A DNA stretch of 64,000 nt from an uncultured virus (IMG/VR IMGVR_UViG_3300013004_000031). Its lineage: Duplodnaviria > Heunggongvirae > Uroviricota > Caudoviricetes. Shown in pieces: positions 1 through 64,000 of the stretch (position 1 is its first letter; every line of letters starts with the position of its first letter). The stretch is taken from positions 1 through 64,000 of the IMG/VR virus record IMGVR_UViG_3300013004_000031; one strand, given 5' to 3'. The position numbers and the translations under genes were made by a program. The notes under the pieces are model-generated. The model was not told where the DNA came from. It saw only the letters and a list, made by a program, of their open reading frames with translations, and made no database searches.

Positions 1-303
1 CCCATCACTACAGAACCCCCCATCACTACAGAACCCCCCACAACACCATCTTTAAGTTGTTGCGCTCCCCCTCCAAACCCACCAGTAATCAATCCCCCCA
101 TCATTCTGAACTTTACAACACGAACCATTCCCCCGTTAGTGATTGATATAACACCCCCGACATCTCTCAATCCATTTACCATTCAAATAACTACGACCAC
201 CACAACAACGACTACGACCACAACGACCACAACAACTGTTCCAAGAACTGGAACAGTTGTGCCTATTGAATGTGAAAGTTATTGTAAAAAGCTTGGGTTC
301 TGA
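1..303 (+). CDS. Partial (C-terminal) Thr/Pro-rich mucin-like protein
   Basis: Frame 1 is open from base 1 to TGA at 301-303: PITTEPPITTEPPTTP..., a run of 16 Thr, then a Cys-containing tail (ECESYCKKLGF). It is not in the ORF track because the start lies outside the window. Confidence 0.8.
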   Translation, partial: PITTEPPITTEPPTTPSLSCCAPPPNPPVINPPIILNFTTRTIPPLVIDITPPTSLNPFTIQITTTTTTTTTTTTTTTTVPRTGTVVPIECESYCKKLGF

Positions 304-314
304 TAATTATTAAC

Positions 315-1151
315 ATGCGAAAACTCACGATTGGTATTCCCACCTATAATGATTATGATGGATTATATTTCAGCATTCAAGCCATTAGAACATATCATCG
401 GGAAGTTATAGATGATATTGAATTTATTATTATTGATAATAATCCTGATTCTCCCCATGGGCAATCCAATAGGAATCTCACGAATTGGATCAAAGAACCT
501 TTTCAATACCTCCCATTCACCAAATACAACGCATCCACCGTTAAAAATAAGGTGTTTTCCCTATCGGATACCCCTTATACCCTATGCATGGATAGCCATG
601 TGATGATTGTCCCCGGTGCCTTGAAAAAGCTGATCCATTTATACGATTGTGGTGGAGATGGTGGAAATCTTTTACAAGGTCCTCTGCTTTATGATGATTT
701 CCATCATTATTCCACCCACTTTGATGACACTTGGAGTTCCCATATGTGGGGAACGTGGCAAACGGATGAGAGGGGCAAGGAAACGGATGCTCCCCCCTTT
801 GAAATACCAGCCCAAGGCATGGGACTGTTCTCCTGTAGGACAGACTCATGGTTGGGATTCAACAAAGCTTTTAGGGGCTTTGGGGGGGAGGAGAAGTATA
901 TCCATGAGAAATACCGCCAACACGGTAAGAAGACGCTCTGCTTGCCCTTCCTGCGTTGGTTACACCGCTTTGAGCGTCCTGCTGGTATCCCATACAAGAA
1001 TGATCTCAAGGATCGCTTTCGTAATTACATGATTGGGCATCACGAATTGGGGCAAGATACCAAAGTTCTCAAGGAACAGTTCAAAGGGGTCGTATCAGTG
1101 GAAGATATGAACAAGATTGAAGTGGAAGCTACGATATTATCAAAATTATAA
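315..1151 (+). CDS. GT-A glycosyltransferase (GT2/GT27 ppGalNAc-T-like)
   Basis: GT2 N-terminus (IGIPTYN...IIIDN), DSH motif, PAQGMGLF, GFGGEE and LPFLRWLHRF. Confidence 0.85.
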   Translation: MRKLTIGIPTYNDYDGLYFSIQAIRTYHREVIDDIEFIIIDNNPDSPHGQSNRNLTNWIKEPFQYLPFTKYNASTVKNKVFSLSDTPYTLCMDSHVMIVPGALKKLIHLYDCGGDGGNLLQGPLLYDDFHHYSTHFDDTWSSHMWGTWQTDERGKETDAPPFEIPAQGMGLFSCRTDSWLGFNKAFRGFGGEEKYIHEKYRQHGKKTLCLPFLRWLHRFERPAGIPYKNDLKDRFRNYMIGHHELGQDTKVLKEQFKGVVSVEDMNKIEVEATILSKL

Positions 1152-1331
1152 ACAATAGTTCTTCACATTACCCATCTCATCACGGTATCTTGCATATGAA
1201 TATGTAGCTACACAAGAATCTTCGTTTTCCTCCCATACTCCTAGAGTAGATTGCAATTCGTAAATTGCTTTAATATATTGTTCACAGGCAGATTTGGCAA
1301 GTGTAATATTTTCGTAGATTATTTCTTCCAT
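1146..1331 (-). CDS. Hypothetical protein
   Basis: ORF within a tightly packed minus-strand run. Confidence 0.55.
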   Translation of the reverse strand: MEEIIYENITLAKSACEQYIKAIYELQSTLGVWEENEDSCVATYSYARYRDEMGNVKNYCL

Positions 1332-1334
1332 GTT

Positions 1335-1565
1335 TCAAATATTTCCCAATTGATGTTCAATTCTTGTGTCCCATAACATTGCAGGAAGTCTATCCTCAAT
1401 ATATTGGGTGATTGCCAACGGTTTGATCATCTCCGCTGGATTGACTTCAAGTTCTTCCGCCCTCTGTTGAATGAAATGGAATGCTTCCACCAAGCAAGCC
1501 CATTTTGCAAATTCCTCGATGGTCATTTTGATCACCCCTCTTTTTTTAGTTTGTATTTTTATCAT
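1335..1565 (-). CDS. Hypothetical protein
   Basis: Packed ORF overlapping the upstream gene's stop. Confidence 0.65.
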   Translation of the reverse strand: MIKIQTKKRGVIKMTIEEFAKWACLVEAFHFIQQRAEELEVNPAEMIKPLAITQYIEDRLPAMLWDTRIEHQLGNI

Positions 1566-2091
1566 TTAGTTTTGTTTTAATTAATTTATCGATGTTTAAA
1601 TCCTCAATCGGTTCCGTGATCAGAACAGTATCAAGCTTTAAAGTAACGGAATATGTGTTATTACAGGCATCACATTTCACTTCATATTCCTCCTCCGGTT
1701 TGAAAATACCCTCAAACATGTTTTGACCACAGTTGCAGGGGAATCTAACGGAAGCTTCTTCCAACATACTCTCGTAGTTTTTAATCACCTCTTCCTGTTC
1801 GACCATCACCCCATCCGCTTCCTGAAGCATCTTCTCCAATTGAATCACCCGCTCATCGGTCTGTTTCTTCTCAAGCTGGTTCTCCAATTCAATAACCCTA
1901 TCATCCTTTTGCTTGCGATTGTTCCACCAAAACATTCCCACCCCACATCCAATCATGGATAACACGAAATATCGTAGGAAATCCATCTCATTTGTGGTCA
2001 ACCCAAAAGCCAACCCAAGGGAAATAGTAATTCCTCCCAATATTTGCAGTCCTATTTTTTCTATTTTTTCTGTCATAATTTTTATGTCCAC
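1546..2091 (-). CDS. Membrane protein with coiled coil and CxC...CxxC zinc-ribbon
   Basis: Two hydrophobic segments, an E/K-rich coil, PCNCG and CDAC. Confidence 0.7.
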   Translation of the reverse strand: MDIKIMTEKIEKIGLQILGGITISLGLAFGLTTNEMDFLRYFVLSMIGCGVGMFWWNNRKQKDDRVIELENQLEKKQTDERVIQLEKMLQEADGVMVEQEEVIKNYESMLEEASVRFPCNCGQNMFEGIFKPEEEYEVKCDACNNTYSVTLKLDTVLITEPIEDLNIDKLIKTKLNDKNTN

Positions 2092-2465
2092 ATGTAGCCC
2101 CGCTGTTGGATGATGATCCGCATCACTTCCGAATCCTCATCATAAAGTTCTTTCTCAATCTTCTCATATTCTTTCCAATCCTCAATCGTGTCAAGAATTT
2201 TTACGATTTCAGATCGTCCCACCTTGATCCAATCATAACATTGTTTGAGCAAGCCTTCTCTGGCCTTGATCAGATCGACAGTCTCTTGCGTCACATGTCC
2301 TTTCTCAAGCTCTTCTTTGAATAGCTCATCAAGATTATCACGAAGACCTCGTTCTTCCTCCACATAATGAACCAGAGATTCAAATAAACAGATTTCCAGC
2401 AGTGCGTCCTTATCCATCCAAGTTCCTTTGAGCTTGTTTGTTAGCCATCTTTGTTGATTTTTCAT
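2082..2465 (-). CDS. Hypothetical protein
   Basis: Packed ORF, 127 aa. Confidence 0.65.
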   Translation of the reverse strand: MKNQQRWLTNKLKGTWMDKDALLEICLFESLVHYVEEERGLRDNLDELFKEELEKGHVTQETVDLIKAREGLLKQCYDWIKVGRSEIVKILDTIEDWKEYEKIEKELYDEDSEVMRIIIQQRGYMWT

Positions 2466-2648
2466 TTATTTTTCAGATTTATAGTGTGCGTATAACCCAA
2501 CCACACCCAAGAGTATCCATGTAAATGGAAGATAATCAAGATTTTTTATGTTAATGAGAAGCAATAGCGGGGTAGTTATCACACCCATCACACACCCAAA
2601 CATGAGTTGATTCCAAAGTTGTTTGTTCATTTCTTTATTACGTGCCAC
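2466..2648 (-). CDS. Small membrane protein
   Basis: Two hydrophobic stretches; abuts the downstream gene. Confidence 0.55.
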   Translation of the reverse strand: MARNKEMNKQLWNQLMFGCVMGVITTPLLLLINIKNLDYLPFTWILLGVVGLYAHYKSEK

Positions 2649-2682
2649 TTTTATGTTGGATTTCGTATTTCATATTTCATAA

Positions 2683-2865
2683 TCAATTAAAATTATCTTT
2701 ATCTCTGAAAATATTGTCAATTTCCCTCAAACAATTCTCCACACCTTCACTTGATAGTGAAATATTTCGAGCAATATAGAGCCTATTGCAGATATCCTGC
2801 AATTCCCCAGCTTGATCAATAAAATCCATTACCACGTCCAAATCAATTGTATTCTCGTCTTCCAT
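2683..2865 (-). CDS. Hypothetical protein
   Basis: Preceded by the TTAAAAACTAGAnTACAAT promoter-like motif. Confidence 0.65.
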   Translation of the reverse strand: MEDENTIDLDVVMDFIDQAGELQDICNRLYIARNISLSSEGVENCLREIDNIFRDKDNFN

Positions 2866-2872
2866 GCTTAGG

Positions 2873-2891
2873 ATTGTAGTCTAGTTTTTAA
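2873..2891 (-). promoter_or_regulatory. Repeated promoter-like motif TTAAAAACTAGA-N-TAyAAT (copy 1 of 4)
   Basis: CATTAAAAACTAGAC-TACAAT, then 7 nt to the ATG. Confidence 0.65.
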
Positions 2892-3238
2892 TGTCCAATT
2901 GTGAATTTCTCAAGCGTTTTATCCCCGTTCTGCATGAGATACATAATAATCTTCTCCAGATTTCCCTTGAGTTTGATAAGTTCCCCGTTTTTCTGAAATT
3001 CCTCCATTTTCAGGAGATTTTCCAGATTTCGGGACGCTGCAAACGCATTATCCACGATATTTGCCATTTGTTGGGGTAATTCCCCAAATTCAAACGGTAG
3101 AGTGTGGGGAGCCTTGGCTTCTTTCTCATCCGTCTTGTATTTTCGCATCTGTTCCGAAGGATTCAGCGAACTTTCAAAGTCGAAATCGATGGCACCGGAC
3201 GCGATTGCAGTGGAATAGGGAGAATTTGAGGCAGACAT
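2888..3238 (-). CDS. Hypothetical protein (late-promoter type)
   Basis: TAAATA-ctaat-ATG upstream. Confidence 0.7.
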   Translation of the reverse strand: MSASNSPYSTAIASGAIDFDFESSLNPSEQMRKYKTDEKEAKAPHTLPFEFGELPQQMANIVDNAFAASRNLENLLKMEEFQKNGELIKLKGNLEKIIMYLMQNGDKTLEKFTIGH

Positions 3239-3246
3239 ATTAGTAT

Positions 3247-3537
3247 TTAATCACTTTTTCCATAAAGCCTGATAATTCTATAAATATCAGATGCTTCACC
3301 CACCTTTTCAACACCTTGGCAATATGAATCGTTATTACCAGCTTCTTCCTCAACCTCTGTTGCCGTCAGTGTATTACCAATTCCCATTCCAAAATCAATT
3401 CCACCCCCAATATATACTATTTTATTTTCATTATGATAGATTCCTGTAAATATCCAAGTCTTCCCTTCTTCCCAATCATCACAATGCCACCGAATAACAT
3501 CACCACATTTCACCGTTTCCCCGTTTTTGTATGTCAT
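3247..3537 (-). CDS. Hypothetical protein
   Basis: Preceded by TTAAAAACTAGAATATAAT. Confidence 0.65.
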   Translation of the reverse strand: MTYKNGETVKCGDVIRWHCDDWEEGKTWIFTGIYHNENKIVYIGGGIDFGMGIGNTLTATEVEEEAGNNDSYCQGVEKVGEASDIYRIIRLYGKSD

Positions 3538-3543
3538 ATTTTC

Positions 3544-3562
3544 ATTATATTCTAGTTTTTAA
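3544..3562 (-). promoter_or_regulatory. Repeated promoter-like motif (copy 2 of 4)
   Basis: GTTAAAAACTAGAA-TATAAT, then 6 nt to the ATG. Confidence 0.65.
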
Positions 3563-3585
3563 CGCTATTTCCACTAAATACTATC

Positions 3586-4002
3586 ATGGCTAATAAATTC
3601 CACGCTAAATTCCTCAAAATTCTCCAAGAAGCTCCCCAACTTGACATTGATCCTGATTTGGAGAGAGGTGCTGCTGAGATGTCCCTAGACGATGATGTTG
3701 CCATGGATGATTATGATGTGGACATGGAAGTTGATCCATCCGCTGTGGATGAGATTGGGGATGCCATGGCTCGCCAGAATGAGCAAATGGTTGGTGTTGT
3801 TGATAAATGGAATTCAAATATTGATAAGTTCCTTGGTTATCTCAATGGTGATCAGCCAAACAGTATTCAGAGTGTTCTGGCTACCGCCAATCCTGAGTCG
3901 ATGTTGGGTAATTTGAAGAACCAACAAGTGAAAATTGGTCGCATTGCTTCCGATCTTGCTGCCCTTCAACAGTCGTTTATGACTGCGAAGAAGTCTCAGT
4001 GA
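3586..4002 (+). CDS. Acidic hypothetical protein, candidate virion-internal protein
   Basis: TAAATA-ctatc-ATG; N-terminus MANKFHAKFLKILQE. Confidence 0.7.
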   Translation: MANKFHAKFLKILQEAPQLDIDPDLERGAAEMSLDDDVAMDDYDVDMEVDPSAVDEIGDAMARQNEQMVGVVDKWNSNIDKFLGYLNGDQPNSIQSVLATANPESMLGNLKNQQVKIGRIASDLAALQQSFMTAKKSQ

Positions 4003-5124
4003 TTATTTGATTAATTTCATTTTTACCGTAGCTGCCAAACCCTTGCAGCTATTTTTCACGATTAAATCCGTGGGATATTCATCCATGCCATAAGCCATAC
4101 ACACAGCATTCAGGTCTTTGAACTTTTTTCCATCATATTCTGGCCAGATGAAGACCTTTTCTCCCATATCAATCAGCTTTAGGGTCTTCTCCCGTGCTGT
4201 TTTATCGATCCACTGGCTATCCAATACCCAAATCCTCTCAAAGAACTTCAAACCATCCATCTGTTCCTGTTGATACGATGTGAAAAGCTGATCACCCTTG
4301 GTAATACCCCCAATACCAAGCCCATTGTTCACAAAACAAGCATCCAGTGGTCCTTCTATGATGAATACCTTATCCAAATCGGATGATATGCGCTCAATTC
4401 CAAACACACTCTTATCTCCCCCATCTTTTGATAGGTAAGAAGGGGATTCGTCATCCACCAATCGTCGGCTCTGGTAATAAACAATCTTCCCGTTCTCATC
4501 CTTGAAAGGTATCACCAGACGCTTATCATGCTTTTCATCCTTCAAAGAGATGTAGAAGGCATCTGGACGGTTCACAGCGGTATCCAATCGCCTTTCCTTG
4601 ATGTAAGCCAGAGCTTTTTGGACGATCTTGTTATTCTTGTAGTAATCGGTCTGATTCTTATCAAATAGATTGATACTATCCATCGGTAAGGATGCTGATT
4701 TGGGTTTTTCCTGTTTTTCTTCCATATCCATGACATTAATCATCCCATAATTACCTTTCTCAATCTCATCCACCATCTGATTGAAGGACAATCCCGACAC
4801 TTCCTTGATCCATTTGTAAGGCTTGGATGACCAGCCGCAATTGTGGCAAAATATGTTGTCATTTTCGGGAATGTAGAAGCATCGTTTCTTTGATCCCCAA
4901 CTTTTACCTTCCCGGCATATGGGACAACAGCAATTATAATTACCATTATGGCTGTTAAAAGAAACTTTATATCCATATTCGTAAAATTTGGACACCACAT
5001 AATCAGTGGGAAACTCAATGATCCTCTTTTGCAAGGACTTCGTATTGGGCTTGGACAACGCGGCGGATATTTTTTGGGAGATGTTCAACGAATTCAATAA
5101 TCTCATGTTCTTTGGCAAAGTCAA
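4003..5124 (-). CDS. 61: DNA primase (T4 gp61-like)
   Basis: Zinc finger CPIC...CHNC, RLVIPF..YYQSR, TOPRIM IIEGPLDA, and KDLN. The start codon is uncertain. Confidence 0.92.
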   Translation of the reverse strand: MTLPKNMRLLNSLNISQKISAALSKPNTKSLQKRIIEFPTDYVVSKFYEYGYKVSFNSHNGNYNCCCPICREGKSWGSKKRCFYIPENDNIFCHNCGWSSKPYKWIKEVSGLSFNQMVDEIEKGNYGMINVMDMEEKQEKPKSASLPMDSINLFDKNQTDYYKNNKIVQKALAYIKERRLDTAVNRPDAFYISLKDEKHDKRLVIPFKDENGKIVYYQSRRLVDDESPSYLSKDGGDKSVFGIERISSDLDKVFIIEGPLDACFVNNGLGIGGITKGDQLFTSYQQEQMDGLKFFERIWVLDSQWIDKTAREKTLKLIDMGEKVFIWPEYDGKKFKDLNAVCMAYGMDEYPTDLIVKNSCKGLAATVKMKLIK

Positions 5125-5284
5125 ATTTGTCTTCCGGGACTCTTTGGATTTTTATATCTGGAACAGAGAGAAACACATAATCATCCCCATCTTTTTTAAT
5201 AAAATTGAATAATTGTCCAACGAAATCCCCCGTTTGAACGGCATAAACATCACCTTTCTTAATTTTTGGTTTTTTAAAAAACAT
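5015..5284 (-). CDS. Hypothetical protein
   Basis: Packed ORF; overlaps the primase 5' end. Confidence 0.6.
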   Translation of the reverse strand: MFFKKPKIKKGDVYAVQTGDFVGQLFNFIKKDGDDYVFLSVPDIKIQRVPEDKFDFAKEHEIIEFVEHLPKNIRRVVQAQYEVLAKEDH

Positions 5285-5287
5285 TAT

Positions 5288-5602
5288 TCAAAAATCGTCT
5301 GCAAGATTCATCCTACCAGCCATGAACTCTCCAAATTTCTGGATGAATAGGTTTTGCATGGCATTATCCTCCATCTTATTGGCGTGAAATGCGATTTCCA
5401 CAACATTTCCATCCAGATCATATCCGAGGAGCTTACCACATACTAAAAATTCCTTCAAAATAGCCTTTAGAGCATCGTTTGTCAGTGGATGAGAACCTTT
5501 CTTACGCTCGTTCCTAAGCTTCTTTTTCAGGGATTCCCGAAGAACTTCCAATACCTGCTCATCCACGAAGATTTCCTCCGGTTCTTCATCATTCTTGGCC
5601 AT
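5288..5602 (-). CDS. Hypothetical protein
   Basis: Start re-assigned to the ATG after TAAGTA-tgaat. Confidence 0.65.
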   Translation of the reverse strand: MAKNDEEPEEIFVDEQVLEVLRESLKKKLRNERKKGSHPLTNDALKAILKEFLVCGKLLGYDLDGNVVEIAFHANKMEDNAMQNLFIQKFGEFMAGRMNLADDF

Positions 5603-5936
5603 ATTCATACTTATCCTTGACATAAACAGAATTAACATTCATCTGCCTCACTCCTTTTTCAATCAGAGTAGTGACAACAATTTCCATACTCTGAGTTTTA
5701 AGGTTGAAATTCTTGATAAAACGATTACCCCCGTCATTAAACTCAAACATCACATCCCCCAGAGCTTCCTTGTTCTGATAACAGGTAATAATAACCGAAG
5801 TATTGCTAGGATCAACCATGATCGACCATTTGCGGGGATCGTGTTGGGCATACTTATCAAACAGCTTAATGGTTGCAAACCCCGAATCCCTGAGTCTCTT
5901 GATGAAATACCCCTGTGTGCTAACGTTGTTCTTCAT
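5589..5936 (-). CDS. Hypothetical protein
   Basis: Start re-assigned to the ATG after TAAGTA-ttaac. Confidence 0.65.
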   Translation of the reverse strand: MKNNVSTQGYFIKRLRDSGFATIKLFDKYAQHDPRKWSIMVDPSNTSVIITCYQNKEALGDVMFEFNDGGNRFIKNFNLKTQSMEIVVTTLIEKGVRQMNVNSVYVKDKYEYGQE

Positions 5937-5965
5937 GTTAATACTTAACGAATATTTTGGATAAC

Positions 5966-6370
5966 TCAAGCAAGATATTCTTTCATAATGTCACGAATAA
6001 TCCGTCTTCCTTCCTCATTTGCAGAGTGAACATAGACCTTGATGTTATCATTTGGAGACAATTTATCCTTCAGATACTTGGCACAGTGAATACCAGACTT
6101 TGTTTGGAAATTCTCCCATTCATAATAACCGGGATTCTTGAGAAAATTGATATAATATTTCATGTGTTCCAAGCACAAATCATTGTCAAATGAACAAATG
6201 GATGGAAACCCTCGTTCCTCAATAATCTTCACGAAATCGTTATAATTTCTAACAATTTCCCAATTTCCATTGGATGTTTTGGTCTTATCCAACAGCATCA
6301 CACCCCCGTCATTATATAGAAATGCATCTTTGGGTTGGCGCACATCATCAAGAAATAATAAATAAGACAT
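5966..6370 (-). CDS. Cyclic-phosphate-processing receiver-like domain protein
   Basis: LFLDDVRQP...W.IVRNYNDF...SFDNDL...SG.HCAKYL...YVHSAN..G pattern. Confidence 0.7.
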   Translation of the reverse strand: MSYLLFLDDVRQPKDAFLYNDGGVMLLDKTKTSNGNWEIVRNYNDFVKIIEERGFPSICSFDNDLCLEHMKYYINFLKNPGYYEWENFQTKSGIHCAKYLKDKLSPNDNIKVYVHSANEEGRRIIRDIMKEYLA

Positions 6371-7185
6371 TATTCAACACCCTCACTAAATTTTTGTTTA
6401 TCTCTAAATTCAGCCACCGATGGGTATCCACCATCAATAACTTTCAATTCCTCTGGATTAATTCCTCGAAATTCCCATACTACCTTCTTTTCAAAGGGGG
6501 ATATTTTGAAATTGGAATGCGCCCTCATCAGAATATCAACGATATCTTCATGTGATAATTCGGGATATATTTTGCTTTTTAATTCTTTGATCTCCCCCGA
6601 TGGCGTGTCCCTAAAAGTATCACCGTAATGAGAAAATTGTTTGGAATCTATGGCAACCCAAAAAATATCATCACCCGCAAAACAATTCTTAATACTTTTC
6701 AATATATTATTATCAATATTTTTAGTATCACACCAAAAAGCAATCAGAGAGACATTCTTACCAGCAGATTTGGATTTAATATTTTTCCAGATTCTTCCAG
6801 AAAATGTGTTGCGTCGAGTATTGCCCATGATCTGATCCTTTTGATTATCATAATAATAGTCAAGATCATCAGAAGTCGCTTCACCACAAACCTTAACAGA
6901 GTAATCTTTTAAAATACTCTTAAATTGTTTAGGGTCTGCTTTGACTTTAGCTAAAGCATTGAAAATAGATGGGTGTGTATTGGAAGTATGAAAGAGTGTC
7001 TTTCCTATGAAAGAAAAAGCTTCTCCCGATTCATATGAATAGGAGTCCCCATCAAAATTAATCTGATCAGGACTAGAATTTTTGGAAGGAATCTTAACGT
7101 TTTCCATTAAAATTACACCTCTTGCTGTAGCTCGCTCCTCAATTATCTTTTGGTAAAGCTCTCGTATGTTCAAATCATCCTTCAT
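6370..7185 (-). CDS. Hypothetical protein, candidate virion-internal protein
   Basis: N-terminus MKDDLNIRELYQKIIEE resembles other propeptide-like starts in this window. Confidence 0.65.
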   Translation of the reverse strand: MKDDLNIRELYQKIIEERATARGVILMENVKIPSKNSSPDQINFDGDSYSYESGEAFSFIGKTLFHTSNTHPSIFNALAKVKADPKQFKSILKDYSVKVCGEATSDDLDYYYDNQKDQIMGNTRRNTFSGRIWKNIKSKSAGKNVSLIAFWCDTKNIDNNILKSIKNCFAGDDIFWVAIDSKQFSHYGDTFRDTPSGEIKELKSKIYPELSHEDIVDILMRAHSNFKISPFEKKVVWEFRGINPEELKVIDGGYPSVAEFRDKQKFSEGVE

Positions 7186-7480
7186 TGTTCCAAATTTCCT
7201 CCCATTTTTTAAATTTTTCAATCAATATATCCAAATTTTTAGATTCATACCTACAATCAACTGAAGTTGTATAGTAATGAATGTTCCTATTCAATTCCTT
7301 ATAACCACCATAATTCAACACATCTTCCCCGTCAGAATGCTCAACTTTTAACACGAATGTATCATACATCCCATTGTCATCAACGTCAATAGACATGAAT
7401 TTGTCTTTTATTGGATAAAAACGAACATTCTCGTATTTGGAAGCATTTTCTTTGTATTCTTCTGGATAAAATATAATCAT
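7175..7480 (-). CDS. Hypothetical protein
   Basis: Preceded by TTAAAAACTAGAGTATAAT. Confidence 0.6.
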   Translation of the reverse strand: MIIFYPEEYKENASKYENVRFYPIKDKFMSIDVDDNGMYDTFVLKVEHSDGEDVLNYGGYKELNRNIHYYTTSVDCRYESKNLDILIEKFKKWEEIWNNEG

Positions 7481-7486
7481 GATAGC

Positions 7487-7505
7487 ATTATACTCTAGTT
7501 TTTAA
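7487..7505 (-). promoter_or_regulatory. Repeated promoter-like motif (copy 3 of 4)
   Basis: GTTAAAAACTAGAG-TATAAT, then 6 nt to the ATG. Confidence 0.65.
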
Positions 7506-8094
7506 CCATAAAAATCACCACCGTAGGATTTGTGGGATCAACGTTTCCGTTATCATCCACAAAATATGAAATACCGTTTTTCACCGGATATTCTCCCTCC
7601 ATATTCAGCGTTCGATCAATCACGAAACCATTTCTACTGTAAAGCCTGAACAAACCTTCATCCTTGATGTTGCCTTTATCGTCTTGGGTTGCAAAACAGT
7701 CCAATCTTGTGGCTCCCTGTTTGATAGCCTCCTGCACCAGAGCATTACCCGAAGATTCCTGCGAGGAGAACACCGAAACCAATTCATCTTCATCCTTGAT
7801 ACAAAATCCACTGGAATTGTTCTTACCCAAGAAACACTTCATGCGCTGGTAATCTTGAACGGGATAAACACTGAGATTATTCTTGATGTTCTTAAAAAAT
7901 TTGGGATTTACCGTTTTGCGAAATTCATCATTCTTCGTGATATTTGTCAGGGCTTGGAAAAATACCCTACCGCTCACCTGTTGAAAATTATCAGGATTGT
8001 TTGGATCAAGTCTTTGACCCTTTCTTAATTGTTCGGGAGATAATTTGCCAATATCGGTGAATTTTTCCCAAAAAAATTGATAAAACGATTTCAT
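7495..8094 (-). CDS. Putative GNAT-like acetyltransferase with capsid-targeting-like N-terminus
   Basis: ELVSVFS..SGNALVQEAIKQG..LDCF...LFRLYSRNGF; begins MKSFYQFFWE; TAAATA-attga-ATG. Confidence 0.55.
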   Translation of the reverse strand: MKSFYQFFWEKFTDIGKLSPEQLRKGQRLDPNNPDNFQQVSGRVFFQALTNITKNDEFRKTVNPKFFKNIKNNLSVYPVQDYQRMKCFLGKNNSSGFCIKDEDELVSVFSSQESSGNALVQEAIKQGATRLDCFATQDDKGNIKDEGLFRLYSRNGFVIDRTLNMEGEYPVKNGISYFVDDNGNVDPTNPTVVIFMVKN

Positions 8095-8098
8095 TCAA

Positions 8099-8356
8099 TT
8101 ATTTAACTGATATATCGGCAATTACTGTTGAATGATTCAAACGATTATTAAAATCCGACCATTTAATGGGAGTATCCATCGTCACTCCATCGTCCCATGC
8201 CCAGCCATTGGGATTCACAATACGAATAACCTCTGGCGTTTCCTTGAGCCATTCGTGGGCGGTCTTCTTGGCGAAGATACGCTCCCACCCTTCATCATAA
8301 GCTTTGTTCTGGATACCAGACTTTATAACTTTTCCCGTCACATCATTGATCGCCAT
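8099..8356 (-). CDS. Hypothetical protein
   Basis: Packed ORF. Confidence 0.6.
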   Translation of the reverse strand: MAINDVTGKVIKSGIQNKAYDEGWERIFAKKTAHEWLKETPEVIRIVNPNGWAWDDGVTMDTPIKWSDFNNRLNHSTVIADISVK

Positions 8357-8585
8357 AGATACCCCTTTCTACCATTTTACCATATTCGGAAGAGTCACAA
8401 GGATAACTATTGAAACAATGATCCCATAGCCAAGGTTCTTGTTCTTCTGATGGCTCAATTTCATCAATCAACTTGTCATATAGATCATTCTGCTGCTGTT
8501 GAAGCTGTTCGATAACCGCTCGCGTTCCTTCAATCTTGCTCCGGTGCTGTTCCATACCATCTGTCGTATTTTGTTCTGTATTCAT
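8343..8585 (-). CDS. Hypothetical protein
   Basis: Packed ORF. Confidence 0.6.
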   Translation of the reverse strand: MNTEQNTTDGMEQHRSKIEGTRAVIEQLQQQQNDLYDKLIDEIEPSEEQEPWLWDHCFNSYPCDSSEYGKMVERGIYGDQ

Positions 8586-9216
8586 TTATTTTATTTTGTA
8601 TTTCTTTTAAATCCGTGTAATAATCCTCAATTTGAGGAATCACATAATTCCTTCGGGTGATCTCATCAATCCCATCAATCAGCATTTCTTTGGCGTTTGG
8701 GTTTTCCAAACGATTCTTCCTAAGCCTGTCATTGATTTCCTTGCGGTTTTGTTCGACTTCTTCCAAATACGCTTTCAATTCATCATCCGTTCTCTTGTAA
8801 GGAATGTCGTGCTTTACCAAAGTAATATCACTCAATTCACCATCAATGAATTTAACATCCCATTCAATCCATCCACAGATAAATCTATGAGCATCAGGAG
8901 TGCCATACTGCATACCCTTATCTTCAGGATGACGATAAGATTCGTAAATACCAACCGTTCCGGTGAAGTCATATGGCTCCCACCATTCTTTTTCAACTAC
9001 GAATTCCATACCAAAGAACGGAATGTTGGGATTTTCAAAATGATGTCCTGTTTGTCTGAGGATTTCCAACTTCTTTTCAGAATTTACCCTGAAATTCAGC
9101 ATCAGATTTTCATCCAAATCCTTGGTTTGGAACACCAAAGTCTTCCGATCAATCTCTGAAGGAAGATCGGGTAGAGTGATGCTCTCGTCTATTGTGAGGT
9201 TGTTAAACATTCCCAT
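8530..9216 (-). CDS. Hypothetical protein
   Basis: 228-aa ORF (MGMF...FQTKDL), preceded by the repeated promoter motif. Confidence 0.7.
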   Translation of the reverse strand: MGMFNNLTIDESITLPDLPSEIDRKTLVFQTKDLDENLMLNFRVNSEKKLEILRQTGHHFENPNIPFFGMEFVVEKEWWEPYDFTGTVGIYESYRHPEDKGMQYGTPDAHRFICGWIEWDVKFIDGELSDITLVKHDIPYKRTDDELKAYLEEVEQNRKEINDRLRKNRLENPNAKEMLIDGIDEITRRNYVIPQIEDYYTDLKEIQNKINEYRTKYDRWYGTAPEQD

Positions 9217-9222
9217 AATTTT

Positions 9223-9241
9223 ATTATATTCTAGTTTTTAA
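9223..9241 (-). promoter_or_regulatory. Repeated promoter-like motif (copy 4 of 4)
   Basis: CTTAAAAACTAGAA-TATAAT, then 6 nt to the ATG. Confidence 0.65.
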
Positions 9242-9938
9242 GCGATGATAAGATGTATTCCATCTCAAAATCCCCACTCTTCGTGATGATGCAACCAACT
9301 CCCAGCTTGGAATTGATCTTGAACACATTTCCGTTCTTGGATACCTTGGAAAGCAATTTGAGATTATCAATCTTCAGAATGAATGATTCCAATTCAAAAT
9401 CCACTTCATCCCCCACGATGCTCAGAGTGTCACTGTTGGGAACCGTCTCATCGCCCAGCTTCCACACCAGAGAATCATTCTCAGTGAAGAGGTAAAGCTT
9501 ATTGGTGTTTGTGATGGATGATTTCTGAAGAACATTGGAAAGGAATTCAAAATCCAAATCAAATTGGAGATTGTATTCAAAATTACGAATCTTTTCCAGA
9601 GACAGCTTCGGTTTGGTGATCACTCCATCTTCGTGGAGATGATACTTGAACTTCAGGGACTTGTCCTTGTATTCCAGATGATTGTTATTCAGCTTGAGCT
9701 TGATATCATCGGAAGAAATCATATCCAAAGCTTTGGAAAGCTTCTTCAAGGATGGTAGATTGAGATTCTGATCCTCATAATCACCTGCAAGGTAAGCATG
9801 GGCATACATGGAATTATCCTCGCTGGAGGCAATCCCATGAATACCATCTTCCCTCAGTTCCAGAACACAGGTGTCATGGATTGTGCCGAGGCTTTGTAGC
9901 AAGAACTGGAACTCTTTCTTTTTCAGGCTTAATTGCAT
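9231..9938 (-). CDS. 45: Sliding clamp (T4 gp45-like)
   Basis: 235 aa with a two-domain clamp-like pattern (F.LKIDNLKLL, C-terminal MEYILS), in the replication context. Confidence 0.75.
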   Translation of the reverse strand: MQLSLKKKEFQFLLQSLGTIHDTCVLELREDGIHGIASSEDNSMYAHAYLAGDYEDQNLNLPSLKKLSKALDMISSDDIKLKLNNNHLEYKDKSLKFKYHLHEDGVITKPKLSLEKIRNFEYNLQFDLDFEFLSNVLQKSSITNTNKLYLFTENDSLVWKLGDETVPNSDTLSIVGDEVDFELESFILKIDNLKLLSKVSKNGNVFKINSKLGVGCIITKSGDFEMEYILSSLKN

Positions 9939-10350
9939 ATTGCTTTTCTATCAGACTATTTTGCTTTGTCAACTTTAAAGAAATCTCTTTCAGTAAATTG
10001 ATGATGATATCTGCCTTGGATGGTTCCAAATTCAGTTCCAATTGCCCGTCATCCACTTTTTGGGGCATGGGAGCATATTGGGGAACTTGTGGAATGGGTT
10101 GAGGGGGATAATATGGCAGTGGAATATTGGTTGCCGCAACATCACCATAATGATGTGTTGGAACGGATTGTTGGGGTGGTTGAATGCGCTCTCGCTTCTG
10201 TTGCTCTTGATATTCTGCGATACCTCTCTTGAGAGTGTTGGTATTGGTAGCCAACTGTGCAGGATTATTGATCATCAACGAATCAATGGCAGCACTCTCC
10301 CCAAGTAGAGCAGCCATCGTTTTATATTCTTCTGGTATGTTCGGATTCAT
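9874..10350 (-). CDS. Pro/Gln-rich hypothetical protein
   Basis: ORF between gp32 and gp45. Confidence 0.65.
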   Translation of the reverse strand: MNPNIPEEYKTMAALLGESAAIDSLMINNPAQLATNTNTLKRGIAEYQEQQKRERIQPPQQSVPTHHYGDVAATNIPLPYYPPQPIPQVPQYAPMPQKVDDGQLELNLEPSKADIIINLLKEISLKLTKQNSLIEKQYAIKPEKERVPVLATKPRHNP

Positions 10351-10356
10351 ATATTT

Positions 10357-10393
10357 AAAAAGGAAACCCTCCCCACCGACTTGATGGGGAGGG
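10357..10393 (-). terminator. Rho-independent terminator after gp32
   Basis: CCCTCCCCA/TGGGGAGGG stem followed by TTTCCTTTTT on the minus strand. Confidence 0.8.
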
Positions 10394-10400
10394 AATCGGG

Positions 10401-11309
10401 TTAATCGTCTAGTCCTGCAAGAAGTTCGTCAATATCGTCGTCCTCCTGCTTCTCAACTTTCTTTGGTTTTGCCGCTGGTTTCTTTTCCTCATGTTTCATG
10501 GGAATTTCATCCTTGTCCTCGTCTTCAACCGCTTCTTTCTTGGCTTGTTTCAGAGTCTTGCGCTCTTCCTTTTCTTCGCCAACGAAGAAGTGTTCGTTAA
10601 GGACTTCCTGAAGCTCATCATAGGTCTTCACGGAATACACAGCTTCCAGATCATGGATTTCCGAACAAATCTTTTCAATCTCTTCCTCATCCAGAACAGT
10701 CTTAGATTTGGTTGTGATAAAGGAAGATTCAAAGGTTGTGTAGTCCCCTTTCTTCTCTGCCACGATCTTGAAATCATGTCCCTTGGTAGGGTCGAAGATG
10801 TCCCAACCAAGTTCATCGGAACGCTCCCCTTCGGTTGCATCATCAATGATCTTCTTGAGTTGTGGTCCCATGCGAAGAATCTTCACCGTGCCATTGTTCT
10901 CTGGCTTTGCGGGATCGTTGATCACATAGACATTCACAAGCCATTGCTCCTTTTGGGAGATGTCCGCACTGTATTCCCTGTTCTCAGCCTTTGGATTTGC
11001 TTCTTTCCAGCTTTTGAAAAGTTTCCAACGAAGCTCCGCAATTGGATCACGATCTCCCATGGTTTGAAGTCCAAGGAAGCTTGTGTATTTACCACTCGCC
11101 TTGCTGGTGAATCCATGCACCCAATGATGAAACAGACTCTTCTCAGGGTCTTCCACGTTGGGAATCAACCTAAGCGTGTAGGTGTGTCCTGCTGGGAAGC
11201 TCATGATATTGGAGAATTGACCCCCCGATGAATCGTTGTTCTTGTTTAATGCCGCTTTGATCGAATCGAACATAGCTGCGCCGAATTTTGTTTTTTGTTT
11301 TGTTGCCAT
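10401..11309 (-). CDS. 32: Single-stranded DNA binding protein (T4 gp32-like)
   Basis: LRLIP...HGF, NVYVINDPAKPENNGTVK, FDP..G.DFKI, acidic tail DDDIDELLAGLDD. Confidence 0.93.
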   Translation of the reverse strand: MATKQKTKFGAAMFDSIKAALNKNNDSSGGQFSNIMSFPAGHTYTLRLIPNVEDPEKSLFHHWVHGFTSKASGKYTSFLGLQTMGDRDPIAELRWKLFKSWKEANPKAENREYSADISQKEQWLVNVYVINDPAKPENNGTVKILRMGPQLKKIIDDATEGERSDELGWDIFDPTKGHDFKIVAEKKGDYTTFESSFITTKSKTVLDEEEIEKICSEIHDLEAVYSVKTYDELQEVLNEHFFVGEEKEERKTLKQAKKEAVEDEDKDEIPMKHEEKKPAAKPKKVEKQEDDDIDELLAGLDD

Positions 11310-11313
11310 TGTT

Positions 11314-11943
11314 TTATTTTATTTGTTCTTTTATTTTTGTTATTGCTTTGTGAGAGAATTCCTTCATTTTCTTGCTCAGATGAAATTTGTTTTTCGTCTT
11401 TTGAAAAGTGATCCAAAAATCTGAGAATATGAAATCCAGAATCCGATTCTCCACCTCGATTTTTGAGACACCCAAAGAATGCAAAGCATACATATTAATG
11501 TGATGGTTCTTTAGATGGTCAATCATGTTTGGTAGTGACTCTTCTGTATATAAGGGATATTGTTCCAAAGTCAACCCTTTTTCTTTACAAAAGTTCTTAA
11601 TAAATTTGAGACTATCAACCAATCTCTTGAGAGAACTTTCAGAATCAGGATCATCCATCTCAATCTTCTTCATATACTGTGAATATGCCTTTTTAGCTTT
11701 GGAAGTCAAGAAGAATTCCAGATCAAAATAATCATCATCCTCGAAAATCCTATAAGGAGCAGAGAAGTAATCATCAATTTTAATATTATTATAACTGTTG
11801 AAGAACCTTTCCAGAGAAGCAAGGTGATCCAATTTGGATTGATCCATATCGGAGAAGTCCTTACGAATCCGAAATGGTTTGTCGCGCATCTTACGAGAAA
11901 TCGCCAGATGGGAGTTATATATTCTTTTTTGGAAATCAGTCAT
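11314..11943 (-). CDS. 59: Probable helicase loader (T4 gp59-like)
   Basis: Size, position directly upstream of gp32, and a helical pattern (AYSQYMKKI, IDHLKNHHIN) reminiscent of gp59. Similarity is weak. Confidence 0.55.
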   Translation of the reverse strand: MTDFQKRIYNSHLAISRKMRDKPFRIRKDFSDMDQSKLDHLASLERFFNSYNNIKIDDYFSAPYRIFEDDDYFDLEFFLTSKAKKAYSQYMKKIEMDDPDSESSLKRLVDSLKFIKNFCKEKGLTLEQYPLYTEESLPNMIDHLKNHHINMYALHSLGVSKIEVENRILDFIFSDFWITFQKTKNKFHLSKKMKEFSHKAITKIKEQIK

Positions 11944-12256
11944 ACCATTTATTGGTTTTAACGTCGAATGATTTCAACTTTCTCCGTATTCTCCAAGTCT
12001 TCATCGATTTGGATTCTTTTTTAGGTTTTGATAAAAATTCTTTCAAATCTTTCTGGAGAACGAACTTATCATAAAATTCATCCCACGTTTTCTTAGAAGC
12101 ATTTTTCCTTGGTATTCTAGCGGTGGCGGAAATCATAACCTTCTCCCCAACACAGCCTTCTTCATGTGGTGTTCTCCAACCAAAACATTTACATGTTGGG
12201 CAATAATAATTGCGATGGGAATGTTGTGAACCGGAATCTCCTAAATTAAGTTTCAT
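11936..12256 (-). CDS. Hypothetical protein with CxxC
   Basis: YYCPTCKC; start re-assigned to MKLNL. Confidence 0.6.
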   Translation of the reverse strand: MKLNLGDSGSQHSHRNYYCPTCKCFGWRTPHEEGCVGEKVMISATARIPRKNASKKTWDEFYDKFVLQKDLKEFLSKPKKESKSMKTWRIRRKLKSFDVKTNKWYD

Positions 12257-12257
12257 A

Positions 12258-12488
12258 TCAATCCATAATTGCCACAAATGCTGCATGAATGGTTACAGCC
12301 CCATCGTCATCCCTACCTTGATAAGTCACTGCTCCAATATGTCGTAAAAAAACATCACGGGCTAAAAGTCTATTAATTTGATCCTCATAACTTTTCCCAA
12401 GTTGCCACGAATCAAAATGAGGTAGAGATTCAATGTAATCATACACTTCTCTCACTCCTCCACTAATTAAATCGTATTTTTGTATCAT
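12258..12488 (-). CDS. Hypothetical protein
   Basis: ATGA-coupled ORF. Confidence 0.55.
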   Translation of the reverse strand: MIQKYDLISGGVREVYDYIESLPHFDSWQLGKSYEDQINRLLARDVFLRHIGAVTYQGRDDDGAVTIHAAFVAIMD

Positions 12489-12784
12489 CGTCTGTTCTTC
12501 TCTTGATTCTCTCTGATCTTCCTAGCTCTTTCCAATGCCCTCTCAGCAGCCCGTTCGTATTGTTCAGCAGTGGGGAATCCCGCGATCATACCAATACCCA
12601 CATCTTCATATTCTGTTAATTCGCGGATGATTTTTCCATCAGACCTAACCATTCTCAGATGTGGTCGTGGTAAATCGTGTTTTCTCCCATCCATATAACC
12701 GTCACAATACGATTTGATTTGATATTTGATGAAAGAGTTCCATTTGTTTAGACATGGACTTTGGATGCTATAGGTGTATTTCAT
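12485..12784 (-). CDS. Hypothetical protein
   Basis: ATGA-coupled ORF. Confidence 0.6.
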   Translation of the reverse strand: MKYTYSIQSPCLNKWNSFIKYQIKSYCDGYMDGRKHDLPRPHLRMVRSDGKIIRELTEYEDVGIGMIAGFPTAEQYERAAERALERARKIRENQEKNRR

Positions 12785-13215
12785 TGTTCCAAGAGTTCTG
12801 GATTTTCAAATATATTACCACACACCACCCAATATGTCCAGTCGCATAAATTTACAAAATTATCATGCAGTGGAGATGGCGATCCATGTAAATTATTGAC
12901 ATTGTTATGGACGAAACAACATTCTTTATCATTCCAACCAACCACAATTTTACAAAAAGACCCATTACCCACCCTCTCAAGGATATCCCCATCATAAATC
13001 TCTTTGTTGTTTTTGTCTATCAATCCAGTGAATTGTTGAAGAACGTAATCATCGGAACAATCAACATCTCCACAATGTTTAAAATCTCCACGCAACTTGC
13101 CGTTCAATTGTAAATAGAATTTTTCAGCATATTCTCCATTCATTATCGGAGTCGAAGATGGGTAAAACATCTCTTTATATAGAATATTCCAAATCCTGAA
13201 TTTTATATCTCTCAT
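12781..13215 (-). CDS. YopX family protein
   Basis: MRDIKFRIW...QFTGLIDKNNKEIYDGDI...GNIFENPELL. Confidence 0.9.
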   Translation of the reverse strand: MRDIKFRIWNILYKEMFYPSSTPIMNGEYAEKFYLQLNGKLRGDFKHCGDVDCSDDYVLQQFTGLIDKNNKEIYDGDILERVGNGSFCKIVVGWNDKECCFVHNNVNNLHGSPSPLHDNFVNLCDWTYWVVCGNIFENPELLEQ

Positions 13216-13499
13216 TTCTTTTTAACTTTTTTCTGCTCGGAACGAACATACTTGGTGACAAATTTACTCTTCGAAATTGTGCTGTCTTGATCCAAAAACA
13301 CCTTAACAAGCTCCTGATCAGAGTCAAGGGACAATATCGTTTTCAGGATCGTTTTCAGCTTCTCCTCTTGGAGAGTTGTCACGAAAACGTTCTGGATGGA
13401 TAATTTCTTACCTTTGATGTTATTTACGAAAGTGCAATAACAGAGAAATAAGTGGTTCTGTTCATTTTCTATTATATTTGAGGAGGGGTCGTATATCAT
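13212..13499 (-). CDS. Hypothetical protein; its 5' ~29 codons lie inside the TnpB cassette (recoded copy)
   Basis: The N-terminus MIYDPSSNIIENEQNHLFLCYCTFVNNIKG is paralogous to the truncated ORF at 14941. Confidence 0.8.
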   Translation of the reverse strand: MIYDPSSNIIENEQNHLFLCYCTFVNNIKGKKLSIQNVFVTTLQEEKLKTILKTILSLDSDQELVKVFLDQDSTISKSKFVTKYVRSEQKKVKKK

Positions 13500-13501
13500 A
13501 A

Positions 13502-13549
13502 TTAAATTGCGTGGGGTTGTTCGATAGATGAATCAAATAGGCGTTTCAT
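13502..13549 (-). CDS. Putative 15-aa leader ORF (MKRLFDSSIEQPHAI)
   Basis: ATG lies 6 nt after the TATAGT -10 element; the stop lies 2 nt before the ATG of the 13212-13499 gene. Confidence 0.35.
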   Translation of the reverse strand: MKRLFDSSIEQPHAI

Positions 13550-13555
13550 ATATAT

Positions 13556-13583
13556 ACTATAATCTATTTTTCACCGAAGTCAA
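13556..13583 (-). promoter_or_regulatory. Sigma70-like promoter inside the TnpB cassette, facing the rescued gene
   Basis: TTGACT-16 nt-TATAGT. Confidence 0.65.
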
Positions 13584-13633
13584 ATTAAATTACGATATTT
13601 CATAAAATATTAAGAAAAAGACTAAATAATAAC

Positions 13634-14851
13634 ATAGAAGAGGAAATTACATACCAAGCTTTCAAATTCAGAATCTATCCGTTAGATTCTCAGAAGGAAT
13701 TACTAGCAAAGCATTTTGGATGCTCTCGATTTATTTATAATTATTTTCTAAAAGAGAAACAAGATCATTATTTGAATAATGGCAAAACTTTAAATTATAA
13801 TTATTGTTGTTCTGGTGTTAAAAAATTAAAAGACTCTGATGAATATTCATGGCTCAAAAAAGTCAATTCACAAACACTACAACAATCTTTAAAAAATCTT
13901 GAGACTGCGTATGGCAATTTTTTCCGTAAGAAATCTAAATTTCCAAAATTTAAAAAGAAATCAAACCAACAATCATTTGGGGTTTGCCAAGGAGTTAAAA
14001 TAAAAAATAATAATAAATTACAAATTTATAAATTTAAAGAAGGAATACCGATTCATCTCCATCGTAAATTGGAAGGAAAAATCAAATCAGCAACAATTTC
14101 CAAAACGCCCACCGATAAATATTTTGCTTCCATCCTTTGTGAAGTCCCCAAGAAATCTAAACCAAAGACTGGTAAGACTTTGGGTATTGACTTGGGTATT
14201 ACAGATTTCATAGTAACAAGCGATGGGGAGAAAGTAAAAAATCCCAAATTCAATCATTCTTTAAAACAAAAGCTTTCAAAAGCTCAAAAACATTTAAGTA
14301 GGAAAACGAAAGGTAGCAATAGATACAAAAGACAAAGAAAAAAAGTAGCGAGAATCCACGAGAAGATAACCAATTCTCGGAAGGATTTCCAACACAAATT
14401 AAGCACTCGTTTGATTAACGAGTATGATATGATTTCTTTAGAATCTCTGGCTGTTAAGAACATGATTAAGAATGTAAATCTTTCTTATAGTATTCAAGAT
14501 AGCTCTTGGAGTTCTTTTATATCAATGTTGGAATATAAAGCCAAGTGGTATGGTAAGGAGATTAGGAAGATTGATAGATGGTATCCTAGTTCCAAGACCT
14601 GCCATAAGTGTGATTATATTATCGATAAGCTACCTTTGTCAGTGAGGCGTTGGATATGTCCCAAGTGTGGTGAGAACCATGACAGGGACATCAACGCCGC
14701 AAAAAACATTCATCGTCAGGGATTGGCGATTACAGATGTGGAGATGGAAGCTCTGGTTGCCAGCAATGGCGACGAAACTACTGTCTGTGAAGCGTCTAAA
14801 AAGAAGTCTTATAGACTAAGACTGAAGCCGCTGGGTCTTGCCCATCGGTAG
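13634..14851 (+). CDS. tnpB: TnpB RNA-guided endonuclease
   Basis: HTH (AFKFRIYP..Q...FG.SRF.YN) lies upstream of the track start. RuvC-I GIDLG, RuvC-II SLESL, zinc finger CHKC/CPKC and RuvC-III DRDINAA are present. There is no in-frame ATG; ATA at 13634 is the likely start. Confidence 0.93.
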   Translation: MEEEITYQAFKFRIYPLDSQKELLAKHFGCSRFIYNYFLKEKQDHYLNNGKTLNYNYCCSGVKKLKDSDEYSWLKKVNSQTLQQSLKNLETAYGNFFRKKSKFPKFKKKSNQQSFGVCQGVKIKNNNKLQIYKFKEGIPIHLHRKLEGKIKSATISKTPTDKYFASILCEVPKKSKPKTGKTLGIDLGITDFIVTSDGEKVKNPKFNHSLKQKLSKAQKHLSRKTKGSNRYKRQRKKVARIHEKITNSRKDFQHKLSTRLINEYDMISLESLAVKNMIKNVNLSYSIQDSSWSSFISMLEYKAKWYGKEIRKIDRWYPSSKTCHKCDYIIDKLPLSVRRWICPKCGENHDRDINAAKNIHRQGLAITDVEMEALVASNGDETTVCEASKKKSYRLRLKPLGLAHR

Positions 14852-14876
14852 TTCACCTTTGAGATGGTTCACGAAG
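14725..14876 (+). ncRNA. Putative omegaRNA (reRNA) scaffold plus ~20-nt guide
   Basis: Hairpins GTTGCCA-GCAA-TGGCGAC, AGTCT-TAT-AGACT and CCGcTGGG-TCTTG-CCCAtCGG, then GTTCAC. The guide would be CTTTGAGATGGTTCACGAAG. The 5' end is approximate. Confidence 0.65.
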
Positions 14877-14941
14877 GAACAATAACAAATGAATAAGTGA
14901 TCGCTCTCGCTTTCTATAATTGCAGATGAAGGATTGCTCAT
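14816..14941 (-). pseudogene. Truncated original 5' end of the gene interrupted by the TnpB cassette
   Basis: MSNPSSAIIESESDHLFICYCSFVNHLKG, then runs into element sequence and stops. It is ATGA-coupled to the upstream gene. Confidence 0.8.
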
Positions 14942-15627
14942 AATTCTATTGTTTCTATGTGAATATTGTTTTCAAAAAGCGGTTGGAAATGACTCCAATT
15001 TTTATGAAATTGATTTAGACCAGAATTGTCAAATAAACCCACTTGATATCTAATACCTTTCAATGGGAATGTGTCCCTATTGATATTTTGGAACTCAATT
15101 GGAGGAGATTTACCATCAAAACGAATATCGATATTTTCATCATATTGTCTCCGCACCATCTCACATAATTGTCGGTTGGAAGAAAAATGGATAACATTTT
15201 TACCGTTGAAAGCTTCCCAAGCAGCCAGCGTCAACAAGAAAATGGATACACCTTTTCGTCTGGTAAAGGTGAGATAATTATACCCTTCAATATAACCACG
15301 AAACATCGTTTTTTGATCATAATTGATCGGATATCCATTAAAATTCTCAAAGAACTTATAGAATTCCCCCGTGGGATTAGGATTATTAGGCTTTGGTGTA
15401 TAGAACTCCCCAAGATATACCGATCCTTCATACGGATTATCATTATTCCATGCCAGAAACAGCATATGAGATATCCTTCGCACGTTATCCCAATCCTTTG
15501 GTTGTTTTTCCGCTGGATAGAATTTCTCAGAGATTTTAGACACTTCGGAGACGAATCGCAATTCCTCCCCCATTACCTTATTGGGGTTGTGTTTCTCGTT
15601 GATGTGTTGTATTTCGTATAATTTCAT
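14938..15627 (-). CDS. Hypothetical protein, possible degenerate P-loop (terminase-like) C-terminal part
   Basis: TRRKGVS...AAWEA..KNV...LKG...FDN loosely resembles terminase ATPase motifs. Confidence 0.5.
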   Translation of the reverse strand: MKLYEIQHINEKHNPNKVMGEELRFVSEVSKISEKFYPAEKQPKDWDNVRRISHMLFLAWNNDNPYEGSVYLGEFYTPKPNNPNPTGEFYKFFENFNGYPINYDQKTMFRGYIEGYNYLTFTRRKGVSIFLLTLAAWEAFNGKNVIHFSSNRQLCEMVRRQYDENIDIRFDGKSPPIEFQNINRDTFPLKGIRYQVGLFDNSGLNQFHKNWSHFQPLFENNIHIETIEL

Positions 15628-15629
15628 TA

Positions 15630-16112
15630 TTATTCAGGATTTCCAAAGTTAATTTCTCGTTTCTCCCCACAAGCATCAAACCAATGATGATTTTTGGGTT
15701 TCAGATATTTATAGAATGCTCCTTGAGGGCGCATCTTCCGCTTTCTAGCACAATACAGAAGACAACCATCGTCTCCCGCATCATTCAGAGATTGTTCCAA
15801 CAGATTCCATTCATCAAGCTCCTCACAATCACCGCAAGCCCACCAGAAAAAGTCATTGCAATTGATGAAGCACTTCACTTCCCCATCTTTCAATGTGAGA
15901 TAACGATAATCTTCCACTTTCTCCAGTAGAGTTCTCTGATTATCTTCCAGAGAGTAGAACCATTTTTCAAATGCTATGGTATTGTCTATGATTTTTGACA
16001 GACAAGCGTTCCACCCCTCTTGCCATTCGGTTCTTTCGGTAATAATCCCATCCTTTGTGGTTGATTTGGGATATCCGCCGATGCTATCCAGTGCTGTTTC
16101 GTAAAAGTTCAT
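15630..16112 (-). CDS. Hypothetical protein
   Basis: NCNDFFWWACGDCE...LYCARKRKMRPQ; packed ORF. Confidence 0.7.
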   Translation of the reverse strand: MNFYETALDSIGGYPKSTTKDGIITERTEWQEGWNACLSKIIDNTIAFEKWFYSLEDNQRTLLEKVEDYRYLTLKDGEVKCFINCNDFFWWACGDCEELDEWNLLEQSLNDAGDDGCLLYCARKRKMRPQGAFYKYLKPKNHHWFDACGEKREINFGNPE

Positions 16113-16969
16113 ATTTCAGTTAAGGTTTCACTAAATTTCAAAAATTCCTTGGTGATTTTGCCTCCCGATGCCCATTCGCCCCCACCACCATCACAAAGAG
16201 TAGCAGCCATTTTAGCAATGTCAACCTCCGACCCCTTGTATCTCCTAAAAGAAATGAATTGTGTATCCGCATTCATCACGATAACCACATCTCCATGATA
16301 AGAATCCATAATAGCACCCGCTATTTCATTTACGGAGAACTTGGATATGGTCGAAATAACCTTGAATTCCTCCCATTCACCAAAATATAGAGTGATTTCT
16401 TCCAATTCCTTTTCCAATTCTTTAAAAAATCCATCTGCCAATTTGACTTCTGATGCCGTGAACCCATCAAAACCGTTCCAGAACCTATTTACAAAATTAA
16501 TGAAACGGTTTCCACCGGATTTCCTATACAATGCATTCAAATACTTGGTTTCTTCGTGTTTTAGATCATAAGAATTATAATCATCCACATAAAGGAAGAA
16601 TTTCTTCAAATTCTTGGTAAATTCCACCTTTTCTTTGAATTTTTTATATAACATCTTGGTGCAAGATGAGCATTCTTCCTGAATCATGGTGGAATCCCAC
16701 GTTTTGAAGTCTTCAGGACGGTCTGAAACGAACACCACACGATGGTCATCAATCTTTTTGATAAGATTTTGATCTAGAACCATGCCGACGATGAAGATTT
16801 TATCATAGTCCTCTGCGTTTTCCTTAGCCCATGGTAGGTATTGCTCTTCAAATTTGCCGAAGAAGCAGTGACGATACTCAAAATTTTTGAAAATGTTCCC
16901 CAATAGAATTGTTGATCCAATTCCATCCAAATCAGAGTTGACCCAAGCAAAAACACGCGACATATTCAT
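16109..16969 (-). CDS. DHH/DHHA1-family protein (degenerate motifs)
   Basis: NSDLDG motif I, DDYNSY, ISFR and GGGGEWASGG (GGGHxxAxG-like). Confidence 0.7.
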   Translation of the reverse strand: MNMSRVFAWVNSDLDGIGSTILLGNIFKNFEYRHCFFGKFEEQYLPWAKENAEDYDKIFIVGMVLDQNLIKKIDDHRVVFVSDRPEDFKTWDSTMIQEECSSCTKMLYKKFKEKVEFTKNLKKFFLYVDDYNSYDLKHEETKYLNALYRKSGGNRFINFVNRFWNGFDGFTASEVKLADGFFKELEKELEEITLYFGEWEEFKVISTISKFSVNEIAGAIMDSYHGDVVIVMNADTQFISFRRYKGSEVDIAKMAATLCDGGGGEWASGGKITKEFLKFSETLTEI

Positions 16970-16992
16970 AATTAATAATTTTTATGGGTTTG

Positions 16993-18309
16993 TCAAGACG
17001 ACAATTTTTGCAGCAAGTCCAATTCATCATCATCCATAATTTCTTCCTCGTCGTCCTCCGATTGGTAAATGGAGAGCGTGGAGTAATCAATTCTCATGGC
17101 TTGAACCATACCACGAGGACCAAATCTATTTTTCATCATTCCCAATCGAATCACTGCCATTTCTTGGTCTTCTTCGTTCTGGAAGATGGAAACGATACAG
17201 TCCGCAGTCATAACAATTGCCAAGGACTCCGCAATTCCCGACATATCGGGGTTATTTTGACCCACGGCAGACCTATTCAATTGGGCAGCACTGATAAATG
17301 GGCATTTGAACACGTAAGATAGGGCGCGGACTTGCTCACAAATCTTCTTACCCTGTTCATAACTATTACTACCCGCAGCAGTAAGCAAAGTAAGGTAATC
17401 TACCACCACAGCATCGATTCTGACACCAGAATCCTTCATTTTCTTGATGAAAGCTCCCAATTGCTTTGGTGTAATCGTGGATGGGGGGAATTCCTTAATA
17501 TAAATCCTACCATCGGTGTTCTTATGCTCCTCTTCCAGAGCATGACGGAGCGTGGGAATACAATTGCGGAACTCCTTCATGGGAATCTTTGTCACATTGG
17601 ACGCGATTCTCTTGGCATAGAGCGTTTCGCTCATCTCCAGAGTCACCACAAGCACATGCTTACCCTGTGATGCCATGTTTGCTGCCACATTACCAAGGAA
17701 GATACTCTTACCAATGTTGGATTGTCCCGCGAATACATACAGAGCCTTACCAGCTTCCGTGAAACCACCATCCAAAGCTTGATCCAACCATTGCCATTTG
17801 GAAGAGATCATAGTCTCATCACTCAAAATGTCCTCAATGATCTTCTCCGTATCCCCATAAAGCTCAATACCCGTATCAACATTGAGATTGATACCCGCAA
17901 TCTTTTCAAATTTCTCAACAATCTTGGAAGTATCCACTTCTCCTTCCGATATTTCTTCCGCTGACTCCAAAATGGAATGATACATCCCCCGTTCCTTGAG
18001 AAATCTTTCCGTATTCTCCCACAATTCATCTTCATTGTGATTGGAATCTATCTCTTTAAAGGACTCGATTAACTTCTTAAAGTTGGTCTTGAGTTCATCT
18101 GTAGTGAGGTAGGTCTTAACTTCTGAAAATGTGGGGAGAGATTGTCGCTTATCATAGAAATCCGCGACAATATCAAAATATTTCGCAATATTCTTATCCG
18201 TGAAATATTTTGGCTGGACGTAATCTGCGATGGAAGCTAGGTAAGCTCCATTCGTGATCGCGTTCTTTACCAGAACCTTTTCAAAATAATCAAAATCAAT
18301 TTCACTCAT
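16993..18309 (-). CDS. 41: Replicative helicase (T4 gp41/DnaB-like)
   Basis: GQSNIGKS, TLEMSE, IKEFP, VVDYL, SAAQLNR and MKNRFG. Confidence 0.95.
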   Translation of the reverse strand: MSEIDFDYFEKVLVKNAITNGAYLASIADYVQPKYFTDKNIAKYFDIVADFYDKRQSLPTFSEVKTYLTTDELKTNFKKLIESFKEIDSNHNEDELWENTERFLKERGMYHSILESAEEISEGEVDTSKIVEKFEKIAGINLNVDTGIELYGDTEKIIEDILSDETMISSKWQWLDQALDGGFTEAGKALYVFAGQSNIGKSIFLGNVAANMASQGKHVLVVTLEMSETLYAKRIASNVTKIPMKEFRNCIPTLRHALEEEHKNTDGRIYIKEFPPSTITPKQLGAFIKKMKDSGVRIDAVVVDYLTLLTAAGSNSYEQGKKICEQVRALSYVFKCPFISAAQLNRSAVGQNNPDMSGIAESLAIVMTADCIVSIFQNEEDQEMAVIRLGMMKNRFGPRGMVQAMRIDYSTLSIYQSEDDEEEIMDDDELDLLQKLSS

Positions 18310-18605
18310 TACCAATTTTCAAAATTATTATAAAAATCCCACCTTTGTTTAGCACGTTTTGGTAAACAATTAGAGCAATATGTAACATTGCGTTGTCCAT
18401 CTTTGATGTAAGGTTTCGGTAACTGTTCGTTTGATAGTGTTACTGAAAAATCTGCCCTCCCACCACATCGCACACAATCCCAATATAGTCTAGCTATTCC
18501 CATGATATCACCAATATCTGTGATATCAACATTTACCTTTTCCTTCATTTTGGTATTTGTATATAAATCTACTAACTGATCAATTTTTTCTTCTATTTCA
18601 CTCAT
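18309..18605 (-). CDS. Small CxxC/CxxC protein
   Basis: CVRC...CSNC; flanked by an 11-bp direct repeat. Confidence 0.6.
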   Translation of the reverse strand: MSEIEEKIDQLVDLYTNTKMKEKVNVDITDIGDIMGIARLYWDCVRCGGRADFSVTLSNEQLPKPYIKDGQRNVTYCSNCLPKRAKQRWDFYNNFENW

Positions 18606-18798
18606 ATTTTTTCATTTTTTTGGTTCTGTTAGGGTTTTCAACAGGCATTAGAAATCCACACTCATCACACTTCCTCACATAATCCCACCTATAATTAAGT
18701 TGAGGTAAGCGCACGGAATGGACTTCCCCAAAAGTTCCGTTACACCATTTAGTCGCGCCGTTACCTTCAACTGTTCGCATGTCTGGATGCCCGTTCAT
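18598..18798 (-). CDS. Hypothetical protein
   Basis: Packed ORF with CDEC. Confidence 0.55.
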   Translation of the reverse strand: MNGHPDMRTVEGNGATKWCNGTFGEVHSVRLPQLNYRWDYVRKCDECGFLMPVENPNRTKKMKKYE

Positions 18799-18806
18799 CT
18801 CTGTTT

Positions 18807-19283
18807 CTACCCATCATTATGTGTTAATACCACCCACTTATCCCCATCCTTGATGATACCACATTTTTCTGTCTGTCCTTTGAATTTACCATCCACCATC
18901 AACCAATTACATTTCACACCCGCCGAATAAGCAAGCGCAAATCTTTCATCCTCCGTCAAATCTTCCGCTTTTTGCTTGGTTGATACTGATTTAAGATTAT
19001 CGGAAATCCAATTATTATAAATATTCAACGTGTTTTGAAAGTCATTCTCATTATCCAACTGCCATTTTTTACAAAAATCTGGTGCGTCAGCGGAGAATTG
19101 AACTCCGATACCCGCCTTAATAGGGAACCTATTCCTTTCGGACTCCGTGATGTTCTCATCACTCGTTTCGCGCTCTACCATTGAGCTACTGACACTTTGT
19201 TCATCAAACATATTGTAAAAATGGTCATTGTCCTTGACATACATCATCTCATAGTGTTCATTAAATTTAATTTTATTTTCCAT
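18807..19283 (-). CDS. Hypothetical protein
   Basis: Packed ORF. Confidence 0.6.
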   Translation of the reverse strand: MENKIKFNEHYEMMYVKDNDHFYNMFDEQSVSSSMVERETSDENITESERNRFPIKAGIGVQFSADAPDFCKKWQLDNENDFQNTLNIYNNWISDNLKSVSTKQKAEDLTEDERFALAYSAGVKCNWLMVDGKFKGQTEKCGIIKDGDKWVVLTHNDG

Positions 19284-19452
19284 ATTTTTCTAATTCTTTT
19301 CTCTTACAAGCATGATGATAACTCTCAAATGTTTCATACGACACATCTGAATCAGGCGTGACCATAATGTGTGTAGCTAACCCCAATTCTAATGAATCGT
19401 ATGACATGAAACGCCCACAGATATCACATTTAATCGAATTTTTATTTTCCAT
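19273..19452 (-). CDS. 59-aa CxxC protein (not in the ORF track)
   Basis: MENKNSIKCDICGRF...HHACKRKELEKYGK. It fills the gap with coupled overlaps and is flanked by a 15-bp direct repeat. Confidence 0.65.
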   Translation of the reverse strand: MENKNSIKCDICGRFMSYDSLELGLATHIMVTPDSDVSYETFESYHHACKRKELEKYGK

Positions 19453-20122
19453 ATGTCTGAATATAATATGACTCCCCAGCTTTCCAATCCTCTGTAAATT
19501 CTCTCAGACCGGGAGACTCGTGAGTTATCATAACATCCCCCACCCCGATTTTCAAGCCCTTTTCTAAAATTGATGCGATCATGCAAAGGTCATAAAAATG
19601 GAACTTCGATGGACAATCCTCATCAAATCGCACTTTCTCAATCGCTTTCCGATTAAATGCCATGAAAACACCATCAATCATCACTACCCTTTGGGGATAG
19701 GAACCAAAGCTGGTCATGTATTTCTTATCAGCGTTCCCATGAGCTACTGCACCATGTAGATTACCACCTTCCCACCCACCACCCATGATGTGCCAGAGCG
19801 CGGGAGACTTGATTTCGGCTTGAGAACATCCTGCAACACCGACAATATCAAATTCCTGAAATAGTTTCTCCAGCTTTGGACGGGGATCGTGTTCCAGATG
19901 GACATCATCGTGGATGAACATGACGTATTCAAAGTTCTCTTTGATGGCTAGGTCTAGAAATTCGTTGTAAACCTTGGCAAGTCCTTGGCGATTGTTGAAT
20001 TTTGGGTGTATGAATTCATCCAGATTCAATTCCAATGCTGTTTGGGCTAAGGGAAAGTGCCAATTATTGCCTTTGGTTGCCGTGAAAATGGCGATATTGG
20101 ATGATACATTAGGATTTTCCAT
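19442..20122 (-). CDS. GT-A glycosyltransferase-like protein
   Basis: YN...FIHDDV...IVGVAG...IDGVFMA...FDE...FHFYD...HES.G. Confidence 0.85.
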   Translation of the reverse strand: MENPNVSSNIAIFTATKGNNWHFPLAQTALELNLDEFIHPKFNNRQGLAKVYNEFLDLAIKENFEYVMFIHDDVHLEHDPRPKLEKLFQEFDIVGVAGCSQAEIKSPALWHIMGGGWEGGNLHGAVAHGNADKKYMTSFGSYPQRVVMIDGVFMAFNRKAIEKVRFDEDCPSKFHFYDLCMIASILEKGLKIGVGDVMITHESPGLREFTEDWKAGESYYIQTYGK

Positions 20123-20127
20123 GAATT

Positions 20128-20155
20128 ACCTTAACATGTCTTATCGGGAAGTCAA
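20128..20155 (-). promoter_or_regulatory. Sigma70-like promoter
   Basis: TTGACT-16 nt (ending TGT)-TAAGGT, then 5 nt to the ATG. Confidence 0.6.
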
Positions 20156-20872
20156 CTTTGTTCTCCCACCTCTAAGCATGTTACTAGGTTCGTAATCCTT
20201 GGATGTCATGGCGGCAGTCAAAGGATTATCACTATTCTCATCCCCTGTCCAGACCGGATCAACCCAAACATATTGACCATCATCTCGCATCATCACATTA
20301 TCTCCATGCAAATCAGGATTTAAATCAGGCAAATCCCTACGGAGCAGATACCATCCTTCCAGCAGATTATAAACAGCTTTTGGTAAAGATTTGACTTTTG
20401 AAGATAGCTTCATGAATTGCGTTCTATCTTGTATTAATTTTGGATTTTCTTTCAAATGGAAATATAGCATCAAATTATTATCTATTAACCCCAACACATT
20501 AACAGGTGTTGGTTTAAGTCTTTCAATTCTCGCTAAATATTGCTTTGCTTCGTCCTTGTATCGTGTGAATTGCGGGACTACTCTTTGTGGTTTGCCGAAG
20601 AATTTGGGGAAGGATGGGTGAGGATTATCGTGAGCATATCTAGCGAATTTTAAGTAAGGATCATCCCAAGAGAAAACTTTTAGAACATACGGCCACTTGG
20701 GATGGGAATACACGATACCAAACGAACCGGAACCGATGACCTCCCCCCCTGATGCCTCAAATTCTGCAATAAGTTCATCATAGTCCTTATCTGAATTTTC
20801 AGGATTTAACATGAATTCGGTGACAGTATCAAACGCTTCTTTGATTAGGTAAAACTCTGAAAAGGAAATCAT
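20141..20872 (-). CDS. Protein-kinase-like protein with capsid-targeting-like N-terminus
   Basis: GSGSFGIVY, VLK, DLHGDNVM and VDP; begins MISFSEFYLIKE. Confidence 0.8.
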   Translation of the reverse strand: MISFSEFYLIKEAFDTVTEFMLNPENSDKDYDELIAEFEASGGEVIGSGSFGIVYSHPKWPYVLKVFSWDDPYLKFARYAHDNPHPSFPKFFGKPQRVVPQFTRYKDEAKQYLARIERLKPTPVNVLGLIDNNLMLYFHLKENPKLIQDRTQFMKLSSKVKSLPKAVYNLLEGWYLLRRDLPDLNPDLHGDNVMMRDDGQYVWVDPVWTGDENSDNPLTAAMTSKDYEPSNMLRGGRTKLTSR

Positions 20873-20899
20873 GATATTATTTAGTTAAATATCAATATG
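20870..20899. promoter_or_regulatory. Back-to-back T4-late-type promoters
   Basis: CAT-gatat-TATTTA-gt-TAAATA-tcaat-ATG: TAAATA-N5-ATG on both strands. Confidence 0.7.
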
Positions 20900-21322
20900 C
20901 TGGAAGATTTGCAACAATTATACGAGGAGATTTTAGAAGAAGGTCGTGTATCAAAACACCAATTTTCAGAAATGACGCTTAAAGAAGCGTATCAAATTTG
21001 TTATAATGTTTTCAAACAATTGGGAGAATCCACTGCTGCAACTTTTAATGTGATGAATTACATCTATCAAAATTTGCCAAATTCGATCAAAACACCAGAA
21101 GTTGAAGAAGAAAAAAGAAAAAATTTCGGAGCATATTTAAGACCGTTTGTGATTGATCTTGTCAACAATAATATAAAAAATATTGATATCGACGAATTAA
21201 AAATGAAAATGGTAGATAAACAAATGATACGAGATTATATTAATCGCCCTCCAACTGGTAGTAGAAGAAAGGGGATAGTCAATCAAATGAATAGACCCCA
21301 AAATAAACAATTACCTATTTAA
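20897..21322 (+). CDS. Hypothetical protein, candidate virion-internal protein
   Basis: Late motif; MLEDLQQLYEEILEE. Confidence 0.7.
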   Translation: MLEDLQQLYEEILEEGRVSKHQFSEMTLKEAYQICYNVFKQLGESTAATFNVMNYIYQNLPNSIKTPEVEEEKRKNFGAYLRPFVIDLVNNNIKNIDIDELKMKMVDKQMIRDYINRPPTGSRRKGIVNQMNRPQNKQLPI

Positions 21323-21334
21323 CTAAATATAATT

Positions 21335-22747
21335 ATGAGAAATTACGGATTTGATTACTTGGTGGAAAAGGTTCAAGTTTTGTCTGAGATGGCGAAAACT
21401 TCCTCAACAAGACCGGAAAAAAATAAAGAGGTTGCAAACTTTATCAATGTGATTCGACCAGAAATTGGAAAAAAACTGTTTGAAAAATGGAAAGTTCCTG
21501 CAAATGTTAAGTTGTTGAATGATTATGTAACGGAAGCATTATATGAGAAGATTTTTAAAACAACTTTTCAATATACAAGTGTTAATCAATACATTGCAAA
21601 GTTGTGGGAAAAATCTCCTGAATTACAGGATGATTATCTCGATTTCATTGGAACGGGATCAAATGATAGTAATAAACGATCCAAATGGATTATCTCATAC
21701 TTGGCAAATAAAAAACCCAATCTTGCAACTTCCGAAGAATTCTTCAACCAAGTAACCAGTCCTGAATATATTGAAAAATATAAACAAATACTTGAAGATA
21801 GATTAGAATTTAAAAACAGAGCAAAAGGATATGCTACCAGTATTCAAACGAAATATTCCATGTCTGCTAATGATTTTGCAACCATGAAGGGTGAGGTTTG
21901 GCCGATTATTACTAAAATCAATAGAAGAAGCAAAACTTTACTACCTCCCGGAACACTACAAACTCTTCGCAACAAAGAGAGAATCGTGATTGACACAAGC
22001 AATAAAGCAACTTCCGAAGATTTAAAACCTTTGGATGCGTTTATCGAAACTTTAATAGGCTTACGGGATGATCAAGAATTAGTTGAGTATTACAACGTAG
22101 ATGTTAAGGGATTGAGTGGGATCATTAAAACTTTGGAAGATAGATTATCAAATAATAAACCAGTCTCCAAGGAGAAACTTTATGATGCTTTTATCAATAA
22201 ATTTCCCGCAGAAATAAGCGAATATGTTGCGGATGAATATGAACGTGATCTGGAATCCCGTAAAACAAAAGGAGTATCTGAAGAAATGATAGATGACAAA
22301 CGGAAAGCTGTTGAAGATATTCTTGACATATATACTCCAGATTTTCTTAAAAGCGTTGCAACCAAGGGTATTATAACGGAACCGGAAATTGAAATAGTTC
22401 TCAAATGGAAAGAATTGATAAAATCTTCCGATGCTTTGGAAAAACAAGAAGTTTCCGCTGGTAGAAAAGCGGCAGGATTTAGTTCGGCAGAGATTGATAC
22501 ATCCGGTAATTTCTCTGATGTTGGAAAAGCTGCTGATAAAAGATTTTACGCTAAAGAAAAAGAAAGCCCAACTCAAAAACCAAAAAAACCTCGTAAACAA
22601 AAGCAAGAGGATGAAGAAAACGGTGTTATGGGTTATTTCTCCGAGCAAGTTAGAAAAGATAGTCTTCTAAACAATATTGGAGAGTTTAAAGAACGCGGAT
22701 TTAAGAAGCCAGTGAATTATCACCACTGGTTAAGCTTAAATGATTGA
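21335..22747 (+). CDS. Hypothetical 470-aa protein, candidate virion-internal protein
   Basis: Late motif TAAATA-taatt-ATG; long ORF. Confidence 0.75.
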   Translation: MRNYGFDYLVEKVQVLSEMAKTSSTRPEKNKEVANFINVIRPEIGKKLFEKWKVPANVKLLNDYVTEALYEKIFKTTFQYTSVNQYIAKLWEKSPELQDDYLDFIGTGSNDSNKRSKWIISYLANKKPNLATSEEFFNQVTSPEYIEKYKQILEDRLEFKNRAKGYATSIQTKYSMSANDFATMKGEVWPIITKINRRSKTLLPPGTLQTLRNKERIVIDTSNKATSEDLKPLDAFIETLIGLRDDQELVEYYNVDVKGLSGIIKTLEDRLSNNKPVSKEKLYDAFINKFPAEISEYVADEYERDLESRKTKGVSEEMIDDKRKAVEDILDIYTPDFLKSVATKGIITEPEIEIVLKWKELIKSSDALEKQEVSAGRKAAGFSSAEIDTSGNFSDVGKAADKRFYAKEKESPTQKPKKPRKQKQEDEENGVMGYFSEQVRKDSLLNNIGEFKERGFKKPVNYHHWLSLND

Positions 22748-23471
22748 TCAACCGATCTCTTCCAGCTTCATAAAACTTCACATCTTTTTCAATACCAATA
22801 TATTTTCTATTGGTATTTAAAGTTGCGATACCACATGAGTTGGAACCATAACAAAAATCTAATACCAATTCGCCTTCATTGGAATATGTGTTAATCAAGT
22901 ATTCCAACAATGCTACTGGTTTTTGAGTTGGATGTATCTTACCTTTATTCTTTTCCCAAAATCCCTCTAAAATGGTTTCAGGATTTTTATGGGTGTATTC
23001 CCGATATTCCCCATCATTTTTTCCAATAAAAAAAGTATTATCTTTTTTATAGAGTTTTCGTTTGATGGGTTTATCACGTTTTACCATAACGGGGTAATAA
23101 TTAAGATTGGGATTACCGAATACCAAAATATTCTCATGTCTCACCATGGGCTTATACTTGGCGGTTTGCATTCCCCGTGAAATATGCTTATCCCAAATCC
23201 ATTCACATTTATATTCTTCCAAATTTGAATGAATCAACTTAGAAGTGAATGGTTGTTGAGAAAACAACACGGTGGGAGTTTTATCTTTCCTAATTCTTTT
23301 CAACTCTTCCCACATTTGATTCAGATCAATGATTGAATCCCATGAAGTTGCATACTTCATTTTCTCATATGGTGGATCAGCTAGAATCAAATCAACGGAA
23401 TTGCTTGGAAGCTTTTTGAGGACTTCCAAGCAATCTCCATGAAACAGGTGAATACCTTTTTCAATCTGCAT
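22701..23471 (-). CDS. DNA methyltransferase (N6A/N4C, beta class)
   Basis: GDCLE, DPPY, HPTQKP and VLDF.YGS. Confidence 0.93.
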   Translation of the reverse strand: MQIEKGIHLFHGDCLEVLKKLPSNSVDLILADPPYEKMKYATSWDSIIDLNQMWEELKRIRKDKTPTVLFSQQPFTSKLIHSNLEEYKCEWIWDKHISRGMQTAKYKPMVRHENILVFGNPNLNYYPVMVKRDKPIKRKLYKKDNTFFIGKNDGEYREYTHKNPETILEGFWEKNKGKIHPTQKPVALLEYLINTYSNEGELVLDFCYGSNSCGIATLNTNRKYIGIEKDVKFYEAGRDRLINHLSLTSGDNSLAS

Positions 23472-24585
23472 CTAATTCATCATCCTCTTCCAATGCCACC
23501 AGATCATCATCTTCAGGAGAAGAACCATACGCCCAATGGATTTTGATGCGCTTCTCAAGTTCGGGTAGCAATTTGTGTTCCCAAAGATCAATATTCTTGG
23601 AGAATGATTTATAATAACCAAGCTTATTTCCTTCCCAATCGGTATATGATGAGCCAGAATTACTAACAACTCCCATACCCTTCATGATTTCCAGAAGACC
23701 AAAATACTTGTCAATACCCTTGCTAAAGGAGAGATAAAATTCTCCCTCCAGATATTGCTTGATGAAGCGATTCTTAACAGTTAGAGCGCGAATCACAACA
23801 CCAGAATAGTTCTTTTGGGAAGCAGATAACTTATCACTAACTTGCTTATTCTCCGAATCCTTGACAAGCTTTCGTGCAAGCTGAACTGTCACGGATGGAA
23901 GATACACCGCAGCCTTACCTCCCGGCATGTTCTTCTCTAGAGAAGGATACATAGCACTTGGATCATCATACACATGATTGGTGATGACGATAGGAGTCTT
24001 GGTGAGAGTTGACATGTTCGTGCAACGCTTGAGAAGACTCTTGATCGACTTAGCAAATGTTCCCATGTCTGCTGACATGGAATCCTTATCCATTCTCGAC
24101 AGTTCCATCTCAGAATTTAAGTTGGCAAGAGAATCAATCACGATAATGAATTTACCGAATTGCTTCTTCTCTCTTACATTAGTAAGGAACTTGTGAATGG
24201 CGTTTCTGGTTTGTTCAACCGATTCACAACCCACATACTTTACTTTTGAAATATCCAAACCGAATTTGGCAGCGGACTCAGGATCAATGGCACCTTCGGT
24301 ATCGAAGATGACGGGAATTAGCCCTTTCTTTTGGGCATTTGCCATGATGTTTAGAACAACGCCAGTTTTGAAGGCACCTGATGGTCCTGCAAATTGTGTA
24401 ATTCTTCCATTTGGAATACCACCATACAACGAACCGGAAATCAGGGCATTTAGCACCATACTTCCCGTGTCAATCCAATCATCAACCGATGATAGGGTGG
24501 ATTCACTTAGGAATGCCGAATACGGCACCACATCATCCAACGCTTTCAAAGAAGCGAATAATTCTTTATCAATATCTTTGCTCAT
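23461..24585 (-). CDS. uvsX: RecA-like recombinase UvsX
   Basis: DTGS..LN, GPSGAFKT, DTEGA, VIDSL, TNH and PGG. Confidence 0.93.
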   Translation of the reverse strand: MSKDIDKELFASLKALDDVVPYSAFLSESTLSSVDDWIDTGSMVLNALISGSLYGGIPNGRITQFAGPSGAFKTGVVLNIMANAQKKGLIPVIFDTEGAIDPESAAKFGLDISKVKYVGCESVEQTRNAIHKFLTNVREKKQFGKFIIVIDSLANLNSEMELSRMDKDSMSADMGTFAKSIKSLLKRCTNMSTLTKTPIVITNHVYDDPSAMYPSLEKNMPGGKAAVYLPSVTVQLARKLVKDSENKQVSDKLSASQKNYSGVVIRALTVKNRFIKQYLEGEFYLSFSKGIDKYFGLLEIMKGMGVVSNSGSSYTDWEGNKLGYYKSFSKNIDLWEHKLLPELEKRIKIHWAYGSSPEDDDLVALEEDDELDAD

Positions 24586-24630
24586 AATTTAACAGTATCT
24601 TGTTTCTTCTTTGGGTGTTCTGATCTTTGT

Positions 24631-24834
24631 TCAATCAATCCCACCTAATGGCTTGGATGTTACTCCCGTAAATTCGGTGTCCAACAATTCATGTCCCGAT
24701 CTATCAGGAGTAACCTTTTCAAACACCAGAGCCAAATGATCCCGAATGATCTGAACCTGTTGGGGACTCAGATTATTGCTATCGGAGATTTCAAAATAGC
24801 CTTGTAGCCAATATGTGAACGATTCGGGAGACAT
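24631..24834 (-). CDS. Hypothetical protein (possible premature TGA)
   Basis: F.YWLQGYFEI...QVQIIRDHL.LVF.KVTP; the frame continues 13 codons past the TGA. Confidence 0.65.
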   Translation of the reverse strand: MSPESFTYWLQGYFEISDSNNLSPQQVQIIRDHLALVFEKVTPDRSGHELLDTEFTGVTSKPLGGID

Positions 24835-25214
24835 TACAGAGAGTTAATGCTTACAACCTTGGGAGATGCACTTGAAATAACTTGCGGTTCCAGCGGAGGG
24901 GTGTTGATCTTTTCGTATTGGGCAAGAATCCTCTCATCCAGAACGACATCACTTGTAGTGATATTAGCCTTTTGATAAGTCCAATTGTTTTGTCCACGGA
25001 ATTCCTTGTTGATAAATTCGAAGAAGAATACAGGGAAGCTCTGAACTTGAATCTGTCCACTTTGTTCGGGCTGGACAAACACAATAACTGGATTGTGGAG
25101 TGTCAGGGTGGTATCGGTTTCTCTCACCAAATTGCCGATGATGTTGCGTCCAATTTGGTCGATGATTACTACGTGTTTTTCTTTATCCATAATTGTTTTG
25201 TATGTTGCTGTCAT
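24834..25214 (-). CDS. Hypothetical protein (possible Sm-like fold)
   Basis: Beta-rich pattern NIIG...LTLHNPV; TAAGTT-aatac-ATG. Confidence 0.65.
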   Translation of the reverse strand: MTATYKTIMDKEKHVVIIDQIGRNIIGNLVRETDTTLTLHNPVIVFVQPEQSGQIQVQSFPVFFFEFINKEFRGQNNWTYQKANITTSDVVLDERILAQYEKINTPPLEPQVISSASPKVVSINSL

Positions 25215-25230
25215 GTATTAACTTACCTCA

Positions 25231-25482
25231 TTATCTGGTTTTTTCAAGGTATTCTTTCTGTTCTTTCAATTTTTTCTTAAAAGACTTACCCATGTTATTA
25301 TTACGCTTGGCTAAATCATGATAATAATCACAACGATCTTTAATAATGTGTCTTACGATCTCCAACTTGGGATTGGGAAAAGGAACGTCATGATTGGGAT
25401 CGTTCAGAAGGTTGATCAGGTTGTCAATGATTCGGTTTTCTGCGTCCGTCAATCCTTTCAAATAAGCGTCTTGGGGTGTCAT
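25231..25482 (-). CDS. Hypothetical protein
   Basis: Coupled ORF. Confidence 0.6.
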   Translation of the reverse strand: MTPQDAYLKGLTDAENRIIDNLINLLNDPNHDVPFPNPKLEIVRHIIKDRCDYYHDLAKRNNNMGKSFKKKLKEQKEYLEKTR

Positions 25483-25670
25483 ATTCTTTGTAATGTTATG
25501 TTGTTATCTATTCTTATCTCAGAATTTGAAAATGTCCAGCATTCTTTGGTGTCATTTATAAAACAAACCCAATATAGATCATGTTCTTGGGAATAATCTA
25601 TAATCAAATGCGCGTAACCCTTTCCTTTCGGGGTAACTATCGGTATGGTGGGATTTAACTGTAATATCAC
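25479..25670 (-). CDS. Hypothetical protein
   Basis: QLNP.IP..TPKG.G.A..IDYS.EH.L.WV; coupled ORF. Confidence 0.65.
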   Translation of the reverse strand: MILQLNPTIPIVTPKGKGYAHLIIDYSQEHDLYWVCFINDTKECWTFSNSEIRIDNNITLQRI

Positions 25671-25975
25671 TGCAAATTAAGTTCAATATAAAGAGGGTGG
25701 ACAGACCAATCCCGATACACTTCAATGACTACCCCATATAATGTCAACCATATCTCATTCCCATCGACAATTTTAGAAAATCCTGATTTCGATAGATATT
25801 CAAAAAATTCAATACCAGCAATACATGATTGTAATACGGGCTTTCTACCAAATTCTGTTTGCCATTCCTCTAGAAATTCATCAATTCGTTTTACACAGTG
25901 AGCAGTCCTCTCAGATTGCCATCTTATATTTTTTTCAAGTTCTTCTCTATCTTCTATAATATCGTATTTTTTCAT
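25667..25975 (-). CDS. Hypothetical protein
   Basis: Coupled ORF. Confidence 0.55.
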   Translation of the reverse strand: MKKYDIIEDREELEKNIRWQSERTAHCVKRIDEFLEEWQTEFGRKPVLQSCIAGIEFFEYLSKSGFSKIVDGNEIWLTLYGVVIEVYRDWSVHPLYIELNLQ

Positions 25976-25978
25976 AAT

Positions 25979-28486
25979 TTATTCTCCAAACAAGTCATCC
26001 AATTCTACGGTTAAGTTTTCGCTGGGTTTTCTCAATTTCCAACCCACTGCCCTATAAAATCTCTCAATCGCTGCATAAAACACTTTACTAAACATCTTTT
26101 CAAAGTCAACTGTGAAGATGTTATCAAATTCTTCTGGCCAGTCCCCCTTGAATCCGATCATATCCAGATTGTATTTGTTGGGTTTCTTAACATATACCAT
26201 GCGAACCTTGTCTCCCGACTTGAATTTCTCATATTTGGAACCCCATCCGTTCTGTTCCATGATCATGTCGTGAAAATAAGCGGCTTTCAGATGGGATGGC
26301 ATACCTTTCACAGTGTTCATACCATTACACCTTGAGGAATATTCTGCAAAATTGTTCATACTGGAAATCTTGGAAATCTCCGCAATGGATAGATTCTTGA
26401 ATTCCTCATAAGCCTCGTTGAACATATCATTGGTTTCCTTCAAAGATTGAGACGTTATCATATGTTCAATAACTTTCTTAACATAAGGCTTAACCTTCTT
26501 GGGCATCGTTGTTTTCACAACATCAACTCCCCGATACTTGAACTTGTCCACCTTGGTTCCCTCATCATCCAAAACATGAAGGACATAATATTTCTTACCG
26601 ATGAAGATTCCGCTATCACAAATGGTTTCCCGCTTGAACACAAAACGTGGATCAGTGCTTCTCAGGGCTTTTCTTGCCCATTCTGTTATATTTATATTAA
26701 TATAATCCTCAATATCATCACACAGCTTATAAAATTCATCGGATGCGGTTTCTAGCCCAAATTGTTTTAAAGATAAAAATATACTGTCCGTATCACCGTA
26801 AACACAACTTTGTTGTAATAAGGATTCTGACAAATCCGGTAGATTTTCTCTTACATAATCCTGAAACAGATCATTGCTCTTCTTGATTACCGCTTGTCCA
26901 GTCAATGTAACCGATGTTCCAATATCCTCATCTCCAAGGGGAGCATATTTGTTGAGCATATAACCATACAGGGAATTGAGATGGATTTTGTAAGCGTATT
27001 GGATGCTATCGAATTTCTGCTCCCCTTCTTTATCCCCGTTCTTACGGCATTCCATCATCTTGTTTTTCATCTCTTTACGTTTAGTGTAAAGATTATCTAA
27101 GAATTCAGGAACCAGTCCGCGTTTCTTTTGGGAAAATAGAAATCCAGCCTTGGTTAAAGCCGCTTGTTCCTCATCAATGAATTTCTTGAAGTTCTCAGGT
27201 GTCATCTCAAATAACCTACCAGAAACATGATGGATTTTTACCTTATCCCCATCCTTCTCCACCCTCCCAATCTTCGTTTCAGGAGAGAGATTCAAGGAAA
27301 TCATCACCGATGGATACAGGGAATTGGCATCAAAGGATACGATGTTCTCCGCAAACCCAATTTTTGGTTCTGCCACATAGCCACCGGGAGCGCGGAAATC
27401 CGTCACGGGACGAATGAACGTGGGAATGTATTCCCCCCGCATACGGGCGCGTATGGCAATTGCTCCGTTCATTGCTGGAAGTGTTCTGATTGCGCTTTCC
27501 AGATCACATAATCCGGTGTATGCAAGGAATCGGATGAGATTGATATATCCCTTTTTTTGATCTAACCCCACAACGATTTCCACATCGCGTATATTGTAAT
27601 CAGTGTAGGTATTCCAATCATTCTTTGCGAGTTCCCAGAGATTGCCTTCGTGAGCTACCTTATTAATCCCCAATTCAACTTCCCCGATGTTATCCAGCTT
27701 ATACGATTCCTGTTTCTCCAGATTGAACTTCTGATAAATCACATAATAATCAAGGATTGACAATCCTTCGACCACATATTCCTTGGATGGCATTCCAAAT
27801 TTACCGTTTGGATTGGTCTTTTCATAAATTCTACCTGTTGGGGACAGCTTATCAGCCCATTCCTTCCCCAATTGAAAGGTGATTCGATTTACAAGATATG
27901 GAACGTCGAATGCTGCTATGTTCCAACCACTTAAAACATCGAAACCTTCCTTTTGAAATAATTTGATGAATGATTTAAGCAACTCCTCTTCGGATTTGCA
28001 CCAATAATATTTCACATCATCTCTCGTGGTGTGAAAATTCTTCAATCCAAATACATGATACATCTTGGATTCAGAATTATAGATCGTGATCAGATTGATT
28101 ATCGATTCAGCTAATTCCGGTTCGGGAAAATGTGAGGAATTCGGGCATTCCAAATCAAAATAAGCCACCTTCAAAGGATGTTGGGAGAAATTATCATCCT
28201 CACAAACAGACCAATAATTATCAATCAGGAATTGCTGATATGGTGGCAAATTCTCATAAATCCGCTTAATATTACTATCTTTTACGAAATTATTCCTGTC
28301 GTATCCACTGGCAAATTCGCGTTTCGTGAGAGATGTCCCATATATGGACTTCTCCGTTCCCTTCTTGTCTTCCAAAAGGATGTAGGGCTTGAAATCATGT
28401 TCTTCGCGGATGCGCTCCCCATTCTCATTCCATGAAAAAAGTGTGATCTTTCTTTCCCGATTGTTGTAAACACAGTTCCTATACAC
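25979..28486 (-). CDS. 43: Family B DNA polymerase (T4 gp43-like)
   Basis: Exonuclease FDLE, GWN..FD and YNIRD; polymerase SFDANSLYPS, KIHLNSLYG, YGDTDS and KKYY. No intein or intron is apparent. Confidence 0.97.
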   Translation of the reverse strand: MYRNCVYNNRERKITLFSWNENGERIREEHDFKPYILLEDKKGTEKSIYGTSLTKREFASGYDRNNFVKDSNIKRIYENLPPYQQFLIDNYWSVCEDDNFSQHPLKVAYFDLECPNSSHFPEPELAESIINLITIYNSESKMYHVFGLKNFHTTRDDVKYYWCKSEEELLKSFIKLFQKEGFDVLSGWNIAAFDVPYLVNRITFQLGKEWADKLSPTGRIYEKTNPNGKFGMPSKEYVVEGLSILDYYVIYQKFNLEKQESYKLDNIGEVELGINKVAHEGNLWELAKNDWNTYTDYNIRDVEIVVGLDQKKGYINLIRFLAYTGLCDLESAIRTLPAMNGAIAIRARMRGEYIPTFIRPVTDFRAPGGYVAEPKIGFAENIVSFDANSLYPSVMISLNLSPETKIGRVEKDGDKVKIHHVSGRLFEMTPENFKKFIDEEQAALTKAGFLFSQKKRGLVPEFLDNLYTKRKEMKNKMMECRKNGDKEGEQKFDSIQYAYKIHLNSLYGYMLNKYAPLGDEDIGTSVTLTGQAVIKKSNDLFQDYVRENLPDLSESLLQQSCVYGDTDSIFLSLKQFGLETASDEFYKLCDDIEDYININITEWARKALRSTDPRFVFKRETICDSGIFIGKKYYVLHVLDDEGTKVDKFKYRGVDVVKTTMPKKVKPYVKKVIEHMITSQSLKETNDMFNEAYEEFKNLSIAEISKISSMNNFAEYSSRCNGMNTVKGMPSHLKAAYFHDMIMEQNGWGSKYEKFKSGDKVRMVYVKKPNKYNLDMIGFKGDWPEEFDNIFTVDFEKMFSKVFYAAIERFYRAVGWKLRKPSENLTVELDDLFGE

Positions 28487-28492
28487 ATCAAC

Positions 28493-28520
28493 AGATTACC
28501 ACAGGTTCTTTCTAAGTCAA
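28493..28520 (-). promoter_or_regulatory. Sigma70-like promoter of the DNA polymerase gene
   Basis: TTGACT-16 nt (ending TGG)-TAATCT, then 6 nt to the GTG. Confidence 0.6.
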
Positions 28521-29180
28521 TCACTTGGTAGCAACCAATAAATCATATCCCCTTGCACTGTTTGTATTGGGATCGACAAAAATGTTCGGGAAGTCCTTGC
28601 TGATATGTCGTTTCAGCAATGTTTTATAGAAATTCATCCGTCTTGGATTGTTCTTATCAACTCTCATCATGATACCAACCAACTTGTCCGCGAATCCACC
28701 TTGAACACTGTGGATGAATGATTGTTTCAACATCTCAAACAATTCCAAGGCATGGATTCCCACATTTCCAGTGTCATCATGTCGCCCACTGGAATCCTTG
28801 AACTCAACCATCATCACATATTCTCCATCTTGGATATTTAAAAATGGTTCATATCCTGAAACAATTTCCATCTGATTCTTGTGTTCCGCTTCAAGGGAAG
28901 CTTTGTTTGAAATATCGCGGATACGCTTGGCATTGTTGTAGCTCAAAGTTACTTGGAATTTCTGACCATTTTTCAATTCAATCTCATACGCATCAAAAAC
29001 GCCGTCATCAAACGGTTCTTTGTCTTTGATTTTCTCAAATGATTCCAGAAGGAATAAATCATTGTGGGGGATAGATTCAAATATCCCGTCCCATCCAAAA
29101 TCGGGTTCATCAATCAGAACGATATCGCCAAATCTGATAGACTCGTAAATAATTCCCAAAATTTTATCATCTTTTTTCAT
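28521..29180 (-). CDS. Hypothetical protein, candidate virion-internal protein
   Basis: N-terminus MKKDDKILGIIYES, plus IFES and LLES motifs. Confidence 0.65.
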   Translation of the reverse strand: MKKDDKILGIIYESIRFGDIVLIDEPDFGWDGIFESIPHNDLFLLESFEKIKDKEPFDDGVFDAYEIELKNGQKFQVTLSYNNAKRIRDISNKASLEAEHKNQMEIVSGYEPFLNIQDGEYVMMVEFKDSSGRHDDTGNVGIHALELFEMLKQSFIHSVQGGFADKLVGIMMRVDKNNPRRMNFYKTLLKRHISKDFPNIFVDPNTNSARGYDLLVATK

Positions 29181-29182
29181 AA

Positions 29183-30373
29183 TTAATCATTCCAATATTT
29201 CATGAACCTACGGGATGGATCACCCCATGCTGTATTAAGTGGCTCCAAGAATGCCCCGATATTCTCCGGTCTTTCAAGGAATCTGCTTTCCCCAAGCTTT
29301 CTAAGCTCTGGAACCAGCTTGTAATATTTGGAACGGTTCTTGTAATTTAGAATCGTTTCCACCTTCTGTTCCAAATCGGTAGAATCTGTGAATTTAAGGA
29401 AATCGGGAGCATCCTCATACGTCACCATATCCTGCACCATGCAAGGAATACCCAAACAAGCTCCCTCGATGTATTTGATATCGGATTTTGATCTGTTGAA
29501 TGGTATGTCCTTCAAGGGCGCAAGAAGCAATTGGGGATTCAAAGAAGCGATGAATTTAGGGTAATCCATCAAAGATTGCCAAGGGTGGAATTCAATCTCC
29601 TTGTTATTAACATAAGGATGAAGGGGAGGGGGATAAGCACCAATGAAAATAAACTGATACTTGTGGCGATTATCAATGATGAATTTCAGAACATGGGAGA
29701 AATCATCCTGTTGTCCCGTGACATTCTTCACATCAAAGTGCGCTCCCGATCCTGAATAAAGGATGCGTGGTTTCTTTTTATTTCTATCAAAATTCTGGAT
29801 GACCTTACCATAATTATAGTGATGTCCAATCCACCATTCGGGGGGGAAATTGGGGACTACTGAAGTCTTCTGTTGTCCCGTCTTCTCGATGAAAAGATCA
29901 CGCATGTATTTACATGTCACTGTCACCTCATCCGCCATGTTCATCATGTCCACACAGTTCTGACGAATCTCATCGGAAGCAAATGCATGTTTATATGAAT
30001 TATAATCAGGAATCTCTTCGTGGAATACCACATCATCCACCTCATAGACAATCTTAAATCCGCATTCGGGTTGGATGCTCTTGAGGAATTTGAAGAACTC
30101 CTTCTGTTGAGTGGAACACTGACGTTGCAGCTTGATGGTTTTTACATCCTGATACCAATCCTTGTTGAGAACCATTTTGGTGATTGTGGTGGAGTCTCCC
30201 AATCCGCACATATTGATGTGATTCTCACTCCATCCTATACGATATTGACCACAACCTCCCCTGTCGGCGGCAAAGTTTAGATAAGTATTACCCCTTTTAG
30301 GGGGTTCTTGAGTGGGGGTTTTTACCGAATAGGGATTCTTAGGAAAAGGACTGCTGAATGGCTGAACAAACAT
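29183..30373 (-). CDS. GT-B (GT4-like) glycosyltransferase
   Basis: GCGQYR, LQRQ, YEVDD, VVPN and LAPL...FNRSKSDIKYIE...GIP. Confidence 0.8.
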   Translation of the reverse strand: MFVQPFSSPFPKNPYSVKTPTQEPPKRGNTYLNFAADRGGCGQYRIGWSENHINMCGLGDSTTITKMVLNKDWYQDVKTIKLQRQCSTQQKEFFKFLKSIQPECGFKIVYEVDDVVFHEEIPDYNSYKHAFASDEIRQNCVDMMNMADEVTVTCKYMRDLFIEKTGQQKTSVVPNFPPEWWIGHHYNYGKVIQNFDRNKKKPRILYSGSGAHFDVKNVTGQQDDFSHVLKFIIDNRHKYQFIFIGAYPPPLHPYVNNKEIEFHPWQSLMDYPKFIASLNPQLLLAPLKDIPFNRSKSDIKYIEGACLGIPCMVQDMVTYEDAPDFLKFTDSTDLEQKVETILNYKNRSKYYKLVPELRKLGESRFLERPENIGAFLEPLNTAWGDPSRRFMKYWND

Positions 30374-30402
30374 GTAGAGATTTATCCATATTTATACATT
30401 TG

Positions 30403-31275
30403 TCAATTGTTTATTCTTCTAGTAATCCCACCTTCTTTTTCAAGTTCAATAATTGATCCCGTGACTTGTTTCAATATTTCCTTTCTATGGGAAATTGCAT
30501 AAACAGCCAAATCGTTCTTTTCAATTCTTTTTTTGACGAGTTCTACCAATAAATCAAACCCCCTCTCATCAAACGCCGCGTCAAAAACCTCATCTATCCA
30601 TTCCACGTTAGATGACACTCCTGAAATCTTCCTTTTCAAATCCTTGAATGCCCATGCACACGCGAGATCGACAGTTCTGCGTTCTCCACCGCTCAGATTC
30701 CAGTAAGAAATTTCCTTGCCCTTGTCATTGGAAAGCTGTTCATCAAAGTATTCATCGAATTTACAACGAATGGACATACCAAGATCATTAATATATTGCT
30801 GGATACTTGCGTTCATCATGGAAAGGAGTCTCTTCACCACAAAGCTACGGACACCTTCTTCTCCCAGAACGAATTTACACACCTCATAATCTTCCGATTT
30901 CTGCTTGAGCAATAGGAAATTATCACGTTCCGTGTCATATCTCTCCTGCGTCTTGATGATATTCTCCTCAAAAGCTGGTTTGGGTAATTCATCCAACTTC
31001 AAATTATCCAGAGATTCCTTGTATTGTTTGAGACTAATTTCCAGACCTTCCAATTTCTGCTTGGTGACTTTAGCTTCGTTGATTTGGTCTTGAAATTCAG
31101 CTACCTTTTGTTGAACCTTTTCTTTTTTGGAATGAAATTGGGATTTATCTTCCTTCAATTTATCAATTTCCTCAACAATATTATCCAATTCGGATTGATA
31201 TTGCTCCTTCATTTTCTCCAGATGTTCCACATGTGTATGGGGAATTTCTTGAAGGCACTTGTCACATTTAATCAT
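30403..31275 (-). CDS. 46: gp46/Rad50-like ATPase, C-terminal half (zinc hook, signature, Walker B)
   Basis: Starts MIKCDKC; coiled coil; LSGGE, IDEVFD and ISH. Confidence 0.9.
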   Translation of the reverse strand: MIKCDKCLQEIPHTHVEHLEKMKEQYQSELDNIVEEIDKLKEDKSQFHSKKEKVQQKVAEFQDQINEAKVTKQKLEGLEISLKQYKESLDNLKLDELPKPAFEENIIKTQERYDTERDNFLLLKQKSEDYEVCKFVLGEEGVRSFVVKRLLSMMNASIQQYINDLGMSIRCKFDEYFDEQLSNDKGKEISYWNLSGGERRTVDLACAWAFKDLKRKISGVSSNVEWIDEVFDAAFDERGFDLLVELVKKRIEKNDLAVYAISHRKEILKQVTGSIIELEKEGGITRRINN

Positions 31276-31576
31276 TTTTCAAAATTTCGTTTAAATCTTT
31301 TCTCTCCGTTTTGCATATAGCAAAAACACGATCAATCATTCTATTAGCGTTAGGTAACAATTTATAGGTTTTAAATTTATTCAACAAATCATATAATTTA
31401 GACATTCTAATATAATCACCATCAGATTTTTCATTATCTAAAACATTTAGAAAATCTTCAATAGATGTCAACTTACCCCAATCCAATGAATAAGGAATTT
31501 GTGTAAAATGAGATTGATGGTTTATCCAGTGTTCAACCCTACTTTTTTCAATAACGAATATTGGTTGTTTTTTCAT
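31268..31576 (-). CDS. 102-aa hypothetical ORF inserted between the two gp46 halves
   Basis: Start and stop overlap both halves; AT-rich; different reading frame. Confidence 0.7.
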   Translation of the reverse strand: MKKQPIFVIEKSRVEHWINHQSHFTQIPYSLDWGKLTSIEDFLNVLDNEKSDGDYIRMSKLYDLLNKFKTYKLLPNANRMIDRVFAICKTERKDLNEILKND

Positions 31577-32490
31577 ATCACTTTCTCAATTTGTTCAATT
31601 TCTTTCACCTTCAGCTTCCTCAAAGTCTCCTTGGAAGAGATTTCGTTATTCACATGACCGATCTTTCCATCCAGCTTTCTCCAAGCATCATCCCACTTCT
31701 CTTTCTCCGTTTGGATGGTAGAAATATCCATAATAGATGTTTTAGCAATCTTTTCAGATGTTTCATCAATCTTTTCCTGAATTTCTTTGCGCTTTTGATC
31801 AAGAATCGCTTCCCGCTCTTGGACTTTCTTCAAATAATCTTCTTGCTGCTTGTTTAGGGTTTCCAATGTGTTATTGATTTCTTCCAACTTGGCAGAAGAA
31901 ATGTTCATCTCCCCTTTATTATCACGAATCAAAGTCTTCAATTCGTTGCTCATCTTACCAAAGACTTCCAGAGAGAAAATGTCATTGATGAACTTGCGCT
32001 TCTCTTCAGGTTTCTTTGCCATGAATGGGATGTTATCCGAAAGAGATAAAATATCACAACTACGACAAATCACAGGATTGGAACCGATCAAATCACAGAT
32101 GAATTTGTCGGTGTTGGCAATGGAATCCTTGGTGATGTCTTCCTCGCATCTCAGAAGCGTCACAGTGCTTGGTTTGACTTGCCGCTTTATCGTGTATGTC
32201 TGAACGTCTTGCTCCGTCTCTACGTCGAACGTAAGCTCAATGGCACCCTTTCCTTTGGTGATGTTGTTGATGATGAAATCCTTTTTAATTTCACGGATGG
32301 TTTTACCGAATAATGCGAAATAGAAAAGTTCGGCCATAACTGATTTTCCAATACCGTTCACACGATCTGGATTATCAATATTCCTACCAGTGATCAGATT
32401 AAATCCTGATTGGAAGTCAACCGATATTTGGTCATTTCCCACACTGAGGAAATTTTGACCTTTTAAATTTTTATAAATTATTCGTCTCAT
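31573..32490 (-). CDS. 46: gp46/Rad50-like ATPase, N-terminal half
   Basis: NFLSVG, Walker A NGIGKS, ALFGK and a coiled coil; ends just before the hook. Confidence 0.9.
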   Translation of the reverse strand: MRRIIYKNLKGQNFLSVGNDQISVDFQSGFNLITGRNIDNPDRVNGIGKSVMAELFYFALFGKTIREIKKDFIINNITKGKGAIELTFDVETEQDVQTYTIKRQVKPSTVTLLRCEEDITKDSIANTDKFICDLIGSNPVICRSCDILSLSDNIPFMAKKPEEKRKFINDIFSLEVFGKMSNELKTLIRDNKGEMNISSAKLEEINNTLETLNKQQEDYLKKVQEREAILDQKRKEIQEKIDETSEKIAKTSIMDISTIQTEKEKWDDAWRKLDGKIGHVNNEISSKETLRKLKVKEIEQIEKVI

Positions 32491-32499
32491 ATTATTTTA

Positions 32500-32700
32500 T
32501 CATCCGCATTGTTTCATTTTTTGGATAACTTCTTTATCAATCTCTTCTTGAATAATATCACGAAATATTTGCATTTCAATTGAATTGAACGCTTCATCAT
32601 ATTCTTCCTGTGTGTAATCCTTATACCACCTACCAGTGTGGTCTTCATACACCCGAATATAACCATCCTTTACGGGAAATTCCTCATCTACACTTTTCAT
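32500..32700 (-). CDS. Hypothetical protein
   Basis: Small ORF between gp47 and gp46. Confidence 0.55.
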   Translation of the reverse strand: MKSVDEEFPVKDGYIRVYEDHTGRWYKDYTQEEYDEAFNSIEMQIFRDIIQEEIDKEVIQKMKQCG

Positions 32701-33703
32701 ACAATTCGTCGTTGATTTTTTTAACTCTTACCAATTTATCTGGTTCTAAATTCAATTGTTCATAGAACTCGTCAAACATTCCCACAATATCAATGGAATC
32801 CACCTGTTCAACATCCCCGATTGTCTTGGTTGCCACGTTGTATTCCGTTGTGAGGCGGAATGGAGCAAAGTTGGACAGGTAAATCTTTAACTTCTCCACC
32901 TTATCATCATCCATCTCCTTGTCAATGATCAGCTTTACGATGTTTCCTTCCACATCCTCCGCTTTGTAGTCCTTAATCTTGGACAGGGGAATTTTGATAA
33001 ATTCTGGAGACACCGTATTCTTCACGAATTCCACCGAATCATCTTCCAGATTCAGAATGTGATAGCCCTTATCATCTCCGCAATCGTTGAAATCGTGGGG
33101 AAAGGTATTGCCAATATAGCGGATTGTTCCCTCATTGTATTTCTTGATACTCTTAGTATGGAAATGACCAGACCAAACGTTGGTTGTTCGGGATGCTAGG
33201 AAATCCATAACTTGGAATCCATGATCACAAACCTTGTAATTGTTCATCTGAAATGATTGAATTTCAAAGTGTCCAAAGATGTGATCAAATTTACCTTCCG
33301 GCAATTCATGGTTCCATGGAACGAATAGCAATTTCTTACCAAACGCATCAAATTCCAAATTCTGGTCAATGATGGTGATGTTATCATGACCCTTGAGGAA
33401 TCCCAAGCTATGGACATCGGAACGGTTCTTGTAGAACGCATCGTGGTTGCCAATCACCATAAAGAGGTTGAAATTCTTGAATTTGGCGATCAATTCGGAT
33501 GCAACGTGAATTGTCTGAACGGAAATCTCCGAACGGTTGTGGAAGAAATCACCAAGGAAAAAGATGTCTGAAATCTTCTTTTTCTTTAAATCAGCGACGA
33601 TCCAATCAGCCCATTTTAAGGCTATCTCATGCCACTCCGTCGAATTTCCATATAGACCCAAATGAAGGTCTGAAAATAATGCTACTTTATTTTTCTTTAT
33701 CAT
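32684..33703 (-). CDS. 47: gp47/Mre11-like nuclease
   Basis: SDLHLG, GDFFH, GNHD, GHF and SGHFH; start re-assigned to MIKK. Confidence 0.93.
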   Translation of the reverse strand: MIKKNKVALFSDLHLGLYGNSTEWHEIALKWADWIVADLKKKKISDIFFLGDFFHNRSEISVQTIHVASELIAKFKNFNLFMVIGNHDAFYKNRSDVHSLGFLKGHDNITIIDQNLEFDAFGKKLLFVPWNHELPEGKFDHIFGHFEIQSFQMNNYKVCDHGFQVMDFLASRTTNVWSGHFHTKSIKKYNEGTIRYIGNTFPHDFNDCGDDKGYHILNLEDDSVEFVKNTVSPEFIKIPLSKIKDYKAEDVEGNIVKLIIDKEMDDDKVEKLKIYLSNFAPFRLTTEYNVATKTIGDVEQVDSIDIVGMFDEFYEQLNLEPDKLVRVKKINDELYEKCR

Positions 33704-33974
33704 ATTCTTTTGCTGTTTCATTAAGCACATCTCCAATATTTCGGAAAAAACTTTCAATGTGGTAGTTATCTCTCCACATCATATCTCGTCCAAAAGACGG
33801 TGTATATTGATCAATAATTTTAGCAGATTTCTGCTGAACCCTGTCGAGATAATCCTTTCTCACTTCGTTCAATAATTCATCCTTGTCGTATTCTGATCGA
33901 ATCAATCCTTCCACTTTTTCAATCAACAATCTCTGATCAAGAGATGCTTGCGATTTAATTTGTTGTAAGTTCAT
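33687..33974 (-). CDS. Hypothetical protein
   Basis: Coupled ORF between gp55 and gp47. Confidence 0.55.
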   Translation of the reverse strand: MNLQQIKSQASLDQRLLIEKVEGLIRSEYDKDELLNEVRKDYLDRVQQKSAKIIDQYTPSFGRDMMWRDNYHIESFFRNIGDVLNETAKEYDKEK

Positions 33975-33975
33975 G

Positions 33976-34425
33976 CTATTCGTCATCATACTCATCTCCC
34001 TCCAAATTCGGTTTCACATATACATGTCCCATGGAATCCGGCCCACTCATGCTTTCCATATACACCATCTCCTTGTAATCCTCCAGACCCTTGTGTTGAC
34101 CGTTTTCCTTCTTGATGCGGTTACAGAAAGCGTTCCAAGCAATGCGGTTGAAATAGGAAAATGGGTTGTATTCCGATTCGATGTTATAGAGCTTCTTTTC
34201 CAAAGCTGCATACATTTTCAACACCGCATCCCCGACCATTTCCTGTTTCCAAGACTTGGAATAACGGATGAAATTGATCTTGTATGACAATCCCTCCGCA
34301 ATATTCATCAAATGGACACCCAATTCATCCAAATTCTCCCCCGTTTCATAATACTCAACCAATTGCTGTTTGAAGAGCTTGGAATTGACATAATGGGGTT
34401 TCTTAGCGTTTTTGTTTTCCGTCAT
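33976..34425 (-). CDS. 55: Late-transcription sigma factor (T4 gp55-like)
   Basis: HYVN, IAEGLSYK.NF..Y, EMVGDA and NPFSYF..IAWNAF..RIKKE. Confidence 0.93.
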   Translation of the reverse strand: MTENKNAKKPHYVNSKLFKQQLVEYYETGENLDELGVHLMNIAEGLSYKINFIRYSKSWKQEMVGDAVLKMYAALEKKLYNIESEYNPFSYFNRIAWNAFCNRIKKENGQHKGLEDYKEMVYMESMSGPDSMGHVYVKPNLEGDEYDDE

Positions 34426-35840
34426 ATATTAATAGCAATTTCTTTAGATCGCCACACGATCTGTTCCTTATCATAAATCTCCTGCCTATGTAACGCATGG
34501 GAATAAGAATACTTTAAATTATCTGATACATCAATGATGCGGAGCTTGGATTTGTTATCATGCAACCGGAGTCCCCGACCAATGGATTGCACGACCCGAA
34601 TGAATGATTTACCAAGTCCCGCAAATATGATATTTGGGAGATTCTTGATATTAATACCAGTTGAAAAAATGGATGCCATTGCAATACAAATGATATTATC
34701 ATTCTTTTCCATCATGTCAATTATTTTCTTTCTTTCTTCGACTTCCATTTCCCCCTTAACAAAGAACACTCTCTTATCAGATCGGGAACGCACAATATGT
34801 AATAACTGATCCCCATGATCAAGGTGATTAACCATGATAAGGGTATTACCAATAAGTGCATCAGATAATTTAGCGATGATTTGATTTCTTTTTTCGTGTT
34901 TGTATAGATATTCCAGTTCATCTTTATATTTAAATTTTTTGGTTTTTGGGTGATTGAGTTGTAGAGACGTAATTTCCACATCAGAAATATATCCCTCATC
35001 CCTAAGTTCTTTGGATTTCTTCTCATATATCACGGAGCCAAATGTTCCAATTGTCTTCCATTGATCAATGGGCTTATCAGAAAGGGTTCCCGTGAAACCG
35101 AATTTATTGGGAGTGTGGATTTTGTTTATGATTTTGGAAATCTGATTATCGGCTGAAATTTTATGACATTCATCGGTTATGAGCAGATTTACGCTCAAAA
35201 TCCATGGATTGTCGGTAAATTGAGAAAGAAGGTTCTCAGAATTGCATATCACAACTTGGGTATCCTGCGGTTCCGTCCCTCCTGTCCATCCTGAATACGT
35301 GAATGTCACGCCATAATCTTCAAAATCACCCTGTAATTGGTTCACAAGAGATAGACCGGGGACTACTATGAGACATTTGAATGTATCATTTGATACGTTT
35401 CTCGTATAATTTTCTATGAGAAGTGCCTGTGCCAGAGATTTTCCGGCAGATGTCGCAAGTAGAAACGTCCCAAATCCTTTTTTCAGACCAGCAATCACTG
35501 AATCCTTCTGATAATATCGGGCATCGTATTTCAAATCATCCCAAAATTCCTCAATCACCACCCCGCACTTCAATCTCTTCTTGAAATCATCAGTTAGGGA
35601 TATATCGGTGATCTGGTTATCCCTGAGATATTTCAGAATCTCCCCATGGAATCCAAAATCAAACAAACCAGATGGTGTGATGGCATACTTGCGATCCTTG
35701 ACGAACCGATGTCCTTTCTTCTTGGCGAAGAATGCCCCATCATTCTTGGCGGAAAAATGATTACGAATCATCCCAAGGGTGTCAGAATCGGTGATGATCT
35801 GCCCCTGCCTTTTGGATGGTTTGTAGTCAAGGGTTATCAT
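34422..35840 (-). CDS. uvsW: UvsW helicase
   Basis: ATSAGKS, DECH, GFTGT, FSTGINI and QSIGRGLR. Confidence 0.95.
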   Translation of the reverse strand: MITLDYKPSKRQGQIITDSDTLGMIRNHFSAKNDGAFFAKKKGHRFVKDRKYAITPSGLFDFGFHGEILKYLRDNQITDISLTDDFKKRLKCGVVIEEFWDDLKYDARYYQKDSVIAGLKKGFGTFLLATSAGKSLAQALLIENYTRNVSNDTFKCLIVVPGLSLVNQLQGDFEDYGVTFTYSGWTGGTEPQDTQVVICNSENLLSQFTDNPWILSVNLLITDECHKISADNQISKIINKIHTPNKFGFTGTLSDKPIDQWKTIGTFGSVIYEKKSKELRDEGYISDVEITSLQLNHPKTKKFKYKDELEYLYKHEKRNQIIAKLSDALIGNTLIMVNHLDHGDQLLHIVRSRSDKRVFFVKGEMEVEERKKIIDMMEKNDNIICIAMASIFSTGINIKNLPNIIFAGLGKSFIRVVQSIGRGLRLHDNKSKLRIIDVSDNLKYSYSHALHRQEIYDKEQIVWRSKEIAINI

Positions 35841-36239
35841 TTAAGATTCTTGGAGAGTCTTGATACTGATTATATTTTTAATATCTTGGGAAATGAAAGT
35901 GATCAGACTCACCACCCTATCGAGATATTCCACCAGATACTCTTGTTCCTTGATCTTCTGGTTGATGTTCTCCAGCGATGGGGTCTTGTCCAGATCGTCC
36001 ATCACTTGCTTGTTGAGAGCCACTGGAGACTCCTCCATCAGCTTCTTCTGAAGTGTGTGCTTGGTGGATGCCTTGAGCTTGTAGAGATTGTCCTTTTCGA
36101 TCTTCGCATCGATTAGACGGCATACCCAGAAATGTTTCTCTGCGGGAACTCTCTTAGTGACACCCTCCAGCGTGAAGTCGTCAATTTTAACGAACTCTTC
36201 GAATTGTGTTTGGTATTTTTTAATCAACTCAAGCGACAT
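35841..36239 (-). CDS. uvsY: UvsY recombination mediator
   Basis: Size, adjacency to uvsW, KID...KH.W and VEYL......DIKNII. Confidence 0.75.
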   Translation of the reverse strand: MSLELIKKYQTQFEEFVKIDDFTLEGVTKRVPAEKHFWVCRLIDAKIEKDNLYKLKASTKHTLQKKLMEESPVALNKQVMDDLDKTPSLENINQKIKEQEYLVEYLDRVVSLITFISQDIKNIISIKTLQES

Positions 36240-36254
36240 ATATTAAATAGTAAC

Positions 36255-36503
36255 ATGGAATACTCTCGTGTCAAGGATGAAAAGAATATCGCAAATATTT
36301 ATCAACAAATGCTTAATGAGGATATGACAAGCGGTGGTGCGTTTGGTGGTGATATTGCGGGTCATGCTGGAATGGAGAACACGGATTGGTTTGCACCGGG
36401 GGATGCCAGAAACCCGTATGGAATGGGAATCACTACGAGAAGTGGTCAATTGAGTGCGAAAAAAGGTAAGAAACGTAAGAAAAAGCGTGTTCAGAAACAA
36501 TAA
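36255..36503 (+). CDS. 82-aa late protein: gp23 N-arm-like segment plus polybasic tail
   Basis: TAAATA-gtaac-ATG; 14/29 identity to the gp23 segment SGG...GDARLP; KKGKKRKKKR. Confidence 0.75.
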   Translation: MEYSRVKDEKNIANIYQQMLNEDMTSGGAFGGDIAGHAGMENTDWFAPGDARNPYGMGITTRSGQLSAKKGKKRKKKRVQKQ

Positions 36504-36843
36504 TTTTTGTACATAAGACCAAGCCCGCCCACCACCCCTAATTATATTCGCCATATTGATTTGTCAATAGTGTAATATGAATTATTTTCAAGTTTTTTCA
36601 ATTATTGTTCATCTATTCCCACCCTCCTCCCTATACCTTAACATGACTATTTCAAAAGTCAATACCTTATAATTAATTAGCTTATTATTAGATATTGATT
36701 AGATATTAACTATGATTAAAGATAACTAAAGAAAGAAACAAAGAAAAAAAAATTAATTCTAATAAATACAATCAATCAGCTTACCAAAGCGTACCAACGC
36801 TTATCATTAGATATTGATTTAGATTAATTATAATTAAATATAA
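36504..36843. other. Non-coding strand-switch region, candidate replication origin
   Basis: Largest gap in the window. It has two leftward promoter-like sites followed by G-tracts, TTAGATATTGAT direct repeats and an A-rich tract, and lies upstream of uvsY. Confidence 0.5.
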
Positions 36844-37314
36844 ATGGAAAAAATTTTGGAAACCGCCCCACAAATCACCACTTGGAAGAATTTCCCAACC
36901 GATACGGAAGGTGTTGTGGGATTTGTTTACCTCATCCGCAACAATCATCCAGAATCTACACGCAAATATTACATCGGTAAGAAACAGCTTCTCAAGCGTG
37001 TGAAGCGCAAACCATTGAAAGGTAAGACACGCAATCGCATTTCATTTGTGGACAATGATGTGGAGAAGTATTGGGGATCGTCCAAAGAACTCCTGAATGA
37101 TATTGAGAAATATGGGATTGAGCATTTTTCAAGGGAAGTGATAGAGGTGTGTTACTCAAAATTCCATATGACGTATTCGGAACTACTGTGGCAGATCAAA
37201 ACCAATTCATTAATGGATCAAAGATTCTACAATGGCATTCTAAATGTTAGGATTTCGAAGATACCCAAAGGATTTGTTGACATTGAACGTGATCCTGCTA
37301 TTTTGAAGCTGTGA
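36844..37314 (+). CDS. GIY-YIG endonuclease (T4 endonuclease II-like)
   Basis: GFVYLI...YYIGKK, YWGSS, FSREVI, E and FYN. Confidence 0.85.
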   Translation: MEKILETAPQITTWKNFPTDTEGVVGFVYLIRNNHPESTRKYYIGKKQLLKRVKRKPLKGKTRNRISFVDNDVEKYWGSSKELLNDIEKYGIEHFSREVIEVCYSKFHMTYSELLWQIKTNSLMDQRFYNGILNVRISKIPKGFVDIERDPAILKL

Positions 37315-37811
37315 CAAGGATTCAATTTCAAAATAGAAAGATCATCGACATTGATGAGATATTTCGGGATACGAATGGAAATTTCGCAATCCTTTTGGAA
37401 TCCCTTGGATTGACCACCACCTTTGATTTCTCCAAGCGCAATAACCAAAAATTATACACCCACGAGTTCATCAAGACCACAACACAATTCCTGAAATACA
37501 ACACCCACACGGATTTCATTTTCTTTTCCAATGCTCTTACCAAGGACAAGTTCCGCAATCGACTTTTGGCTAAAATCCGGCGAATCTTCAAGATAAGGAT
37601 TTGGGAAGCCAATTATGATTTGGAGCATTTAAAATACCTGATTGATATTCGGGACTGTTCCACCATCTCTGGATTGGAAATGGCATTTTCGGATCGCAAA
37701 CCCCCATCGTTCCGCAAGATTTCCAAATATCTGGAAAAGGAAGGTCTGACATTCCTAAATGAAAAATACTTTCAAGATGTGGTAAACAAAATGATAATTT
37801 TCAATCATTAA
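37311..37811 (+). CDS. Hypothetical protein
   Basis: GTGA-coupled ORF. Confidence 0.65.
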   Translation: MTRIQFQNRKIIDIDEIFRDTNGNFAILLESLGLTTTFDFSKRNNQKLYTHEFIKTTTQFLKYNTHTDFIFFSNALTKDKFRNRLLAKIRRIFKIRIWEANYDLEHLKYLIDIRDCSTISGLEMAFSDRKPPSFRKISKYLEKEGLTFLNEKYFQDVVNKMIIFNH

Positions 37812-37824
37812 TCTAAATAGTATT

Positions 37825-38274
37825 ATGAGCAAATTTCTTGAGATTTTAGAACAACACGATCCTGCCAACCAATCCAAGATGGATGCGGCATTTCAGGCGA
37901 AATTCTTCCTTTATGAACAAGAAGTCCCTTTCAGTTCCAAAGGTTCCCAAATCATCCTTCATGCGGAACAAGGGGATATTATTTTGGAAGCTGTGGGTAT
38001 GCAAGCCCGTCAAGATATGGGCGATCTCCCAGAGGAAGAACAACAAACAGTTGGTTCGTATGATATTGACGGAGAAGTTGAAAAATTGGGCGCAAAAGCA
38101 TTAAGTCTTGGCCCAATGGGTAAGCTTCTTGGGACGAAGGCACAGAAAGCGAAAGCGGCAGCTAAAGAGCGCGATAATGTTGCGGGTCAAGCGGTAGAAC
38201 AGTATAAAAACAACACCAACAGCCTAAGAAAAGCGGTTGCAAAATCCAAAGCGAAAAAATTCAACGTTGTTTAA
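37825..38274 (+). CDS. Hypothetical late protein
   Basis: TAAATA-gtatt-ATG; MSKFLEILE. Confidence 0.7.
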   Translation: MSKFLEILEQHDPANQSKMDAAFQAKFFLYEQEVPFSSKGSQIILHAEQGDIILEAVGMQARQDMGDLPEEEQQTVGSYDIDGEVEKLGAKALSLGPMGKLLGTKAQKAKAAAKERDNVAGQAVEQYKNNTNSLRKAVAKSKAKKFNVV

Positions 38275-38275
38275 C

Positions 38276-38680
38276 ATGAAATCTAAAACCTTACAATTAA
38301 TCGCAAGATACCAAACCATCTTGGAACAAGATGAGCAAAATCCTGAAGCTGGTATGGAACAAGCACCACCCCAAGAAGGACAATCTCCTGCACCAGAGAT
38401 GCCTCCTGAAGAACCTCAAGAGACAATCCCCCTGAGTTCTCCCGCCGAAGTGCGTTACATGGAAGATGTGGTTCTAGCTGCTCTCATGGAACCCCCCAGT
38501 GGCACGGATCGCATTGCTTTGGAAAACATCCTAGATTTGCTACGCAGACCTGATAATATCAAGAGAATTCAAGCATCGGGACAAACCGCAAAGGATTTGT
38601 ATCAATCAAAAGTTCTTCCAATTATCCGTCCTGCACAACAAGGACAGGACATTCGGGATAATTTAGATCAGATGGACTAA
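38276..38680 (+). CDS. Hypothetical late protein
   Basis: MKSKTLQLIARYQTILE, then a Pro/Glu-rich linker. Confidence 0.7.
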   Translation: MKSKTLQLIARYQTILEQDEQNPEAGMEQAPPQEGQSPAPEMPPEEPQETIPLSSPAEVRYMEDVVLAALMEPPSGTDRIALENILDLLRRPDNIKRIQASGQTAKDLYQSKVLPIIRPAQQGQDIRDNLDQMD

Positions 38681-38688
38681 ATAATATT

Positions 38689-39147
38689 ATGAAATTCAAA
38701 GGAGAAGAAAATGCCGTGCTTTGGGAATCCTATACTGGAAGAAATTTTAAACGAGAAGACGCAGAAGAAGACTTCATGAGCGATGATCTTGAAGACGATT
38801 TTTCTGATGATGGTATTGACGATTTTGACGATGACATGGATTTTGGCGATGATCTTGACGATGATCTTGGAGGCGGGGAAGCACAAGGAATGGTCATGCA
38901 AATTGATCCAATTGCTCCCGTGGAATCGCATGAGGTAAATGAGGTTCTGGTATCGGAACTCAAGAAGCTTTCGGAATATGGTAAGCGTCTTTATGACATG
39001 AAAGATTCCGCTGAATTTGAAGATTGGATGGTTTCAGCAATCACCATTGCATCTACTTACGTTTCCGATGTTTGGCACCGTCTGGATGCCAAGGCTGATT
39101 TCGCCAATACGGGGTTTGAGCAAGCCGATGATTTCGAACAATTTTAA
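38689..39147 (+). CDS. Acidic hypothetical late protein
   Basis: TAAATA-atatt-ATG; LWESY; Asp-rich tract. Confidence 0.75.
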   Translation: MKFKGEENAVLWESYTGRNFKREDAEEDFMSDDLEDDFSDDGIDDFDDDMDFGDDLDDDLGGGEAQGMVMQIDPIAPVESHEVNEVLVSELKKLSEYGKRLYDMKDSAEFEDWMVSAITIASTYVSDVWHRLDAKADFANTGFEQADDFEQF

Positions 39148-39148
39148 T

Positions 39149-39415
39149 ATGATATCCAAATCAGAAGAAAATGAAATTATATGGGAATCGTTGAAAACAG
39201 ATTCTTCTCAAGATCATTTGTCTCTTCTTATGGACTCCAAGCACATGATCGAACATATGATTAAAACGATTAATAATTATTCAATGTTCCATAGCACCCC
39301 CGATAAACCTAAACCAAAATTCCCAAATATTGGGGAGATTTCATCTGCACATAAAAACGTAAAACGGATTTACGAAAGCATGGGCGTAGATGTTAATGAA
39401 AAACCAGTAATTTAA
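39149..39415 (+). CDS. Hypothetical protein
   Basis: MISKSEENEIIWES, a start similar to the previous gene. Confidence 0.6.
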   Translation: MISKSEENEIIWESLKTDSSQDHLSLLMDSKHMIEHMIKTINNYSMFHSTPDKPKPKFPNIGEISSAHKNVKRIYESMGVDVNEKPVI

Positions 39416-39419
39416 ATGA

Positions 39420-39878
39420 ATGAGAAGTTTCAAGCAATTCTTTGTGGAAAAAAACATCCTCGGTTTGGAAGAGGATATCGTAGTTGATGGTGTCGGAACC
39501 ATATCCGCCAAATTGGATACGGGTAATGGTGCTTACAATGTTTTACACGGAGAAGACCTTGAGTTCGGAAAAGACAGACAAACCAACCAACCCATAGTAA
39601 GATTTACAACCATGAATTCCATACGCTTAGAAAAACCAGTCAAAGATACCATCACTATTAATCTAGGGGCTGGTAATACGGAAGAACGTCCAATCTGTTT
39701 ATTTGATTGTGCAATTGGGGGTAAGAGATTCCCCAATACGCCATTTTCAATTGGTAATAGAGCGGATAACGATCATAAGGTTTTAATTGGTAAGGGATTT
39801 ATAGCGAAGCAGTTGGATGCGCTTGTCGATGTTGCCCTTAAAAATGTGGCAGATCAAAATTTAACAGCAGATGTCTAA
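39420..39878 (+). CDS. Retropepsin-like (RimK-associated type) aspartic protease with capsid-targeting-like N-terminus
   Basis: AKLDTG, ERP, FS..NR and VLIG..F; begins MRSFKQFFVE. Confidence 0.8.
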   Translation: MRSFKQFFVEKNILGLEEDIVVDGVGTISAKLDTGNGAYNVLHGEDLEFGKDRQTNQPIVRFTTMNSIRLEKPVKDTITINLGAGNTEERPICLFDCAIGGKRFPNTPFSIGNRADNDHKVLIGKGFIAKQLDALVDVALKNVADQNLTADV

Positions 39879-40554
39879 TAAAATATCACAAAAAGAACTT
39901 TTGAGTGAGGGATTTTGGGATGCTTTTGGAAAAGCAAAAGAAAAACTCAGAGAGAAATTTCCTAGAACTACTAGATTGGCATCTTTAGCTGGTTCTGTTG
40001 CTGATGTGGTAGCTCCAGAAATAATGCAACCTATTAGAAAGCAAAAAGAATGGAGAGATTCCGCCAGTGAAAAAGCTAAAAGAGCTTCAATGACTCAAGA
40101 TCAAATTACGTTGGATTACATTCATGAAGATGGGTTCCACGAAGAGCGAGGTGAAAAGCTCAATTGGAATCCGAAACGAAACGCCGATGGGACATACACA
40201 GCAACTATTAAAGTGGGGGAGTTGGTAAACGATCCACAGACGGGTGATCCTAAATTGGGTAGAACATTCTCTGCTGATAAATCAACATATATTGTTAAAT
40301 TTGATCCGAAAAATAGGACAGCCAAAAGAGTTAGAGGACCAGACAGACAGCTTGCTTCCAGTACCGACCAAATTAGGTATGCATTGGAAGATGCTGGTTA
40401 TAATACTGTGGGTGGTATTAAAATTACTGGAAATAATCGAGATGGTACTATAAATGTGGACGCATATATATTAACTAATATTGGTGGGAATCAACAACGG
40501 ACTTTACAACATTTTATTTATAATCCTTCCACGGAACAAATATCCATTCCTTGA
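39871..40554 (+). CDS. Hypothetical protein, candidate virion-internal protein
   Basis: MSNKISQKELLSEGFWD. Confidence 0.7.
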   Translation: MSNKISQKELLSEGFWDAFGKAKEKLREKFPRTTRLASLAGSVADVVAPEIMQPIRKQKEWRDSASEKAKRASMTQDQITLDYIHEDGFHEERGEKLNWNPKRNADGTYTATIKVGELVNDPQTGDPKLGRTFSADKSTYIVKFDPKNRTAKRVRGPDRQLASSTDQIRYALEDAGYNTVGGIKITGNNRDGTINVDAYILTNIGGNQQRTLQHFIYNPSTEQISIP

Positions 40555-40583
40555 CATTCTCAAATGTCTCCATAAATCCTATC

Positions 40584-40943
40584 ATGCAAGTGGAAATCAA
40601 AGCGCAAGAGGATGAGAATTTCAAATTCATTACAACGGACGAAACGGATGATCTTAAAGATGATTCCCATGTCAGTTCTGTGAATAATGACGATAATGTA
40701 TTGGTTGGAAGAACTTGGAATAAATGGTATGGTGAATACATGACACCCGAAGAATTGGAAGAAAAGCAAAAACAACAAGAGATACGGGATGAAGAGCTTA
40801 AACAAAAATCAATTGAAAGATTGAAAGCAGAAAAAATCGCAGAACAACCCGTTCAACTGGAACCGCCCAAACGCATGGAAGCAACGCTGAACAATAAATC
40901 GGGACACGAATGGTTTAATGGAACATCTTGGGGATTGAAATGA
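40584..40943 (+). CDS. Hypothetical protein
   Basis: Start re-assigned to the ATG at 40584. Confidence 0.6.
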   Translation: MQVEIKAQEDENFKFITTDETDDLKDDSHVSSVNNDDNVLVGRTWNKWYGEYMTPEELEEKQKQQEIRDEELKQKSIERLKAEKIAEQPVQLEPPKRMEATLNNKSGHEWFNGTSWGLK

Positions 40944-41761
40944 TAACAAATATTAAAATTCTAAATGGGTTTGCCACTGAGCTTCCCAATTTCCACAAGG
41001 GAATTGAATTCCAATTTTCGGAAGGGCTAACTATTTTGAATGGTCCAAATGGCTGCGGCAAGACCAGTGTTCTAAAAATGCTCAAGGCATATTGTGGCAT
41101 CCCCAATGGATATGCGGGATGGTCTAGGATTTCTTCGGAACTTGCTCTGGGAGCGCAGCAGAGAAGTCATTTCCCTTACGTGTATCGCGCCTATTCCCCC
41201 GGTCAATCCGACTGTATTGTGGGTTGGGATGGAACACCAACCTTCTATAATGAAGGGGATGTAAAGATTGACCAATGGGGATGGTTCACTCACAAGGATA
41301 TTTCATCAGAAGATGGTATGACCACGGAAGCGGAACACATGGATGCAATGGTTGAGAAACCATCATCGGGTCAATATCGTTTGAAAAAGCTCAACAAACT
41401 ATTCAACATGCTCAAGAGTCCTCCTGATCTCACCAAGTATGTTTCTTCCCATCCCGCACAAGTTGGAGAGGTCGATTACATCCGTTCCCTACCGCGCACG
41501 GGCAGGGTGACATTGCTTCTGGATGAGCCAGAGCGAGCATTATCCCTACCCAAGCAGATGGAACTCTTTGCTCTTCTGAAAAGGATGTCCAAGGAATACC
41601 AAATCATCGTGGCAACCCATTCTCCCTTTGTTTGCCTCATGGATTTGGATGCTAAAATCTATGATATTGAAGTTGGATATAGTGATGAATGTAAGAATAT
41701 CATTGAAAATTTAGTAAAGTATAATGGGGAAGAACAATGGATTTTAAGTGGTGGTGAATAA
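40940..41761 (+). CDS. ABC/AAA-type ATPase
   Basis: GPNGCGKT, SSGQ, LLLDEPE and ATHSP. Confidence 0.88.
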   Translation: MITNIKILNGFATELPNFHKGIEFQFSEGLTILNGPNGCGKTSVLKMLKAYCGIPNGYAGWSRISSELALGAQQRSHFPYVYRAYSPGQSDCIVGWDGTPTFYNEGDVKIDQWGWFTHKDISSEDGMTTEAEHMDAMVEKPSSGQYRLKKLNKLFNMLKSPPDLTKYVSSHPAQVGEVDYIRSLPRTGRVTLLLDEPERALSLPKQMELFALLKRMSKEYQIIVATHSPFVCLMDLDAKIYDIEVGYSDECKNIIENLVKYNGEEQWILSGGE

Positions 41762-41791
41762 TAAATATAATAGAATTTAATAAATAATAAT

Positions 41792-42028
41792 ATGAGCGGG
41801 TTTTTTAAAGAAAAATACGGAGGTTCTGCTGGGGCAATTTTGGATGCTTGGGGGCATGACCGAATCAATGCGGAGATTGGAAACATCTATGAGCAACATG
41901 TATTTGGTGCCAAGAGCATCAACATGGACGAACTTCTAAATGAATTTCATGGACAAGCTACGGGCGGTGCTGTGAGGTATTCGGCTGATATTAAGACTGC
42001 TCCCAAAGGGGGCTTACTGGAAGGATAA
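41792..42028 (+). CDS. Hypothetical late protein
   Basis: TAAATA-ataat-ATG. Confidence 0.6.
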   Translation: MSGFFKEKYGGSAGAILDAWGHDRINAEIGNIYEQHVFGAKSINMDELLNEFHGQATGGAVRYSADIKTAPKGGLLEG

Positions 42029-42033
42029 AAATT

Positions 42034-42423
42034 ATGAAAAACGTATATGAAGCGACATTTCCTAGTCCTATGACTGAGGAACAAAAAGAAGAAGCCACTA
42101 AAATTGCTAGACATCTGGCAACACATTACTTAAACGCTGTATGGGATATGTCAAGTGGACGAGGAGTCCCATCTGAAGAAGTAACAAATATCCAAGAGAA
42201 ATATAAACAAGTGGAACAGCAAGTCGTGAGGGAATATGAGAAATCTCTGAATGAAAAGGTTCTTAAATTCTTCATGTTAAAGCGTAAGAAGAAAGGGGAA
42301 AAGATTTCCATTGATGATGTTGTAAGCATTATCAAATATAAGCTAATATCCAAACCAAAGAGGAAATTGGATTGTTTCATGTGGGATAAAGAATATAATA
42401 TTTATCCGTTGGTTAGACGGTGA
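42034..42423 (+). CDS. Hypothetical protein
   Basis: Packed ORF. Confidence 0.6.
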   Translation: MKNVYEATFPSPMTEEQKEEATKIARHLATHYLNAVWDMSSGRGVPSEEVTNIQEKYKQVEQQVVREYEKSLNEKVLKFFMLKRKKKGEKISIDDVVSIIKYKLISKPKRKLDCFMWDKEYNIYPLVRR

Positions 42424-42466
42424 TCACACATAGATATTACTCAGATTTTGACTAAGTAATATCAAC

Positions 42467-43213
42467 ATGGCAATTAAAAATGCTCCGAAAGGAAAACGCC
42501 GGGAAGTCAATTTAGTAGATGTTGAAAGTGCTATCGCCAATAGCTACAATAAGATTGACTTCAAATTTAAAAACAGAGCTTTCAAATTAACCGACAAACA
42601 AAAAGAGTTGGTTTCAATTATAAACGATCCAAATACTAAGGTTGTTATAATTCAAGGCCCAGCCGGAACTGGAAAATCTTGGACATCTATTTATTGTGGA
42701 TTGACGTTGATTAAAGAACAAAGATTTGAAAAGCTTCTTTATGTGAGAGCCATGGTTGAAAGTGCTTCCAAATCCATGGGATATCTTCCGGGGTCAGAAG
42801 CAGACAAGACATTACCATTTAATGCTGTAGCTTTTGAGTTGATAAATAAGCTGGTAGAAGATAAGGATTTACCTAAAATTCAAAAAGCTGGTATCATCGA
42901 AACTATGCCAGTAAACCACGCTAGAGGACACACATGGGATAATATGTTTGTTTTAGTTGATGAAACGCAGCAAATGGAAACCAAGGAAATTCTTACGGTT
43001 GCTAGTAGGCTGGGGGAGAATAGCATTATGGTCTTAGCTGGAGATCACATGCAACCAGATATCCAGAGGAGTGGTTTTCAGGCTGTTTATAATGCCTTCA
43101 ACGATCAAGAATCCATTGATAATGGTATCAGGACATTTGAATTTACGGAAGATGATATCGTAAGGTCAAAAATTCTCAAATTCATCGTCAAGAAATTTAA
43201 GACAATTTCTTAA
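42467..43213 (+). CDS. phoH: PhoH-family ATPase
   Basis: GPAGTGKS, GYLPG, RG.T, VDETQ, GD..Q.D and DIVRS. Confidence 0.93.
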   Translation: MAIKNAPKGKRREVNLVDVESAIANSYNKIDFKFKNRAFKLTDKQKELVSIINDPNTKVVIIQGPAGTGKSWTSIYCGLTLIKEQRFEKLLYVRAMVESASKSMGYLPGSEADKTLPFNAVAFELINKLVEDKDLPKIQKAGIIETMPVNHARGHTWDNMFVLVDETQQMETKEILTVASRLGENSIMVLAGDHMQPDIQRSGFQAVYNAFNDQESIDNGIRTFEFTEDDIVRSKILKFIVKKFKTIS

Positions 43214-44465
43214 AATTTTTAACAGAATATGTTATCAGCCTATTCCAAAAATCCAATCCTTCAGGATGATGTCTTTCAATTATCAATCTGAGAGTCTTCA
43301 TTAAAACATTTAAATCTTTCATAATTTGATAAACATTTGAATGTTCTGTTATATTTGGTGCTAAAGATTCGTTGAAGATTTCTTCAAAAGTTCTTCCATT
43401 GTTGTTCATTCGTTGTAATCTTTCAGCGTGTTTTTTATTATCACTTTCTTTCTTTTTATATGTCATTTTTTTAATCCTACTCAGATCAAAATTAGGATCA
43501 ATTTGCTCCACTATACTTCTAATATAATGTGGTCGCCAGTTACAATTGGCTAATTGTTGTATTTCTTTAATATTTAAAGGTTTTTCTTTTAAAGCTGGTA
43601 TAATTATTTGTTCACATAACTCTAAATGTGTCATTCCATTGTTAGCATTTCGTTCCATTACTTCACTCTGTCTCGCCTTCCACGCATCAGAAAGTTTGAT
43701 ACCATATCTTGGATTTTTATCACCCTTCACCGATAATTCACCGGATGCGAATTTTTGTTTTCTTTTTTCTTTAGTTCTTTTAATACCCGCATCGTAGATG
43801 TGTGGATTTTCTAATTTTCGGATACGCCTAGTTTCTTTTTGTTTTTCAATTGTTTCTTTTGAATGTTTTTTACCTCTCATAAATGATCTATCGACCAATT
43901 TATTTGATATTCTCATTTTTTTCTTGGTTTCTTCACTATGTTTTCTACCAATCATATTACCAACTCTACCTTTTTTATACTCTTCTGGCATGATAGGTGT
44001 CCATCCTTGTAAAATCATTTCATCATAATGGTTGGGGTCTAATATATTAACATATATAACATTTTCACTCATGTATAATTTTTTATATTTAGGTTTTGCT
44101 TTTTTAAGAGATTCATAAAATCTAGAATTAACATATCGTTGTTCTTGGTGTTTATTTTTTAATCTCATTTGGAAGAAGGCAAAATTCATTTTTTGGTTCT
44201 TAATTTTACAATTAAACATTTTCGTCAGCAAAAGATGTGCTATAAAATGATCTCTTCCGGGTAAAATGACTACGTTATCATCACAAGATAGAATTTCAGG
44301 ATCGACAAATCGTTTAAACGATTTTGGTATGATGTGATGTTTTTCACAATAGACATCATCGGAATATTGAGTTGATAAAGATTTATTTATTATGGTAACA
44401 TACCATTTGACATATTTTGAGTTGTTCGATATTCTTGTTATTTCGTTTAGTATTGATTTGGTCAT
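43197..44465 (-). CDS. Free-standing HNH homing endonuclease with NUMOD3-like repeats
   Basis: EKHHIIPKS...NVV.L..RDHFIAHLLL; GRKHSEETKKKM and GKKHSKETIEK; late motif TAAATA-cttat-ATG. Confidence 0.88.
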   Translation of the reverse strand: MTKSILNEITRISNNSKYVKWYVTIINKSLSTQYSDDVYCEKHHIIPKSFKRFVDPEILSCDDNVVILPGRDHFIAHLLLTKMFNCKIKNQKMNFAFFQMRLKNKHQEQRYVNSRFYESLKKAKPKYKKLYMSENVIYVNILDPNHYDEMILQGWTPIMPEEYKKGRVGNMIGRKHSEETKKKMRISNKLVDRSFMRGKKHSKETIEKQKETRRIRKLENPHIYDAGIKRTKEKRKQKFASGELSVKGDKNPRYGIKLSDAWKARQSEVMERNANNGMTHLELCEQIIIPALKEKPLNIKEIQQLANCNWRPHYIRSIVEQIDPNFDLSRIKKMTYKKKESDNKKHAERLQRMNNNGRTFEEIFNESLAPNITEHSNVYQIMKDLNVLMKTLRLIIERHHPEGLDFWNRLITYSVKNFKKLS

Positions 44466-44481
44466 ATAAGTATTTAGTATA

Positions 44482-44544
44482 AAAGTTCAAAATTTTTCAA
44501 AAAACGAGTTAATTACTATTCTATCAAGATTTGAACAAAGTAGC
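44482..44544 (+). pseudogene. Possible remnant of a displaced phoH allele
   Basis: Translates KVQNFSKNELITILSRFEQSS, collinear with the resident PhoH segment ETQQMETKEILTVASRLGENS. Confidence 0.5.
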
Positions 44545-44572
44545 TTGCAATCCTATAATTATCTGTTAAGTT
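44545..44572 (+). promoter_or_regulatory. Sigma70-like promoter for the glycan cluster
   Basis: TTGCAA-16 nt (ending TGT)-TAAGTT. Confidence 0.45.
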
Positions 44573-44581
44573 AATATTATT

Positions 44582-45316
44582 ATGAGAGCAGCCATTGTGG
44601 GGACATCGAATACCGGAAAATCAACATTAGTGAAAGCTTTTTTGAAAAAGTGGCCAATGTATAAGACAACTGCGAAAACATATCGTGACATTCTAACGGA
44701 GAATAATCTTGAACATTCTTCAAAGACCACAACGGAAACGCAGATTTTGATTCTTGATTGGATGACTACTACATTGGAAGAAAATAAAGATGAAAAATAC
44801 GTGGTATATGATCGCTGCCCCTTAGATAATCTTGCATATTCCCTACATGCCGCTGAAAATAACTTAATCTCTGAAGAAGTTTTGGGACTCACCGTTGATA
44901 TTGTTCGTCGTTCCTTAAAAAATCTAGATATCATCTTCTGGTTGAAATATGATCCATCAATCAAGATTGTCAATGATGGGACACGCGACACGAATCTTAA
45001 TTACATTCGGGAGATTGATGACATCTTCGCAGGTCTTTATGAACAATATTCCGATCATTTGGGAAACACCCCGTTTTTCATTGCGGAGGATTGTCCCGCG
45101 ATCATTCCCGTTGACATGTCAAATCTCGATGATAGGATTGCGTGGATTGGTGAGTTCATTGATCAGAAAGGTAATCTCGTTGAGACGGGGGAAAGCGTTC
45201 TCGATCCCAAGAATCTGGAAACGATGGAACAAATGCTGAAAGACCAAGGACTCTGGATTGATAAGGATAAGCAATACAAGAATCTGACGGATCAGATTAA
45301 GAATTTTAAAATATGA
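44582..45316 (+). CDS. P-loop kinase (NadR/AAA_28 or nucleotide-kinase-like)
   Basis: GTSNTGKST and YDRCPLD. Confidence 0.8.
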   Translation: MRAAIVGTSNTGKSTLVKAFLKKWPMYKTTAKTYRDILTENNLEHSSKTTTETQILILDWMTTTLEENKDEKYVVYDRCPLDNLAYSLHAAENNLISEEVLGLTVDIVRRSLKNLDIIFWLKYDPSIKIVNDGTRDTNLNYIREIDDIFAGLYEQYSDHLGNTPFFIAEDCPAIIPVDMSNLDDRIAWIGEFIDQKGNLVETGESVLDPKNLETMEQMLKDQGLWIDKDKQYKNLTDQIKNFKI

Positions 45317-46116
45317 AGGAAAGAATCGGGTTAGGTATTATAACCAAAGATCGTCCACAATTTCTAAAAAAATTGTTGGATAGTATTGATGGGTGTAATT
45401 GGTTGGAGTTGATCATCATCAATGATGGTGATCCATTTGAATGCCCCGGATATAATTATTATATCCATACAAACGAAACAAATTTGGGAGTTGCGGCATC
45501 TAAAAATAAGGCAATGAAACATTTGTTGAACATTGGTTGTGATCACATCTTCCTCATTGAAGACGATATGCTTATCAAAGACCCAAACATTTTTCAAGCA
45601 TACATTGACGCTTCCAAGAAGAGTGGAATCCAACACCTGATGTTCGGCTACCACGGTCCTGCCAATAAGAATGGTATCTCCCATGGTAAGCCATGTCCCC
45701 GATTGGTGGTAGATTATGGGGATTTATCCCTAGCTTTCAATCAGCATTGCGTGGGAGCGTTCTGTTATTATTCCCGCAAGTGTCTGGAAGATGTCGGTCT
45801 GATTGACGAGAAATTCCGAAATGCTTTTGATCATGTTTCCCATAGCTATGAACTTGCCTTGAAAGGATATTCCACTCCTTACTGGTGGTGGGCTGATCTA
45901 GCCAATTCCTTGGATTACATTGAAGAACAAGCGTGTTCAGAGGAAAATTCGTCCATCAAGACTCCCGAATCCATGCAGAAATGGCAGGATAATATTCGGG
46001 GTTCCATGGAGTATTTCAAGGAAAAATTTGGTATATTCCCATTTGGGAGTGATGGTGTTCCAGATACGAGGGAACAAGAGGTATTGACATTTTTGAAAAG
46101 CGTGAGATCATTTTGA
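45313..46116 (+). CDS. GT2 glycosyltransferase
   Basis: IIIND, NLGVA.SKN, LIEDD and VG.IDE.F. Confidence 0.88.
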   Translation: MKERIGLGIITKDRPQFLKKLLDSIDGCNWLELIIINDGDPFECPGYNYYIHTNETNLGVAASKNKAMKHLLNIGCDHIFLIEDDMLIKDPNIFQAYIDASKKSGIQHLMFGYHGPANKNGISHGKPCPRLVVDYGDLSLAFNQHCVGAFCYYSRKCLEDVGLIDEKFRNAFDHVSHSYELALKGYSTPYWWWADLANSLDYIEEQACSEENSSIKTPESMQKWQDNIRGSMEYFKEKFGIFPFGSDGVPDTREQEVLTFLKSVRSF

Positions 46117-46355
46117 TTATGGTGAAAGAAATTAAAACAATCAAAGTTGATTATTGGTCACATCAAAAATTATCCGAAAAAATCATTTTGATGATTCAAA
46201 GTAGTATAGATAAAAATGAGAGTGTTTATGAATTGAATTGTGTTCCGAATATGAAAAAACCCTATTTTTGGGAATTTTGGAAATGGAGTACTTATCGAAA
46301 AGAGTGTGATAGAATCATGGAATCGGTTCGGTCGAGTATTAACAATTTTAAATAA
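46113..46355 (+). CDS. Hypothetical protein
   Basis: Coupled small ORF. Confidence 0.5.
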   Translation: MIMVKEIKTIKVDYWSHQKLSEKIILMIQSSIDKNESVYELNCVPNMKKPYFWEFWKWSTYRKECDRIMESVRSSINNFK

Positions 46356-47164
46356 TGAAAACAGATTTAAATAATATTGGCTTGATGATTCACTTCCGTA
46401 GGGATGTGGATGACCGCTTTCGCAATCTGGAAATGGTTGTTAAATTTTATCGTGAGAATTCCGATAACCTGCAAATCGCCATTCTAAATGACGATAAGGA
46501 ATTGGATAAGGACTTCAAGAGACTCTGTAAGCAATACGATTGTAAGGGTCTATTCATGGAGAACAACGATGTCTATTGGAGAACCAAGGCATTCAATGAG
46601 ATGTCCAAAATTCTGGATGTGGAGTGTCTAATTGCGGGAGATACTGATGTGATCGTTGATCCGAAATTTATTCTGGAAGCAAAGCAATTGTTTGACGAAA
46701 ATACGGGGATTGTGTATCCTTACAACGGAATGTTCATACATTTGAAGCAACCGATGTTTGAAATATTCGCCGTAGGTCAAGCCCTACTTGACCTATTGGA
46801 CAAATCTCAAACACTGAAACCTATTCCTTATGATCAGGATGAGAATTTTCTCGTTGCACATCCTCAGAGCAAAGGGGGGATGGTAATGTTTAGTAAGAAA
46901 GCATTTTTAGATTGTAACGGATACAATCCCAATTTCAAGGGATGGGGATATGAAGATGATGAAATTCTAGCTAGATTTCAGAAATCGGGTTGGGATATTT
47001 TGAGAGTTGGTAATAAAGACGCAATTGCATGGCATCTTCCTCATGAGAATACGGTGAGAGAGAAACATCCATATTACGAAAACAATCGTAAGCATTCTGA
47101 TTTTGTTTGTGGCAATACTTGGGGACAAGAATTGGAAAATTATATCAAGAGTTGGAAGATTTGA
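46355..47164 (+). CDS. GT2/GT7-like glycosyltransferase
   Basis: DTD, GG, GYNPNFKGWGYEDDE and WHL.H. Confidence 0.88.
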   Translation: MKTDLNNIGLMIHFRRDVDDRFRNLEMVVKFYRENSDNLQIAILNDDKELDKDFKRLCKQYDCKGLFMENNDVYWRTKAFNEMSKILDVECLIAGDTDVIVDPKFILEAKQLFDENTGIVYPYNGMFIHLKQPMFEIFAVGQALLDLLDKSQTLKPIPYDQDENFLVAHPQSKGGMVMFSKKAFLDCNGYNPNFKGWGYEDDEILARFQKSGWDILRVGNKDAIAWHLPHENTVREKHPYYENNRKHSDFVCGNTWGQELENYIKSWKI

Positions 47165-47859
47165 AACCTAGATTTTCCATATGTATTCCCGTTTGGGAAC
47201 AGCACGGATTTGGTCTTCAATATCTGAAAGACCTGATTCATTCGATTCAAATCCAAACATTTCATGATTGGGAAATTGTAATTTCCGATCACAGTCAAAA
47301 TTTTGATATTTCCGATTATTGCTTTGAAGAATGGAAAAATGATTACACCATACGATATGTCAAATATGATGAAAATTACGGCAACGGTGTCGCCAATCTC
47401 AACAATGCTTTAAAAATGGCAAATGGAGAAATTATCAAGATCATGTTTCAAGATGATTTCATGTTCACGCATAAATGTTTAGAAGCTTTACATGAAACGT
47501 TTCAGGATGAAAATACAAAATGGGCTGTTTGTGGGTGCAATCATACGAGAGATGGGGTAAAATTTGAAAGACCCATGGTTCCGTCTTGGAATAATTATTT
47601 ATTGGAAGGTATAAACACGATCAGTTCCCCATCCGTTCTAGCATTTAGAAATGAAAACATTGAATTGTTTGATGAGAACTTGACAATGCTCATGGATGTG
47701 GAATACTACTATCGATTGGGAAGACGATACGGATTACCTACGATACTTGAAGATTGTTTGGTTACTAATCGTTGTCATGAAAATCAAATCAGTAGTAGGT
47801 ATTCTGGAAATTTGGGAGATGAAGTAAGATATTGTAAAGAAAAATATGATAGTAACTGA
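47161..47859 (+). CDS. GT2 glycosyltransferase
   Basis: FSICIP, EIVISD, N.NNA, FQDD, SPS and FDE.L...D.EY. Confidence 0.88.
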   Translation: MKPRFSICIPVWEQHGFGLQYLKDLIHSIQIQTFHDWEIVISDHSQNFDISDYCFEEWKNDYTIRYVKYDENYGNGVANLNNALKMANGEIIKIMFQDDFMFTHKCLEALHETFQDENTKWAVCGCNHTRDGVKFERPMVPSWNNYLLEGINTISSPSVLAFRNENIELFDENLTMLMDVEYYYRLGRRYGLPTILEDCLVTNRCHENQISSRYSGNLGDEVRYCKEKYDSN

Positions 47860-48736
47860 AATATACAACGGTCAAGGGCTAGGTAATCAACTTGCTTGTT
47901 ATGTGACAACACGGGTAGTTGCCAAGGATAAGGGATTTGATTTTGGGATTATGAATCCCCATAAATTTAAATGTTTGGATTTTATGGATTTAGATTTTGG
48001 ATTGCCTGTTACGGGTGGTTCTGGTAGGGAAGGTGGACCACCTGATACGCTTCCCGATGATATTCAGCATTATTTTAAAGAAAGATGGTTGTATCTTTCA
48101 AATGGTTCTAATGTGACAATCGATGATCTAAATTTGGAATCTATTCAGGATAATACAAAAATTGACGGGATTTTTCAATCGGAAGATCGTATCATCCATC
48201 GTAAAGATGAAATTAGACAATGGTTGAAAGTCAAAGCAGAAAAAGATTGCTATGATTATTCTGATCCAAATATTTGCATCATTAATTATCGTGGTGGAGA
48301 ATATGCGAGTGTTGTCCATTTCCATTTAAATGGGAAGTATTGGGATGATGCGATTGATAGAATGCGAAAAATTAACCCGAATTTTAGATTTGTAGTTATC
48401 ACTGATGATGTAGAAAGAGCAAGCAGACAATTCCCTGATTTTGAAGTGAAACATTATGATGTGGGGACAGATTTCACTATTATCAAGAATGCTCATTATT
48501 TGATTTTATCAAATTCCAGCTTCCCGTATTTTGCCACTTTACTAAGTGATACTGTAAAGTATATATTAGCTCCCAAGTATTGGGGTCGCCATAATATCTC
48601 TGATGGTTATTGGTCATGCGGATATAATATTTTTAGAAATCACAATTATTTAGATAGAGAGGGGAATCTCTTTACTTGGGAAGAATGTGTGATAGAACAT
48701 GAGGAATACAAAAAACGAACAGGAATTTATGGGTAA
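47846..48736 (+). CDS. GT11 (alpha-1,2-fucosyltransferase-like) glycosyltransferase
   Basis: GQGLGNQL, G.FQSE, NYRGGEY, TDD and LSNSSF. Confidence 0.8.
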   Translation: MIVTEIYNGQGLGNQLACYVTTRVVAKDKGFDFGIMNPHKFKCLDFMDLDFGLPVTGGSGREGGPPDTLPDDIQHYFKERWLYLSNGSNVTIDDLNLESIQDNTKIDGIFQSEDRIIHRKDEIRQWLKVKAEKDCYDYSDPNICIINYRGGEYASVVHFHLNGKYWDDAIDRMRKINPNFRFVVITDDVERASRQFPDFEVKHYDVGTDFTIIKNAHYLILSNSSFPYFATLLSDTVKYILAPKYWGRHNISDGYWSCGYNIFRNHNYLDREGNLFTWEECVIEHEEYKKRTGIYG

Positions 48737-49505
48737 AGTATTTGATGTATTTTCATTTTTCAATGAGTTGGATTTGTTGGAAGTTCGTCTGAACATTCTG
48801 GACAAATACGTGGATTATTTTGTGATTGTAGAATCGAGACAAACTTTCACAGGAGTTGAAAAGCCGTTGTATTACGAGGAAAATAAAGAGCGTTTCAAAC
48901 AATGGCATTCCAAGATCATTCATCATGTGATGCCTGATTTTCCCCAAGATGGAGATCATTATCAACGAGCATTGAGAAGTCCAAATGTTGGAGACGGTGC
49001 GGAGAATTGGTTGCGAGAATTTTATCAGAAGGAAGCTCCAATCCGTGCTTTGGAAAACATTTGTATTGATGATGATATTATTTTTCTATCAGATTTGGAT
49101 GAGATTTGGAATCCTGAAAATCCAGACATTTGTTATAATTTACAACATGGACAAGTTTATCGACCAATCCAAACAGCATATCCATATTATTTAAATAACC
49201 GTTCCAATCAGGATATCGGTTGCTGGACGGGAACAAGAGTCGGGACATATAAGACGCTAAAACATTATGGTTGCAATCATTTTAGGACAGAGCGAGAAGC
49301 TAAGAGCATCCCCGTTTCAAACGGGGGGTGGCATTTCAGTTGGACAAACAAGGATGCAAAATATGAAGCATTTAAATACAACGATGTCCAAGCTCGTTAT
49401 GAAATCGTTTCCAGAGAACAAACTTGGAAAGACGAATCGGATTTACCAGAGTATATTATGAAAAATAAAGAAGAATTGGTGGAGAAAGGATTAATGTTGC
49501 AATGA
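48729..49505 (+). CDS. GT17 (GlcNAc-transferase III-like) glycosyltransferase
   Basis: FFNELDLLEVRL, FVIVES..TF.G..K, SDLDEI and GGWHFSW. Confidence 0.85.
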   Translation: MGKVFDVFSFFNELDLLEVRLNILDKYVDYFVIVESRQTFTGVEKPLYYEENKERFKQWHSKIIHHVMPDFPQDGDHYQRALRSPNVGDGAENWLREFYQKEAPIRALENICIDDDIIFLSDLDEIWNPENPDICYNLQHGQVYRPIQTAYPYYLNNRSNQDIGCWTGTRVGTYKTLKHYGCNHFRTEREAKSIPVSNGGWHFSWTNKDAKYEAFKYNDVQARYEIVSREQTWKDESDLPEYIMKNKEELVEKGLMLQ

Positions 49506-50095
49506 CAAGAACTGAAATTATTAATGCGCTTATTGATAAGCATGGATATGAAGATTATCTGGAGATTGGCGTAAATACGCCATCACAACCGGGATATAAT
49601 TGGGTGGGGGTGAAAGCTAGAATTAAACACGGAGTTGATCCTAATGTTGATACAACATATCGGATGACATCTGATGAATTTTTCGAGAAACCTTTATCAC
49701 AGAATTATAGTATTATTTTCGTAGATGGACTTCATATTTTCGAACAGGTTTATCGTGATATTGTAAATTCTTTAAAATACTTGTCTCCAAATGGAACTAT
49801 TGTCGTTCATGATTGTAATCCCGTCACGGAAATCACACAGCGCAGAGAACGTGCTTCCGATGCGTGGCATGGTGATGTTTGGAAGGCTATTGTGAAGCTC
49901 CGCATGGAGGAAATCGGACTCACCATCCACACAGTTGACACCGACGAGGGATGTGCTATTATCCGTAGAGGTAGTCAAATTCTACTTCCCGTTTCTTCTG
50001 ATGAAGACCCATATGATTATTCGTTTCTGGAAAGACGAAGGGTGGAAGCTCTGAATCTGATTGGTGTTGAAGAATTTAAGAGAATTTATCTATGA
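49502..50095 (+). CDS. Class I SAM-dependent methyltransferase (Methyltransf_24-like)
   Basis: YLEIGV, GVDP, IFVDGLH and VVHD. Confidence 0.88.
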   Translation: MTRTEIINALIDKHGYEDYLEIGVNTPSQPGYNWVGVKARIKHGVDPNVDTTYRMTSDEFFEKPLSQNYSIIFVDGLHIFEQVYRDIVNSLKYLSPNGTIVVHDCNPVTEITQRRERASDAWHGDVWKAIVKLRMEEIGLTIHTVDTDEGCAIIRRGSQILLPVSSDEDPYDYSFLERRRVEALNLIGVEEFKRIYL

Positions 50096-50301
50096 AACCT
50101 ATGATAAAATGGCATCCAGCTTTTCGCTGGTCAGTTGGAGCTTTGATATGGATGTTCTTCATAGTTCCCGTTTGTGTAATTGGCTCGATATATTTGCTAT
50201 TAACTGATACATTGGAATCTATTGGTGATAGGTTTTCAGAGCTTGGCGATGTCTTAGGAGAAACTTTCGGAGGCATTTTATTCGGTGAAAAAAATTCATA
50301 A
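50092..50301 (+). CDS. Small membrane protein
   Basis: Hydrophobic segment; coupled overlaps. Confidence 0.55.
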   Translation: MKPMIKWHPAFRWSVGALIWMFFIVPVCVIGSIYLLLTDTLESIGDRFSELGDVLGETFGGILFGEKNS

Positions 50302-51019
50302 AAATTTCGTAGTCGTTAGCGATTACAATTGGCTACCCGATAATCTTGAGGATTCTTGGGTTGACAGGTGGTGTGAGAATTATCTGATCTATGACCGCTA
50401 TCATCGATTTCCCGAATCGGATAAGGTGAAACATCAGAAGAATGTGGGGCAAAATGTTTATGATATGTTCCACTTCATTCTTGAGAATTACGATAATCTC
50501 CCCGATTCTACTTTATTCTGTCGAGCATGTCTGATGAATCAAAAAGATACGGGAACACCAAGGCACGATGAAAATGGTCGAGTTATTTCCAACGGAAATT
50601 GCACTGAAGAATTTTTCCTAAGTGTTGCCAACAATACAACATTCACAGAAATTCAGGATTTTACCACGGAGCCTTGGAGAATTAATAATGTGGCTAACAA
50701 GATCGGGGATGACAACAGCTACATGGAAATCAATAACTCTTGGTATTTTGGAAAACATCAAGGGAAATATTATTCAAACATCAACGATTTTTTCAATGAC
50801 ATGTGGGAGAATCCTGAGATTCCTGAGTGGTTCAGATTCGCACCGGGAGTGAATTATATCATCCCGAAGGAGTATATTTTGAAATACTCCAAAAAATTCT
50901 ACCAAAGAATCCTTGATATACTTGGATGGGATGTTATTGTTGGGGAAGCTCACATGATTGAGCGAGCATTGTGGACAATATTCCATAATGATTGGAAAGT
51001 AAAAGAAGAATATAGATAA
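50285..51019 (+). CDS. DUF3431-like putative glycan-related protein
   Basis: NVG, FI.ENYDNLPD, FAPG..YI..KE.I and H.IER. Confidence 0.7.
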   Translation: MKKIHKNFVVVSDYNWLPDNLEDSWVDRWCENYLIYDRYHRFPESDKVKHQKNVGQNVYDMFHFILENYDNLPDSTLFCRACLMNQKDTGTPRHDENGRVISNGNCTEEFFLSVANNTTFTEIQDFTTEPWRINNVANKIGDDNSYMEINNSWYFGKHQGKYYSNINDFFNDMWENPEIPEWFRFAPGVNYIIPKEYILKYSKKFYQRILDILGWDVIVGEAHMIERALWTIFHNDWKVKEEYR

Positions 51020-51573
51020 TGCAACCAATACATTTAAGAAACATCCCCCCTCCTGCTGAAACATTCAACCATACTGAATTTTTCGATTTGTTATTCAAGT
51101 GGATTCGTCCAGAACACTATCTAGAACTTGGTGTGCGGCATGGAGGTAATTTCGTCACGCTTGCCAAACACTGTAAGAAAGCGGTTGGAGTTGATATGAT
51201 TCCCGCCGAATTTCCGGTGGTGGGTAATATGGAATACCACCAAAAAACAACTGATGATTATTTTGAATCATTAACTACTGAACAATTTGATGCCGTGTTT
51301 ATTGACGCTGACCATTCCCACGAACAATCTTTGAAAGATTTTAACAATGTAAAAGATAGAGTGATCGAGGATGGATTTATATTTTTTCATGATACCTATC
51401 CTTGGGATTGGTCTATGACTGACAGAGGGCAATGTGAAGATGTTTACAAAACCGCGAAATATATCAAACAAAATCTAATCGATGACTTTGAAATTGTCAC
51501 ATTACCATTCAATCCCGGTGTGACGATTTGTAAGAAGATTTCTAGAACAAAACAAATGATTTATGACTGGTGA
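51019..51573 (+). CDS. Class I SAM-dependent methyltransferase (Methyltransf_24-like)
   Basis: YLELGV, VFIDADH and FFHDT. Confidence 0.88.
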   Translation: MQPIHLRNIPPPAETFNHTEFFDLLFKWIRPEHYLELGVRHGGNFVTLAKHCKKAVGVDMIPAEFPVVGNMEYHQKTTDDYFESLTTEQFDAVFIDADHSHEQSLKDFNNVKDRVIEDGFIFFHDTYPWDWSMTDRGQCEDVYKTAKYIKQNLIDDFEIVTLPFNPGVTICKKISRTKQMIYDW

Positions 51574-52495
51574 GAAAATTTTCATAACGGGCGGTGCTGG
51601 ATTTCTTGGTAGAAATTTAATTCGTCGCTTGCATCAAGATAATGAAATCACCGTGTATTCACGCGATGAGTCCAAACACTATTATCTGAAAAAGGAATAC
51701 CCAAAGGTGAATTTTGTGGTTGGAGATATCCGCAATCGTGATCTGCTGATCAGAAAATCAAGACATCACACTGTGGGTATTTTCGCCGCATCCCTGAAAC
51801 AGATTGAAGCTTGTAATGATAATTATGAGGAAGCTTCAAAAATCATTATTGATGGTGCAATCAATTCCAGAATTGCGGCAGAGGAAAATAATTTCAAAGC
51901 TGCTTGCTTCATCTCATCTGATAAAAGCAGAGCAGCAACTACAATTTATGGTGCAATGAAATATGTAGCTGGTGAGTGTTTCATTGCAGGAGAGTGGAGT
52001 CCTACCAAATTGACAACAGCGGTCTATGGCAATGTTATGAATTCCACAGGTTCAATCATTCCGTTGATTTGGGAATATATTAAGAGTGGTAAGACGCTTT
52101 CCCTATACGGGGAAGAAATGACTCGGTTTCTAATGGATGTGGATGATGCTGTTGATTTAATTTTAAAATCTACGAAATATAATAAATGTAACGTGATTCC
52201 TAGTCTGAGATCATTCTATGTAATTGATATTTTTAACATTTATAAAGAAAAATTTGGTCTAAAATATGAGATATCAGAACCACGAACGGGGGAGAAGATA
52301 CATGAAATCATGGCATCTTCCGAAGAAATTCGCCGGATGCGATATATGGATGGTGACGATTTATATTTATTATATCCAGATAAATGTGGTCATGACATTA
52401 CATTTTTTAATAATGAATATTCTTCAAGAGACAACTCACTTGAATATATAGAACTTGAAAGGTATTTAGAATCTAAAAATTATTTCAAACCATGA
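51563..52495 (+). CDS. NDP-sugar 4,6-dehydratase/epimerase (PseB/FnlA/CapD-like)
   Basis: TGGAGFLG, SRDE.K, SSDK, YGAMK, YGNV..S.GS and R.GEK.HE. Confidence 0.88.
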   Translation: MTGEKIFITGGAGFLGRNLIRRLHQDNEITVYSRDESKHYYLKKEYPKVNFVVGDIRNRDLLIRKSRHHTVGIFAASLKQIEACNDNYEEASKIIIDGAINSRIAAEENNFKAACFISSDKSRAATTIYGAMKYVAGECFIAGEWSPTKLTTAVYGNVMNSTGSIIPLIWEYIKSGKTLSLYGEEMTRFLMDVDDAVDLILKSTKYNKCNVIPSLRSFYVIDIFNIYKEKFGLKYEISEPRTGEKIHEIMASSEEIRRMRYMDGDDLYLLYPDKCGHDITFFNNEYSSRDNSLEYIELERYLESKNYFKP

Positions 52496-53292
52496 AAATT
52501 GTAGTATTTGGTAGCACAGGAATGTTGGGGACTTATTGTGTGAAGTATTTTTCCCAAATGGGATACGATGTGGTCGGGGTGGATAGAACCACGTTAGACC
52601 TAACATCGGATCATAAAACGATATTAGATTACCTACATCGGAACGTGACGGAAAATGATATTATAATCAACGCCGCTGGATGCATTCCCCAAAGAGTTAA
52701 AGATGATGATGTGATGTTTGCTGTTAATACCATATTTCCACATGTATTATCAAAATTTAAAATAGACGTTCCTTGCCAAATTATACATGTAAGCACTGAT
52801 TGTGTTTATAGTGGGGAGCGCGGGTTTTATGATGAAAATTCCCCCCACGATTGTAAAGACACATATGGAAAAAGCAAGTCATTGGGGGAGCCTCAAAATC
52901 TCACTATCATTAGAACATCGATCATTGGGGAAGAAATTCACAACAAACGGTCGTTATTAGAATGGTGTAAACGAGAATCTGATAATACTGTTCGTGGGTA
53001 TGTCAATCATTGGTGGAATGGTGTTACATGTCTGGAACTATGTAAGCATATGGAATATATCATCCGTAATTGGTATTTCTGGGCTGGGGTGACGATATAC
53101 TACTCACCAGACACCCACACAAAATATAATTTAATCAACATGATTTCGGATATTTTTAATCTAAATTTAACAATAATCCCAACTATTGGTAGTAAATGTT
53201 ATCGAAATATGAAATCTATTACTTCTCCGTGTTCATCTAAAACCATCAGGCAGCAGTTAATAGAATTGAGAAATTTTAATATATATTGTTGA
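52492..53292 (+). CDS. RmlD-like NDP-sugar reductase
   Basis: GSTGMLG, INAAG, STDCVY.G, YGKSK..GE and RTSIIG. Confidence 0.88.
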   Translation: MKIVVFGSTGMLGTYCVKYFSQMGYDVVGVDRTTLDLTSDHKTILDYLHRNVTENDIIINAAGCIPQRVKDDDVMFAVNTIFPHVLSKFKIDVPCQIIHVSTDCVYSGERGFYDENSPHDCKDTYGKSKSLGEPQNLTIIRTSIIGEEIHNKRSLLEWCKRESDNTVRGYVNHWWNGVTCLELCKHMEYIIRNWYFWAGVTIYYSPDTHTKYNLINMISDIFNLNLTIIPTIGSKCYRNMKSITSPCSSKTIRQQLIELRNFNIYC

Positions 53293-53321
53293 ATTATTTG
53301 ATTTGTCGCTAAATAATCATA

Positions 53322-56300
53322 ATGAGATTGTTTAGCGAAAAGGTGTCTCCCACCTTAACTGACTCTCCTCTTAACATCATCAAAGTTCAAGATTTCTCGG
53401 AAATCTTTTTCGGTGTCTATGAGGTCGAGATAAACAAGAATAAATATCCAGTCGAAAAGATTTCCGAACACAACGGCGATCCGGTGGTGTCTATTCCAGT
53501 TGAGATGGGGGGTAAGATAGCGAATTATCCCTTTGTTCTTACCAAAGGGAAATTTGAGGTTGTGTTCAATGAACACAGTGATTACGTTGATATTTTTGAA
53601 TCCAAATTGGAGGATTTCTCCGAAGAGGAACCCGATGTAATAATTGAAAAAAATGAGATTTTTATTCCCGAAGTTATCGAAGATCGGAAAAATGAAATTC
53701 TTTTACAGATTCAAGAGGCAAAGAAAAATGCCCTGATTGCCGCCAAAAAGGAATTGGAAATCAGAAAATCCCGTCAAATCAAACAGATTCGGGAGGAATC
53801 AAATACCAAGAAAAAAGCACTTGAAAGCTATCTGGAGAGTGCGCGGGAAAATCTGGTTGATGAATTTACGATCATATCCCAACGAATCAAAAAAGAAGTT
53901 TTTGATAGTAATGATGAGAAATATTTGGAGATTCGGGAAACGATTGATAACAAGATTGAGGAGATACGCGATTCCCTTGATGAATCTCTGAAAAAAGACT
54001 TTAGTAAATCCTCCCAACTGATTGACAAGTCCATCAAGCAATTGGTCAAGGATTTGTATGAAAATAATATCAATCCAAAAGTTGATAAAGAACTTCATGA
54101 TATCGCGGTTGAAATTCATGAAAAGGTTTCAGAGATTGATAATAATTTAAATTCCAAACTGAAAGAGAAAGCTGATCTTTCCTTACTTGAAGGAGTTGAT
54201 AAAGAATTATCTGCGATTCGGGATGCCAACATTGAACTCAACAATTCCCTGAACAAAGGTGTTCAAAAAGCCCTTTCCCGTGTGGGTAATGTTGATAAAA
54301 AAGTAATTCAAATTTCTGAAGAATTTGAAAGAAAACTGGATGAAAAGGAACAAGAAGTCGTAAGTTACTTTGATGAAAAGCTAGAATTGGTTAAGGAAGA
54401 AACCCTTGATATTACCGACGAAGCTAGAAAATATTTTCAAAATCTAATTCAGGAAAGCAGAAATAATCTGCTTACGGAGATTCGTAAGATCAAAGCTGAA
54501 AAACCCGTTGAATACGTTTTGGAAACGAAGAAATCTGGTAAGGTTGTCAAGGATTGGGATTCGATTGAGAAGGAATGGAATACTAAAATTCATGATAAGA
54601 TTGAGAATGTAAAGACCGATCTCCGTAAATATGTAGCTGTATATGCCTCTGGTGGGGGGACTAATGCCACCCAATACCAAGATGGGGGAACCATGAATGG
54701 TGACTTAACAGTGGTTGGAACCATCAGCGCATCACAATATCTTGGAATCCCTTATCCATCAGAGAATGATACATTAGATATTGTTACATCTAGGGGTAAT
54801 ATCACTAATAATTCAATAAAGGTTAATAATCTTTCCGCCAATTCAGTCAATTTAACATCGGTAATAGAGGCATCAGCATTCATTACTAATGGCGGCACAT
54901 CCTCGGAATTTGTAAAAGGAGATGGCTCTCTGGATAACACAAGCTATGTGAAGACAACGGATATGGCATCTACGCTTATCTTATATGCAACCAGTGCAGC
55001 TTCTGATATAGGCGGATATTCAAGATTAGTAACCTCAAATCTTGATCCAGATTATGACGATACGGCGGTCAATATTCCAACTGGGCCGATAACAGGAACG
55101 GATCAACTAATAGCATCACTTATTCTTGATGCTGGTGTGATTGTGGGAGATGTTGGTATTTTTGCGACCACCACTATTGGTAATGTAAAAAAGGTTGCTG
55201 GTTCTGGTTCTGCTGGAGGATCGTTTCATTTTCATATCTACAAAAGGGATTCGGATGGAACCGAAGAATTTATAACTGCTAGCGATCCAACTAGCACTGT
55301 TACATCAGATTTTTATTCCGAATTTTCTAGTTCTGCCATTTTCAACAATGGTGTATTTGCCGATACTGATAGACTCGTTCTTAAATTTTATGGTTCCAAA
55401 GTCGGGGGTGGCAGTAGTGCTTCTTTTGAATTCCAATTCGGAGGAGAAACGCCTGTAAGAACTTTGCTTCCTGTTCCTGTAAGCGTCTTGCTTAGTGATT
55501 ATGTACCATACACCGGAGCAACTGATAATGTTGATCTTGGATCGAGGTCATTGTCATCTTCAAAAGTATCTGTAAATGCAGGAACAGTAATCGAACCTTC
55601 TTATAACTTTACAAGTGATGATAATAGTGGAATGTGGAGTCCTGCTTCCGATACGTTGGCGTGGTCAACCAATGGCGTGGAGAGGATGAGAATTAATGCT
55701 AATGGAAATGTCGGTATAGGAATTACTTCGCCACGTTCAAAAATAGATATTGTTGGCAATTTGACACCTAACTCACATAGATTTAGTCAAAATTCGTTCG
55801 TTCTTGATGATACAGAAGGCTTGATGCAATTTATTGCCGCTGACTCTGCAAGTTATGCAGGTGGATTAGTATTCACATCTGCTCCGACATCAGGTAATAA
55901 TAAACACTGGGGATTATTTGCGGGTGGACCTAGTGTTTCAAATAATTTTTCAATAAGGTATGCAACTACGTCTAATAATACAACAGTAAATGTATTTAAT
56001 GACACTGAACTATTCACAATTCTTAAAACTGGAAATGTCGGTGTCGGGACAGCTACTCCAAATGAAAAATTAACTGTAGCTGGGAATACTTTTGTTACTG
56101 GCGGTTTGGGTATCGGCGCTACAAATACAGCAGCTGGAACTATACAACTTGGATCAAACGGTTCAAACGGCGCACCTTCTATTGGTTGGGAAACTACTGG
56201 GTTTTATAAAACAGCTGGTAATTCAGTTGTGTTCACAAGTTCTGGTGCAAATGCGACCACTTTTACCGCAGGTGGAGGTATTAGCACTTTAGGTAATGTT

Positions 56301-57344
56301 GCAGGTGGATCAGGGACAGTAAATGCTCCTTCTCATACATTTACTGCGGAGTCAAGTTTAGGTATGTGGAGGGCTGGTACAAATATACTAGCTTTCTCTA
56401 CGGCTAGTTCTGAGAGGATGAGAATTGATGCTAATGGAAATGTCGGTGTCGGGACAACTACTCCAAATGAAAAATTAACAGTCTCGGGAAATATATCTGC
56501 CACCAATATATACTCCGGTAATATTGTATATAATACAGGTGATCAAAGTATTGCTGGCGATAAAACCTTCACAGATGACTTGATTTGTAATGGACAAATA
56601 ACAGCACCAAACCAGACATCCTCAACGAGCGATTCGGTTATTACAAAAAGTCTAGGTGATCTCTTATATACCCAAGCATTTGGTGGTTGGTCTATTCATA
56701 TAGATCAGAATACTGGATGGACTCCTTCACTTTTAGGCAGTGGCACGGCAGCTGCGTTTGGCGGAAACATACTTGCTTGTAATACCTCCACAGTATCTGG
56801 AAACAGGGCAGCTATATATGCTGGTGGTTATGCGCCTTATACTTATTGTCCTCCGGGGGGGACACATGCCAATAATAGTAATAGTGGTGTATATTTTGAT
56901 AGAAAATTGGTTTTTGGATTCAGAATCACTCACAACTATGGCAGTAACCAAGGCATTGCCGCCAATGCGGAAGGTTATTTAAGGTTTGGGGGAAACCGTG
57001 GTGATACCACATTTGGTCCTCTTACCGAGGCGGGAATCGGTGTATTTATTTCCAATAGATTTTTATATGGAATGGTTCATAATGGAACATCTTTAAACCA
57101 AACAACACTTCCAATTTATAATATGGCTGGATGGCCATATCCAGTTAATTACATTGAGATTTACAGCGATGGATTGGGAAATGTTTCATTTTTCAATAAT
57201 AGAACTTTAATTCAGACAATTTCAGGTGGACCTACAAGCAGAACCGGAACTGCAGGAACCGGAACATATTTCGGAGCAAGAACAAACGAGAACTTAAATC
57301 TATCATTATTTATCCCACAGGGATTGACACTAACATACCTATGA
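53322..57344 (+). CDS. Large virion protein: N-terminal coiled coil plus fiber-like C-terminal region
   Basis: About 440 aa E/K-rich coil, YASGGG linker, repeated ERMRI..NGNVG.GT..P.EKL.V.GN, Gly/Ser/Thr-rich; late motif upstream. Confidence 0.75.
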   Translation: MRLFSEKVSPTLTDSPLNIIKVQDFSEIFFGVYEVEINKNKYPVEKISEHNGDPVVSIPVEMGGKIANYPFVLTKGKFEVVFNEHSDYVDIFESKLEDFSEEEPDVIIEKNEIFIPEVIEDRKNEILLQIQEAKKNALIAAKKELEIRKSRQIKQIREESNTKKKALESYLESARENLVDEFTIISQRIKKEVFDSNDEKYLEIRETIDNKIEEIRDSLDESLKKDFSKSSQLIDKSIKQLVKDLYENNINPKVDKELHDIAVEIHEKVSEIDNNLNSKLKEKADLSLLEGVDKELSAIRDANIELNNSLNKGVQKALSRVGNVDKKVIQISEEFERKLDEKEQEVVSYFDEKLELVKEETLDITDEARKYFQNLIQESRNNLLTEIRKIKAEKPVEYVLETKKSGKVVKDWDSIEKEWNTKIHDKIENVKTDLRKYVAVYASGGGTNATQYQDGGTMNGDLTVVGTISASQYLGIPYPSENDTLDIVTSRGNITNNSIKVNNLSANSVNLTSVIEASAFITNGGTSSEFVKGDGSLDNTSYVKTTDMASTLILYATSAASDIGGYSRLVTSNLDPDYDDTAVNIPTGPITGTDQLIASLILDAGVIVGDVGIFATTTIGNVKKVAGSGSAGGSFHFHIYKRDSDGTEEFITASDPTSTVTSDFYSEFSSSAIFNNGVFADTDRLVLKFYGSKVGGGSSASFEFQFGGETPVRTLLPVPVSVLLSDYVPYTGATDNVDLGSRSLSSSKVSVNAGTVIEPSYNFTSDDNSGMWSPASDTLAWSTNGVERMRINANGNVGIGITSPRSKIDIVGNLTPNSHRFSQNSFVLDDTEGLMQFIAADSASYAGGLVFTSAPTSGNNKHWGLFAGGPSVSNNFSIRYATTSNNTTVNVFNDTELFTILKTGNVGVGTATPNEKLTVAGNTFVTGGLGIGATNTAAGTIQLGSNGSNGAPSIGWETTGFYKTAGNSVVFTSSGANATTFTAGGGISTLGNVAGGSGTVNAPSHTFTAESSLGMWRAGTNILAFSTASSERMRIDANGNVGVGTTTPNEKLTVSGNISATNIYSGNIVYNTGDQSIAGDKTFTDDLICNGQITAPNQTSSTSDSVITKSLGDLLYTQAFGGWSIHIDQNTGWTPSLLGSGTAAAFGGNILACNTSTVSGNRAAIYAGGYAPYTYCPPGGTHANNSNSGVYFDRKLVFGFRITHNYGSNQGIAANAEGYLRFGGNRGDTTFGPLTEAGIGVFISNRFLYGMVHNGTSLNQTTLPIYNMAGWPYPVNYIEIYSDGLGNVSFFNNRTLIQTISGGPTSRTGTAGTGTYFGARTNENLNLSLFIPQGLTLTYL

Positions 57345-57730
57345 TTACAAACAAAACACAAACACAAAAGGATATTGATCAGATTGAAAAACTAGCTGAC
57401 AATACAATCAGAGCTTTAAAGGCGGCGGTTTCATCACTGAACAACTCTTTTGATTATTTTTGGAGTTTACCTAATGATAGACTCGAATCAGTTATAAATG
57501 AACTTTTAGTAAAAGGAGTTTTTGAAGATATATTCGAGAAACATTTCAAAACAGCTACAGCATTTAATAATATTCTTGCATCTAATGGAGTTATGGATAT
57601 TAGATGCAAATCAGAAATACCGAAGGTGATGACCTTCGATGTGGAAGGTGTAAAAATATCTGAAAAAACACATGAATCAGAAGCGATTATGGAACCTGTG
57701 ATTGTAGAAGAATCTATTCTCGAAGAATAA
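57341..57730 (+). CDS. Hypothetical protein (possible fiber-associated chaperone)
   Basis: ATGA-coupled to the fiber gene. Confidence 0.55.
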   Translation: MITNKTQTQKDIDQIEKLADNTIRALKAAVSSLNNSFDYFWSLPNDRLESVINELLVKGVFEDIFEKHFKTATAFNNILASNGVMDIRCKSEIPKVMTFDVEGVKISEKTHESEAIMEPVIVEESILEE

Positions 57731-57738
57731 ATAATCCT

Positions 57739-58203
57739 ATGGGTTCTTTGGGATTATCAAAACGGAATAATAAGTTTCATCAAGGTTTCTACGCACCCAA
57801 AAATCTAAATAAATATGTCGGCAATATTGATAATATTATATACCGATCCGGTTTGGAATTAAAGTTGTTTCGCTTTTGTGATAATAATCCCAATGTGGTG
57901 GAATGGAATAGTGAGGACATTATTGTGCCTTATTTCGATACTCTTTTGAAAAAGAATCGTAAATATTTTATTGATGCCTATGTAAAGATACAGGAAGGGG
58001 ATATTGTCAAGAAATATTTGGTGGAAGTCAAGCCTTGGAAGCAGACGCAAGAGCCGAAAGCTGGGAAGGGTAAGAAGAAATCCAATCTGTTATATGAACA
58101 GGTTGCTTGGAAAAACAATTGTGACAAGTGGGCTTTCGCAAAAGAATTCGCCAAGAAACATGGGATGGAATTCATTATTATTACGGAAAAAGAACTAAAT
58201 TGA
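57739..58203 (+). CDS. 4: Head completion nuclease (T4 gp4-like, TnsA-type)
   Basis: QG.Y.P.N..KY.G, YRS..E, W.SE, Y..D, EVKP, N..KW and ITE.EL. Confidence 0.9.
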   Translation: MGSLGLSKRNNKFHQGFYAPKNLNKYVGNIDNIIYRSGLELKLFRFCDNNPNVVEWNSEDIIVPYFDTLLKKNRKYFIDAYVKIQEGDIVKKYLVEVKPWKQTQEPKAGKGKKKSNLLYEQVAWKNNCDKWAFAKEFAKKHGMEFIIITEKELN

Positions 58204-58236
58204 TATCAAAGTCCATTCATGGGACTAAATAATACT

Positions 58237-59997
58237 ATGGGTGGAAAGTATCATAGTAATAAAGATGTTATAGATCATTTCAAAAGAATACACTGTGATA
58301 AATACGATTATTCATTAGTTCATTATACTGGTAATCTAAATTTAGTCGATATCATATGTCAAAAACATGGAGTATTTAAGCAGTCTCCAAAAAAACATAA
58401 AATAGGTCATGGGTGTCATAAGTGTAATACCCAAAGAAAGCGAACTGAAGAGGAGGCAATTGAAGAGTTCAAAATAAAACACGGTAATAAATACGATTAT
58501 TCGGATTTGGAATATAAAAACGGTTCCAGTCTGATTAAAATAGGATGCCCAACTCATGGGTGGTTTTATCAAAAAGCCAGTGAACATAAAATCGGTTATG
58601 GGTGTGCTAAATGTGCCAATCACGAGAAAAGTCCCCCATATGAAGAATGGTTAAATTCGTGTGTTGAAAGACATAATAATTATTATGATTATTCTATTTC
58701 AAAATACGAAACATTGTCTAAATCAGTTAGAATAATTTGCCCAAAACATGGAATTTTCACACAAAAGGCGGGAACACATAGAAATGGTAGTGGTTGTAAA
58801 AAATGTGGGGATGATAGAAAAAGTTTGAAATATCAACAATTATTTACCACGGAATCTTATATAGAAAAGTTAGAAGAAAAACATGGTGATAAGTATGATT
58901 ATAGTAAGGTTAATTATACCACTTTAAAAAATCCTGTCACTCTTACATGTCCCAAACATGGAGACTTTACAAGATTTCCCCAAAATTTATTAAAAGGTGG
59001 TGGATGTGACAAATGTTTAGATGAAATCAGAGTTAAAAAATCTCTAACAAAAGTTAAAAAACATTTTAAACATAATAATTTCGAGTTGGTAATAGATGAA
59101 AGCAAGTTCAAGGGATTCAATAATGAGATATTTTTAACATGTTCAAAGCATGGAGAATTTGTAAGATTTCTTGATATGAATATTTTTGTTTTAAATCATC
59201 CGTGTTTAAAATGTGGGATGAAGATATCAAAATTGGAACAACGAGTGTCCGAAACGTTGGACGATCTTGGAATATCACACATCCAACACACTAGATATAA
59301 AGATGATAACGGTAAAATATACGAAATTGATATATTAACCCCTGATTTGAGTATAGGGTTTGAGATTAACGGACTTAGATATCATGGAGAAGTTATGGGT
59401 AAGGATTCTGACTATCATAGGTGGAAAACCGAAGAATGTTATAAACGAGGTATAAAATTGACACACATTTATGAAAATGAGATTATAGGATCAGACCACT
59501 TCAAACACAAAATTTTCAGAGAATTGGGATTGAGAACCCAAGCAAATGACTCGTGTGTATTTGAATATGTTGGAGATGATTCCATAAATGATTTTATAAT
59601 CAATAATCACCCATTGGGGTTGATGAAAAATTGTATTAATATGGTTTGTTGTAATGATGGAGATATATATGGTTGTATATCGTTTAAAGATAACACTGTA
59701 TTAAGAGTAGCCAATAAACACGATGTTGATATGTCTAAAGTGTTTCAATCTATGATAAGACAGTATATGAATGATCATGAATTAAATACAATAGTAAGTA
59801 ATGTGTTATTTGATTGGGATGATCTTACACTATTTGAAGAATCAGGATTTATCGTCAAAGATACCATCGAACCAGTTTGTTGGAAATTTATCAACGCGAA
59901 ACATGATAAGATTTACACCCACGATGAAGAATTATTGGCTGATAATGTTGATAAATTTTGGGATACTGGTGGATATTTGATGGAATTTTTGATTTAA
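58237..59997 (+). CDS. Putative homing endonuclease (repeated zinc-finger DUF723-like units plus Vsr/Hef-like nuclease domain)
   Basis: About five (H..KYDYS...CPKHG.F...GC.KC) repeats; EIDI...GFEING..YH; late motif TAAATA-atact-ATG. Confidence 0.8.
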   Translation: MGGKYHSNKDVIDHFKRIHCDKYDYSLVHYTGNLNLVDIICQKHGVFKQSPKKHKIGHGCHKCNTQRKRTEEEAIEEFKIKHGNKYDYSDLEYKNGSSLIKIGCPTHGWFYQKASEHKIGYGCAKCANHEKSPPYEEWLNSCVERHNNYYDYSISKYETLSKSVRIICPKHGIFTQKAGTHRNGSGCKKCGDDRKSLKYQQLFTTESYIEKLEEKHGDKYDYSKVNYTTLKNPVTLTCPKHGDFTRFPQNLLKGGGCDKCLDEIRVKKSLTKVKKHFKHNNFELVIDESKFKGFNNEIFLTCSKHGEFVRFLDMNIFVLNHPCLKCGMKISKLEQRVSETLDDLGISHIQHTRYKDDNGKIYEIDILTPDLSIGFEINGLRYHGEVMGKDSDYHRWKTEECYKRGIKLTHIYENEIIGSDHFKHKIFRELGLRTQANDSCVFEYVGDDSINDFIINNHPLGLMKNCINMVCCNDGDIYGCISFKDNTVLRVANKHDVDMSKVFQSMIRQYMNDHELNTIVSNVLFDWDDLTLFEESGFIVKDTIEPVCWKFINAKHDKIYTHDEELLADNVDKFWDTGGYLMEFLI

Positions 59998-60012
59998 AAC
60001 ATAAATAAGAAC

Positions 60013-60684
60013 ATGGCATTAAAACTAAAGCTGATGTACAATGATCCCACCAACTTCGATGGATTGGAAATTGTCGAAGAACAGACTAATCGTGGAAGTG
60101 GTAGTAATCTATATGTGCAGGGGGTTTACCTTGGTTCGGAGATTAATAAGAACGGGAGAATCTATCCAGAGCATGAGCTTGATCGTGAAATTAATCGGTA
60201 TCTGAATGAGATGGTTGTAACTAAACGATCACTTGGGGAATTAAATCATTCCAATACCAGTGAGGTAAATCCAGAGCGTGCATGTCACCTTGTTACTGAA
60301 CTCAGGAAAGATGGTAAGGCATGGGTTGGGAAATCAAAGATTCTCTCTGGAGAAGGCATGATATGTGGAAATATTGTTCGCGGACTCATCAATAATGGAG
60401 TTTCCCTCGGTATGAGTACTAGATCGCTTGGATCGTTGCGTGAAGCGTCTGGTCATAAGGTTGTGGAAAACATGCATTTGGTTGCAATCGACTGTGTTGC
60501 CGATCCATCATATCCAACAGCTTTTGTTGACGGTATTCTTGAAAGTAAAAGTTGGACTATTACCGAAAACGGTGATTACGAACAAATCTACGAGGACTTT
60601 GGCAAAGCTCTAAAAACACTTCCAAAACACGATGTTGATAATTATCTTCGCGCACAGATCATAAAGTTTATCCAACAAATCTAA
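60013..60684 (+). CDS. 21: Prohead protease (T4 gp21-like)
   Basis: NKNGRIYP, LGELNH, GMSTR.LGS and D.VADPS...AFV.GI.E. Confidence 0.95.
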   Translation: MALKLKLMYNDPTNFDGLEIVEEQTNRGSGSNLYVQGVYLGSEINKNGRIYPEHELDREINRYLNEMVVTKRSLGELNHSNTSEVNPERACHLVTELRKDGKAWVGKSKILSGEGMICGNIVRGLINNGVSLGMSTRSLGSLREASGHKVVENMHLVAIDCVADPSYPTAFVDGILESKSWTITENGDYEQIYEDFGKALKTLPKHDVDNYLRAQIIKFIQQI

Positions 60685-60692
60685 ATAATACT

Positions 60693-61229
60693 ATGGGCAA
60701 AACATATAAAGATTTGAAGAAACAGGGCAAGCACGTTTTCGATGGACCGGAAGTGAAACAGCGCAAGAATTTTGCCCCCGCAACCAAAACGGAAAAGCCG
60801 AAGAAGGGCAAAGGATCGTATAATCGCGGGAACGCTTTTGATGAGGATGAGGAATCCGGTGATGATAAGAGAACCAAACGTATTAAACAGGCTGAATCCA
60901 TGGGTTACAAGAAATTACCACAACATGATGCGGTTTGGACACATAAAGGTATGAAAATTTATGGAGTTAATAATCTCCCACCATTGAAAGATGAAAAAAA
61001 TGATGAGGATGAGGAAAAAGCCTGTTGGAAAGGTTACGAAAAGAAAGGCACCAAGAAAAAGGGTGGAAAGACTGTCAACAATTGTGTGAAGGAATCAACC
61101 GATCTCTCCAAATTCATTGAGGCTATCATGACCAATGATCATGCCCAAGCTCATAAACAACTCAAGGATGCTGTGAATTTCAAAATCCAACAGAGAATTG
61201 CTCAAGAAATCGACAATCCTTTGTTCTGA
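60693..61229 (+). CDS. Prohead-core-associated protein (gp67-like C-terminus; ArfA-like and CWKGY motifs)
   Basis: C-terminal FIEAIMTNDHAQAHKQL resembles T4 gp67; also KKGKGSYNR and CWKGYEKKG...NNCVKE. Confidence 0.6.
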   Translation: MGKTYKDLKKQGKHVFDGPEVKQRKNFAPATKTEKPKKGKGSYNRGNAFDEDEESGDDKRTKRIKQAESMGYKKLPQHDAVWTHKGMKIYGVNNLPPLKDEKNDEDEEKACWKGYEKKGTKKKGGKTVNNCVKESTDLSKFIEAIMTNDHAQAHKQLKDAVNFKIQQRIAQEIDNPLF

Positions 61230-61266
61230 TTTTCAAAAAATTCATACCCGATCTCTAAATAATAAT

Positions 61267-62154
61267 ATGAAGAAAAAAAGCACGAACCTTTTCTCGGAAG
61301 ACATCCAAAAAAGTCTGGGACTCAGCGATGAATCCATCAAGGCAATTCAGGAATCCCTTGAATCCAAGATTGATCTGGCCGTTGAAGCTGCCCTTTTGGA
61401 ACAGGATGAAGTATATGCCTCCAAACTCAAGACCCTGATGACATCCGTTGATAAGGATCGCACGGTCAAGATGAAAAAGATCATGGAAGCTTTTGATAGA
61501 GATAAGACCGCAAAGCTGGTCAAGGTTATCAAAAAGTATGAGCGCGAACAGAACGGCGATCTTCTCAAGTTCAAAAAACAACTTACGGAATCCGTTAGTG
61601 CTTTCCTTGACGAGTTCATTGATGAATCCATTCCAACCAAAGATATCAAGGAAGCTGTCAAGAACAAGACAGCCATGAATGTTCTGGAAAATCTCAAAAA
61701 GGTCTTTGCAATCGATCTTGCTGTCATGAAGGAATCCGTATCTGGGGCAATCGTGGAAGGTAAGAGTGAAATCGACAAGCTCCGCAATAAGAATGCTGAA
61801 CTTGAAAAGAACGTTCGCTTCCTCACCGAATCCAAGAACAAGTCGGAAGTCAAACTTTTCCTTGAAGGCAGAACTTCCAAGTATCCTGAAACCAAAAAGA
61901 ATTTTGTGAAGAAGGCTTTGGGAGACAAGTCCCTGCAATTCATTCAGGATAACTTTGATTACACCGTTCGCCTCTTTGAAAAACAAGAGAAAAAGCAACT
62001 GGAAACCATCAAGGAAGAAGCTGTTCAAAACCGCAAGCACAAGCCCGATTTCGTAAAAGAACAAAAAATTGTTACTGAAAAGGTAAATAATAATACGGAT
62101 GAAGAATCTGATCCTTATCTGGATGTTTTGAAACAACAAACATTCCGTAGGTAA
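61267..62154 (+). CDS. 22: Prohead core scaffolding protein (T4 gp22-like)
   Basis: Coiled coil with many xxE sites, between gp21 and gp23; start re-assigned after the late motif. Confidence 0.82.
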   Translation: MKKKSTNLFSEDIQKSLGLSDESIKAIQESLESKIDLAVEAALLEQDEVYASKLKTLMTSVDKDRTVKMKKIMEAFDRDKTAKLVKVIKKYEREQNGDLLKFKKQLTESVSAFLDEFIDESIPTKDIKEAVKNKTAMNVLENLKKVFAIDLAVMKESVSGAIVEGKSEIDKLRNKNAELEKNVRFLTESKNKSEVKLFLEGRTSKYPETKKNFVKKALGDKSLQFIQDNFDYTVRLFEKQEKKQLETIKEEAVQNRKHKPDFVKEQKIVTEKVNNNTDEESDPYLDVLKQQTFRR

Positions 62155-62217
62155 AAAATTTCCAACCCGCACTATGAGGAAGCAATTCCTGAACAATGTG
62201 AATAGAAAGTCAAATAT

Positions 62218-63684
62218 ATGAATAATCTACCATCTACTGATATCCAAGGCTCCAAGATGCAACAAGCAGTTGCCAAGTGGCGTAAGGTTCTCGATTATAG
62301 CTCGGACTCGATCCCAGCTATTCGGAACGAACACGTTTACAAGACCACTGCAATGCTCCTTGAGAACCAAGAACAGTGGTGCTACCAAGAATCGAATACT
62401 GCTGCCTCCGGTGGTGTGTTCGGTGCAACGACTTCCATTGGCAACGGTATCGCTAACAGCGACTCCTATGCTACTGGTGATGCTCGTCTGCCAAAGATTC
62501 TGATTCCTATGATTCGACGCACTTTCCCTGAATTGATTTCCAATGAGATCGTAGGCGTTCAGCCTATGGGTGGTCCTGTTGGTCTTGCTTTCGCTCTTCG
62601 TTACGCCTATCAAGGTGATACTCTGAGCGATAGTAGCATCGACGGCAAGACCTCTGGAGGTGGAACTGGTTCTAGCTTCGGTAATCAGCTTAAAGCTGCT
62701 TACGATGGTAGTACTGGTCTTCCAGACACCGAACTTGGTTATCAACTTCTGGACACACGTTTCACTGGCACATCTGCTGGATTCCTTTCGGGTAACACCG
62801 AACACTGGACATTCGCAGATCAAGACCGTGGTATTGCTGAACTTTTGAGCAACTACGAATTGACGGGTAAAATCCCTCAAATCGAACTCAAGTTTGAAAA
62901 GACCGCTGTTGAGGCCGGAACACGTAGATTAGCTACCCGCTGGTCGGTTGAGTTGGAACAAGACATCAAAAACATGAACGGTATCGATATCGATGGAGAA
63001 CTTACGAATGCAATGTCGTATGAAATCCAAGCCGAAATCGACCGCGAAGTTGTGATGCGTATGATCCAAACTGCCTTCAATGCTGGTGCTGGCGCAGGTT
63101 TCTCCATCTGGAGTCCTGTTAGTGCGGATGGACGTTGGACTGCTGAACGGAATCTTACCTTCTATCAACGCCTTATTATCGAAAGTGGTCGTATGGCTGC
63201 TCGTAACCGTAGAGGTGCCGCTAACTTTGTTATCGCCACTCCTCGTGTTTGCAGCATCCTCGAAATGCTTCCTGACTTTAAGGTTTACGAAATCAATGGC
63301 ACAGTCTCGACTGCTGGTGTTGGTATCGCAAAAGTTGGTACTGTTGGTAGCCGCTGGACGGTTTATCGTGATACTCGGACTGAAGTTCAGAATTCCTCGC
63401 TCTATAGCCCTAACTACTACTCTGGTCAAACCAGTGGTGTGGAATATGCGCTGTTGGGTTACAAGGGTTCTGAATACTATGATACTGGTCTGATATACTG
63501 TCCGTATATCCCGATCATGGTGCAAAGAACGATTGGACCAAATGATTTCGCTCCTCGTGTGGGTCTTATGACTCGTTACGGGATTGTGAACAACATTTTT
63601 GGTGCATCGCTCTATTACCACCTTATCATCGTAAAGGGTCTTGGTACTGCGTTTACACCGGGGTCGGTTTCAACCTACCTCTAA
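62218..63684 (+). CDS. 23: Major capsid protein (T4 gp23-like)
   Basis: LLENQ, GVQPM.GP.GL.FA.R, ELEQD, EIQAEIDRE, YCPYIP, F.PR.G..TRYG. Confidence 0.97.
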   Translation: MNNLPSTDIQGSKMQQAVAKWRKVLDYSSDSIPAIRNEHVYKTTAMLLENQEQWCYQESNTAASGGVFGATTSIGNGIANSDSYATGDARLPKILIPMIRRTFPELISNEIVGVQPMGGPVGLAFALRYAYQGDTLSDSSIDGKTSGGGTGSSFGNQLKAAYDGSTGLPDTELGYQLLDTRFTGTSAGFLSGNTEHWTFADQDRGIAELLSNYELTGKIPQIELKFEKTAVEAGTRRLATRWSVELEQDIKNMNGIDIDGELTNAMSYEIQAEIDREVVMRMIQTAFNAGAGAGFSIWSPVSADGRWTAERNLTFYQRLIIESGRMAARNRRGAANFVIATPRVCSILEMLPDFKVYEINGTVSTAGVGIAKVGTVGSRWTVYRDTRTEVQNSSLYSPNYYSGQTSGVEYALLGYKGSEYYDTGLIYCPYIPIMVQRTIGPNDFAPRVGLMTRYGIVNNIFGASLYYHLIIVKGLGTAFTPGSVSTYL

Positions 63685-63695
63685 GTCGTTAATAC

Positions 63696-64000
63696 TCAAG
63701 CAGTTACGCAAATCAAATCTGAAACCCAAGGTGCCGAAGACCCTTGGGTTTCCTCGTTTTTATAGGTATCGAATGTTCTTATCTCTGAAATATATTTTAT
63801 AACCGTCTTAACTGGAAATGGGTGTTTTGTAAGTTTGGTTCTCTTCTTGAAGACATATTCGCCGTTTGTTCTGATGCGCGAGAATACATGATCTTCTGTT
63901 TTATATTCAGTTAGAAAATCTCTGAGTGTTTTACTCTCAACGACAGACTTGCCATCGGGATATGATATCTCATACGTGACAATACCGAATCCATTATCTA
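63696..64000 (-). CDS. Partial (C-terminal) ORF convergent on gp23, possibly an endonuclease tail
   Basis: Open frame from the window end to TGA at 63698-63696 (DNGFGIVTYEISYPDGK...). Function is not assignable. Confidence 0.5.
   Translation of the reverse strand, partial: DNGFGIVTYEISYPDGKSVVESKTLRDFLTEYKTEDHVFSRIRTNGEYVFKKRTKLTKHPFPVKTVIKYISEIRTFDTYKNEETQGSSAPWVSDLICVTA
63721..63761 (+). terminator. Rho-independent terminator after gp23
   Basis: GAAACCCAAGG/CCTTGGGTTTC stem followed by CTCGTTTTT. Confidence 0.8.

Follow-up and report, generated by a model that had tools for sequence, protein, structure and literature searches.

At positions 13412-14856 of the window, by which we mean the whole 64,000-nucleotide stretch of DNA analysed here, a TnpB cassette with tnpB on the plus strand interrupts a conserved minus-strand gene, gene X, with the tetranucleotide TTAC directly to its left and the displaced start of gene X directly to its right. 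The window makes up the first 64 kb of a linear virus record of 121.8 kb (G000, ~60% complete) and encodes T4-type primase, clamp, gp32, helicase, UvsX, polymerase, gp46/47-like nucleases, prohead protease, and major head protein. Runs holding window sequence comprise 24 lake-water metagenomes, each a possible source, and the gp32 is 27-32% identical to cyanophage proteins, with no close relative among named phages; the cassette-bearing virus is a lake-water T4-like phage. A second genome, G001 (87% complete), carries an identical cassette. Elsewhere in the window, a gp46/SbcC-like gene (30403-32490) is split into two ORFs (305 and 290 aa) around an unrelated-looking 102-aa ORF that overlaps both. 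The window also holds two protein-guided homing-endonuclease-like genes, one a PHROG homing endonuclease with NUMOD3 (43197-44465), the other an HNH protein with repeated domains, located between head-closure and protease genes (58219-59997).

The cassette can be read from left to right as a chain of parts of different origin. The native 3' part of gene X (13212..13411, minus strand) ends in TTAC (13408..13411, plus strand), the insertion tetranucleotide and predicted TAM, which also precedes the intact left ends of the related elements L208 and L214. It is followed by a foreign replacement for the 5' part of gene X (13412..13499, minus strand), whose first 20 nt on the plus strand form the predicted immune site, and by a mini-ORF of 15 codons (13502..13549, minus strand) that ends 2 bases before the replacement starts. 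Behind these, in place of tnpA and a left end, a sigma-70-like promoter (TTGACT-16-TATAGT; 13556..13583, minus strand) faces gene X. On the plus strand, a CTAAATA late-promoter-like motif is followed after 5 nt by ATA, the likely tnpB start (13622..13636), and by tnpB of the IS605 group (13634..14851, a 405-codon open frame). Folding and covariation point to an omega/reRNA scaffold and right end (GAAG, hairpin, TTCAC; 14735..14856, plus strand), and the right end, ...GTAGTTCAC, terminates at 14856. The predicted guide of ~16-20 nt (14857..14876, plus strand), placed by analogy with ISDra2, lies within the displaced native 5' stub of gene X (14857..14941, minus strand), a possible right homology arm that is nearly identical to the allele of locus L030.

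An earlier sequence-only reading had described a phage gene whose start is cut off by the element while still ATGA-coupled upstream, and an intact copy on the other side of tnpB, and both descriptions hold. The stub ORF (14816-14941, minus strand) overlaps the stop of a 229-aa ORF via ATGA; the native start now continues into element sequence and meets a stop after 41 codons, and an intact 95-aa ORF lies at 13212-13499 (minus strand). At both junctions, similarity between the two gene starts ends with the first base of the Gly codon, as that reading had placed the limit of homology, and removing 13412-14856 in silico yields a single open 94-aa frame, in line with its prediction of a restored gene. 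The guide (14857-14876) differs from the resident copy at positions 7, 8, 10, 11, 14, and 20 (6/20), again as proposed. The TAM-anchored duplicate outscored 60/60 shuffled guides, and the resident site is the only one among the 889 TTAC sites of G000 with at most 6 mismatches to the 20-nt guide.

The 222 nt preceding tnpB consist of the gene start, the mini-ORF, and promoter-like sites. The promoter matches 10/12 consensus positions in a weak scan that found 15 such sites against 8.2 expected, and a similar module is present in the related element L209. The mini-ORF is confined to cassette loci; its start resembles a small gene at the equivalent place in L209, and it is possibly the remnant of a small early gene. 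The lack of a visible tnpA, intron, or left-end hairpin, noted in the sequence-only reading, was borne out. No Y1 tnpA was found between 13412 and 14856, nor in G000 (60% complete) or G001 (87% complete), and no group I intron gave an Rfam match at the gathering threshold in the window. No left-end stem-loop of the family type lies upstream of tnpB, while L208, L214, L125, and L139 have a left-end hairpin with its guide tetranucleotide; an AAAG stands 18-21 nt after TTAC, within the replacement, but has no stem, so a hidden left end there was rejected.

Gene X is a conserved gene of 95 aa, flanked by a DHH gene and the gene that precedes gp32, with 196 protein homologs and an all-helical predicted structure (pLDDT 88). 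We found no Pfam, PHROG, or Atlas hit and no GenBank phage match for the family, nothing under E 0.5 in a PDB profile search, and no match in a fold search of the model (best hit VIA, Z 5.1). A gp33/gp59-like identity for gene X and its 209-aa neighbour was considered and received no support from the searches. At two other loci (L014 and L019; ~1240-1512 and ~2122-2394), the start of the DHH gene and the end of the helicase gene are partly duplicated upstream of an intact DHH gene, flanking an insert.

The two parts of the resident gene have different affinities. Its 3' part groups 99/99 with the guide-matching alleles L021, L039, L032, and L033, and the displaced stub differs from the intact L030 allele at only 4 of 85 nt and is 96% identical to L028. 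The replacement 5' part has at most 75% identity to every sampled allele and forms a long branch in the gene-start tree, which was built on 75 nt and is otherwise poorly resolved. The sequence-only reading had called this segment recoded, a term that does not survive comparison: just 2/6 of the changes in the guide window are synonymous, divergence does not peak there (6/20 inside versus 19/52 outside), and the residue pattern also appears in natural homologs, e.g., P0007, P0047, and P0058. The few synonymous changes and the shared residues rule out synonymous recoding and, together with the even divergence, identify the replacement as a captured foreign allele. Window gene X therefore joins a native 3' part to a captured foreign 5' part, and the predicted immunity of the resident copy is a by-product of the foreign origin of the replacement. 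Of the earlier idea that a recoded duplicate rescues the gene in place of splicing, the spare gene start at the DNA level and the missing intron stand, and the recoding falls. The donor of the replacement and mini-ORF was not found among the 245 loci or in G000.

The TnpB protein carries the Pfam domains HTH_OrfB_IS605, OrfB_IS605, and Cas12f1-like_TNB and matches the ISDra2 TnpB structures 8H1J/8BF8 at E 3e-88; the zinc finger and the RuvC residues D186/E270/D352 are intact, and all three residues are invariant in 6 relatives. The gene has no ATG: its frame opens at ATA 13634, five bases past CTAAATA, a point missed in the sequence-only reading. Among the CTAAATA sites of G000, 13/27 have an ATG exactly 5 nt later, and ATA is kept at the tnpB start in close relatives including the autonomous L208. 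We infer that CTAAATA and ATA represent a phage late promoter with a weak start, an arrangement that predates the window cassette, as it is present in L208. The dN/dS of tnpB against its relatives is 0.07-0.17; since the insertion is recent (4/85 stub differences), this value and the intact catalytic residues reflect the family and not the window cassette. Region 14690-14876 folds with z = -3.06, and in 9 relatives 15/34 pairs show two-sided changes alongside an invariant TGAA/TTCA pseudoknot-like pair, in a structure partly derived from the same 9-relative alignment. The right end is nearly identical to that of L208, and the predicted structured RNA scaffold ends at the element boundary.

Empty alleles of gene X exist in related phages, as the sequence-only reading had anticipated. 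Among 45 viral gene X loci, 6 carry the cassette and 39 have one uninterrupted gene with tnpB absent nearby. At four of these 39 (L028-L031), TTAC is followed by 19/20 guide bases, with no mismatch in positions 1-12, which agrees with the proposal that the guide addresses the element-free allele. A further four (L039, L040, L032, and L033) combine TTAC with a single mismatch in positions 1-12, L021 and L022 fit the guide with TTAC absent, and at 31/39 loci TTAC is absent or positions 1-12 hold at least 3 mismatches. Counting the 4 + 4 loci with TTAC and at most one seed mismatch, about a fifth of the tnpB-free loci are plausible targets. ISDra2 TnpB cuts 15-21 bp from the TAM (PMC8612924), and its cleavage is abolished by double mismatches within positions 1-12 (as described in the available portions of PMC13639567). 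If the window TnpB behaves likewise, the resident copy, with 4 mismatches in positions 1-12, should resist cutting, as had been proposed.

The TAM assignment draws on IS608, whose target is TTAC (PMC13565253), and on L208, whose TnpB is 79% identical to that of the window. This close autonomous relative has TTAC, an AAAG and hairpin left end, and Y1 tnpA, and its TTAC left end supports TTAC as the predicted TAM of the window TnpB. It interrupts a gene without any replacement. L214 likewise has AAAG with TTAC; TTAT, in turn, precedes most left ends of the AAAA type. As a separate observation, L208 (reverse strand of the L051/L208 locus) and L209 are related tnpB copies standing back to back in one phage: L208 is autonomous, with left end and Y1 tnpA, and inserted at the fourth codon of a gene, and L209 has small early-promoter gene modules in place of the left end. 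In this pair, both tnpA and tnpB seem to follow CTAAATA and to have non-ATG starts.

Of the six cassette loci, five match the window at 100% along their full length, and L003, the sixth, departs from it only from the DHH gene outward; no second genetic background was found among the six. With carriers so nearly clonal, homing stays inferred and a one-off repair scar is possible. In L003 (1-1275), the DHH gene is another allele (86% to the window), followed by 3962 identical nt; the switch inside the gene may mark the edge of a co-conversion or an ordinary exchange of alleles. In 4 runs holding window sequence, no joint skipping 13412-14856 was seen, and 4 other runs gave one 207-nt contig of L039 type that extends only 7 nt beyond the junction, too short to count. 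A duplicated gene start without tnpB, which had been named as evidence against the homing proposal, is present at 0/39 tnpB-free loci. Regarding the repair genes invoked earlier, UvsX and gp46/47-like proteins are present, and a search for UvsY gave no match, with its control also matching nowhere.

One tnpB-free allele, L023, bears a possible footprint of cutting. Its 30-kb record holds no tnpB, and over 4 kb it has 94.6% identity to L030. Within the 78 bases after the TAM, L023 and L030 differ at 8 positions, all at 7-23, and at 8/8 of them L023 has the base of the resident copy; the opposite flank of the TAM shows 0/160 differences. L023 fully equals the resident copy over positions 1-31 and L030 beyond, so that its gene X (~250-530) holds a patch of 17-31 nt that is the same as the cassette's immune copy in an otherwise L030-type gene. 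A degenerate patch scan of the viral collection returned 6 contigs, namely 5 cassette carriers and L023. Judged by its sequence, the patch spans the seed and the predicted cut zone and looks like a drive-resistance allele. It fits a cut repaired on the resident-copy template, or homing and a later deletion between the stub and the replacement; it could also derive from a third donor under cutting selection, or from plain recombination. Proteins P0016 and P0026 have the same residues as the patch.

A similar layout recurs in other tnpB elements. We fetched 131 distinct elements, of which 68 were analysable and 63 were left out (right end unmatched or flanks too short); the metagenome set was taken from among the matches listed for generic TnpB words, and close relatives are undersampled in it. 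A TAM-like motif with a right-flank duplicate upstream of tnpB, scoring above 60/60 shuffles, was found in 5/68 elements including the window, against about 1/68 expected by chance at p 0.016; L194 and L086 (p 0.03-0.05) were treated as chance. The other cases are thus 4/67: L216, L212, L132, and L210. The clearest, L216, has a TnpB 51% identical to that of the window, TTAT, and a different gene. All eight of its close alleles keep TTAT with 0-1 mismatches in positions 1-12, against 3 in the L216 resident; at seven of them tnpB is absent from the neighbourhood, and the eighth has a near-identical tnpB whose guide is different. By these sequence comparisons L216 is the only recurrence confirmed against empty alleles. 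L132, a cellular-looking metagenome contig, carries a spare 3' end of a GNVR/AAA tyrosine-kinase-like gene. L212 and L210 are weaker, because the L212 duplicate covers only nine coding bases plus leader and the L210 right end is decayed. Loss of the left end without a duplicate is common among relatives (L209, L211, L213, L126, and L217).

Several neighbouring observations accompany this survey. In L132 the spare-gene-end layout (2340-2390 and 3688-3735) sits at the Tyr-rich tail of the gene. L216 and L217/L241 share an upstream gene start to which a near-identical tnpB (94% DNA) is fused; L216 has a duplicate and a guide against that gene, and the L217 guide is unrelated. They are a possible before/after pair for the origin of a cassette. 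In L087, an 86-nt repeat of 83% identity (2857-2940 and 4427-4511) surrounds tnpB and one small gene and is not anchored on the right end.

Taking the observed anatomy, the empty target alleles, the TTAC-type relative, and the hybrid gene together, we lean slightly toward the cassette being a transposase-less IS605 TnpB joined to a foreign gene start, which acts as an RNA-guided homing element that cuts cassette-free alleles of co-infecting relatives and spares its own repaired gene. Under this proposal, an autonomous element resembling L208 would have inserted after TTAC and broken gene X, and recombination with a diverged phage would then have exchanged tnpA and the left end for a promoter and a homologous gene start; beside an active TnpB, only a diverged gene start would survive. 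TnpB, presumably produced late in infection, would take up the right-end RNA and cleave the matching allele 15-21 bp past TTAC. Repair by UvsX/gp46-47 would copy the cassette, using the 3' part of gene X and the 85-nt stub as arms, or, as an alternative outcome, would copy the immune patch alone. The targets L028-L031, the four seed mismatches of the resident, the L023 patch, the four recurrences, and an L208 that combines TTAC, AAAG-hairpin left end, Y1 tnpA, and near-identical right end all favour this proposal, and TnpB can drive TnpA-independent spread among plasmids (PMC11870625; the same point is made in PMC13565253). Set against it are the near-clonal carriers, the 31/39 loci that are not targets, divergence that is not concentrated in the guide window, the recent insertion, the ATA start, a short right arm with L028-L031 lacking the two genes behind the stub, and a patch in L023 that may stem from a third donor, given the residues shared by P0016 and P0026.

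The near-clonal carriers, the uniform divergence of the replacement, the recent insertion, and the ATA start would also fit if an IS605 copy once broke gene X, a single recombination with a diverged phage restored it and took away the left end, and tnpB was stranded without spreading, a history made more credible by how commonly left-end-less tnpB occurs without a duplicate. We still regard such a repair scar as unlikely, since the patch in L023 coincides exactly with the seed and the cut zone, the layout is found again at other, unrelated genes, where a TAM-like motif anchors it, and the seed changes of the L216 resident are missing from 8/8 close alleles. A rather improbable variant is that TnpB breaks gene X of rivals (marker exclusion) and selects immune patches while the cassette seldom moves. 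Free-standing phage endonucleases behave in this way (PMC13565253, PMC2988022), L023 would be such an immune patch without tnpB, and the short right arm and the different upstream genes of the targets also speak for it; homology arms nevertheless flank the site on both sides, and as only a minority of relatives are targets, the benefit of cutting competitors would be limited. Least credible, to the point of being very improbable, is a self-regulatory or non-cutting role in which TnpB binds the resident site and dampens gene X and downstream genes. The resident copy does keep TTAC and the first 6 guide bases, and off-target binding of TnpB is weakly seed-dependent (PMC10055086); yet the 6-nt TAM-proximal match follows from conserved Lys-Gly codons, the catalytic triad is intact, and the guide fits foreign alleles far better.

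Returning to homing with rescue, we tentatively extend it, with a confidence just short of even, to the proposal that phages hold recurrent home-and-rescue drives, in which a TnpB without transposase or left end is paired with a diverged piece of its target gene, spreads in co-infection, and seeds tnpB-free resistance alleles such as L023 via short gene conversion. If true, RNA-guided transposon nucleases could persist within conserved genes by a third means beside excision and splicing, and a transposon accessory could develop into a free-standing homing endonuclease by turning a displaced gene piece into its guide. The cassette would then be nature's analogue of engineered home-and-rescue drives, for which three real alleles are at hand for comparison (target L028, resident, and patched L023), and cassettes of such kind may account for some mosaic genes of T4-like phages.

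Compared with known systems, the cassette shares with IS200/IS605 TnpB (ISDra2; IS608-type) the protein family, the right-end RNA scaffold, the flank-derived guide, and a TAM equal to the insertion motif (PMC8612924, PMC10055086). It has the HTH, RuvC D-E-D, zinc finger, and predicted right-end scaffold of such TnpB-omegaRNA systems and starts 3' of the TAM-like TTAC. Its left boundary, in contrast, is a homolog of the target gene, and without tnpA and left-end hairpin it would not be excised. It is therefore neither a transposable IS605/IS1341 copy, as it has no left-end hairpin, nor an autonomous IS605 element, with Y1 tnpA absent from the element and from the incomplete G000 and G001. Cutting of empty alleles, predicted for the cassette, is common to TnpB homing and plasmid gene drive (PMC10055086, PMC11870625), while the predicted target here lies in other phages, not on a sister chromosome or plasmid copy. 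IStrons, which combine a group I intron with an IS605/IS607 TnpB, are alike in placing a TnpB element in a gene together with a means to keep that gene working (PMC13565253); the cassette is not one of them, with no intron (no Rfam match) in its left part and rescue at the DNA level by a spare gene start. In the available portions of a 2026 review that treats TnpB as a homing endonuclease, four homing types are described, none with a carried replacement (PMC13565253), and we found no published description of this layout in the literature covered, which leaves out most subscription journals and bioRxiv supplements.

The free-standing endonucleases of T4-like phages (Seg, Mob; intronless homing) resemble the cassette in their phage setting, late-promoter-like control, distinction of self from non-self by sequence differences in a conserved neighbour, and recombination-based spread (PMC2988022, PMC13565253). 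Unlike the cassette, they cut hundreds to thousands of bases from their own gene (PMC2988022, PMC13565253), their specificity is protein-coded, and their target, as far as the available portions of PMC2988022 and PMC10448857 describe it, is not partly duplicated. The closest parallel in layout is offered by the "gene hybrids" of fungal mitochondrial mobile endonuclease ORFs (mORFs), known from atp6 of Allomyces macrogynus and from atp6, atp9, cox2, and nad3 of Glomus (PMC3630166). There too, a nuclease gene lies inside a conserved gene, a foreign piece replaces the severed part, and the native piece left behind hardly differs from a close relative's allele (PMC3630166). In the window the native piece is likewise orphaned and the foreign piece is in frame with the rest, at the 5' rather than the 3' end. 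The cassette is not itself a protein-guided mORF, its nuclease being TnpB and not LAGLIDADG or GIY-YIG: the gene hybrids are protein-guided and replace the 3' end (PMC3630166), whereas the RNA-guided TnpB cassette replaces the 5' end and promoter, and its orphaned native piece itself templates the predicted guide. Judged from its sequence organization, the cassette appears to act like TnpB homing and is laid out like a mitochondrial gene hybrid, joining these two known kinds.
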